This document shows positions 1 to 64,000 of a DNA stretch of 64,000 nucleotides, in pieces. Under the pieces are notes generated by a model. That model saw only the letters and a program-made list of their open reading frames with translations, was not told the DNA's origin and did no database searches. Each line of letters starts with the position of its first letter. Within the stretch, counting starts at the first letter, position 1. The stretch is from Antedon mediterranea (taxonomy: Eukaryota; Animalia; Echinodermata), in assembly GCF_964355755.1 (NCBI RefSeq), contig NC_092679.1, positions 6,292,201-6,356,200 on the forward strand, in the 5' to 3' direction. Made by a program: the position numbers and the translations under genes.

Positions 1-350
1 TTTTAATATGATAATACAATACTGTGTAGAATATCTTTATTGTAAAATCGAACTCACCGTAAAAACTAAATTACATTGATTTTAATATATAGCCTATATA
101 TATAGGCCTATATACGACATATTTAATATTTGCAGTCAGTCTGTGAACCAGCTGATGGTTCAATCACAACAATGGTCAATCAAATTACGTTTATTGGATA
201 TAGTGTCAATTTTAAAGAATATTTTGACTTTTTAAAGGCGTTAATTGAGGGTTCCCAGCAGTTTAACCTCGGTATTAACAAATAAGTAGGCCTAATTTGC
301 AGTTTTAGTGCTCTAACTTCCTCAGGATGTTATTACATCAGTTCACTTAC

Positions 351-536
351 CTGTGATAACGACGCAATAGGTGCTTCATTTCTCTTGATCTCATCCACAA
401 CAAACGAATTGAATGATGGCCCTAGGCGATGCGCCGAAAGTAGTCCCAGGGAAAACATAAACGAGCCCGACGCTACCAACAGAATAAGGATGAAAGCGTA
501 TCGTAGAAAACTCCGTTTGTTGCCGTGACTCCCCAT
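351..536 (-). CDS. First coding exon of a probable type II membrane protein (gene continues beyond the left edge)
   Basis: ATG at 536 opens MGSHGNKRSFLRYAFILILLVASGSFMFSLGLLSAHR...SLSQ: a short basic tail, one hydrophobic segment and a stem. It ends at a strong donor CAG|gtaagt (350), 62 codons, phase 0. The architecture resembles Golgi glycosyl/sulfotransferases, but the family cannot be identified from this exon. Confidence 0.6.
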
Positions 537-2613
537 GATCACAAATGGTTTTACATAGAGTTTCATTAATGCTTTGAAAGTCCTAAGTGATAAAACATCA
601 TATAATGACGTCACGTCAAGTTCAGGCAGTTACCGATGTGCATAAGATCAAGTATGAATGTTTAGTAAGCAGATCGAACCAAGAAAAGCACTCAGCCACG
701 ATACCATTCCTCATCTGTATCCTACTGCCTCTGTAATGAGAATCAATGCGTATCATCAAAATAACAACAAAGAGTGCAGCGTAATGATCTGCTGTATATA
801 CAAACAAAATAAAGACAATTATCGTTCTGTTTTAGCAGACAATGCTTGCTGGTGGTACAGCTTGAAAGAAGCGGGTATCTCGACATACTGTACTCTTGTC
901 GTTTCTCAACCTATTAGTCTTATAAATATCCGGAAAAGACCACTAAACGCAATTAAAATGTCAAGCAATCGGGTTAAAAGATTCCTTCCCGTCCAATCCT
1001 GCCCAACAAGTAGCCGCCTACATACAACGTCTAATAAATTGTATTCATCATATTATTAAGTACATTTATTCTTGGCCTTTGATCATAGTCGAACCGATGA
1101 CGCACATACGGCGTTCTTGGCTGTAAACCTGGATCAGATCGCTTCTATGTACTGCATTAGGTTTTTATAACACATTATTATACCCACAGAAATACATAAA
1201 TGTCGTAATTAGAATGAGTATAAACGGAACTATAAATCAAACAACCGGTCGCATAAATACTGTCCAAGGCAATCTAATAACATGATGCTGAACTCCGAAG
1301 ATCAAAATGTATATATCTGTGGCTGCAACACGATCAATTACACGCCCGCCTGACGCCGAGTATGTGCATAGTATACAGTACTGTTGGTATTTGTTTTTCG
1401 CAGCCAGCCATAAGATCAAAGGACCGTTACGAGTTCCTATCTTGGCAAGACGAGCTCAGTGTTTTTAGATTGTTTTGGTCTGACCAATATAGGCCTAAGT
1501 TGACAGAAGACAGAACGCACTATTTACCAGACGAGGCCTACCTTACCTATAACTCAAACGCACTCCTACTAGAGTAATACACCTGTTTAAGACACCATCA
1601 TACACTCGGCGTTCTATCGGCTCTAAGGCTTTTATAAATTACGGAATATAGTGTATTGCAGAATACATAAATAATTTATTGCACCAATCTACGCAATACA
1701 AGCAATTGAAATTTGATTTGAGTTTCATAGTCTGCAGGGAATACGGTATTGAATTATAATTGCGAGCGAGCGGCATGTCATGTAATACACTTTGGTTTTA
1801 GAAAATTATTATTTTATGTAAGGTTTTTGAAACAGCAGTTCCTTGTTGTACATAGACAATTTTCATCATGCGCTTGGGGGCGGGTGGAGTGTGGAGTGAG
1901 GGGAGAATCACCAGTGAACCAGAAAATAAACATGTAACACAGAACGAATTTGCTGGGTTTTTTTTGCACATTAATGGTTTAGGCTTCGAAAAGGGAGGAA
2001 TGTAGTGAGTTTCTTCGTCAATCGCCCCATCCAAAATGACCAACCTAGCCAGTGCATTCTGTACAAAAACAGTGATTGTAGTAGGCCTAGGCCCTAATAT
2101 ATATCAAATATTTGTTACGCTAAACATACAACAAAACGCATTCAAAGACGACGCCCCCTGCAACAAAAAGTAGCCTAACTTACGCAACTTATCGAAACGC
2201 ACATGAGACTGAGAGGAACTTGGTCAAGGAATATCGCCTTATCTGTCTATTTAGAGCAGTGTATACTGTATAGCCAAGGGCAACAGGAAACCGACTAGCG
2301 TACTTTACCAATAATATCAGTGTTATCCATATGTAATATTGTCTAAAAGAAAACAATTATTGACATGACACAATAGTAACACTATAGCATGAAGAAAGCC
2401 AATAGACAACAACAGACAACAATAAAGTCGAAATCCGAATTGACAATACATTATACAACACACTAAAGACGAAGAAAGCCAATATACAACAATATGAAAA
2501 ATACAATAAGTCGAAATCCTAATGAATTGATTAGTATATGTTTATGCAAAGTATGATAACAATGGCTTAGAAAAAAACAGGTATAGGCGGAAGCTTTCTT
2601 TGAAAATAAATAT

Positions 2614-3760
2614 ATGGTATATTATAATGTACTAAATTCAAGCTATTTATATTATGTAATGAACATGGATAAACACCGTTGGCCTAACTTTATGCTTAAT
2701 ACGTGTCTAAATTCAACTACAAATGTAGAACCACGCTATAAGCTGATTCCCAGTTTTGCTATGACGTGTGCGTCTATTAATATGAACATCGACTCAATTT
2801 TCGAAACTTTCTACCTTGGCAATGACCCTGATAGTCATTGGGTTAAGAGATTTAAAGAGTTGATGCATGACACAAACATTGCATTTTGGACAAGTGAAAT
2901 GCTAAGAAAATCGTCACTCCAGACATACTCTCTTATTAAGTCTAATCCGTGCCTTGAAAAATATTTATTGGATTGTACAGATTTTCTAGGATCTAGCCTC
3001 AAATTCAAACTACGTTCTAACACCCTTCCTTTAGGTCACAGGAGTTGTAAGTGGCTTCCTGAATATGATGGTAACTGTAAAATGTGTAAGAATGGTTTAG
3101 AAGACATTCAACATTTTCTATTCACATGTAACCAACTCAATGGCATAAGGATTGAAGAATATACCAAATTAGAATATATGTTAATCGATATCAATCATTT
3201 AGATGTATGGGAAAATTTTATCTCTGGTGACCTGAACACCAAATTAAATCTTGTATTAGGTGGAACTGATAACTATACTATCATTATATGTATGACGTCG
3301 ATTCCATATCAAATGTCTTTGATTGTTACTGTAAGCACTATGTTAACAGAGCATGGGCACACAGATGTATTGTTCTAGGCGAGTAATGTTCATATCAATC
3401 AAACTAAATGATTGATATCTATCTCACTAAATGATCGATATCTATCTCATTATAGTGTTAGGTCTACATTGTTGTTGCCCAATTCATTTTATATTGTACA
3501 GTTCCTACCTATTCTATTATTGTTTATTTCTTGTAATTTTGTATTTTTAGGTGTCAGTGGGTTTCCTGCTGCTGTAGTTTTAATTATCAATGGTATTGTT
3601 TTGACATTTTGACCTACGTCAACTTTTTATTGTAATTGTTATTTTCTATATCATGTTGTTTTGTTTTTTTGTACATTTCTTTTGGATGCACCTTCCATTT
3701 GGTTGAGTGCCACTGTTGTAAAAGTGTAATCTCCAAATAAATTATTATTATTATTATTAG
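2614..3760 (+). mobile_element. 5'-truncated non-LTR retrotransposon (LINE) 3' end
   Basis: ORF 2614-3378 contains KFKLRSNTLPL...CKMCKNGLEDIQHFLFTC, the CxxC..E...HFLF.C zinc finger typical of LINE ORF2 C-termini. It is followed by a T-rich 3' UTR ending in aataaa plus a (TTA)n tail at about 3737-3759. Confidence 0.8.
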
Positions 3761-4502
3761 GCACCAAAATAAAAGTAAATAAATTGCTCGCAGAAAAATG
3801 TCATGACTTTATATTTTCGATTCTTCGTAATGTTGACTATACTCACTCGATACTTGGGCAGTGGGGAATCAAGGATAGGCCACTCTGATCTGATCTCTTC
3901 CTAAATTTTAAACAGTGCGGACTGTTCACAGAGCGGATACCCAGTAGTAGGGGAATTCCAGGCAACACCCGATAGATGGCATACGATGGTATTGCTGTAT
4001 GCTGTAGCCCGATATAGATGTCATCCGGCAAAAACTAGAGGTGCCATTTTACGTGCAAGAGTTCCATTTCCGGCCATCTAGGGATGCCATTTAACAAAAT
4101 TAAAATTCGCCACAGGTCCCACCAAGTATTACTCGGTATCCATACGACCCCCTAGATTTGTGGGCAACACCTTTAAAATAGTCCTGCGACTGCCTCTGCT
4201 TCTAGAAGAATTATTTACACCGTTTTCTAGCACTTAGTTAGGCCCAAACTTCATAAATTGGTAGAGTGCAAGTATGTATGCCTCCTATCTACACACAACT
4301 ATTAGTGATGATAGTATAACAACACACACGTCATTGCACCAATTTAGCGTATTGATAGCAGTAAGATTGCAACAATGTGACAATGTTCTCTGCCTGTTAA
4401 GCCTACAAAATAGTGGTGCTGAAGAGAAACGTTGGGGTCAGAAATACATAAATATATTCCCCCTTTGAAACCCACTACATCTATTAACAAGGCCAACAGC
4501 CA

Positions 4503-5208
4503 TTAAGTCGCGTGCTACAATGCATAGTGATACCGGACCGACAGACAAACAGACCGACAGACAGACAGACCGACAGACAGACGGACCGACCGACATAGTG
4601 AACTATACTGACCGAAATTACTGAACATGTTTAAAAATGTTGAAATGTTTAAAAACATTTATATTTTTTTAATTTACACGTGCGTAGCCTGTCACTTTTG
4701 ACGTGCTCGTATAACGTAATTTCGAGTTGAAAAGTAAGTCAAGAAAACAGAAATCGGGCAAGAAGAGTGCGCAATAACATTTAACGCGCAGTGCGCGCGC
4801 AAAAATCTGCGCACTCATGGCAATTTTGTAAACGCTTAAAATTGCCTGAAACGTACTCTTATTTCATCGAAAATAAATTTTAATTGTAATTATTGCCATA
4901 TGATGATTTATGCCCTGAAATTTATGAGTACCAAATTTTATTTAATTGTGATTCATGGTTGTTAAGATATGATTACAAACGTGATTTCGGTAAATCGTGC
5001 GTAGACCGCGTAATTTTTTATTGCGCACCGTGAAAACATAACCACATCGATTCCTGGCCATAAGGAATATTCTGTGAAAAATTGACTTAGCTAGATTAAA
5101 CTGATATCAAGATAAGGTCATAAAGCGATAAAACGCATAGTGATACCGGACCGACAGACAGACAGACAGACAGACCGACAGACAGACCGACAGACAGACA
5201 GACAGACC

Positions 5209-5239
<31 letters not shown>

Positions 5240-5288
5240 CGACCGACCGACATAGTGAACTATAGAGTCGCTTCCACGCGACTAAAAA
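4503..5288 (+). mobile_element. Helentron/DINE-1-like non-autonomous element (HINE) with (GACA)n microsatellites
   Basis: agtcgcgtg near 4506. The block gcatagtgataccggaccgacagac..(GACA)n..catagtgaactata occurs twice (about 4522-4606 and 5135-5263). A 3' stem-loop agtcgc-ttccac-gcgact is followed by an A-run at 5266-5288. Confidence 0.65.
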
Positions 5289-6547
5289 TTGGTTCCCACT
5301 AGGACGTGACGTAAGAAACGTAAGCCGCAACGCAATTGACTAATCAAAGGCGAAAGTTCGAGTAATTCAACGCTTTCGATTGGTCAGTTCGCTTACGAAC
5401 CTAAAATTCAGGCAACCACCGGGTGGTTTCTTTACAAACCGGAACTTTTAAGAAGATTTCGCTGTTGGATACAATTGAGACGATCCCTAAAATATTTCAC
5501 TAATGTTTTAGCACTGCGCATGGTCCACCAGGCAGTGGTCTTGTGACGTGGCTGAGTAGATCTTGCAGACAAAGAACTGCTGTATATAGGCCTACAACTT
5601 TATATACTCGTAGGATTATCGTTCCAAATACGGTAACAAATGATACGTAAATTAGTACGAATCAGCCAAAACGTTGTCAACATTGTATTGTATAGTGCAG
5701 TAATTATATAGATTGTATTCAATTACTGTAGTATTAAGCTAGGCTTGACCTCTAAGCCTACTCTAAGGTAGGCTAAAACCATATTTTCAGTGTATATAAT
5801 TACTAGATTTATGACTACAAGGGACTTAATTTTGTATTTAACTGTGTCATCTCTGAACTACCCTCCTCAAGCTCCCATGTCCTAACGCAACTCAAGAGCC
5901 AACGCAAAATATCGCACCCCCTCTCTTACGAGAAGTTGATTAATTTGCTGTAGGCCTATGTGGCGTGATGTTACGTCACGGTTCATGCAAATATAGGTAT
6001 TGTTCTTCAGCACTTTGTGTCGATACTTTGCGTATATACGTCCTTTCGTTGCGGATAGTAGTGGGAATCAAGATTTATACTTTTATTATTATTATTTCCC
6101 TATCATATCTATTTTTTATATTATCAAAATAATTCACACAAAAAATATTATATTGTGAATTATCATATATAATTATCATAAACAAAAATAACAGATTAAC
6201 ATTGTAAAACTCTATTATAACATGATGCCGCCGTGTGTGCGTTATAAAAAAAAGGTTAATTTCCCGGATGCGACGTATAGTACCTTTGCTTGAACCAGTG
6301 CTATTTTAAGAACTCGAAACGGTTAGGGTGCATTTTCTGGTGCCCAGAGGTCCATATTAAATTATTTCCTCTCTCATACCCCTTTACAAAACCCTGCATC
6401 TGCCCCACGGCCTATTAATGTAATATGTTAGCGCTCTCCTCTCCGAAGAACTTGTATACGGTCGTCACGACCTCTACCACATTCACAATGTTATAGCTAA
6501 CGAAAGCGCCTCAACAATCATTCTTCATAGGATAATTACGACATTTC

Positions 6548-6721
6548 TTAAGCTCTGTCTACACTATCAAACTATTTTGACAAAGAAGTGTGATGTGTCC
6601 AAATATGGTAGTGATATGCCCAAATATGTTAGTGATATGACATCATCATGTCCCATATAATAATGGGCACATCAGTTTTTTTTTAGTCACATACAGTTTG
6701 ATAAGTGTAGACTGAGCTTTA
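6548..6721. mobile_element. MITE family B (termini AGCTCTGTCTACACTATCAAAC), probably PIF/Harbinger-type
   Basis: Inverted termini agctctgtctacactatcaaac / gtttgataagtgtagactgagct flanked by TWA. Related copies at about 14408-14480, 20926-21310, 29604-29744, 29997-30156, 33497-33642, 50850-51003 and 61369-61502. Confidence 0.8.
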
Positions 6722-7497
6722 TGGAGATACAAAAACCCCTTATTCCAAATGACACTAGGCCTAGGCTACATATAGCGCACGTAAAACCAGAAAAATAAAC
6801 CCAAACATCACTAGTTAAGTTAGGAGACAATGTGTGCCTATACAGAAAGCGTGGCGGCCTAATTAATAGTTACACAGGCATACACATCACTAGCATCGAT
6901 ATTTTAAGATTGGATTCACATGTGTCGATATTCTCACGGGCCTGTTTAACCCAACTAGTGGTAATCCAGGTTAAAATGTGGGCGTCAGAAATACGTAAAT
7001 GCATGCCCCTTTTGAAACCTACCTTGAACAAGTTAACTGTTTAATTCTTAATTCCTCTGTTGATAGTTTATCATTAGGCTGAGATTAGTACAAAGTTCAG
7101 TCTAACTGATAATCACTGCAGCACGGTTCCGAAAGACACTGCGCACGCGTATAAAACGAAAATCAATACCGTATGGCAGTGTGTATACGTTGAATAGTGT
7201 GGTAACTCAAATCGCCATATAAATCGATTTTTTTTATTGTCCATACTGATTAGATGATTAAAATATATTTTATGCCATATGCTCATTAGAAAGTTAGCAT
7301 ATTGCGTCTTTATTACAGCGATAAAATGTATATATTTTCTGCGCATGTAAAATTAAATCGGTAGAGCTTCTTTTCGGGCTTGAAAAAAAAACATGTAAAC
7401 GTACCTACGTGTGAAACCAAGGTAATCTAACAGGGTGCTGAGGTCCAGACGGGAGATCAAAGGGTTTATCTGTGGCTGCGACACTACAGTTCCACCC

Positions 7498-7710
7498 TTA
7501 AGCCTGGTTCCCACTAGCGACGCAACGTAACGCAATCTACGCAACGTAAGAAAATGAATTTCCAATCATTGTTTTTGCCCCCGCCTGCGTGAAATCAAAC
7601 CTGCGATGTTTGCAGCACTATTGCGTCGTCGGTTCCCACTTGTGATTACGCAATACAGGACTTTGCGTCAATACGTCGTTGCGTTACGTTCTAGTGGGAA
7701 CCACGCTTAA
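7498..7710. mobile_element. MITE family A (termini AGCTTGGTTCCCACTAG), probably PIF/Harbinger-type
   Basis: Near-palindromic element ttaagcctggttcccactag...ctagtgggaaccacgcttaa. Related copies or fragments at about 5289-5400, 19984-20090, 42943-43100, 50548-50665, 51185-51355, 51570-51712, 54088-54245 and 56072-56170. Confidence 0.8.
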
Positions 7711-9596
7711 ACAGACACCGCGCGCCGTGGATAAGTGTACGCTACATGAGTAATAGTACTGTTGGTATTTGTCGCAGCCAGACATAAGATAAAAGACTGT
7801 TACTAGTTCATAAGATAACAAGGCGAGCCCAGTGTCCTGTTGTTAGATTCCTTGGTGAAACATGCACAGCACACGGTAATAAACCTCTGCAGAAAATAGG
7901 GAAATGTCGGATCAATCATTGTGATGGCGGTATACTTATAATTATAAATATGGATGAATAATATTGATTACACCGACGATATGTATTAAAAAATAAACAG
8001 GAACAAATAACTATATAAAACTCGTGATAGTGTATCCGTATTCGATTCTCTCATGATTGTGAGTTAATTTCGATATAGGCGCCCTACTTTTAAGAAAAAG
8101 CCTTTCGAATTAATCCGATCCTCTGCTTATACTGTATTAGCATAAGCATTTTTTTAAATAGAAATTTAATAGCGCAAAGGCTTGTAACATGATGTACAAC
8201 TATAATAATGAGAATGACATCACTTTCAATACTTTTATCCGTTACCTTATACAACCAAAGAGAAATAAAGCGAATAGAAACTCGCCATTGACACCCACTG
8301 CAAATCACATGGTAAAAAGTAATATAAATATGATAAAACGGATTTATTTTAACATTCAGTATCAATCAACGTTCAGTCATCGGTAGGCTACAAGATACCC
8401 GTTACACACGACGTGAAGAGAAGACATACGCAAATAACATACAGTCGGTGCAAAATACGAAGAGGAACCAAATTCAGAAGATAATCTGGAAACACCAAGG
8501 TAAAATTAATTTCCAATAAATAATAATAAATAAATTCTTTTTAAATAATGTATTTTGAATTATTTGACATATTAAAATAACATCGATGTTTTTTTTTCGA
8601 TTTACTATGATGTTGGTTCACGGAGTTATATTATACCTCCATGGTTAGTTATGTAACTTTGTATGTAGGCCTAACAAAGCCCCGTATGTAGCATAAATAG
8701 GCCCGGAGAGCATGAACAACACACGTGTTCCGATAACTAACCCACAATCTGGATTTCTGATTGGCTGCTGAAACGTCACAATTATTTAACAATGGGTACA
8801 ATGAGGTTGGCAAAAAATGAAGATACAAGATTTTGAAGAAGCGACGATATAGTCTGTCTAGTCATATTAAGTATCATCCTAATTATGGGTTATTTTTACC
8901 CATAATAAATACTCTATAAATATTTTAAGTGCAAGTCTAGTGAGTATAAAAATTGGAAAAAATGCAGACTGAGGTCATCTAGTTAACTTAACCGGATTGG
9001 ATCCGGGGATTTCCCTTTTCATGGATCTTCTGTCGATCGATGTTTGGCCTCCTTGCCATGACAACATGACAAACACACGTTATCAATCGCTTGATTAAGG
9101 GCGTATAATATTAGGTAATTAGATATTAATAGGGGGGGGGGGGGGAATTTTTATTTTGTAATGATTTATTTTCATACGCTTGTCGCTTGTTTCTTTCTAC
9201 ATATAAAACAAGTGTATACTGGGATTTAGTGGAAAAGCAAAACGTAATCAAACTATTTCTTGTGATGTGCTCAGCCCATTACCCCGCAAGTAAAACAGTT
9301 TTACAGGATACAACAAAAATAACATGTTTTTTTTTTGTTGTATTTCGTGATTGTAAAATGTTGTTTTTCCACGGTAATTATTTGGTAATTTTCATATACA
9401 CGAGGCTGGATTTTATCGTATAAGGTTTATTGTAAAAAGTTGACTTTTTGTAGTTTGGGTGCAGATAAGGCGACAATCGGATTTGTTCATTCAAAAACAT
9501 ATTGATTAGATAAATAGGTCTACATAAAAGGCAGACAACCGTTGTATTTGTATTACACTACAATTATTTTCTCTCTTAACAGATACCAACCAAGGA

Positions 9597-10490
9597 ATGA
9601 TGGATGTACAAAATGTAAAAATCATTGCATTGTTTGTTCTTCTGTTTGTGTGCTTAGTATGTGGTCTACTACCGTTGCTATGTTTTAAAAGACGCACACA
9701 CAGACAAACTGCTATACTCAATTTCTGTAACTGTTTCGCTGCAGGAGTATTTTTGGGGACATTCTTACTTCATCTTTTCCCCGAATCGCAGGAAGAAATC
9801 AAAGAAGCATTTCATAGCGATTTTAAGATATGCGAGACGATTGTCGCGGCTGGTTTTTTCTTGATATTGCTCATCGAGTGTGTAGCTATTCAGTGTCATG
9901 GAGAAACGAATGCGCAGCATAACGACGAAAGTCGTCCAATACTTAGCGAACAAGCCTCTAATCACAACGAAACGAGTTGTGACGCGGAAGTCCACGATCA
10001 TGGCAACATCTTCGAGAGCTCATCTACTCTACGATCGTTAATATTTCTTCTGGCGCTTAGTGTACATTCACTTTTTGAAGGTTTCGCTGTTGGGATCCAG
10101 GAAACGGTATCGGAAACTCTGCAACTATTACTGGCAATCGGAATTCATAAATGTGTGTTAGCATTCAGTTTTTCTACTAACCTAGCACGACAATATAACA
10201 TGACTATGCTAATGAAGGTATTGTTTTTAGTGATATTTAGCATATCCTCCCCGATTGGTGTTGCGATTGCGATTGCTATTGCAGTATCTGCGCAAGACTC
10301 GAATCATGCTCTTAACGGCATTTTACAGAGTCTGGCATCTGGAACCTTTCTTTACATTATATTTATAGAAATAGTTCCGACGTTGCAATTACATAAGCAT
10401 CGTGGGACATTAAAAGCATTGGTTATGATGGTTGGGTTTTGTGTTATGATTGGACTGCAGTTTGTTGGTGAGGAGGGCCATCATCATTAA
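9597..10490 (+). CDS. ZIP (SLC39A) subfamily II zinc/metal transporter, ZIP1/2/3-like; CDS in a single exon
   Basis: 297-aa ORF with multiple TM segments and ZIP motifs NCFAAGVFLGTFLLHLFPE, a His-containing loop (HDHG), LALSVHSLFEGFAVG, AIGIHK, SSPIG and LASGTFLYI.F.EI. An acceptor ttttctctcttaacag (9582) lies just upstream, and a probable 5' UTR exon ends near 8499 (AAG|gtaaaa). Confidence 0.93.
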   Translation: MMDVQNVKIIALFVLLFVCLVCGLLPLLCFKRRTHRQTAILNFCNCFAAGVFLGTFLLHLFPESQEEIKEAFHSDFKICETIVAAGFFLILLIECVAIQCHGETNAQHNDESRPILSEQASNHNETSCDAEVHDHGNIFESSSTLRSLIFLLALSVHSLFEGFAVGIQETVSETLQLLLAIGIHKCVLAFSFSTNLARQYNMTMLMKVLFLVIFSISSPIGVAIAIAIAVSAQDSNHALNGILQSLASGTFLYIIFIEIVPTLQLHKHRGTLKALVMMVGFCVMIGLQFVGEEGHHH

Positions 10491-13400
10491 TCATCCAACA
10501 TGCTATCCAACCAATCTTCCAAATTACCTTCATCTTCATTTTTCTTTGAATTCACAAATTCTATAAAATGAAGTTAAGGTTTTATAAATATGACAAAACA
10601 AAAAAATGTTTGATAGTTCCATCAATCACCATAACGCATAAAATGTACTATCAATTTGGCTTTAATCATTATCATCATTCAAAGATGATTAATAAATATT
10701 ATACAGCAAGTAAAAACAAATACACATTTTAATAATGTCATTTATAATGATTATACTACTTAATTTTTTTTAAATGTATATAAATAAAAAATATTTTATC
10801 AACTTTTATGATTTTGTATATGATGAAATAAAACATTTTATATAACACCTAAATAAATTCCTGTCATTTGATTGGACGAATGTGGGTCACATGGCGTGCA
10901 ATAGTACGCACTATTCAACGATCGTTAAATACTACTTTTTTTTTTTTATTTAGATGTTATATAAAACAAATAATGAATGTTTTGTATTCGTGTAATGGTA
11001 CAAATAATGGCACTTGGTGAATGATGAAAGGTTATATCAACTCGGCTTTGCCTCGTTGATATAACCTTTCATCATTCACCTCGTGCCATTATTTGTACCA
11101 TTGCACTCATAAACATTCATTATTTGTATATTATTTGAAAATAATGTATATCCTTACCAGTTTTCTTTGGTTTTGATAATATACTTTCTTCCTCTTTTTC
11201 TATATTTACTGTAAAAACAAAAGTATTATTAAAGCATCAGCTGTAGGTTGTCAAAAAAAAAAGAACTACAAAACAAATAAGATCTATTTAGTGTTCTACA
11301 CCAAGTTTTAGTCTACGTTTTAGACGGTGATTTGGCACACATGGCGTTTCATACCTATACTTACCGTACTGGATCTGGTTAAAAACTAAAATTGAAATGT
11401 GTGGCATTCATAACATAACTAAAGGGTTGAGGCAAGTCTAAAATCAAGGATGTTAATTTATTATTACACTAACAGATGACATAAAAACCTACTTAATCTT
11501 CCAATCTTAAGAAGCGATACTTACATTCAGTTTCAGGTTCCTGGTTATTTTTATTCTGATGACGTGTTGTATTTATTGGGTTGTCTAAGCCTAATAGAAA
11601 ATCAAGTTCATCGTCATTATCTTCTTCCTCTTTCTTTTGTTGTACTTTAGGCTTTGAGATTGCCTTATTTGTACCGTGAACTGGATTTTTCCAATTTATT
11701 CCAGTTCTATCCGGTTCAGCAATCATACTGCCTACATTTTTCTCACTTATTCCAGTTCTATCCGGTTCAGCAATCATACTGCCTACATTTTTCTCACTTA
11801 TTCCAGTTCTATACGGTTCAGCAATCATACTGCCTACATTTTCCTCACTTATTCCAGTTCTATCTGGTTCTGACTGGTTTATTGTAGATTTGATCACTGA
11901 TTGTTTTTTACTATATATTTCAGATTTATGTAAAGAAAAATCAAATGTCTCTTTTGATGCATCAACATTAAATATAACATCTGGTTTTCTTTTTTTCTCA
12001 ACTTGATCGGGAAAATTTGTTTCAAGACATGGATCTGTTTTCATTTCTTCTTCTCTTGAATTCTGAATACCCGAATCCTTTTCATAAATCTACAATTAAA
12101 GAAAGATATAGATAATGTAAAAGTGTAAATAATGTAAAACATAATAGGGAGAATAAATGATGCAGTACATGCAGTAGATCAACATTCAAATCGAAATACA
12201 TTTCCCACTACAACGTTGCATACATTTGTTGTCTATAATAATAATATCCTGGATTTATATAGCGCCTAATGTTGTGAAACCTCTAAGCGCTGAACATTAT
12301 TACCACAGTCATTTTTTTAGATCAAACACTTATGGAAACATACTCCCATAATGCAGCTGGTAATCAGCGCAAAGTTGTGTTTTGATCTTACCAGGTTTCC
12401 ATTTATATGTTGTGGTAAAGTAAATTTAAACACTTACAGTGAATACTTCTTCATCAATATTCAGTCTTTGTGAGATTGGAAGACACTGAAGCTGAGTGAC
12501 CAATGACTGGACATTTAGACAAAGAAAGTCTGAATTATCCTGTAAAAAAGGAGATTATGAATACTTGCCCTCCAATGAAATTCACTATTGGGAGTATAAA
12601 ACTAATAACACAATGTTCAATTCTGAGCATGTATAGTGTATTATGGATATACAGTATGACAATCCTGACGCAAAACATTCAAGATATACTTTAGTACCAT
12701 ATTTATTCATATGATTATAATAAGAAACTGTTATAAAGTGCTATTTACTGATGTCTTAGATCATTAAAAGACAAACAAAAAGGTGAAATTTTAGAAGGGA
12801 CTTGAATTGCTTAAGATATTTATGGAGTGAAAGCTGGTTCCAAACCGATGGTACTTGTGCAAAAAAACCTAAGATTTAAGGTGTCTTTTTGGAGTAGATT
12901 AAAGAAGAGGGTCCATATCAGAACAATTTCACAAAAACAACTCTTTTACGGCCTTAGTTTTGAGATTATAGGTCAAAGGTCAAAGATGTTGGGTCATTTT
13001 CGTGAAAAAGTTCTTATTAGACTGAATAGAAACATATACCTTCAGATTAATTTGAGCCCTATTTAAAGTTTGTCCAACTGTTAGTTACGGAGTTATATGA
13101 TATGTAGGTCAAAGGTAAAAAATGCCAAAAATCATACTTCCGGCCATTTTTGGACAAACTTTTCCATTACACGAATATTAATATGCATCTCCCAAATAAT
13201 TTGACACTAAAATTATTTCATTTAATCTAAGCGTTGCAAAGATATGACGATTTTGTTTTCAATGGGTCAAAACATTCAAATTGAGGTCAGAGGTCAAAGA
13301 TGAATTTTAGAAATTTGACAACATGGGTTTTTATAACCAGCATGATTCAATTATTCATAAAACACAATGTTTACACTTTCCCCATGATCTGCACACGAAG

Positions 13401-15236
13401 GCACTTTTTTTGACATAGGGATCAGGGGCCGGATTTATCAAACTTGCTTAGCAAAAAAATCGTCTTAACTTTGCCTTAAATCCTTGATTTTGCCTAAGTC
13501 AGATTTATCAATATATCTAAGCAAAAAAATTTGCTTAATTTTGTCTTAAATCTAAGACGAAAAACACCCTGCCTTAAGATGAAAAATTTCGTCTTATCTC
13601 ATTTCTGCAACAGAAACATTCTTTTTTGACAACGCGAGCGCGCTAAGCCGGAACATTGAACATTCGGAAAGGCTACGCTAGTGCGTTTTACGCTGTACTA
13701 CGGACGCTAAAATAATGATATCGATCTTCACAAAGATGGCCTAGAAATTGGACGAGCAAAACTAATATTTTCGGGATAGGTACGACCCAATTGACTAGCT
13801 TTTAGAAAACTGTATCGGCTGCCAAGCAAGGGTCGCTGTCATTGATAAAAATAAATAAATGTTGATTTGATTTAAGTTTAGAGCGAATGATTTTCGTATG
13901 TATTTCCGACTGTTGTGCTCTTTCTCTATTTCAAGTAATAAAAACAATAGTAGCCAGAATGCGCCCTCTCTTGTTGGGAGTGAAAATACGGAGATAAAAT
14001 GTTATAGCGCCGCCATCGCTAAGAGAAAAAAGCTAATACGCATGCGTAAGCAAGAATTTTTCGTCTTAAGACATAATTTGCTGCCCTCTAGAGTTTAATT
14101 TTGCGCATGTGCAAAGTAAAATTTACCTAAGACAATTTTTCTGCTAAGACATTGCTAAGACGGTTTGATAAATAAGATTAAGTTATTTGCTTAAGCACTT
14201 CTTAAATATTTCAGCTTAAGCAAAAATATAAGCAAATATTGATAAATGCCAACCCTGGACTACTTTATCATAATAAATGCCCTTACTTCCTGATAAACGT
14301 CATCTTGCCAGTCTTGTTCATCTTTGAAACGAAACTGTGACGACGAATCTTCTGCAGAAAATGTAACAGTTTCAAGGTTTAAAATCATATCAAGCCATAT
14401 TAGCCTAAACTCTGTCACACTATCAAACATTATGTGACAAAACAAATGTAATGTGCCCATATATGGACATGATGATGCTCTTACTAGCACCTGATAAACA
14501 CCATATTGTTATTCACTCACCTTCTTTAGAAAGTAGGACATTAAAATCAGCACCTCTTATTTCTACTTTGTCATCATCTTCTTCTATGTCACCATATCGG
14601 TTCCAGTTACTCTCAATTTTGCGCCTTGAAAAAGACTTTCTTTCCTGTAAAATAGTTATGAAATATTATACATATACGCATGGCAAGAAGAAGAAGTACT
14701 TACTTTTAAGTAGTTAAAAAAGATTGGATAATATTAATATTGTAATTAATATCCCTTTCCTACTACTGTCTGTCTGTATTACTACTATAGTACTAGTAAC
14801 TAGTTATATAGTAGTAGGCTATGCCTATATATATTATAAAATATAAATCAATTATTATTGTAAAGTTTATTAATAGTAATTACTGTATTATAAATTAAAT
14901 AATATACAGATAAAAAAAAATAGTACAGCAATTGATATTAGTGCATATTCTCTTAGCGTACGCTAGGCCTGGTAGACATACCCCTGACTCAGATTTCAAT
15001 CCTTCGCTACTGCTGCTGGAAGCGGACTGTTGAGGCGAGTGACTATCAACACCGTGCCGGCCGTGAGGCCTACGAATAGTATTACTGTTATCAGGTTTCT
15101 GGTGGCTACTTTTGCTACCACTTTTTCCATCATCGTTTACAGACTTTTTCTTTGAACCACTAGACTGTCCCTGTCCACTTTTCCCATGCTTATTTTTCTG
15201 GTGCTTCCTAATTTTTTGGTGTTTTTCAGGTCTCAT
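10487..15236 (-). CDS. AVEN: Cell death regulator Aven; 7 coding exons (15236-14982, 14644-14521, 14351-14287, 12539-12438, 12089-11525, 11208-11158, 10560-10487), 411 aa
   Basis: All introns are GT-AG with compatible phases (total 1236 nt). Conserved Aven blocks are FSRRKIESNWNRY, RGADFNVLLS, SSSQFRFKDEQDW, LQCLPISQRLNI, DELDFLLGLD.P and C-terminal LEDWLDSM. Confidence 0.9.
10835..11130. mobile_element. Palindromic non-autonomous element in the last AVEN intron
   Basis: Long hairpin ataaaacaaataatgaatgtt..ggtgaatgatgaaaggttatatcaac / gttgatataacctttcatcattcacc..aacattcattatttgtata. A related partial copy lies at about 27100-27270. Confidence 0.7.
11695..11867 (-). repeat. 57-bp coding tandem repeat x3 in AVEN exon 5
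   Basis: Encodes EPDRTGISE(E/K)NVGSMIA three times plus a partial copy; the units are nearly identical. Confidence 0.9.
13422..14257. mobile_element. Non-autonomous DNA transposon in an AVEN intron
   Basis: Imperfect inverted termini caggggccggatttatcaa / ttgataaatgccaaccctg, with subterminal repeated cttaa/ttaag motifs (ttgctta, taagcaa, taagac) at both ends. Confidence 0.6.
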
Positions 15237-15547
15237 GTTTTCGTAGGGTTTTCGTATCGATCGAGTGTAAATATGAATTCCGCCCTCTAATGATTAAAAA
15301 ATTATCCAACTAATTTAAATATGTATGAACCGATTGTAAAAATATGATTATGAAATATAATAACTAGGCCTATACATAATTAAATTATCTAGGCCTATCT
15401 ACTACCATTATTTATTAATACAATTATATAAATTTGATTATACATATATTAATACGACTTCTGCGAATGACATTATTAGTGAATATGACACACATTCACA
15501 ACGAAAAATAGTTAGTATATTACCATACAAATTGACACTAAAAATTT

Positions 15548-15760
15548 AAGATCATACTTTTAGGGATCATTTCTATAGTTTGTTTCACGGAGAAACGAAT
15601 AAAGTTGATCAAATCGCTAACCCACGAGGACGAGTGTAAGTATTCTCTTCTGAGCGCGAAGCGGGGCTTGAGAATTCCATCTGGAATGACCTTGCTCATT
15701 GATGACCGTTCCTCCAAGACTTCGGTCTTGGATAGAGGGAGAGAATACAATCTGAGTGGT
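15548..15760 (+). ncRNA. U3: U3 snoRNA (copy 1)
   Basis: 5' aagatcatacttttagggatcatttctatag (box A'/A), box C' gaggacga, box B gagcgcgaag, box C ttgatga, and box D ctga followed by gtggt, which pairs with cccac in the terminal stem. Length is 213 nt, collinear with vertebrate U3. A 3'-box-like tttaaatacaaaaaattaga lies downstream. Confidence 0.93.
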
Positions 15761-15851
15761 TGCGACACCCCCCTTTTTAAATACAAAAAATTAGAACAGT
15801 TAGCAGATACATCAGTATATATTCTTTAGAATTATTCGTAATATATAATAC

Positions 15852-16597
15852 CAAAGAATATATATCACAAGAATGATGATTTAAAAGATATTATACATGT
15901 CACATTAAATAGAATTATGATAATAGTTTTTGCAATTGTAAACTATTTTATAATACATATTTATTAACAAACTAGTGTACATTCACTTTTACAGACAATT
16001 ATTTACTAACATGCTAAGTTAGTTCACAAAAAAGGCCTAACACAGCAACACCAAAAATCAACGAATCGTTACTCAGCATGGCCTATTCTTTACCATTGCC
16101 GTGTACTACTCTACGCCCGGTAAATTAAGTATTGTTTTTATGATATAAATTAGTATAAAATACATGTTATTAATAGGATAAAAGGTTAAATGTCATTAAC
16201 ATTTATTTGTTTTACCAGAAACAAGTTAAATATAGGAATATTATTAAACTATCCTTTGTGAAAACGCGTAAACACCAACACGCCCGGTCACGCTATTGTG
16301 TAGCGCCCGGTTGATAAAGCAAACTGTTTATACGGCAGTTTTTACTAAATAAATTGCATAAAACAAACAATTAAATATCCAAATAGTATTTAACATGATG
16401 TTGGCATGCAGTTGCTAACATTTTTTATCATGAAAATACTACCGGTGGTCTAGCCTTTGATTATTGAAACCGTCACAAAAAGTTGTATACATCATCCCAG
16501 ATACATCCACACTTATGGCGGCACCCTACCACATGGACAATATTACTGTTACACGGAAAATCGCGGATTACTCATTCTTGTGATATATATTCTTTGA
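15852..16597. mobile_element. About 750-bp MITE-like element between the U3 copies
   Basis: Perfect 25-bp inverted repeat caaagaatatatatcacaagaatga (15852-15876) / tcattcttgtgatatatattctttg (16573-16597), plus internal repeated cgcccgg motifs. Confidence 0.7.
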
Positions 16598-17090
16598 TAA
16601 TACGAAGTTAAAAACAATTCACACATTCAGCAAATGTCAGTACAACATAGCTATTTTCTTCTCTAACCACCACCAGTTTGTTTTACCCGAGTTGTTTTTC
16701 TTATTTTCAATTGATATAAAACGTGAACCAATAAAACAACGTGATGAATAAAGATCAGAAAACGAGGACGAAATCTGATTTATTCAATTCCAAACTTACG
16801 CCCTCTATTTTGTATACAGCTGTTACTTGCATCGTATACAGTACGTCCTAAACTGGCGACTGATTTAAGTATTCATGAATTTATGACATCTTTAAGTTTG
16901 TTTAAAAACACTAAAGTTAAAAGACTAAACTGTGATTCAGTCACATCATTTATTCTTTTAACTTTACAACTTTCCATAAAATAATAAATAAAACAAACGC
17001 ATATTTTTATGTCCTGTTCTCGTATTTATGACACCATTAAGATTATTTGATAATGTAAGCTAAGCACACTGGATAGTTCATGTTTAATTT

Positions 17091-17303
17091 AAGATCATAC
17101 TTTTAGGGATCATTTCTATAGTTTGTTTCACGGAGAAACGAATAAAGTTGATCAAATCGCTAACCCACAAGGATGAGAGTAAGTATTCTCTTCTGAGCGC
17201 GAAGCGGGGCTTGAGAATTCCATCTGGAATGACCTTGCTCATTGATGACCGTTCCTCCAAGACTTTGGTCTTGGGCGGAGGGAGAGAATACAATCTGAGT
17301 GGC
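17091..17303 (+). ncRNA. U3: U3 snoRNA (copy 2, variant)
   Basis: Nearly identical to copy 1 over about 212 nt, with boxes A, B, C and D intact. Differences are in the box C' region (aaggatgaga), the 3' hairpin and the 3' end. The flanks are unrelated to those of copy 1. Confidence 0.88.
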
Positions 17304-17727
17304 CGGTTGTTGAACAACACAAAATGAAAAAGAAAGTTACTTCACAACAAAGCGCGTAAATACGCAACGTAGAGCATTTTCGTGCGTGACGCGTTACAAA
17401 ACATAGCAACTGTATTACTCTCGAAACCAAACAAACTAAAGTCATTATTTTGCTTCTCTCTCTCTCACAGACATGAAAACAGAACTGTTTGTATGATCAG
17501 TTAAATGTAAGTCACTAACATGTTATGAGACCGTAAATTTTAAATAGGAACGGTAATTAAACGGTTGTGCGATCCAGTAGTCGCATTACTTGGTTGCACC
17601 CACCGTACTCCTCTCTCATTTTGAGACCTGTGTGAGCTGGCATTTACAAAGTTCAAACAATACCGCCCAGCCAGTGGTTTATCAAGATGTTCATCTCTCC
17701 TTAATTAATTAAGTTACATTCACACGG

Positions 17728-17852
17728 AAGACGGCACCATGTGCTTTTATTAAACAATGAAAATTATATAAGACGGCACCGTTTGCTTTGTTAAACAATG
17801 AAAATCATATAAGACAGCACCGTTTGCTTTGTTAAACAATGAATATTATATA
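17728..17852. repeat. About 42-bp tandem repeat x3
   Basis: aagacggcaccgtttgctttgttaaacaatgaaaatcatat-like unit repeated. Confidence 0.8.
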
Positions 17853-18929
17853 GCTTTACGATGGGACTTATATTACGGTCATTTAGATTTAACAAGGTTT
17901 AGGTAAATAATATTTTAGGTTTAGGCTAAAATCTGACATACGAACATTCATAACAACGCAAGTTTTATCGTTTTTGGTTATTTCAAATAAATACGGTATA
18001 AATCAAACAAACCGACACAAACAATTCACTTCGGAATTTCTAACAATCAGTAAATATTATTATGAGTTTAAAGATCAAATTAAAGGTTAAAGATCAAACA
18101 AAAATCATCGTCTATCTGTTTTGATACGAACGAAGCACAACACAGTATATCCGTATGTCTCGCCACGTTCTCATGAGACAACAGTAACATCAAAGAAATC
18201 ATTTATTTTAATTTCAAATAATTTCTTTCCCCTCCCTTAAGATTATCCTCTCTGTCAATCTGGCAGTTAACAATACATACAAGTATACGGAATGTAAAAA
18301 TAACGTTCATCTATCATTACACTTAAAACAAGTCTTGACGTAAAGTAGGTCTCTTGGTCAAATAACTGAAATAAATGTATGCAACATGCAACACTTACTC
18401 AAAGTCTTGAAGTAAAGTGGTCAATTTTTATAAACTTTTTAAAAATACTTATAACCTTAAGAGAATGGAAATTTCAGTAACAGTAACTGTTAATGTGACA
18501 CAGGTCACGACAAAAATAATTGAATACATTTCGTAGTTCGCTTGTGCCCGCATCTATCGAACTGTTGTATAGGTCAACACATTGTTTACTGTATAACCAC
18601 ACCCCCACCCTCTCCCCCACAAACTGAATCTTGTTTTATTGATATGATACATACAGAATTTTGAACAATTAAAGAAACACATTTTTACCGTTTCTCAATT
18701 TTATTGCACTCAATCTGCTGAGGTGAACTTTTCTAAAAAATCATCTATAAAACTATCTCAACTCTCTGAAATTATATTAGAGATTTGCGACACGACATGA
18801 CGTGACGTCATACGCATAATAGAACGCATGGCTAACACGATTTCTAAAATGAATTGAGTATGAAAACATAATAAACTGCTTGGGGCGCTAATTTCCATTG
18901 CTTTATACCATGGAGGAATAATCCCGTGC

Positions 18930-19170
18930 TTAGTGCCTTCTTAACTTTTATGTTGTTAAACTAATTCCTGGCAAACTGGATCGAGGAATCGAGTGAGGAA
19001 AACGTCCCCCATGTCCCCGCATGCGCACAATGAATTAACATGACGTAACTAGGAATTAGTGCCTTCTCAACTATATGTTGTAAAAAGCTAATGCCTGGCA
19101 AACTGTGTAGAGGAATCGAGTGAGCAAAACGTCCCCGCATGCGCACAGTGAATAACATGACGTAACTAGG
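18930..19170. repeat. About 125-bp tandem duplication
   Basis: ttagtgccttct..cctggcaaactg..gaggaatcgagtgag..gtccccgcatgcgcaca..catgacgtaactagga occurs twice. Confidence 0.8.
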
Positions 19171-20452
19171 AGGGCGTAGTGGACGTCGGTAATATAAAGA
19201 TGGCTATCGATAATAATATAGAAAATTACTTTATGAAATTTAAGACATTAATTAAACCATGGAATAATTTTAATTCTTCTGTATTAGACGGTACTGATTC
19301 TATAGAATGTTTTTTTTTTGTATAAGGGTAAAAATAATGTGCTATCTTGTGGTATTTCTGAATAGTAAACAATTAACTCCCTGGTAATATGTACAGTAAT
19401 ATACCATTCTATATTTTTTTAAATGCAATTTCCCATGTTTTGGCCAGTAGTGTACCTATCCATTTTCGCTGAAAGCAGAGATATTAATTTAATTTGGCCC
19501 GTTTTTCTACTATATTTTGTATGGTCTCATATTGTGTTTTGTCCATCTTCAGCTATTTACAACATCACACGCATAAATTATATTGGAGTAATTTAATATA
19601 AAAGTACTTTTAAGTAAAAACCAGTGTGTATGCTCATTCTACTTAAAATATTTAAGCATGCATTCTTCATTCTAATTTCTGGTCCCAAACAATAATCTAG
19701 TAGAAATTAATCTAAAAATTATCATAGTCTCTTACTTACTTTTTTATTAAAAAATATTGTCAATATTTTTATACTAAACCTATAAAAATATGCACTTTGA
19801 GCACTTTGTGGATATACACGCTTTATAAATCTTATTGTTTTATGTTATATTATTTATCACACACTGAGCACTGTAATAACCAATATAACGGATTCTAGGA
19901 AGCATGTGCTGTATTTAAAGCACTACAACAAACTCTACTCAAGAGCATCTTTATAAGGGTACACTTTGTTGGGTCCTAAAGCCTTAAGCTTGGTTCCCAC
20001 TAGGACGCAACATAAGGAGTTGACCAATGAAAAGTGTCAGTAATCAAATACCATACATCCTTGCGTTGCGTCCTAGTGGAAACCAAACTTTGGTAGGGCT
20101 CCATTTATATTGTCTGACAATAGTAGCTGTATAAAGTGAAAGTGTTGTAGTTGACAGCATAGCAACAATCAGTCTTAATTTTTTCTAGCATAAGTAAGGC
20201 ACTTTTATTATATAAGTTGTTAATGATAAAGGGTGCTGGTCGACGTTGTAAGGGTTTGGGTTTGCCATCGAAAAGGAGGACCCTAAAAGATCAATGGGAG
20301 GTGGGGGCAATGTCCTGTCATAGGAAGCTGCTTCTACCTTATACAGATGTATAGGGGCTTAGATTTGGCATCAACAAGTTTTGGGGCCCTGAAAGAAATG
20401 TACCATCTCCCCCAGGATCTGCACACTGTAGTTCATGATCCAAAGCCGATTA

Positions 20453-23400
20453 TCAAGATGGCTCTGTTGTCATCATTTTGTTTGGTCCGGACTTTGATGA
20501 ATGCGCCGTATTTGCATCATTGTCATCATCATCATGTCTTCGTTTTACACCTGTATACAAATATAACCAGAATAGCTATATCTTAATTTGCATATTAAAA
20601 AAGAGGACTTTTAACACCTGTAAATATATACAAATAAAACCATAATAGTTGTATCTTATTTTGTATAATCAAAAGAAGAAGACTTTGACATCTGTAAATA
20701 TATGCAAATAAAACAAGAATAGCTGTATCTTATTTGCATAATCAAAAGAAGACTTGGACACCTGTAAATATATGCAAATAAAACCAGAATAGTGTATCTA
20801 AATTTGCATAAAGAAGACTTTGAGAACATGAAACGTATTAACTATACTGTACTTCCATCTATTATCTACCTATTGATTTTCAATTCAACTTCTGCTATAT
20901 GGAGTACTCATCAAAAGCTTTTACTTAAGCTCTGTCCACACTATCAAACTTTGTGTGACAAAAAAATGTTATGTGCCCATATTTTTTTTAGATGACAATA
21001 CAACATTTATTCAATATTCAATATTTTACAAAGTTTATGGGTTAAGATACACAGAAGCCAAAGTGGCTTGTCTTTGTAGTCCTAAGCATAAACACAAAAC
21101 ATATTATACGGACGCATTACATTAACAAAAAATGACATTTTGAGACAGAAAAAGAAAAAAAAAAACAAAAAAAAAACACAAACACAACAAAGTGATATTA
21201 AGCTAAATGTTTACAACCCCAATATGGACATGATGATGTCATATCACACTACCATATTTGGGCACATCACACTTTTTTTTTGTCAAACTAGTTTGATAGT
21301 TTAGACAGACTATTGGTGGTAATATATTATGATACTATTTTACTAAACCACTACTTCTGGTCATACTTGATCATTACAGTTGCAAATAAAGACAAATTAA
21401 AACGCAAAATTGAAAACTTCAACCTGTGATTTTACAGCCTTTAACCGGTACTTTCCTGAAGAGATAATATTTGCCATTTTGAACCTTTGCCTCAAATCAG
21501 TAAAACTTTAATATGATAATTTTAATTCACCTAAGGCTCATACAATTGTTGGAATTATTGAAATAAAGTGAAAGGTGAAAGCAACAAAATAATTGATCAG
21601 GAATTGATGAAACAAGAAATTGACAGTTCCAGTTCACATAGATAGCAATAAAGTTGTCACAAAATATTCCTAATGACAAATTGATTGTCACGACATCAAG
21701 TCAACACCTACATTGACACTTTTAAAATGGATTATTATTACCTTTAGAACCCATTCATTCATTCATCTATACATTCATTCAATAGTCTAGGGGTCTGTTT
21801 CTGCTGCATAGCGCTAAATAAACCGATTATTCAATCAATTCAATGTAATTTTTATATTGACTGCATTTCAAACAGGTAATGCGTAATGGTCCCTTACTAG
21901 GAATGACCTCTGAATAGAGGTAGACCATAGTTTTAAAACAGATTTTCCCCCTTGTTCATTTCATGGAAAGGGGTGTCCCCTGGAAAGGGGTGTTCCCTGG
22001 AAAGGGGTGTTCCCTGGTTAGGAGTTCCTCCCTAAAGGAGTGGTTTTACTGTATGTGTCTGATATGACAGACTTTTTTTTTTGACTTTACAACTGAACAA
22101 ATGTGCTGACTTTTAAACTTTTTCACTGGTTTTACAAAACATTGGGAAAAAATAAAAACTACCGAACTTTCTGTCGATGAATAAATCAGTGATTCAATCA
22201 TATTAATACAAGGTAAACTTTATTTGTGAAATGTCAGAGACTATCAATCAATCACAAGTCAAATCAATCGCTGAGTCAACACTGTTTATCATCAGCTACA
22301 GTACAAAGAATAAGGGCCACTTGTGTCTGCGACTGTAATTTGGTTGTTTTCGAATTTTGAAATTTGACCCACACTGGAAAGGTAGATTAAAATGACAAAC
22401 TTTTGCTTTGAGCTATCACTCAGTCTACTTGTCACTCTGATAGTGACAGTCTGCAAGTCACATTCATGATTTCGACGAGTGGACACATAGAAATGCAAGT
22501 CACATGGGTAATTCATAAATTGTTTCGGCACTTTTATCTCAAATGGATCATACACCTACCCCAGGGAGTGTTGACTTATGGCCAACACTTGAGCTTATTT
22601 TAGGGGGAGAGAAAAACAGACAAAGATCACATTAAGAGATCAGAACATCCGCTCTCTTTGGGACTAAATTGCTTTAAATTTGTTGAATTGATTCGTTTTT
22701 AAAAAGAACAGCACATATCCCACGAGTAATACATTTGTCCTCAGGGAGTTTGGATTAAACTTTAAAGAAATGAGCTCATTCTTACACGACAAAGATCCAC
22801 CAGTTCCTACTTAATCATACCAGACAGGAAAAATAAACCGGTTTCTGGTACATTTTTATAAAAGTACTAAGTAATTGTTTTTCGGGTTCATTGCGCTATA
22901 AACTACAGGTTTTCAATTAATTACTGTATCATATCAAAGAAACAATTTTAATATTTTTGACAAGCCATCACCAGTTACAATGTTTGTGAGGTTCTTCAAC
23001 CCATCATGGAAGTTTTTAAATTACAAAGTTTAAAATTTAAATTTGCCTCTATGACTAAAAAGTATTTTTTACTGTTGGAGAGACGGTACAAAGATAGTGC
23101 AACAGGATATAAATTAGACTTAAGTAAAAAAGAGCATAGACACAATTTATATCTCTAACAAACTGTGATGCAATGAAAATATTTGTTACATCTTTTGGTG
23201 GGTTGAATGATCAAGGTGGAGTTTGCTTATATCAGAATGTTTTGCTTGCATGCAAAACCTTAAATCAGTTTAACATAATGTAAGACACTGGAAAAGTTTG
23301 TATTGTTGTTGACTGTACACTACCTGCTGGACAGCAGGCTTTATAAATCTTGTATGTGACAGAGTTTAACCCCACCCTAGAATTTCAGCTACATCCAAAC

Positions 23401-26400
23401 ACAAAACTTAAACCCATTGTTAATGTAATCCAAGTACAATCATCACACCAAGTTGTCAAACTTCGAATGTAGGCCCCTGGGCTTATACTCGGTCATAGGA
23501 CATAATTGAGTGTGATTTTCTTACCTGTATCATGTGGTTGCTGGTTTGCTATGTCTGTTATTGCTTGCTGTGCTCTGGCTTTACATATTGGTTCATATTC
23601 CTGTAAGAAAAAAATTAATGTATTTTTCTATCTTTATTAACTTTCAAATAAATATAGAACTAGAAAGGCACTCCAAAAGTGCATACCTCCGCCTACTGTA
23701 AAATTCTCTTACATAAGATTTCTATGGACAAATATTTATATCTTTGTGAGTGTCTTAATGCTGTGTGTGATTTAGGCTAATTTCACTACAAGCATGTGTA
23801 TGCGACTCCGAGTTTGGTGTAAAGGTTATGTAACCAGCCAAAAACAAACGGGTGAATTTGAAAAAGAATCAGGTTTTTTAAAACTACTCGTATCAAAAAA
23901 CCTGAACATTAAACCAAATTATGCTTCCAAATTACAAATCACAAATTATAACTCTTATCTCTTGCACAAAAATGAAGTTTTTTGGACAAGTAGTTTTCGA
24001 GAAAATGCAATTTTAGTTTACTTGTTACTTTAAGACTGCTCGCTGGCTATTGGAAATTCTGTCCTATCTTTTAACACTAACAGTTCTGAAAAAAAATACT
24101 AAAAAGTGGTCCAGAATTGGGACCGTGTTCCGAATTGCCTAAAAAATTTAATGAAGTGGTCCTTGACCGCATATCTATCTGTATTTTCATTTTGGTAAAG
24201 ATATTGCAATAAGTTTTTAAGTAATCCTGCTAACAAACAATCAATTACATATACTGTATCTCTTTGGCGGAGGTAAAATATACTTTTTAATAACAGTTTG
24301 ACTTTCTGTGACCTCTACAAACCCAGACTACTGATCACAAGCAAAACGAGTTGTGTGCACTCATGCATGACACTTATACAGTAACAGCGTATCCATGTTC
24401 CAGTGAGTAGCATGTTACGTTCAAATTTGAATTGATGTGTCGAAATAAATTAAGATTGGTATCCTGTGAGTCAAACGTTTCATTGTGACAGTCGTCTCTG
24501 GCAGTTTAATTAAAACAAGGTTTATGTGACATTCTGCGGTCTCATTACCATAGTAAAAAATTGATAAATTGTGAAACTGACTAACTGTACTATTTCTTTT
24601 TGTAGTTTTACCTTGGGCCAATGCCGAATTACTCTACTGCAGTTACTGCAGTAACCCCATTTTGTTTACAATTTAACCTGCTTATGCAATTATAAAAAGT
24701 CTTTCTCTCTCCGACATTCACAGGGTTTCACAGATTAAAAAATGGTTCAATAATGAAATCTGTTATTAATAATTTCTTAAGATTATTATTTAATTTGTTC
24801 AATTCTGGGGCATATTGTCAGGTGACAAGAACTCAACGTAATGAAAGCCGTCAAGTAAGGACATGAATTGACACAATTAGTTAACAATACTGAAACATAA
24901 TTAATCTGAATAGAAGTAAACACAGAAAAAGTGAAAAACACCAGTCTGGATGTCTCTGGTTTTGACCACCGTAAGGCGACACACACGGTATTGACCCTGT
25001 TAAAAGCTCAATTGATATTGGCATGCAATTGCTGGTAGAAATTGTATTTTGAACAATAAGGAGTCAAATTGGGTCCCTGTCACATCAACCACACTGCAGT
25101 TTTTTGATTATTAATCTACATAATTTAAAATTCGTCAATAAATATTAATTTTTTAAGCTTTTTTATTAAGATTTATTTTTTAATGTTTTTTTTCATTTCA
25201 AATTATTGAAATTTCTTCAGAGTGAAAAACAACTTTAAAATCTATAAAGTGTTTATAGTTTTGATACTGTTATTTTTTTTATATGAATATTAAGAACCTA
25301 TTTGTGGACATAACTTGTTCATTTAAAAACTTTATTTTTATATTCGATGTTTGCTGGCAACATTAACTACAAATGTGAATACTCAGTCTATTTCAATATT
25401 TGATTATATTTTGTTCACTTTGGCACTTCATACTTTTGGGAATTATAAAACAAACATTTACTCAAACAACTCCTTCACAACTTGGGAAAAACTGTTCAAA
25501 GCAATTATAACAAATAATCACCCAATTTTTTACCTCCCATCCCATGTGCAGATGATCCCTCAGGAATCCATACTTCCAAAAGGAATCCCACTGACCTAGA
25601 GGATATATCCATCTGTCAAACAATCTAATTAGAAACTATAGTATGTCATCAACGAGTGCAGATGTCTAGACTAGTACGGGGAATAATAATGCGGGGGAGA
25701 GAGTTTGTTATAAAAAAATAATTTAAAAAATAAATAATAAAAATTATGCTTTCTTTGTAAAGCCAATTGATGAATATAAAAATGATATTTCATGTTAAAT
25801 GTTTATGTTTTTCATATCAGGTTTAAAAATAAAATATGTATTTATTGTCTTTTTATGTTAGTCCACCGGTCGGCGCTTGAATTTTTGGCTGAAAATATGA
25901 AATTGTGAGCTCAAGTATTATATGTATGAAATGCTATATGTGTCAAAATATCTTAATTTCGGTCTAGAACCTAGACATGGTTTAATGTACTCTATCTCAT
26001 TTTTCAACTGCAAATTTGTTTGTCAAATTTATTTATTTTGTATATCTTTTCCATAGTAGTAATACAGTATTGTCTTGTTGCTCTTCTTGTTTTTAGGTAT
26101 ATGCCTACTTCATTCTGGGCCATAATAAATAATTTTCAAAATGCTGCCAAGTCTGCTTAATGAATTCACAATTTCATTTAAAAATTGTTTATTATCTCTA
26201 TTCACATACCGTATGTTATAATGTATCTTATCCTACATGATACAGTCACTTGCTGGACATGACTTAAGTACACCAAGACAGATTAAGTCATTATACACTT
26301 TCAACTTAAATTCTTTCGTGTGCGGTATGCTCTACAACTTTCCTTATTGGTCAATAATAAAGAATTATAATCCAATTATAAAATATTCCAGCTGATTAGG

Positions 26401-29400
26401 ATCATAAACCAATAGACATCTGCATCTGATTCAAAGATGTCATTGTACGAAATTTAAACTTTCAGAGATCTTTATATTAGTTGTTTCCTGGCGTCTATTA
26501 TCGGTAAAATGCAATGGTAGAAATAAGCCACACGTAGTTACCAAATACACATTTTGAAATTATAAAACGTGATAACATAGTTCAAAGAAAGCTGTGGTGG
26601 AGCAGTTTTTGGAATGCTTCATATCATTTGGGGGAAATTAGGCAAGGATGAAAAGTGCTCTAAGTTCATGGCTTTTGTTCTAACCACACGGCCTCAGGGG
26701 TTATTTGGCACAGGAGACCCCCCTTAATACCAACCATGAAACAATGAGTAATTACTCAATCATCACCATTCTCAGAGTGTATATCCCACTAATATGCAAA
26801 TTCATTCATACGCGAAAATTTACTTGCGCTAATAATAGATGAAACCGCTTACAAATAAACCCCAAAGGAAGAGGTGACAAATAAAAGCAATGTGTGGATT
26901 TTAGTTTGTCAAGACTTTACGCTGTAGAGAGGATGTTTGTGTGGATCCAGAGTACAGTGGCTACAATGTGATTCTACAACAAGATGCCCCAATAGAAGGA
27001 GGATTGAAGATCACCTAGCAAACTCTGGAGTACACACAAACCTGCGTTTTGTAAGGCATGTACAGTACTCCTGTTTGTGTAAACTCTTAGACGTTAGTTA
27101 ATTCCCATCATTTGATTGGACAATTGTGGGTCACATGCCGTGCAATAATACGTACTATTAAACGATCATTTAATAGTACTTTTTAAACATTTTTGTGCAC
27201 GAAAAAAAACGTTTCACCTCATGCCATTATTTTTACCATTACACTCATAAACATGCATTATTTGTATAATATTACATAGATTTTATAACATAAGATATCC
27301 CATTCAAATAAAACCAACTAGATGGTACGCTCGCGTACCATCTAGGTCGTGCCCACAGATGGTTCTCGAATACACAGTAATTTCAGCGTAACAAAACTGG
27401 CGATTTCAAATATATATATATATAATACATTGTCGTTTACAGAAACGAATAAATAGACACGATGATTTATGTAGTCAACTAAAATTAGCACCCTGGGAAT
27501 TACTTCCGAAGGAGAAACTTATCAAAATGAGTCCAAATTTTTGATTTGGACTCATTTAAAGAAACCCAATTTGTGTTTTGTATGTAAGATTAGGGTTGAG
27601 GGATGGGAAAGCGGATAGGTACAAAGAGGAACAATTTTAAAATATATTCTTTATCCACTCAGTAACGAAATATTTTTTTTATGTTTTATAGGCCTATAAA
27701 TAATATATCTCTAAATACAGTAAAACATTTGCGATGTAATACTTTGTTAAAACTGTCACTGTCATAATCGATTGAAATATTAAAGTACATGTCACGATAC
27801 ACCACTACGACGTTTATATTTTTGGTAATTATTAATTAATACAAACGTTGAGAAGGAACTGTCAGTATAAAGTTTATTTGTATATAATAATGTGTTTATA
27901 TATCTAACAGTAGAGCCTATCCACAATCTCAGTAATAAAGTTTATTTGTATATATTTTTATATTACATCTAACAGTACGAACATTCACAGTAAGAAATGT
28001 TCGATTCAAATGAGGACCAAAAATAGTTAATAGGTATTTACAGTATTGTCAAAGTATTGCAAGTTTATTCTCAAAGGGCCCATATATTTACCTACCGTAT
28101 GTGTTAAACCAAGGGCTCATAAATTTACCTACTTGTGTTAAACCAAACTCTGGCAGACTGAGAGATTGGGATGTTCCATTCATCGCAAATCAATACATTT
28201 GTATAATCGTATCTATCAAAATAGTATTTTTTAAAGAAAATCGGCCTGTCTTCAACATTATGATGCTGTACTCTAGCTGTTCAACCGGTTTTCAGCTATT
28301 AAAAACAATTATCGTAGGAGGAGATAGGAAAATGCGAAGCCTCCTCGCATTTTTGTGGCGGGTATTTTTCAAGATGGACATCCATCAGACAGTGTATACC
28401 ACGATCGGAAAACACCCCTATTTGGGGCAAATCGTTGAACCTAAATTCGTTTTAATCGTCAATAACTAATTATCTAACTTAATTTAATTAGTAAACAGGG
28501 TTACATCAGGTGGTTAAAATCAGTACCGAAAGTACGAACCAACTTTATATACCATCGAGTAAAAATTGTAGAAGTAAGGCGCGATTTACCGAATTCTGCC
28601 CTTACGTAAATTTATATATAGATGCCAGATTCTATGTAACTTAATGAGTCTAAACAAAGGGTGGTTATTTTTTTTTAACACCAATAACTGTGTTTATTGT
28701 AAAATTTGCTCAGCTTGCTTTGGTGGACCTTCAGAAGGAATAGGGGCATAGACAAGATGAACACAACCAAAGGCAATTATCTGTTTCCAAGTTTCAATTC
28801 AAACTGGAATTTATATTGAGACTCACTAAACTTTCAATTCAATTCAAAATTCTTTGATCATCCCACATGGGGCAATTCAAATAAAAAGGTCTGGATTAAA
28901 ATGATCTTACAAATAAATACAAAATATCACAATACACAGATGACATTATAACAAAAAGACAATACTTTGCACTAAAGGGTTTAGGGAAGAATAGCTAAAT
29001 ATTAGCAGTATTGGATAACATCATACTATTAGTTTGTTGATGGCATTGGGAAACATCAATGTATGCTGTATTAGGGAAGTAATAATACATTACTATGGCG
29101 TATATACAAGAATGACTTGTCACATTAAAGCCATCCCGGCCACGATCGACACAGATCTATTTATAAGCATGCTGTAAAAAAACCCAAAACCTGTTATTTT
29201 TCTCTCTCGTTTTGCCAATCTACCGGCTATCCCTCGAGGCAATGATTTACTTGTCTTTTCTGACTGATATCTAATTTACAGGTCAACCGATTTCTTGTGA
29301 TTGGGGTTACTATGGTGACCCTTTGATGTATTCACCTGTCTTTAACATGTGCTTATTTTTAACCTAGGTTCTATCACCACATCCAGACGATATACATGTC

Positions 29401-32400
29401 AATTAAATAACTGTGTCAATATAGTATTCATACAAGTATGACAGATCTGGTGATGCATAACTATTTCAATAACGCTGATTACGCTTAATACACAATATCA
29501 ACAGCAATGAGTCGCATTGAGACAGAATTGTAATAGTCACCAAACACTGAATATACAGTATACATTTTGAGTTGAAATGAGGAATACTGTATAGAACTAG
29601 TGTAAAGCTCTGTCTACAGTATCAAACTAGTTTGACAAAAAAGTGTAATATTCCCAAATATGGTAGTGATATTCTCAAATATGGTAATGATATGACATCA
29701 TCACACATTTTTTTATCACATAAAAGTAGTGTAGACCAAGCTTAATACACTGTGGGCTACTATACATAGTTCATTTTGTCTGTCCATTGAGGTATACCTC
29801 TGATTTAACAATGATTTATCCAAGTTGATTAAAAAGCCTGATATAATATGGAATAAAGGAAGCGTTTTTGTTCTACATCAAGCATTTCTGCATCTTTACC
29901 AATGATAATTATGGAGTGACTGGCCGTGGTCTTTCACTATGCTACTTGGTACTAACTTAGTGCATTAATCCCTTTGTAGGTTTATGAAGCTATACTAAAG
30001 CTCTGTCTACACTATCAAACTTTATGTGACAAATAAATGTGATGTGCCTATAAATGGACATGATGATGTCAAATCACTCCCATATTTAACAATACTACCA
30101 TATTTGGGCACATCACAGTTTTTTGTCAAACTAATAGATAGTGTAGACAGAGCTTCAATGAAGCTATACTCACTTTGACAAAAATTCTCTTCTTTTAGAA
30201 AATATTATTATTTAAAAAAATGTTTAATAATAACATTATCACAGTTTTCACGTCAAGTATACAGGTAGGCAACATTAAAATTGAATTCAATTGGTCCCAT
30301 TACGCAAAATGTTGTTATCATTTATATCAGGCCAAGTGGACCGTAATTGTAATGTAACATGATAATATTAATATCATTAAAGGCAGAAGTTTCATACAAA
30401 GGGATCTTTATCAGGAAAAGAATCAAAATTTACAGATTAAATCTTGCGATTTGGGAATATATTATTTAAACAGCAGCTGTTTAAGCACAAGTTAACTACT
30501 CAGGTTTGTGTTGTTTTAATAAAATTATTTTAGATATTCTCAGTGGAGTTGGCTTATTAGTTTACATGTATCAGATTATTCCATGGCTAAGAAGATAAAA
30601 CATCTTCTAATAGCCGATTCTGTAGAGATACATACTGTATTATTATGTTGTAAATAAAATGTAACAGGCAAAAAAGTTATTTCTAGGTTGCTATTTATGT
30701 GAAGTGTAATTAATTACAGGTAAAATGAAGTATAGTGAAATCATTATCAGAAAAATATAATTATATTACTCTGATAAAGGTTCATATTTAATAAATCATC
30801 TAGGTTCTTTGAGCACCTTTGGTGACAAAGTGTGCTATATATTATTATTATTTCTTAACATAAATGTAAACATTCTTTATTTAAGTACACATCATCTCCT
30901 TCATGTTTAAACAATATGTGATGGCTATTGTGTTTTAAACATTCACCAAGGTCACGCATGAGTAACATCACAAACCACATGAATTCTCACACAAGAGAGC
31001 ATTCTATGTTTGAGACAGGAATCATGGCTGACTCGTAAGGGCAATTCCCACAGCTGCTATGAAGTGTGACTAACAAAAAAATAACCAATCTCTTGTGATG
31101 CTTGGCGTCAGAGTATGGACACATTTATCACAATGGAAATTATGAGTGTGTACGTACACTTACTGTATGACAGAAAACATAAATAATAAAATGTAAGCAT
31201 TGTTTAAAAGATTGACTAAATAATTAACTTAACTCATCATTTTATTTTGAAAAATTATGATTGTACATTTAAATTAATATTTCGAACATGTAAGCATTGC
31301 TGTGAGTCTATTGTTTAAAAGATTGACTAAATAATTAACTTAACTCATCATTTTATTTTGAAAAATTGTGATTGTACATTTAAATTAATATTTCGAACAT
31401 TCTAGCTTTCTGATCGTCAATTTTAGATGATGGCAAGTTCAATTCCCACATTAGTCACATTACTCGAGGCTTTCGGACAGTTGTTCTTCTTCACCCAGGA
31501 GGATAAATTGGTACTTGCTAGGATGTGGTCAATTTATTAGATATTTAATGTACAATGAAAATACTATTGGGATTCGTGTTTGTTCAATATCACTTGGTCA
31601 TTTTGCTGTAAAAATGTCATTTGGAATTACCTCAAAGAAAAATTAAACAGTGTGAATGAATATTTCAGGTTAATAACGTTTCAGATCATATAAAATTTTG
31701 TTTTAATTTTTAACGAATGCAATCAAAATATACTTGTATTTGACTTGACGTACGGATATGCTGCGATTTGCTTCGTTCGTATCAAATCAGATAGACGATG
31801 ATTTGATTTGATCTTTAACCTTTACTTATGATCTTTAAACTCAATAATATTTACTGATTGTTTGACTTAATTTCAGACTAATGGCCCCAACAAACTTTTT
31901 TCCTTTATCTAACAGTTTGCCATTTCTAGCACACTTCAATTCAATGTATTGAGAGACTGCTTACTATACTGTATCAGAAGAATCATTATATTATTAACTA
32001 GAGGGTACTCCAAGAGTACAAACCTCCGCCTACTGTAAAATTCCCCTACATAAAATGCCCCCTGAATATTTTTTTTTTTTACATTTTGTTTTATTAGTTC
32101 TAAGTGTAAATATGTTAACTGCACACTACAAAGTTGTGGATGACAGTGTGGTGTAATGGTTATGTGTCCAGCCTCTCACAGTTGAGATCGCTGGTTCAAG
32201 TCCCACTGAGGGTTTTTTTTTTTTTATTATTTTTTTTTTTTTTTTTTTTTTTTTTTGTGGACCTTGATCTTTGACCCTGACCCTTCAAAATTTAACCACA
32301 ATTGTATGATGTGTCATTGATCATTGTGGCTAAGTTTGGTGAGAATCGGATCAAAACTGTGGTCTCTAGGCAGTAAAATAGTTTTTTGTTAGTTGTGACC

Positions 32401-35400
32401 TTGACCTATGACCTTTCCCCCTCAAATTCGAACTCGTCCGAGCTTTTTGGGCATAAATCATTGTGTCCAAATTTGGTTAGAATCGGATAAAAACTGTGGC
32501 CTCCAGGCTGTTCACAGACACACACAAAACACACAAACACACACACAAACACACAAACACACACACAAACATACAGGGGTGAAAACATAACCTCCTTGGC
32601 GGAGGTAATAAGAAGGTATATGTAGTGGATTAATGCTGGGACACAGGTTCAAATACAGTAGCTATTAAAAATACTGAATAAAAACTATGGTAACAAGACT
32701 TAATGGCTTTATCAAACCAAAACATATGAACATTAATGACAATATCTGGGTTGCCGATAAAAAACCCTGTTACGACATTTTACAGTTGGCTCAAAATCAA
32801 TTAAATTGAACTATATAAAAGCAATGGACACATCAGATTAAATTATCAGCTAATTAGCATACATTCATAATCCCATTATTACAGTATTCATATTTCAATT
32901 GATCATCAAACACATGTAGAATGCTTGAACAAGTTCCTCAATTGGTGTACCTACTGACAGCTCCGACACAGCTGTTAAAATTCAGCTACTTTTCATAGAA
33001 ATCAAATGTCACAAATTAACAACTTCATAAACTAGTAAAAAATGCCTAGAGATGAATTGATACTGGATAACCTATTGATAATTTAATGAAATATTTCAGT
33101 TAAATATGAATATAAGATTCAGACAATGAATTATTAAACCTAAGATAAGAAATTAAAAACACTCAGCAAACACCATCAAATACAGCAGTTGACTTATGTT
33201 TCAGGAACACTAACATGACCAAATTCACAGGGACACCAGTGTGCACTTTACTATTAATAATAAGCCCTTTATATTATCAAATACAACTACTGTACTACAC
33301 TACAAAATTCAAAACTGCAACAGACCTACAGAAAATACAGAACATAGCTTCTGACAGAATACTTTGGAAAAACTTCAGAAGTAAGCAGAGCGGCCTAGCG
33401 GGTAAAGTCAGTGGACTAAATACGGCAGAATGGCATTAAGTAAGTAAGTATCCCAATCATTTCTATATTATAAGAGGGAGATGAAGTATGTGTGTGTTAA
33501 GCTCTGTTTACACTAGCAAACTTTATGTGACAAAAAATTGTGATGTCCATATATGGTGATGATGTCATATCACTACTATTGGGAATATCACTACCATATT
33601 TGGGCACATCACACTTTTTTTGATAGTGTAGACAGAGCTTTAGCATCCACCATGGTGAATTCTAACCCATGTATGCATACACATTAGATATCAGAATGAC
33701 CTACTGGGAAGGTTTTAAGCTACTGTGCTTTGGGATCTAGTATGTTACTCAAAATGTGGTGTTTTGGGGTTAGTTAGGACCCCACTCTAGGGCATCAAAT
33801 CGTTACTAGTTGTGTAGAAAATTAAGACAAGTTTGGGCCCTGTCTACACCATCAATATATACATTTAATGTATAGTACAGTAGCTATAAACTTCATTTCA
33901 GTCCTACTTTACATGCTGTTTGTGGAAAGTAGTCTGCTAACAGTAAAAGATTCAGATTTTGATTCAGACTACATAGCAGATGTTCCTGGCCACCTGATAT
34001 ACAATATCCCAGAAGAATATTTAAATAAAATCATTTCTATAAATACTCTGAGTCATGTTAACAATTATGATAAAACAAAATCAAATTAGTAAAATGTTTT
34101 CCTAATTATATTTACAGATTTTAAACTGCAGCTGTACAATAGGGTTACATTGTACATATGCAACTTGGATTCTTAACAATACAAAATAATGCACTGTAGA
34201 TACAGTGTACAGTGATGAAAAGCAATCTACAAGTTGTTCTAGGTCTGAGACTTGAACAGATGCTCTGGAGATCCCTAGTCTGGAACTGTACTTCTAAACC
34301 ACTATGCTTGTGACTGATGACTAGGGTTAAAACTAAAGCTTAAAATTCTTTAACAAAAACAACATGGCTACAAACTTATCCTGTAAAAAAACTGCCTTTT
34401 ATAATTTACTTAAGATATTGATGAAAATATAAATTACTTACGACTAATTGCTGTTGAAATCCTTCATTTGGATTGATGCAAAACCTCTTCTGTTGGACAA
34501 TTTTAAATGCCTTTCTGCATACCGTAATAAAAAAAAATCAGTAATACAATTAAAAATAAAAGTACATTAAATAAAATTACCACCAAAAAAATGCAATTTT
34601 TTTCTTTATGTAATAATATAAGTAATCAATAATTGCCATTAATAAATTATCAATAATATAAGTAATCAATAATTGTAATTAATAAATTATCAATAATATA
34701 AGTAATCAATAATTGTAATTAATAAATTATCAATAATATAAGTAATCAATAATTGCCATTAATAAATTATCAATAATATAAGTAATCAATAACAATTGTA
34801 ATTGATCGATATAATAATAATGCAAGAAATTAAATTTTTTTTTTTCAATAAAATTAATCCATAAATTGTAATTGATTGATAAATAATCAATAATAAAAGT
34901 TATCAAAAAATTCTAATCAATCAATAAAGTTAGGTTTAAATTTTAAAATACCTGTAAGCAAGTCCATAAGTCTCCATTATGTATGCTATTACCAAAGCTG
35001 CACTGAAAACAAGAAGAGCACTTTCAATAATAAAAAAAATAAATAATGTCCATGAGACTAACAAATCTGGCAAAACTATCGTCAGTTTTTGCAGCATCTG
35101 TGACTGGTAACACCCTCTGAACCAGGTGCATTTAGCATTCAGACAGTTAGTTCTGTTCACCTATTTATACTGTACACATGGGTGATAAAATTACTTTACT
35201 TGACTTGATGAGAAAGGGACATACAGTAATACGGCCTGCTCAAAGCGGTCACTGAGATAAAACATCCCATATGGTGAAGAAAATAGACATACCAACACTT
35301 CCATTTTTAACCTATACTGTTCCATACTTAGCTACAAAAATATATATTATTTTTTATACATTACTACTAATTTTTAATGATTTGTGTTTAAAGGAACATT

Positions 35401-38400
35401 TCCTATTATTATTTAATGTATTGAGCTTCCTATTCAATAAATCAATTAAACGTAAATAATGCAATAACTTAATCAGTAATAATATATATCCTTTTAGATT
35501 GCTCTTGAGAAAGGCTAACATTTATCTTTTTCCTTCACAGTTTGTTATTCATTATGAACATTCTAACAGAAAAAGTCAGTTTTGTATTTGGTTAACCCAT
35601 ACAAATGCTAATGAATTGATTTCCAGTGGGGTACTAAAGAAGATAGGTTCAATAATTCAGACGACTCCTTCTGTTCAACTAACTACACTCTACAATATTT
35701 ATTCAATTTGGTATACTGTATAAAAACATACAAATATCAGTATTAAGGCTGAAAATTCATGTTATATTATACACAACAATATCTGCTTGCTTTGACTACA
35801 ACAAGTACAAGTAATAGTTAGTTTAGTTAAGTTTGGGTTAGTTAGTTAGTTAGTTTAGTTTAGTTTAGTTTAGTTTAGTTTAGTTTAGTTTAGTTTAGTT
35901 TAGTTTAGTTTAGTTTAGTTTGGTTTAGTTAGTTAGTTTAGTTTGGTTTAGTTAGTTAGTTAGTTTAGTTAGTTAGTTAGTTTAGTTTAGTTTAGTTTAG
36001 TTTAGTTTAGTTTAGTTTAGTTTAGTTTAGTTAGTTAGTTTAGTTTATTTTAGTTTAGCTTGGTTTAGTTTGGATAAGTTTGGTTTAGTTTAGTTAGTTA
36101 AGTTTAGTTTGGTTATATTAGTTAGTTTAGTTTGGTTTGGTCTAGTTTGGTTTAGTTAGTAAGTAAGTTAATTTAGTTTAGTTAGTTATAGACAACAAGT
36201 ACAAGTAATAGTTAGTTTAGTTAAGTTTGGGTTAGTTAGCTCCACTGCAATGGCAGAAGTCTTAAAATTATTTAGATTATTAACAGCATTAGTTATTTAT
36301 TAGAAACTTTTATTTTTGAAAAAGAAGAGAAAGTATATTACAATACTGATACCTTCTTGAAATACCAGCATTACCATGAACTAAGCACTTGCCATTGCCA
36401 CTCAAACAAACATCAATGAATTCTTTTACCTGAAAAGATGTAAAATAAATAATTTTCTAACATTTATAGTATAATCAGTAAATGTTGTGTAAGATTACTT
36501 TAAAGATATCATTATTGTCCCCCTGAAATTTAATTGTTTTTAAATTTGTTGTTGAATATGTCATTTTAATAGTAATTCACTTTGAAAATACTGGATCGAA
36601 AAACAAAAAAAATCATTTACCTGAAAAACCTACTAACGCAAAAAATACTTAAATTTTCTGTCAGACAATGAGTGTTTGGTTAAAATTAACTGTTTTGTAT
36701 TTTTGCAGAAAAGTTTAGGAGTCATCCATTTCTTTTAATGATCGATTGAAAAGTGGCTGAATTACAGAATGATTTACGGTGAGTGAGTGGCCGAGCGGTT
36801 AAGACAGTGGAACCGTAATCACGTAGCCATAACATCGGCAGGGGTTCGAGGCTCACTCACTCCATGGTTCTGGTGGTAGAACGAGTCTTCTCGGATAAGG
36901 ACTATAAACCGTAGGTCCAGTGTACACAACTTGCTCGTGTGCACTTTAAAGAACCTAGTACATCTTTCGAGACGAGTAGGGGGTTACCCCAGTGTATTAG
37001 TACATCACAGCCACTGATCACCAACTGGGCCCTCTGGGAGATCAGTCTTTGACTGAAGAGGCCACCCAGTATAAAGATAAAACAAACAAACAAAGAGGAA
37101 AAATGAAAATATCTATACGATCTAAAAAATGTAGGGAATGGGACAATATCATTTGGTAAATTAGCAAACTTTTAAAAAAAGACTATACAGTGAAATATCA
37201 CAGTCAGATTTTTTTGAAAGTTATTGACTTTGTTACTTGTGCCCTAAACATACAGGATCATGACAGACAGGAAGTGCTTCATGTGAAGAAAGGTAAACAT
37301 ACAGACAAAACTCAAGTTACCTCAAGAAGCAAGTTTACATAAAGTAAAAATAGATGACACACATCATACTTCTAACAGGGCAATTATGTTGAGAATGTGA
37401 TGAAATGAATGTGATATTTATTATCTCACACTTAAGGATACTTGTTACATTTCTAAATGTGGATTCTACTTCAAACCTATCAAGCACCTGAGTGCCATAG
37501 TTGGAGGACTTTGAAGAATTCTCAATCTACTTGATCCTATTTCAAATAAAATTCTTCTACCTAATGTACATTAGCCATTCTAATAATATTAACACCCCAC
37601 ACTATTAAGGTCTTTAACAACTATTTATTAAATCTAAAATAATATGTCAGAAAAGTGACAATATAAAGTATACATATTTCACAGGGGACAATAAATAGCT
37701 TTAAATAATAATCTTACTCAATGAGAGAAAATATTTTATTTAAAGTGTTTTGTTTTTTGCCAAGTTTTAGATATTTTGAATCTGTCAAATACAATTTTTC
37801 ATTATGTTTTTTTTAATGTGAATCAAATATTAAAGAAAATGATTCACTATATTATCTTTTGTGTTCCTGTTCTTTTCATTTGATGATTAATAGAAAAGTG
37901 GACGCTTAACAAAGACAGACGAAATGTCTACATATTATCTCCGATTTCATTTATGACGTAGCGAACATACTTCTTTTTACTGAGCATGCCCATAGCCTTC
38001 TTTTGTTTGTCCTTTATTGTTTTTTTTCTAAAGCCTTGTTCACACTGGTCATTGGAAATTTTGACAATTGTTCGCAAAAAATTAACTTTCAATTGTAGCC
38101 AATTTTCAGATTGGACTTTCCTTGGTCAATATAGCCGGCGAATAAATAACAGAAAGTTAAAGTATCAAAAGAATATAAGTGAACATTTAACTGTTATTTC
38201 ATTGAGTTAACCTTACAAATTGATACAATAGTGACTAACAACTTCACTGTTGACAACAACAGTTTAAACTGTATAATAAGAGTGGCTGTCCACGATCGAT
38301 CCCGAGGGACGGTGAAAGGAACTATCCCGAGGGCGAGTGGAGTGTTGGCCGGCAGCCACGATGATTGGCACGGTTCAACGTTTTATCATGTGATTGTAAA

Positions 38401-41400
38401 CTATGTCTAAAACCATATGGGATTAATTAATTAAGCTGTCAAAGATTTATGGGATTAGTAACAGTTCATACCTTATCCCATACTTCTGTGTGAAACTTTA
38501 CAATTACCTGTGGCGAACTATGACTAGATTAATACACAAAAAGATAACTTTATAAATTTACATTTTACATTTTCCAAAGCGTTTTAAATTAATTATGCCA
38601 CACCCTTAGAAGATTTAACACTTGGCAAATGTTACTATCCCAGCAATTCTAAATGTAGAATGTTAAATTTTCACTTTTCCAATTGAAATTGTGAGAATAA
38701 GAAATGTTCTAGATAATAATAGTCAATGAGTGGGGGTTTTTAAAAATGATTAGTTGGAAACACATTTAAATAAGAAATATTTCTTGTAAAAAATGCCGCT
38801 CATCTCACGATAACTACCGTCTTCATGCTTTTCAATATTTATCAGCATGTTTTCATAGTTTTCTTAGGTGTGCTCTAGGGTGTGAGCATGCCCAATCCTA
38901 GTTTCCAAATACCCATTTTTTCAGCTGTAGTAAACTATAAGCTACCGCATGGTAACCGTTTCCTAAAGCTTCTGTCTCTTGAATGTATCTGCTTAAATGA
39001 GCGGAGCGAAATTGATTTTAAGAATCATGATCATAAATGTAAGTCTTATCTCTGGAAAGAATCGAATGATATTTTCTGTTTGAACATCATTAATGTTTAA
39101 AACCATGTATCTAAAATAAAACAAATGATTTCAATGTTTTATAGTCAATATGCTTTTTTTGAATGTTTAAAAATACTAGTCATCTTTTCAACATGGTGTC
39201 AATCCATCACCAAGATGAGACGGTATGGCAGATACAAGTAAAAAGGTGCCCTTTATTATGAAAAGGAAAGAGTATGATTCTTCTATGACAAAATTTGTAA
39301 ATCACAAGTTTTAAAACTCAGAAGTACTTTAGTAGGATTTTACTGCATGGGAATTAGTTCTAGAAAAAAAAATCAAGGAGAAAAAAGAAAAAGGAAAATC
39401 ATGATATGTATTGGTTATAGTCAACTACATGCTCCAAACGATTCATTCATTTTATACTGCAGATGTAAATTTGTCTGCTACCAAATGGACACAAGACCTA
39501 ACTTTGACTTGAAAGAATTTTGAACATTTTGTTTTAGCATTTTATAAAAGATACGTTTCTTCTGCTTTTAAATAATTGTTTTGTAATATTCATGTATCCT
39601 TTGTAGCAGTATGGATTGCATCCTTCTAAACACTGTTTCCCTTTTTGCAAACATTTTATTTTATTTCAAAAATAAAAGGATCCATGTGAAAATAATGATT
39701 TTTCAAGTTCATCTTTTGTTATTTTAAGTGATAACATAATTAATGACGATTTTCTGGGACACTTTCTCATTTCCGTAGAGACCTTACACACAAATTGAAA
39801 ACATGAGATTCAAATTATGTCATCTTGTATCGTAATCACCGCAATGTCAAGGTTTTCATTTGTAACATTTATTACTAAACATTATTACATTAAGATCAAA
39901 GATACTCGTGTCATTACAATAAGAAAATTAATGATGAAGAAAATATACTACTGGTAAAAACAGCTTGATGAAATTATGGATGAAATTAAAGAGATATTAA
40001 ACTGAGATACCGGTTTTATAAAATGTGAACATTCTTGAAACTGCCAGTGTACTATATTGACAAATGAGTCATTTAATAGGCTATTATCATGACCTAATTA
40101 GTCTTGGATTATAAATTATACTAGATGGTCTTAAATGTAGTTTTTATAAACCCCCCCCCCCCCCCCCAATGCAACTCCAGTCATTGCAATACCCAATAGC
40201 CTCTAAACCTGGTGAGTGTCTGACCTAAATTGAACGGCCCTAGAATCGTGTCATACACAGGCATACCACAAAGTTACACTTTTACCACTTTACTCATACT
40301 TACTTACGTTTCTTGTAATTTCTATTTTATGCACCAGTTTATTAGTATGTACAACGTGGTTCCTAGTAATAATACACGCAATGCAAATGATTATCTTTTA
40401 CCTAAATGTACAAACAATTTGATCAAGAACTCTATTAAATACCAAGGAGCTAAATTATGAAATTCAATCCATGTAGATATTAAAAATGCATCTACAACTT
40501 CTAAATTTAAATTAGTATTAAGAACTTTTTACTTTCAAGATATGATGAAAGTTAAATTGGATAAAGTGGTTTAAATAGAAATTGTAGCTTTGTTTTTCTT
40601 TTATTTATTATTTTTATTTTTTTCTTTTTCGTATTTAATGTTATATCTTGGGGTGGATCAAACTTAAAGTCTTTCTGACTTTTATGACCCTTCCCCCACA
40701 TGATTATTTCATTGTATTTATTATCCTGTATGTTATTGTGTATTGTTGAAATAAATTGAATTGAATTGTTAAGTAACCATTGCAATCATATTCAAAAGAA
40801 AGTTCCATAAAAATGTGTACATATTGTATATATTCATCAGCATATAAAAATTGACTGTTTTATATAAGATGACAAAATCTTTCTTTAATTAATACTTGAC
40901 CCAATTCAACCCAGATATAAAGGAAACCAAATAATAGTGAGTCCTAGCCAACGCCCTTTAGCGTGCCATACAATAAAAGACATGTGCTGTACATTTTACC
41001 AATTGACATTTATTTTTAAAACCTTTGACCATACAGAATATTGTCTGGTGTTGCTTTTCCTTTTAATTAAGATCTTGTCATAATATATAATATTTCGTTT
41101 TTAGATTGCATGTTATTTGATATATAGTTTTAAAAATCAGCCAATCTTCATGTAGAAGGTCACTCACCTCAAGAGTGGGAAATTCATTTGTTATAGTCAG
41201 TGACAAATAAACAAAATATTGATTAATTTACCATTTATATTATACATAAAATTAATTTAAATCTTCTTGTGTTTTATGCAGACAATATTCAGATGTTAGA
41301 GAAAATATTGTGTTATGGCATATTAACAAAAATGAATAAAAAATGTGTTGGGTTGTTTCCAATTGAAGGCGGGGCTCCTAGATTATGTGAATAGGGGTGT

Positions 41401-44400
41401 CCTATGTTAAACGAATATCAATATAAGCCAATTACAGTTTATCCATGTAAGTGAGACTTTAATTCATCCTACTGACTAGGTTAGGATTTGTTGATTTCTT
41501 GATCTTTGACAACGTGGTGTCAATAGTGATGGCGTGGGGGTAAAAAACAAACAAATTACAGGATAAAGTTAGGAAATTAAACAAATTTTTGCAAAACAAG
41601 TAAAGTCTCAGGGGTAGGTGACAGACATTGTACTAGATCCTTCAATTATGTCATCAACGTAGCCTAGATTTGAAAAAAAAATTCTCTCAGACTTAATTCT
41701 ATTTTTGATTGACTTTTCAAACATTTGTTCAGCCTTATTAATTTTCTTCTAAAGTTTATCTAGGTTCTTATCAAATCCCAAACACCCCAAGGGTATGATG
41801 CAGCAATAATTTAATGCTATCAACATATATTTAATACATGATTATCTCAATTTAATTTATAAATGTATTATTTTAATCATGATATTACCATTTATATGTA
41901 TGCAAATTTATTTGAACACCTGCCTAAGATGTGTGATAATTAGTTTTATGTGAATAGTCTATAATTTCGTATTATACTTATTAAGCCATTGTGGTTTAGT
42001 TCAGATACTATGGAAGTTTAATGGGCAGGCAGTGGTTGGCAAGTGAGAGCAAAAATGTCAAATTTTAATTTCATTTTTTGATGAAAATTGAAACCCATTT
42101 ATAAAACAGAACCAATCACTTTAACATATATATGTATTCAGGCACTGTAATCCAAACCTAAAATTGTTACACACCCATCACCTTGAAAATATTAATTTGT
42201 ATATAATAATCATTTGATGCATCTATGCGACTAACCCAAGGCTGACATTTCCGACAGTCATATTTCAACAAAAACTTCTGTGAAGGTTCTTCACGGTATA
42301 CTATTACATAGTATTGTAACAGAATCATGTACAGACTGACCAAAAAACTCTACAATTCCCAAGTGGTATCCAGAGTTGTACAGTCAGTTCACCAAAACTT
42401 ACACAGGTCTCAATTAAAACAAGATAGAGATCTTTGGCAAGGGCAAATTTAATGATATAAACAATTGCAGCCGTTTGAGAGTAGCGGACACTATACCTAT
42501 CAAAATATCCTACGTACATCAAGACTACACTACATAATTGATTAAAATCACATTTTTAGACCTTTTATTATTAATTTTTAACCAAATAAATAAAGGCAAA
42601 GAGCTATCAGGCATTTTCTGGAGGCAAAACGGGGTGCGTGTGACTTGCCAATGAACCTGATCAGTGTGTAAGCTAGTTAAGTTGAACTGAGATGAACTAT
42701 GAGGCCAGTCTGCCAGTTATCACCACTAATTAAAAATTATGCCATCCAATTATTACCAGACAATATATTTTGTTTACTCTTTAAAAAGATTTCAATATTA
42801 AATTCATAACCAATTTTTCTAAAATGTTTTTATACATACAGTACAAGCTAATATTAAAAAACAATGATAGTCCAATGTGATTTCTTTTCGATCCCTGTAG
42901 CATTGGTTTACAAATGAATTACATGTACACACCTTTTTGGGAGTTAAGCATGGTTCCCACTAGCGATTCAACGCAAGGACGTAATGCAACGTAACTGGAT
43001 TGACCAATCACACGCGATGGATTACTTGCTTGTCATTGGTTAACTCGCCTGCGTCGCACTCACGTCCTTGCGTTGCATCTCTAGTGGGAACCACGCTTAA
43101 GTTATTTGTACTGGCAATAGAGTATCAAGGTGTGACATCACAACGATAGAGAGCGCTGCACGGTTGCTAGCCAAACCAAAAAATTCGTTCAGCCCTACTA
43201 GTATGTTGATAAACTGTAAAGATCTGTATTTCTATCAAATTATGTATCTTAGCTTGATTTTTTTAAACTTAAACTGTAGTTGAAGAATAAATAGATTATT
43301 AAAAACAAATATTTAGTGATCTTTTGAAATTTTAGTTTGTTTTTATTGAAAATTATTATTATTTTAAAATGACTACTTCAATAAGCCTATTCCAATCCAT
43401 TGGTGACCTTGGAGTCACTCAGGCAGGTTGAACGCATTTTTGGTGGCGCTAGCAACCACGCAGCACCACACACTGTCGTGACGTCAGCACCGTGATACTC
43501 TATACAGAAAATTGTTATGGTCAATTTTGAGATTATCTACAAAATAATAATAAAAAAAAAATTTTTAGAGAGAAAAATATAGTTTGTATGGTTGTCCAGT
43601 ATTCAAATGTTTGCTATTACACGCATCCATACACATCAAAATGACTAGAAATGTACTGGGAAGGTTTTAAACTACAGAACCGTTCACTACCACCCTGGGA
43701 CGGGTGTTTACCCTTGTACAGCATGTAACACAATGTACTTTTTTCTTCTTTTTCAAAAGTACACACCAACATTTTGAAATATTTATAATTTTTATCATCT
43801 TGCCAATAATTTGAAACACAATGCTGGTGAGTCACACAATATCATTTCCTTAAGATTGCGATCAAAATTATTTTAAATTACTATAAGAAAAAGACACAGA
43901 AAATGTACAAGTAGTGCAATTGATGACAGAGAGGTAGCAGCATTAACATTTGACAAAATATAAACTGAAGAAGTTTTTAAATTGAGCAGAATACAAAAGC
44001 AACATGGCGCAAATATTATTTGATGATAGCATGCTTGATTCCACGAGGAACATCAATGCACAATGCATGATGGGAAGGGTTTGGAAGCAATAGTGCCACC
44101 ATATAATAACAAATTTATATAATGATGGTTGTGCTATGCTCCCAATTCCCATTTGCGATAAACCTTTATGAAGGTGTCTTATAAATGATGATGTTGAACT
44201 AGTTAGTGGAACTACATTCAGAAATACATACAGTTCATTATAAATATCATACAAGATAACCACAGCTTATGAAATGTAAAATATTTAATAAAAGATAACC
44301 ACATTTTTTGTGGTCAAATATTTCTTACAAGAGGACCAATAAGTCAATAAAACAATGTTTCTTTCTCAAACAAAACTGTATGGTAATTCTGGAGTAATTT

Positions 44401-47400
44401 ACTAGAGCTTAGAAGTCTAAGCCCAAGCCTTCTCGTACCACATGGTACCCACAGCTATTATAGGGCAGGATAGACATCCCAAGGACACAGCCTGACCAAT
44501 ATACAACATACTTAATTGGTACGTCTCTCGCTAAAAACTGAAGCACGGCAGATTTATAAAATAGGGTAATTGGATTGTTTTTGGTATGTACGATGATTAT
44601 TTAATCAGGCCGATGATGAGGTAATCGAAAAAACAGATGCGACACTGATGTCCAATGTTGACAGATATAAAGCAGTTTCGCTAAAATTAATAATTTCCTT
44701 TTAAATTGAAAATAATGGACACAAAAAATAGATTTACAAGAAAAGAAGAAAAAGTAGAAGGATTAAAATTGGCTATTGACAGAAGGGTAACAGGGCTAAA
44801 ATTGACCATTTCCTTAAAGTGAATTTTTTTGATAAGGCATTATATATAAAAGGTAGGGTAAACCATCTAAGATATATCTAATAATAAACTGAGTCTATCA
44901 AAATTGTTATCATATATTAAAAAATAATCTATTAATAGATTTAGTTTGTCTTTTTTTAAACTTTTTTTAAAACTAATCTCTATTTTCGAATAAATGACAA
45001 CTTGTCTTGCCATACTTTACCGAAATTGATCTGGAAAATTTGGCTTGACATAGTTAGCTTCTGTCTGGTGTCGGATGCATATGATATGAGAAATACCAAA
45101 CTGACATAACTGCATATGCTGATAAAAAAATACAAAAATTGATTTCTAATGAAAATAATATAGACTCATAAGCTATATTTTTAGCGCAGCACTGTACAAG
45201 TGAATTTTATAAAGTATGTGGAATAAGAAATTTTGTGTTAAACAGAGTAACTATTTTTTATTTGTACGAGGTTTTTTTTTAGTACTAGTAGTCCAATATA
45301 TATTACAAATTCCTAGTAACACCCTCATGATAATACCATATATCCTCTGGTATAATCACACCCCCTAGAACACGAAATTGTGCCGACTTTGCGGGGTGGG
45401 ACTATACCCGATTCTTGAAAAAAAATGATTGTTAAGCATTTCTTGTAAAAACTCATCTGAACTGACTAGAAAGATACATGCAGACAAAAAGTCAATATTG
45501 GGACACAACTTTGTGCTGTTTACTAGCTGCATTATTATGGAAGTATGATCCAACAGGCTTGCTTATATGCGTTATATAAGAATAAACTATTATTTTTATA
45601 CCCGGGGATATACCTGTTTGTGAAATCAGACATATAGTAGGGGTGGGATTAGACCCAAAGTGGGATTATACCCAAGGATATATGGTAGTGACAAAGGAAT
45701 GTTATCTTTTTATACATGATATCTAGTAGTGTATCAGTTTAATATCTGTTTATAATATGTAACAAAGGTGAATGAATGATAAAATGAAACAGTTGTCAAC
45801 GACGACACACTGTATCACATTAAATTTTTATTAAATTATGTTGGTTGTTATGTAGTACTATTGAGTTTCTTGACAAAACGCTGAATCATTCTGTCAATTC
45901 CATAAATTAAGTTAAACATTATTATCATTTGCTTAACATACTTTGATATTATACTTAGGAAATATTAATACTTTCATGACATTATTAAAGGAATAATTTA
46001 ATTTTGTTCCAGATTTTGTTCCACTGATTGTAAAGTGTGCTGTTAAGTTTATTCCTTGCGTGCATCACATATTATTACAACTAATCTTATTATTAAATTA
46101 TCTTAATATCACCTTGCTCTTAGTGGCAGCTGCATAGGGCCCAAGAAATACATTCGGTAGGATCTCCTGAAAAAAAAGAAGCAAAATCTAAAGAATGCAA
46201 CAAGGAGTAAAGTGTTGACAGGTCTCATAACAATTTTAAATTAAGATGTTTGCTTGGTGTCAGGATTTCACATATAAAACCAGTTGTGACAGCATCCAGT
46301 AAATAACAAAGCGCTAACTGCCGTCCCTTCAGAAATTCCCCATTGGTAAGTGGAACAGTCCACTACTAATGGTGGAGTTCGTTGATTTACTCATACAGTA
46401 TTTCTAATTTTGATAGACAATGGCCAATTTATGTTTATCAAGGTAAGTAGAAACAAAGCAGCATGTATTTATAGTTTAACCATTCTGATACAGGCCAGTA
46501 ATTAAATTATTAAACATTATATTCTAATTTGAATAAATACTGTAGAACCTCTATTCAGGGGACACCACCCCATTAGGGAACAAGGGAACATACTTGTTTT
46601 AAATTAACACACCCCTATATAAGGAACACACCTATTATGGGAACACACCTATATAAGGAACACCCCTATATAAGGAACACACATATATAAGGAACACACC
46701 TATATAAGGAACACACCTATTATGGGAACACACCTATATAAGGAACACACCTATTATGGGAACACACCTATATAAGGAACACCCCTATATAAGGAACACA
46801 CATATATAAGGAACACACCTATTATGGGAACACACCTATATAAGGAACACACCTATTATGGGAACCCACCTATATAAGGAACACACCTATTATGGGAACA
46901 CACCTATATAAGGAACACACCTATTATGGGAACCCACCTATATAAGGAACACACCTATTATGGGAACACACCTATATAAGGAACACATCTATTATTATGG
47001 GAACACACCTATATAAGGAACACACCTATATAAGGAACACACCTATTATGGGAACACACCTATATAAGGAACACCCCTATATAAGGAACACACCTATATA
47101 AGGAACACATCTATTATTATGGGAACACACCTATATAAGGAACACACCTATATAAGGAACACACCTATATAAGGAACACCCCTATATAAGGAACACACCT
47201 ATATAAGGAACACACCTATATAAGGAACACACCTATATAAGGAACACACCTATATAAGGAACACACCTATTATGGGAACACACCTATATAAGGAACACAC
47301 CTATTATGGGAACCCACCTATATAAGGAACACACCTATTATGGGAACACACCTATATAAGGAACACACCTATTATGGGAACCCACCTATATAAGGAACAC

Positions 47401-49014
47401 ACCTATTATGGGAACACACCTATATAAGGAACACATCTATTATTATGGGAACACACCTATATAAGGAACACACCTATATAAGGAACACACCTATTATGGG
47501 AACACACCTATATAAGGAACACCCCTATATAAGGAACACACCTATATAAGGAACACACCTATATAAGGAACACACCTATTATTATGGGAACACACCTATA
47601 TAAGGAACACACCTATATAAGGAACACACCTATTATGGGAACACACCTATTATGGGAACACACCTATATAAGGAACACACCTATATAAGGAACACACCTA
47701 TTATGGGAACACTTTCTTTTGGTCCCAAGGTGTCCCTTAATAGAGGTTCTACTGCAAGTAAATATTACAAATGAAAAAATGTGTGTATGGTGTGACAAAC
47801 ATGACAAAAAATTTAAAAATGCTGAGAAGAAAACCAAATTACAGGAAGATTTTTTAAATCCATTTAATATGTTGGGCAGAAAGACAACCTAACTTTTAAA
47901 TTCAATATATTCATACAACAATTAAATTGTTATTTTCATGACATATTTATGCTCAATAAGTAGGGATGATTCATAATTGTTGACAACATTGTAGGGGATG
48001 TTATTATTAGACATTAGTATTAACTGATTGTAAATACCTGCATTTCTCGTCTCATACAATATTCCCATTCCTGAAAACATAAAATAATGAGCCCTGATAA
48101 ATTGCCAAGTTTAGAAAATAATTATGTACCTTTAAATCCAATCATGTTAATACAGAGATTTATGCAAATATATGTTATATTTAACAATATAGTATATTTA
48201 ACTGCACAAGGTAATCATCAGAATGAAATTGTAAAAATCACACAGTACTAAAGGTTTTGTCAAAGAGTTCATGGTTCCAACGAATCACTGTAAATAACTA
48301 CTTTATTATGTAGACACAATATAAAAAAAAATATAATTTAAATTAAAAATCATTAATCCTTTATAGTTTACTAAGACTGAGGCAAAATTTTAAATATTAC
48401 TATAGGGAAGGTAAATTTCAAAACATATCAATGGAAATATTAAGATATTTTAAAGGGGGACACAGTGTCTGCGTCGGGTATGAAAATAGCTACGAGCGTA
48501 GACGGCCTATGAGTATCTAGAGTACACTTCACACGTATATATGTGTTGACGTTTTAATCTGACACGTACTGTACTCTCCTTCGTCCAATGGGAAATAACA
48601 GGAATACCTACAAACCTGTTGATAATTGCCATTACAAATAAACATTTTATTTCTAGAAACAATATCATAATCTATGAATGTAGACGTAAATAAATCGACT
48701 TGGACATTTTGAACACTTCAGATTTTAAGTTTATTTTGTAATTTGTAAACATATTAAATAATTAAAAGATGTCCAAAGGGAGAAAGGCATTGTTCTTATA
48801 ACTTGCAATATTCCTGGCAAATTATTTAGTTGTAAAAAACTATTGCTGGACTATTAAAAATGTTTTAGCTTTTAGCCTTGGGGGTCTATCATGGGTGTCG
48901 GGTATCAGGGTGGAGGGTTCTGGTCTACTGTACCTGGTATTGTGTTTCTGCTGGAATGGCAGGATATTCTGGTGATGATGATATAGACAGATTTGCTGTA
49001 TAAAAGTAGTCCAT
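20453..49014 (-). CDS. STYX: STYX pseudophosphatase; 10 coding exons (49014-48934, 48070-48038, 46166-46113, 45118-45021, 39110-39050, 36429-36353, 35002-34952, 34514-34442, 23600-23525, 20550-20453), 233 aa
   Basis: Spliced translation includes EWEYCMRREMQEILPNVFLGPY, ISHIICIR..EANYVKPNFP, ENIIRFFP, LVHGNAGISRSAALVIAYIME and RFCINPNEGF..QL.EYE. The Gly replacing the catalytic Cys (HGNAGISRS) is the STYX hallmark. Phases are consistent (702 nt). One donor is non-canonical (after 39050). A probable non-coding first exon ends at 49871. Confidence 0.92.
20546..20820. repeat. About 70-bp tandem repeat x4 spanning the STYX last-exon acceptor
   Basis: Unit acacctgtaaatatatgcaaataaaaccagaatagctgtatctt..agaagacttt; the first copy contains the real acceptor at 20551-20552. 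Confidence 0.8.
23658..24277 (+). mobile_element. Helentron-like non-autonomous element (family shared with 31997-32610)
   Basis: 5' actag..acctccgcctactgtaaaattc and 3' ttggcggaggtaa termini, shared with the element at about 32.0-32.6 kb. Confidence 0.55.
27318..28622 (-). mobile_element. Non-autonomous Helitron
   Basis: The minus strand starts A|TCtatatataaa (28622) and ends with the hairpin ctagatggtacgc-ga-gcgtaccat and CTAG|T (27318). These are canonical TC...CTAG ends in an AT target without a TSD. Confidence 0.75.
31194..31400. repeat. About 110-bp near-perfect tandem duplication
   Basis: tgtttaaaagattgactaaataattaac...tttcgaacat at 31201-31289 and again at 31312-31400. Confidence 0.85.
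31997..32610 (+). mobile_element. Helentron-like non-autonomous element with a CA microsatellite and an internal tRNA-like segment
   Basis: acctccgcc near the 5' end, a CA-rich tract at 32514-32570 and a 3' hairpin acctcc-ttggc-ggaggt followed by aat. Internal A-box/B-box sequence at 32140-32213 is followed by poly-T. Confidence 0.6.
33320..33450 (+). mobile_element. Short RTE-like LINE 3' remnant
   Basis: Translates to IQNIASDRILWK, resembling the A.DR..W motif at RTE ORF C-termini, and ends in a (TAAG)n tail. Confidence 0.45.
34612..34792. repeat. 40-bp AT-rich minisatellite x4.5
   Basis: aataatataagtaatcaataattg(cc/ta)attaataaattatc repeated. Confidence 0.9.
35798..36239. repeat. (TTTAG)n/(TTAG)n microsatellite bracketed by a 48-bp direct repeat
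   Basis: acaacaagtacaagtaatagttagtttagttaagtttgggttagttag occurs at both about 35798 and about 36192, with pentamer arrays in between. Confidence 0.9.
36778..37094 (+). mobile_element. tRNA-derived SINE with a Deu/Nin-like central domain
   Basis: A box tggccgagcgg, B box ggttcgagg, core ggataaggactataaaccgtaggtcc..taaagaacc..gagtagggg..cccagtgt, and an (AAAC)n tail. A second, degenerate copy lies at about 59957-60140. Confidence 0.8.
40330..40768 (+). mobile_element. CR1/L2-like LINE 3' remnant
   Basis: NTRNANDYLLPKC..SIKYQGAKL*NSI..IKNA...FK is a typical ORF2 tail with one stop; it ends in aataaa(ttgaa)n. Confidence 0.65.
43117..43503. mobile_element. MITE with long imperfect TIRs
   Basis: atagagtatcaaggtgtgacatcac..ggttgctagc / gctagcaacc..gtgacgtcagcaccgtgatactctat. 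Confidence 0.7.
45334..45687. mobile_element. Tc1/mariner-like MITE
   Basis: TA-flanked inverted termini taccatatatcctctggtataatc / gattatacccaaggatatatggta. Confidence 0.7.
46538..47755. mobile_element. Tc1/mariner(pogo)-like MITE containing a 1.1-kb 19-bp minisatellite
   Basis: Termini tactgtagaacctctattcaggggacacc / ggtgtcccttaatagaggttctactg. The internal array at 46608-47712 mixes ggaacacacctatataa and ggaacacacctattatg variants. Confidence 0.8.
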
Positions 49015-52000
49015 TTCAGTGATTATCTGAGATCATTTTCCAAATATATCATTTCACATTCAGCCTAGAGAGACATGAAAAAAACAAAAACATGTGGTGT
49101 CTTATTTGTGCCCAAGCTTTCGAATCTGCCTGCTGTTCTTTTTCTAAAAATATTAAATTTAAGCTAAATTACTGTAACCAGGGGGTTGAAAACAATAACT
49201 CCCTGCTGTATATAGCCTATGTTACTATGTAAAGTATAGCATACTGTGTAGGTCTAACTAGTAACAAGAGTTTTAAAATTATAAAATAAAAAAATTATAT
49301 CAATAATTTTTGTGACGCCCAATGTAAATAATTGCATTTCATTGTTTTAATGTTAGAAGTCAATCAATTGTATGGGTTGAGTTGTTTGTACAATACAAAC
49401 AGGCTTAGGCCTCTAGCCTAGGAGGCTCGTTCGCATCTAAACGATCAGCAACTGTACCCCACCACCACGCGTGTGGAAAGAAAACAAAGACCAAACGATT
49501 ATCTGATATCCCGGGCCTAGCCTACATAACGTTATCTGAAACAAGTTTTGAACAAATAGGTCTGTTTAGGAGCCATGAATAAAAACGGTTGCTTAATTAC
49601 TTAGCTGACAATAGCACACTTAAAAATACCTTTAAATATAAGACATTATATTTGTTTTTAAAATAGGGCTAGGCCTAGGCCTAATTATACTTTCATCGTC
49701 TGCTGTATTTCTATTTTTGTCAGGGTTGCCAGGATTTCCAAACATCTTTAGTCCAATTTGATCTGTCAAAATATTGTATGAAATCGTGCCATCCGATCCT
49801 TCCTCTAGCCTGTATTATTTTCAATAATATTAATGCTGTAATTTAACTGTATTCAAGAATTTTTTCTTACACACAAATGTATGTGAATTAATTAAAACAC
49901 TAATAATTTGACGAATTTAGTGGCAGGTTAGCTCAGTCTTCTCAGTCGTCTATGTGACGTGTACTTTGTATTTTTCTGTGATCCGATCTGCGTATGTGCG
50001 TACTTCTTGGCGTGTGTAGTAATTGCGTGCGCGTAACGGAAGAGCATATCGGAAATGCGTATAATAATCGCGTAACATCATCATAGCGACTTGTTGCTAA
50101 GTTAAAAATAATAAACAATAATAATAATAATATTATATATTTATATTATGTAGTATTGACTTTTTCTAAAATAGCGAAAATATTAATTCGAAATAATCAC
50201 AAAAGTTATTCTGCATTATTATAATTAAATATAATAATATAATAATAATTATTACCAAATATAACCACTTGCAATAATATAAGATAATATTGTTGTAGAT
50301 AATTACCCTAGGCCTATATACACACACATATAGAAATCAATTAGTAACTAAGTTTATAGCCAAAGTACCTTTTATTGGTGTATGTTCGATAATTGATATA
50401 CAGTAACATTGAAGTTATAAAACAGCGCCCTCATGCCCGAACTTAAGTTAAACTTTAATTTTTACTGCACTACTGACTACCCTAATTTCATAATTTGGTG
50501 TAGTCGCAAAGTAAAAAGGAAGGCAGGAAACCAATTGGTTAAGAATAGTTCCCACTAGGAATCAATGTAAGAACGTACGCGCAATGCAAGTAAGTTGACC
50601 AATCACAAGCAATGGATCCGTCCTGATTGGTAAATTTGTGCTTACGTCCCTTGCATTGCGTCCTAATACGTAATAGTATCATTATAGTATGTGCAGATAC
50701 GCTCTACTGCGTTAAAAGTGTGTGCCTAAATATGGTAGTGATATTCCCAAATATAGTAGTGATATGACATCATAATGTCCATATATGGGCACATCACAGA
50801 TACGCTCTACTGCGTTAACCAATATGATGCATAATTAATCTAAATCTCTCTCTACACTATCAAACTAGTTTGACAAAAAAAGTGTGGTGTGCCCAAATAT
50901 ATGGAAGTGATATTTTGAATATGGTAGTGATATGACATCATCATGTCCATATATGGGCACATCATATTTTTTGTCACATAAAGTTTGATATTGTAGGCTG
51001 AGATTAAAAGAAAAGTATTTCCATGAAACGAGTTCATGATTGTTCATGTCATGGTCCAATTTTGACGCAACATGAACGTCGTTGACATATATGCTGAAGG
51101 CCTAACAATTTATTGTAATTGAATGATAATATCGTTACATTGAACAAATTAGGTTCAAGTTAAACCATTAAAAACTGTCTATAACTTCGCTTGTCATTGG
51201 TTAAAACGCTTACGTTGCGTTTACGTCCTTGCGTTACGTTCTAGTGGGAACCAAGCTTTAGCAATCACAAGCGGATAAGCCATCGCTTGTGATTGGTCAA
51301 TTCACTTGCGTTGCGTTACGTCCTTGTGTTGCGTCGCTAGTGGGAACCAAGCATTAGCAATAGTTTACACAAAAAGAACTATAGGCCCCAGCTCGTGTGA
51401 AATTGATTCCTGATTTTGTGCTCTATTTAATCAACTTCGAGTCACCTTTACTGAAAGTAGTATAAAGGCTCTATTTGCAGTTTGTATTTAATTTGAGTCT
51501 ACCATGAAAAAATGAATTTTTATTTAAATAAATTAAATATACCACGGTACACCTTTTTAAAACTCTCTAATGCTTGGTTCCTACTAGAGACGCAACACAA
51601 GGACGTAACGCAACGTAAGTGAGTAATTATTCGCAATGTCGCTTGTCATTGGTCAACTCGCTTGCGTTGCTCTTACGTCCTTGCGTTGCGTCCTAGTGGG
51701 AACCAAGCTTTACGTGTTCATATCACAATGAGAACAACTTTGTTACTTGTATACTTTTGCTTATTTTATTTTTCATTTTCTGAACGTGATATTACTATAA
51801 GTTCAGATATTTTAGTTTGCCGAATCTAGAATAAGAGATTCAGTCCCTTCCCCTCCAGACAGCTACTTCTGTATTTATTTTGACGTGAGAAGGGACAAGG
51901 TAGTTTACGGTTAAATGACACATTAATCGAATTATCGTTCTTCACTTAAATGTAATCACGTTAATTTCCTTTATTAAGATGTCACCTTTCATAGTTTAGC

Positions 52001-52016
52001 TATACTTAATGCATGT

Positions 52017-52440
52017 TCACACAGCAAAACTTAAGCACTCGTTTATACACGCAATACAACTAGTTAACCTTCTGTTTACACATGGCCAAAGTATTTCTCC
52101 ATGCTGAAACACACACCAAAGAGTATATGTTAGGTAAGGTTCACTTCACACACAGCAAAATAAGCACGATTTATACGCGCAATATACAACTAGTTAACCG
52201 TCTGTTTACACATGGCCCATCCATGAGAAGTATTTCTCCATGCTGAACCAAACACCAAAGAGTATATTTTTAGTTACGTATTGGTTCACTTCACACACAG
52301 CAAAATAAGCGCGATGTATACGCGCAATATACAACTAGTTAACCGTCTGTTTACACATGGCCCATGAGAAGTATTTCTCGAGGCTGAACCAAACACCAAT
52401 GACGTATAGGTTTACTTCACACAGCAAAAATAAGCACACG
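52017..52440. repeat. About 135-bp tandem repeat x3
   Basis: cacacagcaaaa..taagcac..gcaatatacaactagttaaccgtctgtttacacatggcc..agtatttctc..acaccaaag repeated. Confidence 0.85.
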
Positions 52441-53684
52441 TATTTAGTCCACAGAAGGCAATTATGTGAACCAGGCAGGAACGTTACTAAATTCCAATTC
52501 TAGAACGATCAATTTACCTAGAGGTCTTGAACCTGAGTAGGATTATACGTGACATGTTATAAACCTGTATCCATAATCGGAAACAAATTTGATTAACGCA
52601 TCCGGCTGCCCAAGAATCGTAAAACGCGTTACATTTCTTGGCTGTATTATTGTTGAAGGAAATATTATAAGTTTTTTTTTCAATTTCAAAGGCCATGAAG
52701 GGGTTGAGTTCTGGAAAATGCTAGGTTTCAGACATACATATAGTAGTAGTTAGTAGGCCTATTAAGAAGCCAAACTCCAGTGGACAGACGAACATCGTTT
52801 ACTAAGCCAGTTTGACCATACAGTACTTTGTTAAATCTGAAGTCAGAACATTAATAGATTCACGTTCCCTGTCACGGACGCATAATTTAGCGGCTCAATT
52901 TCTAAGACCCATCAGTCCCTTTTGTAATTTGGGATTCATCGTTGAAATTCCGACCGGGATTCCGACTCTCAACGCAACCTTCATCTTTCTACATTTTCTC
53001 CCATTTATTAAAAAAAAAACACCATAGACATGGATGAAGAGATTTATAGCGACTAGTATACTTTTTGACATTTGCAAAAAAGTGTGTTGTGTGACGAAAC
53101 AAGAAACGTCACATTGTCAAATATGCAAACATTGTTATTCCGGGAAGCATCAAATACTTCCAAAGATAATGTTTATGTTTTTTTCAGCTTCATATAGTGA
53201 TCGTAATCATAAAGTGATAGTCGTATACTAAATGACGTCGACTGACCTTGGAGTAAATCGAATCACAGACCGTGTCATATCGATGACGTCATATTCACCT
53301 GCAAAACGTCTCGTCCAAGTACTTCAAGCTCACTCACACACCAGATACAACAGCTAACAGTTAGTATTTCACGTGATCATAGGACTATAACTACTGAAAA
53401 AAGTTTCTAACGACATTGATGGACCATCCACGGTCTGAAAGACATCCGCTTGAGTATTGTGTAATTTTTTCATCAATTTGCCGTTAGAGTAGTATTCTGA
53501 TCAACTATTTGATATTTGACTTTTAAGTTTTCTACAACATCGCCGGCCGGACAACTATAATTTTTAAGTAACGCATGTGTATCGTTAACGCGTTAACCAT
53601 AGCATCTGTGTGTTCTTAAATACTTTACACAAAAAATAACGACCGTGTCATTCATTTCGGCGTCTCATACATATTTCATTGAAG

Positions 53685-56600
53685 ATGGCATTTTACACAT
53701 CTTGCCGATTTAAACTTTTTATACTGTCTGTTTACACGATGGTGAATATATTGACTGTTACGTCACAGCGAACAAGGTACGACTTTTCACCAATATACAC
53801 GAGAACAACGACAGTGAGGTAAGCTTTAGTAGGTATATAATAGAATTAGACAGATTTGTTTTTAACCTTTTTCTATATAAATAAATAAAATATAATTTGA
53901 CGGTAAGGGGCACGAGCATTTCTGGGGTAAAGACGGTTCAATAGGCTATTAAAGCTGATTTCAATTTCATATTAAATTTTGTTTCAGAAAATATACAAAC
54001 AATAGATTTATTGCAGCCGTGCAGTGGTCTATTGCCAATATTGAAAAAAAGTGTTGTTTGGTGGCGATTAAAAATAACGTTTTACGTTAAAGCTTGGTTC
54101 ACACTAGAACGCAACGCAAGGACGTACACGCAACGTAAGCGTGTTGACCAAGCGGCAGTTCGAATAATTCATCGCTTGTGATTGGTCAACTCACTTGCGT
54201 TGCGTTACGTCCTTGTGTTCGTCTGTAGTGTGAACCAAGCTTTAATGCCGTCAGTTAGTCCTCTTAAAACGTTTTGTGAACAACATGCACTATAAATGAA
54301 TATGTTGAGATATGAATATATGGAATATGAACACCTTAGATATGAATTTAAAATATGTATATCTTAAGATATGAATGTGAAATGAACGTTAAGTATAAAC
54401 ACGTTAAAACAAGAACGTGAAATGAACTTGTTAACATATGAATGTGAAATGAATATGTTAAGATATGAATAAAAAAAAACAAAAAAAAACATGCACTATA
54501 ATAATAGTATAGACCTAGGCCTAATTAATGAACAACATGCACTATAATAATATAGGCCTAATTAATATGATGGATGATAGGATTATGTTACATCACCAAA
54601 AATAAACGTTAAACACGTCATTAGGCTATCATACAAAGTTGGCATTCAAAATAAACATTTGACATAAAACATGCCACCATACAGCCAAGGAATCATTAAT
54701 TACTGGCTACATGCACAAGTATGTTCTAAAAATAAAGGTGTACCGTATGGGCTAATTACCTCACCGATGGTGCACATTATGGAGTCACCCAATAATATGG
54801 TCGTTCAGAGGAAAATATAATTTTGAATTTCCCAATCAAGGGATACAGTAGGTACTAATAAAAAAACATACACAATTGAATCGTCGTAAGCGCAACGTAA
54901 GTCGCGATGGATTATTTGTTAACTGTCACTCGTCATTGGTCAACTCGCTTTTGCGTTGCGCGAACGTCCTTACGTTGCCTCTCTTGATAAACTACTGTAA
55001 GTTAAAGCCAAACACTTTTTCATCTTATTTGATATATTAAAGAAATAATAATATTAATTTTGCATATATGCATATTCAATATAGTAACTCTTCTTGTTTA
55101 TTATTGTAGGCCTACTGTGAATCGCAAAGTCACTTGGACTTAGATCCATGACCCCTATTTAATTAATGTCACTTTATGTAACTTTCTTTTCTCCCCTCTT
55201 TTAACCTCTTCTGATTAAAAAAATGTTTGATCAATTGAAATGTCATGCTTTTGAAATTGAAAAATTGAAATTAGTTTAGTGCTTTGATTATTGTTCTTAG
55301 GCTGTGACATAAGTATACAATGCGGCGTTTATTCAATTACGGCGTTTTGACCGTGGTGTAGGCCTACCTCGCATTCGACTGAATAAATAGAAAAAAATGT
55401 ACATTTTTAATACCGTTGTTTTCATCGAAGGTTGTATAAATGTTTATCCTATAGTTCTAGCATGGAGTTATAATTTAATCTAGATAGAAATGTTTCTGAT
55501 TTCTTCTGTTTGTAGGAAAACGTATAGGCCTATAATTATCTATCGTCGATCTTTATGGTCTGTAGAATAAACGGGTCTTTGACAATCGGTAATTGTTTAT
55601 CTGTAGTATAAACGGGCCTTTGGCAGTCGGTAATTGTTCGTCAGTAGTATAAACGGGCCTTTGGCAGTCGTTAATTGTTTGTCTGTAGTATAAACGGGCT
55701 TTTGGCAGTCGGTAATTGTTCAAAATGTCAACGTTACTTACAACGATAATCAGTTATCTAATAGATGGACCACAAACTATAGCCAGCTAGAACTACACCA
55801 ATCATCAAATCATTCAGCATCATACTTTCTACAGTATTTGGCCTGTGTCCATTGGTTGTTGGCGCGTGCACCAACGTGTGCTGACCAAACGTGCCATGTT
55901 TTCACTTGTTATATCCTGTGGAACAAACTGCCGGAAGTCCCACTCATCCCAAAAGCTGGCTTACGTTGTATTCTCCTCGGGTGTTTGCTAACAAATCATT
56001 CATGTTGTTTTAATGTTCGCAACGTACTTGAGATCAAATAATGTTGACATTGTTTGCGTAAGAGTGTTAAATCTAGTGCGACGCAAAGCAAGGACGTAAC
56101 GCAACGTAAGTGATTTGACCAATCACAAGCGATGGATTATTGGAACTGCCGCTGTCCTAGTGGGAACCATGTTGAGACATTTTGCCAGAAAAAAAGTTTG
56201 GAAAAGAAAGAAAACTTTCAGTTTGCAAACACAAGCAAACTCACGGTTTTCAACAAAAGCGTAGGCCTAATAGAGTTTTTTTATTATAGTGGACCACTCA
56301 TTGTGTTCAGCAATGGTTCAATTTCCTTATAGGCCTAGTGTCCAACTTATAGCGGTACGATAGTAGTAATTACGTTTAGTGCAGACGTCCAAGTTTCATT
56401 GTTTGTAAATCTCTGTTACAAGTTTGATGTTGACGTAGACCTACTCGTGGGCGTCGAGTAGTTGACGCTTGGACGTCTTCGTCTGACATGGACGTCGTCG
56501 TTTTGATATAAAACGTCAACGTGTGGCGTGGACATCATCACTCGACTTTAACGTCTCGTTTTCTGTGAGCGTAACGTGTGAAATGATAGCGAACATAATA

Positions 56601-59600
56601 GACCTATAGGCCTACTTAGTTTTATATTTTAGTTTTTAGAAGAAAAAATTCACGTGACGTATCAAGGGGAGGAATTTAGTATTAGATAGAAATACCTCTG
56701 GGTTGGTAAAAATAATTATAGAACAACTTTTATTATTACAACTTATTGAGGCCTTAATGGTTTCAAAGAACGGTGCGTGATGATACCAAGGTTTTATAAA
56801 TAAATAATTGAATATTAATATTTTGAATTTAATATTATAAAGTGTCTGATAATGAAAAACTAAATATTTCAATTTTGTTTGTTGGCAAACAAATTGTTTC
56901 ATCGTCGGTTAGTGAACTTGCATGACCTCCTTGAAACCGGATGCCATTTTATATAACTTGGTCTCAGTTAAAGCGCATTTTCTTAATTTATTTTCTGCTT
57001 TGTCAGAGACTTTACGTAAAAATATGAGTATTCTGGTAAGTTTAACTTTTTTTCTAAGTTCATTTTGTCTGCCACCAAAAATGTTCGTAATTTTTTTGGA
57101 CATTTTAGAATCAACAAGAGTGTTTTTCAGACTGCTAATGAATAATTTCCGCCATAGTTTTCCAATTAATTCTTATTTCTGCGTTATTCTTAAAACTTTG
57201 AGATCGCAAACTCGTGTGCAGACTGTCGTCATCACGGATCTCTCCCACGTGCGTTGCTCTATATAATGTATGCCTAATGTTTCTAAGTATTACGACAACA
57301 ATTAATTATAAAGACATGGGTATAATGATAATACAATTAGTCTTTGCCTATCATCAAATCACCTTGTGCCTACGCAAAGCGGATGATGTGACTGCCCTTC
57401 CCATTTTTGACAGAAAAATGACCGCAGTCGACAGTGGAACTTATAGGTAGGCCTACTGAATGTTTGGGGTGGCAGGAAAAACAATCGCGTCCAAAGGTTG
57501 AAACCACGAAACCACCAATTCTTTTGACTATTATTATTATCGCGCCACAATAGCAGCATTCGCGTTAAGTTGCTGAAAAATATCCAAAGACTCTTCATTG
57601 TTCCTTACGACCTTTCTTTATATTTATAATATCCATCAGGATCTCAGGGAGGCCTAAGGATCTGGTGTGGGAGTCGGATTTTGCTGCATAAAATGGTATG
57701 GACTCAAAAGAAGAGGTTTTCTAAAGTAAAACTCTCTCACATATCATTATGCCTAATTAATGTTATAAAATATGTGTACAAGTGTGAAAGTATGCCACGC
57801 TTCCGTGTAAACTATGTGCCATTAAACGGGGCATGGTAATGAGTCTGGTATAAACGGAAGCTTGTAGCCGTTCTGACGTCATATACCATGTAGCTACTTA
57901 CGAGCTGTGATCTTGACTCTGATGAAATTTGATTAAAAAGACTCAGGATAAGTGGCAGATGATGAATAGATGTACTATAATGTAAGCCAAGGAATTTTAG
58001 AGGTCAAAACATGAAGAAACAATTGATTCCAATTAATCGAAATTAAATTGTACTCCCTGAGGTGCATCTTGTCGCCTGGCGCAAACATGTCACCATGGAA
58101 TAACATTTTTGTATAGTTTTTAGTAAAATGGTATGTCACTTTGCTTTGGCTCAAGAGTATTCCAATAAAGAGATAACACTTTGAATTTGTGGAATAAAAT
58201 GTGATTTTCATTGATTTTTACGTTTAGGAGATTTATTGAAAAAATAGTTGTTGAACTAACTTTACATACTACAAAAATGATCGAAAACATAAACTTTTAT
58301 CAAATTGTTTCGATATCGTATCGATTACTGTATAGTATCGATTTTTATTTAATAATTTGAGTGCAAAACAGCGACACCAGCGTCAACTTGTATTCTCAAC
58401 CACCAACACACCGCCGACGACGGACACCAGCGGCAATTACAATTTTATTTTTAGGTAATCAATATTAAAAATACGAAAACTGTTAGGTGCTTACTCTCGT
58501 ATTGCGACGGATTGCTGTAATTAATTGTCTAATACCGCCGAGACTTTTTCTTGTACCTATCTGGGGCTGGAATCCAGAGACTTACTAGGCCCCTGGATCT
58601 TGCAAAACCTAGCCTGACTGACTACTCTGGCTACCCCTGTGGGTGACGTGAGTAGGCCTATACGACCATGCGTGCGTCGGCTTACTTTTCTTTAATAAAA
58701 TATGTAGCAACCATAAAAAGTTTCCGCTACAACAATATTTGATATATTTCATTACTACCCTTTTCAGGGGTGGGGTGGGGGCGATGCAACTGCAATTTGT
58801 AAAACTTTATATTCCGGCCAGCCAGGATATGATTGATTGATAAAGTGGTTGTACAGTGTCCGTAAACCTATACAATTCAGTGAATTACATACTGTCCTGA
58901 ACATTTTTCAGTGCTATGCCCTAGATTTTAGTCATTATATTAAAACATTATTTTTGACCTTGTGTTAGAACAACAATAGTCATAGTTACCATGAATACTG
59001 TTAATATAAAAACCATGTTACGTTGGAGTCCTAGACCTATTTTCATTTTCAGATGTCAAATTAAATATTTCTTTCCATTTCTTGGAATTGCATCATACAT
59101 GGCGACGTCAAAATATATTTTATTGAAGTTAATTCTATTCTCATCTTTTTTTTTCAATTGTATTATTTCCATCGTTTTGTTTTGACCTTTAAAAAACATT
59201 AACAATTCATCAGAGAATTTTCAGAATAATTTTTATTTGTTTTAGACCATCGGTATTAAGTTTATATGACAAATACATGTGTTTCAAAACACTTGAACTA
59301 GAGACTAGAGGCTGAGACTTAAATCAATTTTACAACTGTCACATGTCAAGTCACATTAGCACTTTTGTTGAAATCTGATTTTATGTTGTTAACAGAATAG
59401 AATGTTATGATATAGTTCAGGGATATAGCTAAAAGAAGAGTGCTTTTACATCGCCTAATAATTAAAACTCTTGAGTTTATACAAATTACAACAGAGCATC
59501 AACACCAGAATTCTGTATGGTGTGTGCCCCAGCGTGTGTAGAGTTTCTCTGTGAAAATAAAAATTTAGGTAGAGGTTTCTTGGTTGGGTGGATTCAATTG

Positions 59601-62600
59601 AACCTAAAGGTCATACATATTTGTTAAGGTGGGCAAAGACTTTGAAGAGGATTTGGGTGTGTATGCCCTGCCCACTGCTGCAGAGAACATACATCAATGA
59701 TGGTACTGTGTCTAAACTTAAATTTGGCATTCCAACCTGTACAAAGGATAGGTTCTAATTTTAGTAGAATTTAAGGTCGTAGCGAAAGGTTAAAATCAGA
59801 CGAGGCAAAGATGCTTTAAATATAATTATTAATATAAAACAAGATCTCTACTGGGGAATTGGAGTGGGTAGTGAAAATTGAAAATTTCAGACAAGGATAG
59901 CGCCTCATCTGCCTCATGCTAGCTACGGCCCTGGAATTTTAAGTTTCACTCAAATAGGAGTGAGTGGACGAGCGGTTAAGCCATAACATCGGCAAGGGTT
60001 CAAGGCTAATTCGCTCCATGGGTCTGGTGGTAGATAAGGAGTATAAACCGTAGGTCCAGTGTATGCATATTGCTCGTGTGCACTTTAAAAGAACCTAGTA
60101 CATCTTTCGAGACGAGTAGGGGTTACCCCGGTGTACTAGTTAACACACACACACTGTGACCCTTAGGGGAGAAGAATGTTGTTGAAAAGGTGTAACATCT
60201 AAGTCCACAGCGCTCTGATCTTCATGAAATAGTGCTATATAAATGTCGCATTACATTACAAGTAAGCACCATTTCAATTCAATATTGCCATATCAAGTTG
60301 CGATTCTTTTATTGGATATTATTTGACAGTATGCCTACACAAACCATAAAACAACAGGAGTATAAGAAGCATTACATTTCACCAAAGTCGAGAAAAATTA
60401 GTAATCATTCTGTTTTGCATTGAATTCAAAATTGTTTTGATCAATGGCAGCCTAGGTTGGGATAGCCCTGCCAGATTTAATCTCCACCCAATTATGAATG
60501 AAAATCCCTGATGTATGTCTGATCATTGCAAAGCATTGTCTACGCTTTTCCTGTAGCACAATGAATTTGTCAAAAGGATAGTTTCGCTCAATATATTATA
60601 ACAGTTGTGATATGTTGTAAATTATACAGAAACTACATTTTTCAGGTCAAAGTTCGCAGTCTTTATAACTGATCTACTGTAAAATTTCTATACACATCCA
60701 CAGACACTCATCCAGCTACAGTAGGACTTTCATATTTTAGTTAGTTTATTGAAGTATGTACTGAACTCAGTTCAAATTAAGCAAATCAGCAGATCAAATT
60801 GACCTAAAAACAACCAGTCGAATTTGTGCCTAGCTTACCTGGATAAACCAGCATAGGCCATATCCCCTTTGAGGAAGAACAAAACCATGAAAAGACTATA
60901 TGTGAATAATCAAAGTGCAAACAAACCATGATTAAATTTAGTACAGTACCATTTTTTCTAGTGTGAACAATGCTTTAGTGTCCATTTCCACTATAGTGTC
61001 CGTTTACACCAAATAGATTATTATCTTATCTTTTATATTATAATGTACAAATGTTATTCCCAGTTGAGTTTGTATTTAGTCACCAGCTTGTAAATAATTT
61101 ATTTGGAATGTTGATACATTTCAAGCTATTTATAATCAGGTATCCGGTTACTATTTAATTTTGGCGTAATTTGTTACAATTGTAATTCTCAAGTGGTGTC
61201 TAGATGGTTTTCCTGAATTGTATGAATTGGTCATTAAAAAAAGTTGATGTGAGTAATATTACTGCGACGCACTGTGTATAGCTTTGGTGTATTACTGAAA
61301 GTTAGTGAAAGTAATTAATACAGAATTCAGATCAGATCTATTTCATGACAATTTAACTTTATTTTCTTAAACTCTGTCTACAGTGTATCAAACTATTAAA
61401 AAAAATGTGATGTACCCACATACGGAATGATGATGTCATATAACTACCATATTTGGGCACATCACACTTTTTTGTCAAACTAGTTTAATATTGTAGACAG
61501 CGTTTACTGCTTTGTTATTCTACGTCTACAAAATTAATTGAGAAAACACTGTAAAAATGTTCAATAATACTATAATTAAAGGTTATTTATGGAAGCTTAC
61601 TGTATGTGTTCAAAAACAAATTTACCACTGTAGTTAAATATATAGATACAGTATGTGCTGCAGTAGTACAGTACTATTAAAGTAGGAAAAGGTCCCGTAG
61701 GGAGTTCTGTTGACTTCCATTCAGAGCTCTGATGTCTCCTTTTCAGTGTTCTGATGACTCCTTTTCAGTGTTCTGATGACTCCTTTTCAGTGTTCTGATG
61801 ACTCCTTTTCAGTGTTCTGATGACTCCTTTTCAGTGTTCTGATGACTCCTTTTCAGTGTTCTGATGACTCCTTTTCAGTGTTCTGATGTCTCCTTTTCAG
61901 TGTTCTGATGTCTGCTTTTCAGTGTTCTGATGACTCCTTTTCAGTGTTCTGATTACTCTGAGAAAGTGGAAAGTGACACTGCTGATGAAGAAATCTTGAT
62001 AAACAAAAACCTTGTTAGTGTTCTACAGTACTTGCTCAACTTGTAAACTTTTGTTTTTGTCAGATATAATATTTGCGGGAGTAAATGTTGCACAGGCTGG
62101 AGTTATGACACCTCAACAGGATCATGTACAAAACGTAAGTACTGAGCTAATCCCCCCTTCCCTTCCCCAATTTACCTGACCTTGTGTTCCAATTCTTGTT
62201 AAAGTGCACTGTTCTACTCTAATATTTAATAATTAATATAATATTAAAAGTATTTTTTTCTTTTCTTTTTTTTTAAACCTTTCGATTTTATTTATAAACT
62301 TAAATCACCCTGAGCTATTTTCATTGAACCGCAAGAACGAGTTAATTTTGACATTTTTTTTTTTTTTTTTTTTATTATTTCATTTCCAAAAACACAACGC
62401 GCCACCAGCTGTGACAACAAGACAAAAACAAATAAAAAATGGTTTTTTTTATAAATACATGAATAAATTAAATTTAAAGATATAAATTTGAGTATTAATA
62501 CAAATAATTTCTCCTTTTTCCAATTTTGATAACATTAAAAAAATTAACATTTTTGAAGAAAAAAAGGTCAAAAAACCGGTGAAAGACAAAAAAACAAAAA

Positions 62601-63015
62601 CAGTATTGCTTTTATCAGTCATTTTAAGAAACAAGAAATCTTTATTTACGGAGCATATAAATGTACAATAATTGAATTATGCCTTTACAATTATGATTTA
62701 AAGTGCAAAAGTTCAAATATGTAATAATTGAATAGCAATTTCAACTTGCATGTTTTGTGTTCCAAGAACTAAAAATAGACAGTGCTGAAATCGGTACCAG
62801 ATAACAATTGTTGCTCACAATTTATTTTCCAGCGGTATGCGTTCCGTACTGTAAAAATGGTGGGAAATGTGTGCGTCCAAACTATTGCACATGTCCTACG
62901 GGATACACTGGAAATTATTGCGAAAGGCAAGCCATATCGTCCACGAGAACTCAGTCACAACCGGTGGGCGGATATAGACAGCTATCCGTTTACCGAACGT
63001 CGTGGAACTACAATA
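53685..63015 (+). CDS. 5' part of an LTBP-like (fibrillin/LTBP superfamily) secreted EGF protein; exons 53685-53818, 62064-62134, 62833-63015; continues beyond the window
   Basis: A signal-peptide-like exon ([27 protein letters not shown]) splices in phase to [23 protein letters not shown]|[31 protein letters not shown]. This matches the LTBP 4-Cys domain plus first EGF pattern (N.CG..CC.GW......CTKP.C.P.C.NGG.C.RP..C.C..G..G..CE). All junctions are GT-AG. Linking the first exon is less certain than the two Cys-rich exons. Confidence 0.78.
55560..55721. repeat. About 42-bp tandem repeat x4
   Basis: tctgtagtataaacgggcctttggcagtcggtaattgtt repeated. Confidence 0.85.
59957..60140 (+). mobile_element. 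Degenerate copy of the tRNA-derived SINE
   Basis: Collinear with 36778-37000, with internal deletions. Confidence 0.75.
61727..61955. repeat. 22-bp minisatellite x10
   Basis: ctgatgactccttttcagtgtt repeated almost perfectly. Confidence 0.92.
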
Positions 63016-64000
63016 GTAAGTTTAGATCCGAAAATTTCTTTTGATCTTAACTAACATTTGTTCTTGTTTTAATATTTGAAGCGGTACCAAAACCATTAAC
63101 AGCTAACTTATGCCGCATGCCTATCAGTGCGCCAGATAATTTCCCCAGATCGACACAATATGAATTGTTTTTTTCATTCTCGCTCAAAACATTAACAACG
63201 CTTGAAAAGTATTACCGGCTAATATCAAACATATTGTGCATGTGTAACAGCATGATCTTGCAGATATACTAAGTTTATTTACTACTAACAATTTTTTAAT
63301 AACTAGCTTTTATGGAAGTGTGACAAACGAAACATCTTTACAGTCAACAAAATCCCCAGTTTAGATTGATAATAGTAATTTTACTATGCATAATTACAGA
63401 GTACAGTAGTCTGTGAATACTAGCGTTCTTTGTATCAACGTGAAGTTTAAACTTGAGAATAAAATCCATGAATGGATACAATTATTTTATATTTTGTGGG
63501 ATAAATAAATTGTTTCAATGTTATATAAAGAAGTTATTCTTGAATGCAATAGGGAGTTAGGGTTAGAGTTGCAATATTATTGATTAACACCCTAATTTAA
63601 AAGGACAGTTCTATGGTTCTTGACATTTTCTACAAATGTTATTGTTAGAGATTATTTTTACCAAGGAATTGTATTGTAGGAGGTACCATACAGTAGACAA
63701 ACCATATAATATAAAACTATTATTCATACTGTAATGTCTCTTACTTACACTAGTATTATTATTAAGTGAATTATAATTATTTAGTTAAATTATTTTACAT
63801 GTAAATGTCATAGATTGTGAATCTAGTATTTATGTACAGTATTGCATTACTATTATCTCAATTAATCGATAAAATAATCAATCAATCAATCGGTGAATTA
63901 AGTGAAATAGTTATTGGAAATAATTATGATGCATAGAATAGATCCATGTTATGTTAATACTAGTAGATCTATGTCAAAATCTATTTATAGTATTCTTTGG

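Follow-up and report, generated by a model that had tools for sequence, protein, structure and literature searches.

A predicted ZIP transporter gene and an AVEN gene end tail to tail on a shared TTAA in the crinoid Antedon mediterranea

In the available part of PMC2330155, overlapping genes are put at 4-8% in human, mouse, zebrafish and worm and at 26% in fly, and convergent pairs are the commonest class of overlap in human, mouse and fly, with 153 of 328 human pairs kept in mouse. According to the same portion of that source, overlaps between two coding sequences are strongly under-represented in animals. For prokaryotes, the available text of PMC2174442 describes 4-bp convergent overlaps in which two stop codons interlock as CTAA, TTAA, CTAG or TTAG, and gives mutation of a stop codon as their origin.

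The window, which is the whole stretch of 64,000 nucleotides of Antedon mediterranea that was analysed (NC_092679.1, 6,292,201 to 6,356,200), contains two protein-coding genes, here called ZIP and AVEN, that lie on opposite strands, tail to tail, as a convergent cis-antisense pair (Table 1). Like the convergent and embedded overlaps of animals in the available part of PMC2330155, the pair has 3' ends that overlap on opposite strands and, probably, exon-exon complementarity; unlike the usual animal overlaps treated there, its coding sequences touch (4 nt) and one open reading frame likely lies wholly under the terminal exon of the partner. The geometry is that of the prokaryotic stop/stop overlaps in the available text of PMC2174442, and the origin, by reading on to the next stop, is probably also the same, but the setting here is one of spliced animal genes, thinly spread and in a genome that is not compacted, whose transcripts end by polyadenylation rather than at terminators. 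The ZIP-AVEN locus is thus a convergent or embedded cis-antisense pair, uncommon for an animal but of a kind already known, and it offers a clean case, in an animal whose genome is gene-sparse, of the 4-bp stop/stop overlap familiar from bacteria. Retrogenes inserted antisense into the 3' region of a host gene are a further known class. ZIP resembles them in its intronless coding sequence beside the host stop codon and its probable non-coding 5' exon, and differs from them in that no parent, poly(A) remnant or target-site duplication was found and in having an orthologue in another crinoid.

Table 1. Features of the ZIP-AVEN locus, in window positions
Feature	Position	Strand	Basis
Candidate non-coding first exon of ZIP	8375..8499	+	Motifs alone: Inr-like TCAGTC at 8373-8378, donor-like AAG/GTAAAA at 8500
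Likely AVEN 3' UTR (1.9 kb or more), covering the ZIP ORF and the sequence 5' of it in antisense	8601..10486	-	X1 contig, unstranded, one run
Splice-acceptor-like site (pyrimidine tract and CAG), 14 nt 5' of ZIP ATG; inferred end of 5' UTR intron	9560..9582	+	Motif
ORF of 297 aa in one coding exon, ZIP1-3-like zinc transporter (SLC39A subfamily II-like)	9597..10490	+	Pfam Zip, identity to Anneissia
ZIP C-terminal tail FVGEEGHHH, with E293G polymorphism at 10474	10461..10487	+	Anneissia orthologue ends 6 residues earlier; X1
TTAA, overlap of the two coding sequences, 4 nt	10487..10490	both	Sequence
AVEN exon 7 (74 nt), the final coding exon	10487..10560	-	Joined to exon 6 in X1
First AATAAA 3' of ZIP stop, candidate ZIP poly(A) signal	10691..10696	+	Motif; within AVEN last intron
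AVEN exon 6 (51 nt)	11158..11208	-	Loose end of X1 contig matches with one other letter
AVEN exon 5 (565 nt)	11525..12089	-	Gene model
AVEN exon 4	12438..12539	-	Gene model
AVEN exon 3	14287..14351	-	Gene model
AVEN exon 2	14521..14644	-	Gene model
AVEN first coding exon	14982..15236	-	Gene model

The ZIP coding sequence ends CAG TTT GTT GGT GAG GAG GGC CAT CAT CAT TAA, with its stop codon at 10488-10490, and on the opposite strand AVEN ends in LEDWLDSMLDD followed by three stop codons, TAA TGA TGA, the first at 10489-10487. A single YTAR tetramer therefore terminates both coding sequences, and re-reading of these four positions upheld the claim of the preliminary description that the two genes converge on interlocked stops. 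The overlap of 2 nt given there has to be corrected: only the stop codons have 2 nt in common (10488-10489), and the coding sequences overlap by 4 nt, because 10487 closes the final His codon of ZIP and 10490 the final Asp codon of AVEN. The stretch was present in five sequencing runs, none recorded as RNA, of which X1, X2 and X5 were compared; X1 was taken as RNA-type on the strength of its spliced joins. The overlap is not an assembly artefact, because DNA-type contigs of X2 (7820-10861) and X5 (9329-10861), two runs of one sample, cross the junction and X1 is unchanged from the window there.

Any gene that ends in a pyrimidine followed by TAA or TAG carries a stop codon on the opposite strand. 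AVEN ends in Asp, as GAT-TAA, and the TTAA with its opposite-strand TAA therefore arises automatically; GAT-TAA was also present in one of ten other AVEN ends (L008), with no ZIP match in the 515 nt downstream of it. In 100,000 simulated trials, in which a frame ran towards the AVEN end through a random spacer drawn from window DNA, the frame stopped exactly at the overlap TAA in 29, 25, 22, 17 and 8% of cases for spacers of 6, 12, 18, 30 and 60 nt. Were the TAA absent, the ZIP frame would continue for another 26 codons, to 10569. It is the closeness of the two genes that is uncommon, while the TTAA itself, given that closeness, is common (8-29%). The region around the pair is not visibly compact or gene-dense: Pfam matches were found in 2 of 114 further window ORFs of at least 62 aa, a screen that misses short exons. 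Such packing had been called unexpected beside multi-kb introns; the closeness is indeed unusual, but the AVEN introns measure 169-1,747 nt and are not multi-kb. A piggyBac target site was also considered for the TTAA and ruled out, since there is coding sequence on either side.

Pfam Zip (PF02535) matched ZIP over residues 7-287 of 297 and profile positions 3-322 of 323 (E 6e-51). The motifs HSLFEG and IHK are present, and H157, E161, G162 and H184 were invariant in all 11 aligned sequences; the match to BbZIP structures was weak. In ZIP proteins the conserved motifs of the fourth and fifth helices are metal-site motifs. A full Zip domain with these motifs identifies the gene as encoding a ZIP1-3-like (SLC39) transporter, for which transport is predicted from the sequence. 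Identity to the Anneissia japonica protein XP_033127827.1 was 59% over 292 columns, and the second ATG of the ORF (9600) lines up with the start of that protein. Compared with one X1 contig, the ZIP coding sequence showed 5 substitutions in 894 bases (3 synonymous, H123D and E293G), and the 996 bases upstream on the same contig showed 19 (Fisher p 0.012). The sole coding indel was of 6 nt and in frame, while three of the four upstream indels were of 1 nt. This pattern points to purifying selection on the ORF, and the tail tolerates the E293G polymorphism. A 6-bp repeat (3.7 copies, 10261-10282) lies within a ZIP transmembrane segment (AIAIAIA); X1 and X5 have one unit fewer, in frame.

The NCBI model of ZIP, XP_071963421.1, has 228 aa and is labelled partial: it begins MWSTT from another frame at 9659 and ends at Q288 (9659-10460). 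It is without the first helices and the tail, and the full ORF is thus unannotated. The overlap appears to have disturbed the gene caller, and the present reading corrects the annotation of an incomplete model with a wrong start and no tail.

The seven-exon AVEN model encodes 411 aa with no mismatches to XP_071962111.1 of A. mediterranea. This record is named uncharacterized at NCBI, and the name AVEN was taken from relatives. The best non-self match was the Anneissia 'cell death regulator Aven-like' protein (E 3.8e-63), one of 46 matches that all carry the precomputed family PF28377; a Pfam search of the model with a local copy matched no Aven family. An SRRKIESNW core and a C-terminal LEDWLDS motif mark the protein as AVEN, and WLD occurred in the last 12 residues of 151 of 192 AVEN relatives. 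In vertebrates, AVEN has an anti-apoptotic or DNA-damage function. All six introns are GT-AG and the last two were removed in X1, which bears out the LEDWLDSM end with sound splice sites proposed earlier. The ends of both coding sequences had been considered genuine, and this view also stood, given the reach of the Zip profile, the agreement of the AVEN model with the NCBI protein and the WLD ends of its relatives.

Several features of the AVEN gene were noted in passing. Exon 5 contains a tandem repeat of 51 bp (11685-11870; 3.6 copies at 94% match) whose 17-residue units are absent from the Anneissia protein. NCBI isoforms of 410 and 411 aa differ by one Glu at the border of exons 2 and 3 (14351/14521), as a splice site displaced by 3 nt would produce. 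A candidate micro-exon at about 11365-11374 was rejected, being absent from the X1 contig and the NCBI isoforms. The last intron holds a high-copy repeat at about 10840-11140, MITE-like by appearance, with a long hairpin at 10995-11101, a short way beyond the candidate poly(A) signals of ZIP; the only Rfam matches were two sub-threshold miRNA matches on this hairpin.

One X1 contig of 2,236 nt joins part of AVEN exon 5 (11761-11525) to exons 6 and 7 and then runs unspliced from 10560 to 8601, crossing the entire ZIP ORF with no branch into the last AVEN intron. The AVEN 3' UTR likely covers the whole ZIP ORF in antisense, and counts over ZIP in unstranded RNA-seq would then really be AVEN reads. 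Alternatively, the contig may fuse two transcripts, an unspliced ZIP mRNA and a short-tailed AVEN mRNA. Any 3' UTR of either gene necessarily overlaps the partner gene. The preliminary description had made antisense 3' UTRs obligate; the two mRNAs would indeed overlap if both are made, and the X1 contig fits the AVEN side of this claim, but no transcript specific to ZIP was seen. Between X1 and the window there were 29 differing places of many kinds, including four A>G and one T>C, with no DNA run of the same individual to compare.

For ZIP itself, motifs predict a promoter of its own near 8375, a non-coding exon, a 1,083-nt intron and an end at the AATAAA in the last AVEN intron. The start was placed by the Inr consensus. 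The donor-like site was one of six that scored equally, and the acceptor one of two strong acceptor-like sites in 7800-9620, with no joint at 9582 in X1. The predicted joined leader is 139 nt long with no ATG, and the unspliced leader contains 22 ATGs. Nearly all of the ZIP unit, as drawn, would therefore lie inside the AVEN gene. X1, the single RNA-type run, contained no ZIP-specific transcript feature, whether splice joint or 3' extension. It has no cover at 10562-10830 and 8199-8375, a gap that carries no weight on ZIP expression. A second X1 contig (296 nt) rejoins 8636 to 8376, going back 261, within window positions 8376-8639, and the adjacent contig differs at 8631 and 8633; the joint is probably due to a diverged tandem duplication allele in the X1 sample. 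It falls 1 base past the putative Inr-like start and is absent from the listed X2 and X5 pieces.

In Anneissia japonica, the longest contig is 1,110,646 bases both for ZIP (XP_033127827.1) and for AVEN (XP_033127756.1), and the two accessions are 71 apart. The chance of a shared contig is about 0.2% in a genome of 553 Mb (available part of PMC7351957), or about 4% if a chromosome of about 25 Mb is conserved; the Antedon chromosome bearing the pair measures 25 Mb. The same-sized contig and the accession numbers suggest adjacency in Anneissia, and the ZIP-AVEN neighbourhood is likely old in crinoids. The Anneissia AVEN protein ends in LEDWLDSVLDD, much like that of Antedon. The Anneissia ZIP protein, from a record not marked partial, ends in GLHYVE against GLQFVGEEGHHH in the window and is 6 residues shorter. 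The exact interlock is probably not shared with Anneissia because of this shorter tail, and the comparison of the two protein ends makes it likely that the TTAA interlock is recent. Anneissia probably shows the state before the overlap, and the birth of a coding overlap may thus be traceable within crinoids. His-rich tails were present in 2 of 33 other ZIP proteins (Ptychodera, ...PHHH, and P0018, ...HHHGH), and the Antedon tail could therefore be ancestral or selected, with that of Anneissia truncated. The available part of PMC13079724 gives no divergence date.

Outside crinoids, AVEN and the listed ZIP were on contigs of different sizes in Mizuhopecten (1,095,232 and 891,077 bases) and in Lingula (1,194,379 and 1,648,614 bases), though the ZIP proteins of these two may not be orthologues. 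There was no Ptychodera AVEN among the nine AVEN representatives examined. Metagenome contigs scanned with the ZIP protein gave no relative in 118 candidate stretches, and when they were scanned with an AVEN-end pattern, none of ten loci, apparently from two animals and nine of them near-identical, had a ZIP match in the 515-1,500 nt downstream.

The reading that we prefer, with a probability of about 0.6, is that an old crinoid ZIP gene lies antisense in the AVEN 3' UTR, that its tail was lengthened onto a ready-made TAA, and that the two genes have their own promoters and tolerate interference. Retroposition or DNA duplication in a crinoid ancestor would have put ZIP just 3' of the AVEN stop, and its tail would later have been lengthened by about 6 codons to the first in-frame stop, which the AVEN GAT-TAA supplies from the other strand. 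Each protein would be made from an mRNA of its own, and the shared TTAA itself would therefore be without effect. Some transcriptional interference would be a likely consequence, tolerated if, as we infer, AVEN is broadly expressed and ZIP is low or limited to other cells or stages. Against this reading, the available part of PMC2330155 has overlaps between coding sequences strongly selected against in animals, and persistence may need more than drift. The adjacency, orientation and spacing of the Anneissia genes come from contig size and accessions, the direction of change of the tail could be the reverse, the X1 contig carries no strand information and comes from a single run, and it was by motifs that the promoter, the first exon and the poly(A) site of ZIP were placed.

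The preliminary description had also suggested a retrocopy or an insertion into the AVEN 3' UTR. The intronless coding sequence agrees with that part of the proposal, but a recent retrocopy is unlikely because no parent was found in 34 matches, because a poly(A) remnant could not fit behind the stop, and because the orthologue is on the AVEN-bearing Anneissia contig. In an older form, a spliced ZIP mRNA would have been inserted antisense behind the AVEN stop in the crinoid ancestor, acquired a promoter and a 5' exon, and had its poly(A) and 3' UTR removed by a later deletion. Such an account bears on origin only and is compatible with the preferred reading; we consider it possible, though unlikely. 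It would account for the single ORF, for a long stem branch (1.08) leading to the Antedon and Anneissia pair, and for the AVEN ends of two other animals that have no adjoining ZIP (all ten loci, nine near-identical). The branch comes from a quick tree of 34 rows, from which P0001, the window's own partial model, was left out, and which resolved only the grouping of window and Anneissia, giving it no sister group. On the other side, there was no crinoid paralogue among the 34 matches with E up to 1e-20 in a word-limited search. AVEN coding sequence stands directly behind the ZIP stop, leaving no poly(A) remnant or target-site duplication, though an old insertion could have lost them. The absence of introns is weak evidence, as ZIP1-3 genes are generally intron-poor anyway.

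A regulatory role for the arrangement is quite doubtful. Under it, the AVEN 3' UTR or read-through would repress ZIP, by polymerase collision or through duplex RNA that gives rise to siRNA or to A-to-I editing, zinc or stress would shift the balance, and the overlap would have been selected. The geometry permits about 1 kb or more of exon-exon complementarity, the linkage is apparently kept in Anneissia, and convergent overlaps are the best-conserved class between human and mouse in the available part of PMC2330155. X1 shows AVEN-type features only, which agrees equally with mutual exclusion and with silence. Against this, the X1 differences are of many kinds, and the interlock seems lineage-specific. 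Among the titles and abstract openings listed by literature searches, none tied AVEN to a ZIP gene or concerned the ZIP-AVEN pair. The earlier proposal that the overlap couples zinc uptake to an anti-apoptotic regulator found no support, in view of the lack of a ZIP-specific feature in X1 and the shorter Anneissia tail; the common stop is more likely incidental than a switch linking zinc to cell death.

A stronger version, which we hold very improbable, is that the entire ZIP unit, from promoter and leader exon through the intron to the ORF, is embedded in antisense in the AVEN terminal exon and has been kept across comatulids since AVEN read-through or the 1.9-kb 3' UTR gates ZIP. If this were true, zinc uptake would be turned on or off by alternative polyadenylation of AVEN or by stress, and a conserved cis-link would tie zinc supply to cell survival, with possible relevance for arm regeneration. 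Antisense gating would connect zinc uptake with a survival factor, and nothing found points there.

It is extremely unlikely that the AVEN 3' UTR merely carries a copy of ZIP that is silent or in decay, as the lack of a ZIP-specific splice or 3' extension in X1 and a partial NCBI model with an other-frame start and an end at Q288 might suggest, in view of a full-length open frame with HSLFEG and IHK, its 59% identity to an intact Anneissia orthologue, the lower substitution count in the coding than in the upstream sequence, and a coding indel that is in frame.

Elsewhere in the window, an open frame on the - strand at 333-533 (beginning MGSHGNKRSF, with a hydrophobic stretch) resembles the opening exon of a type II membrane protein that continues beyond the left edge and had no Pfam match. 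On the + strand, a 263-codon open frame at 2587-3378 with a zf-RVT match (E 1.3e-5) is the end of a LINE-type element, and an exon at 62805-63041 encodes an EGF-like domain (Pfam EGF_2, E 8.4e-6).
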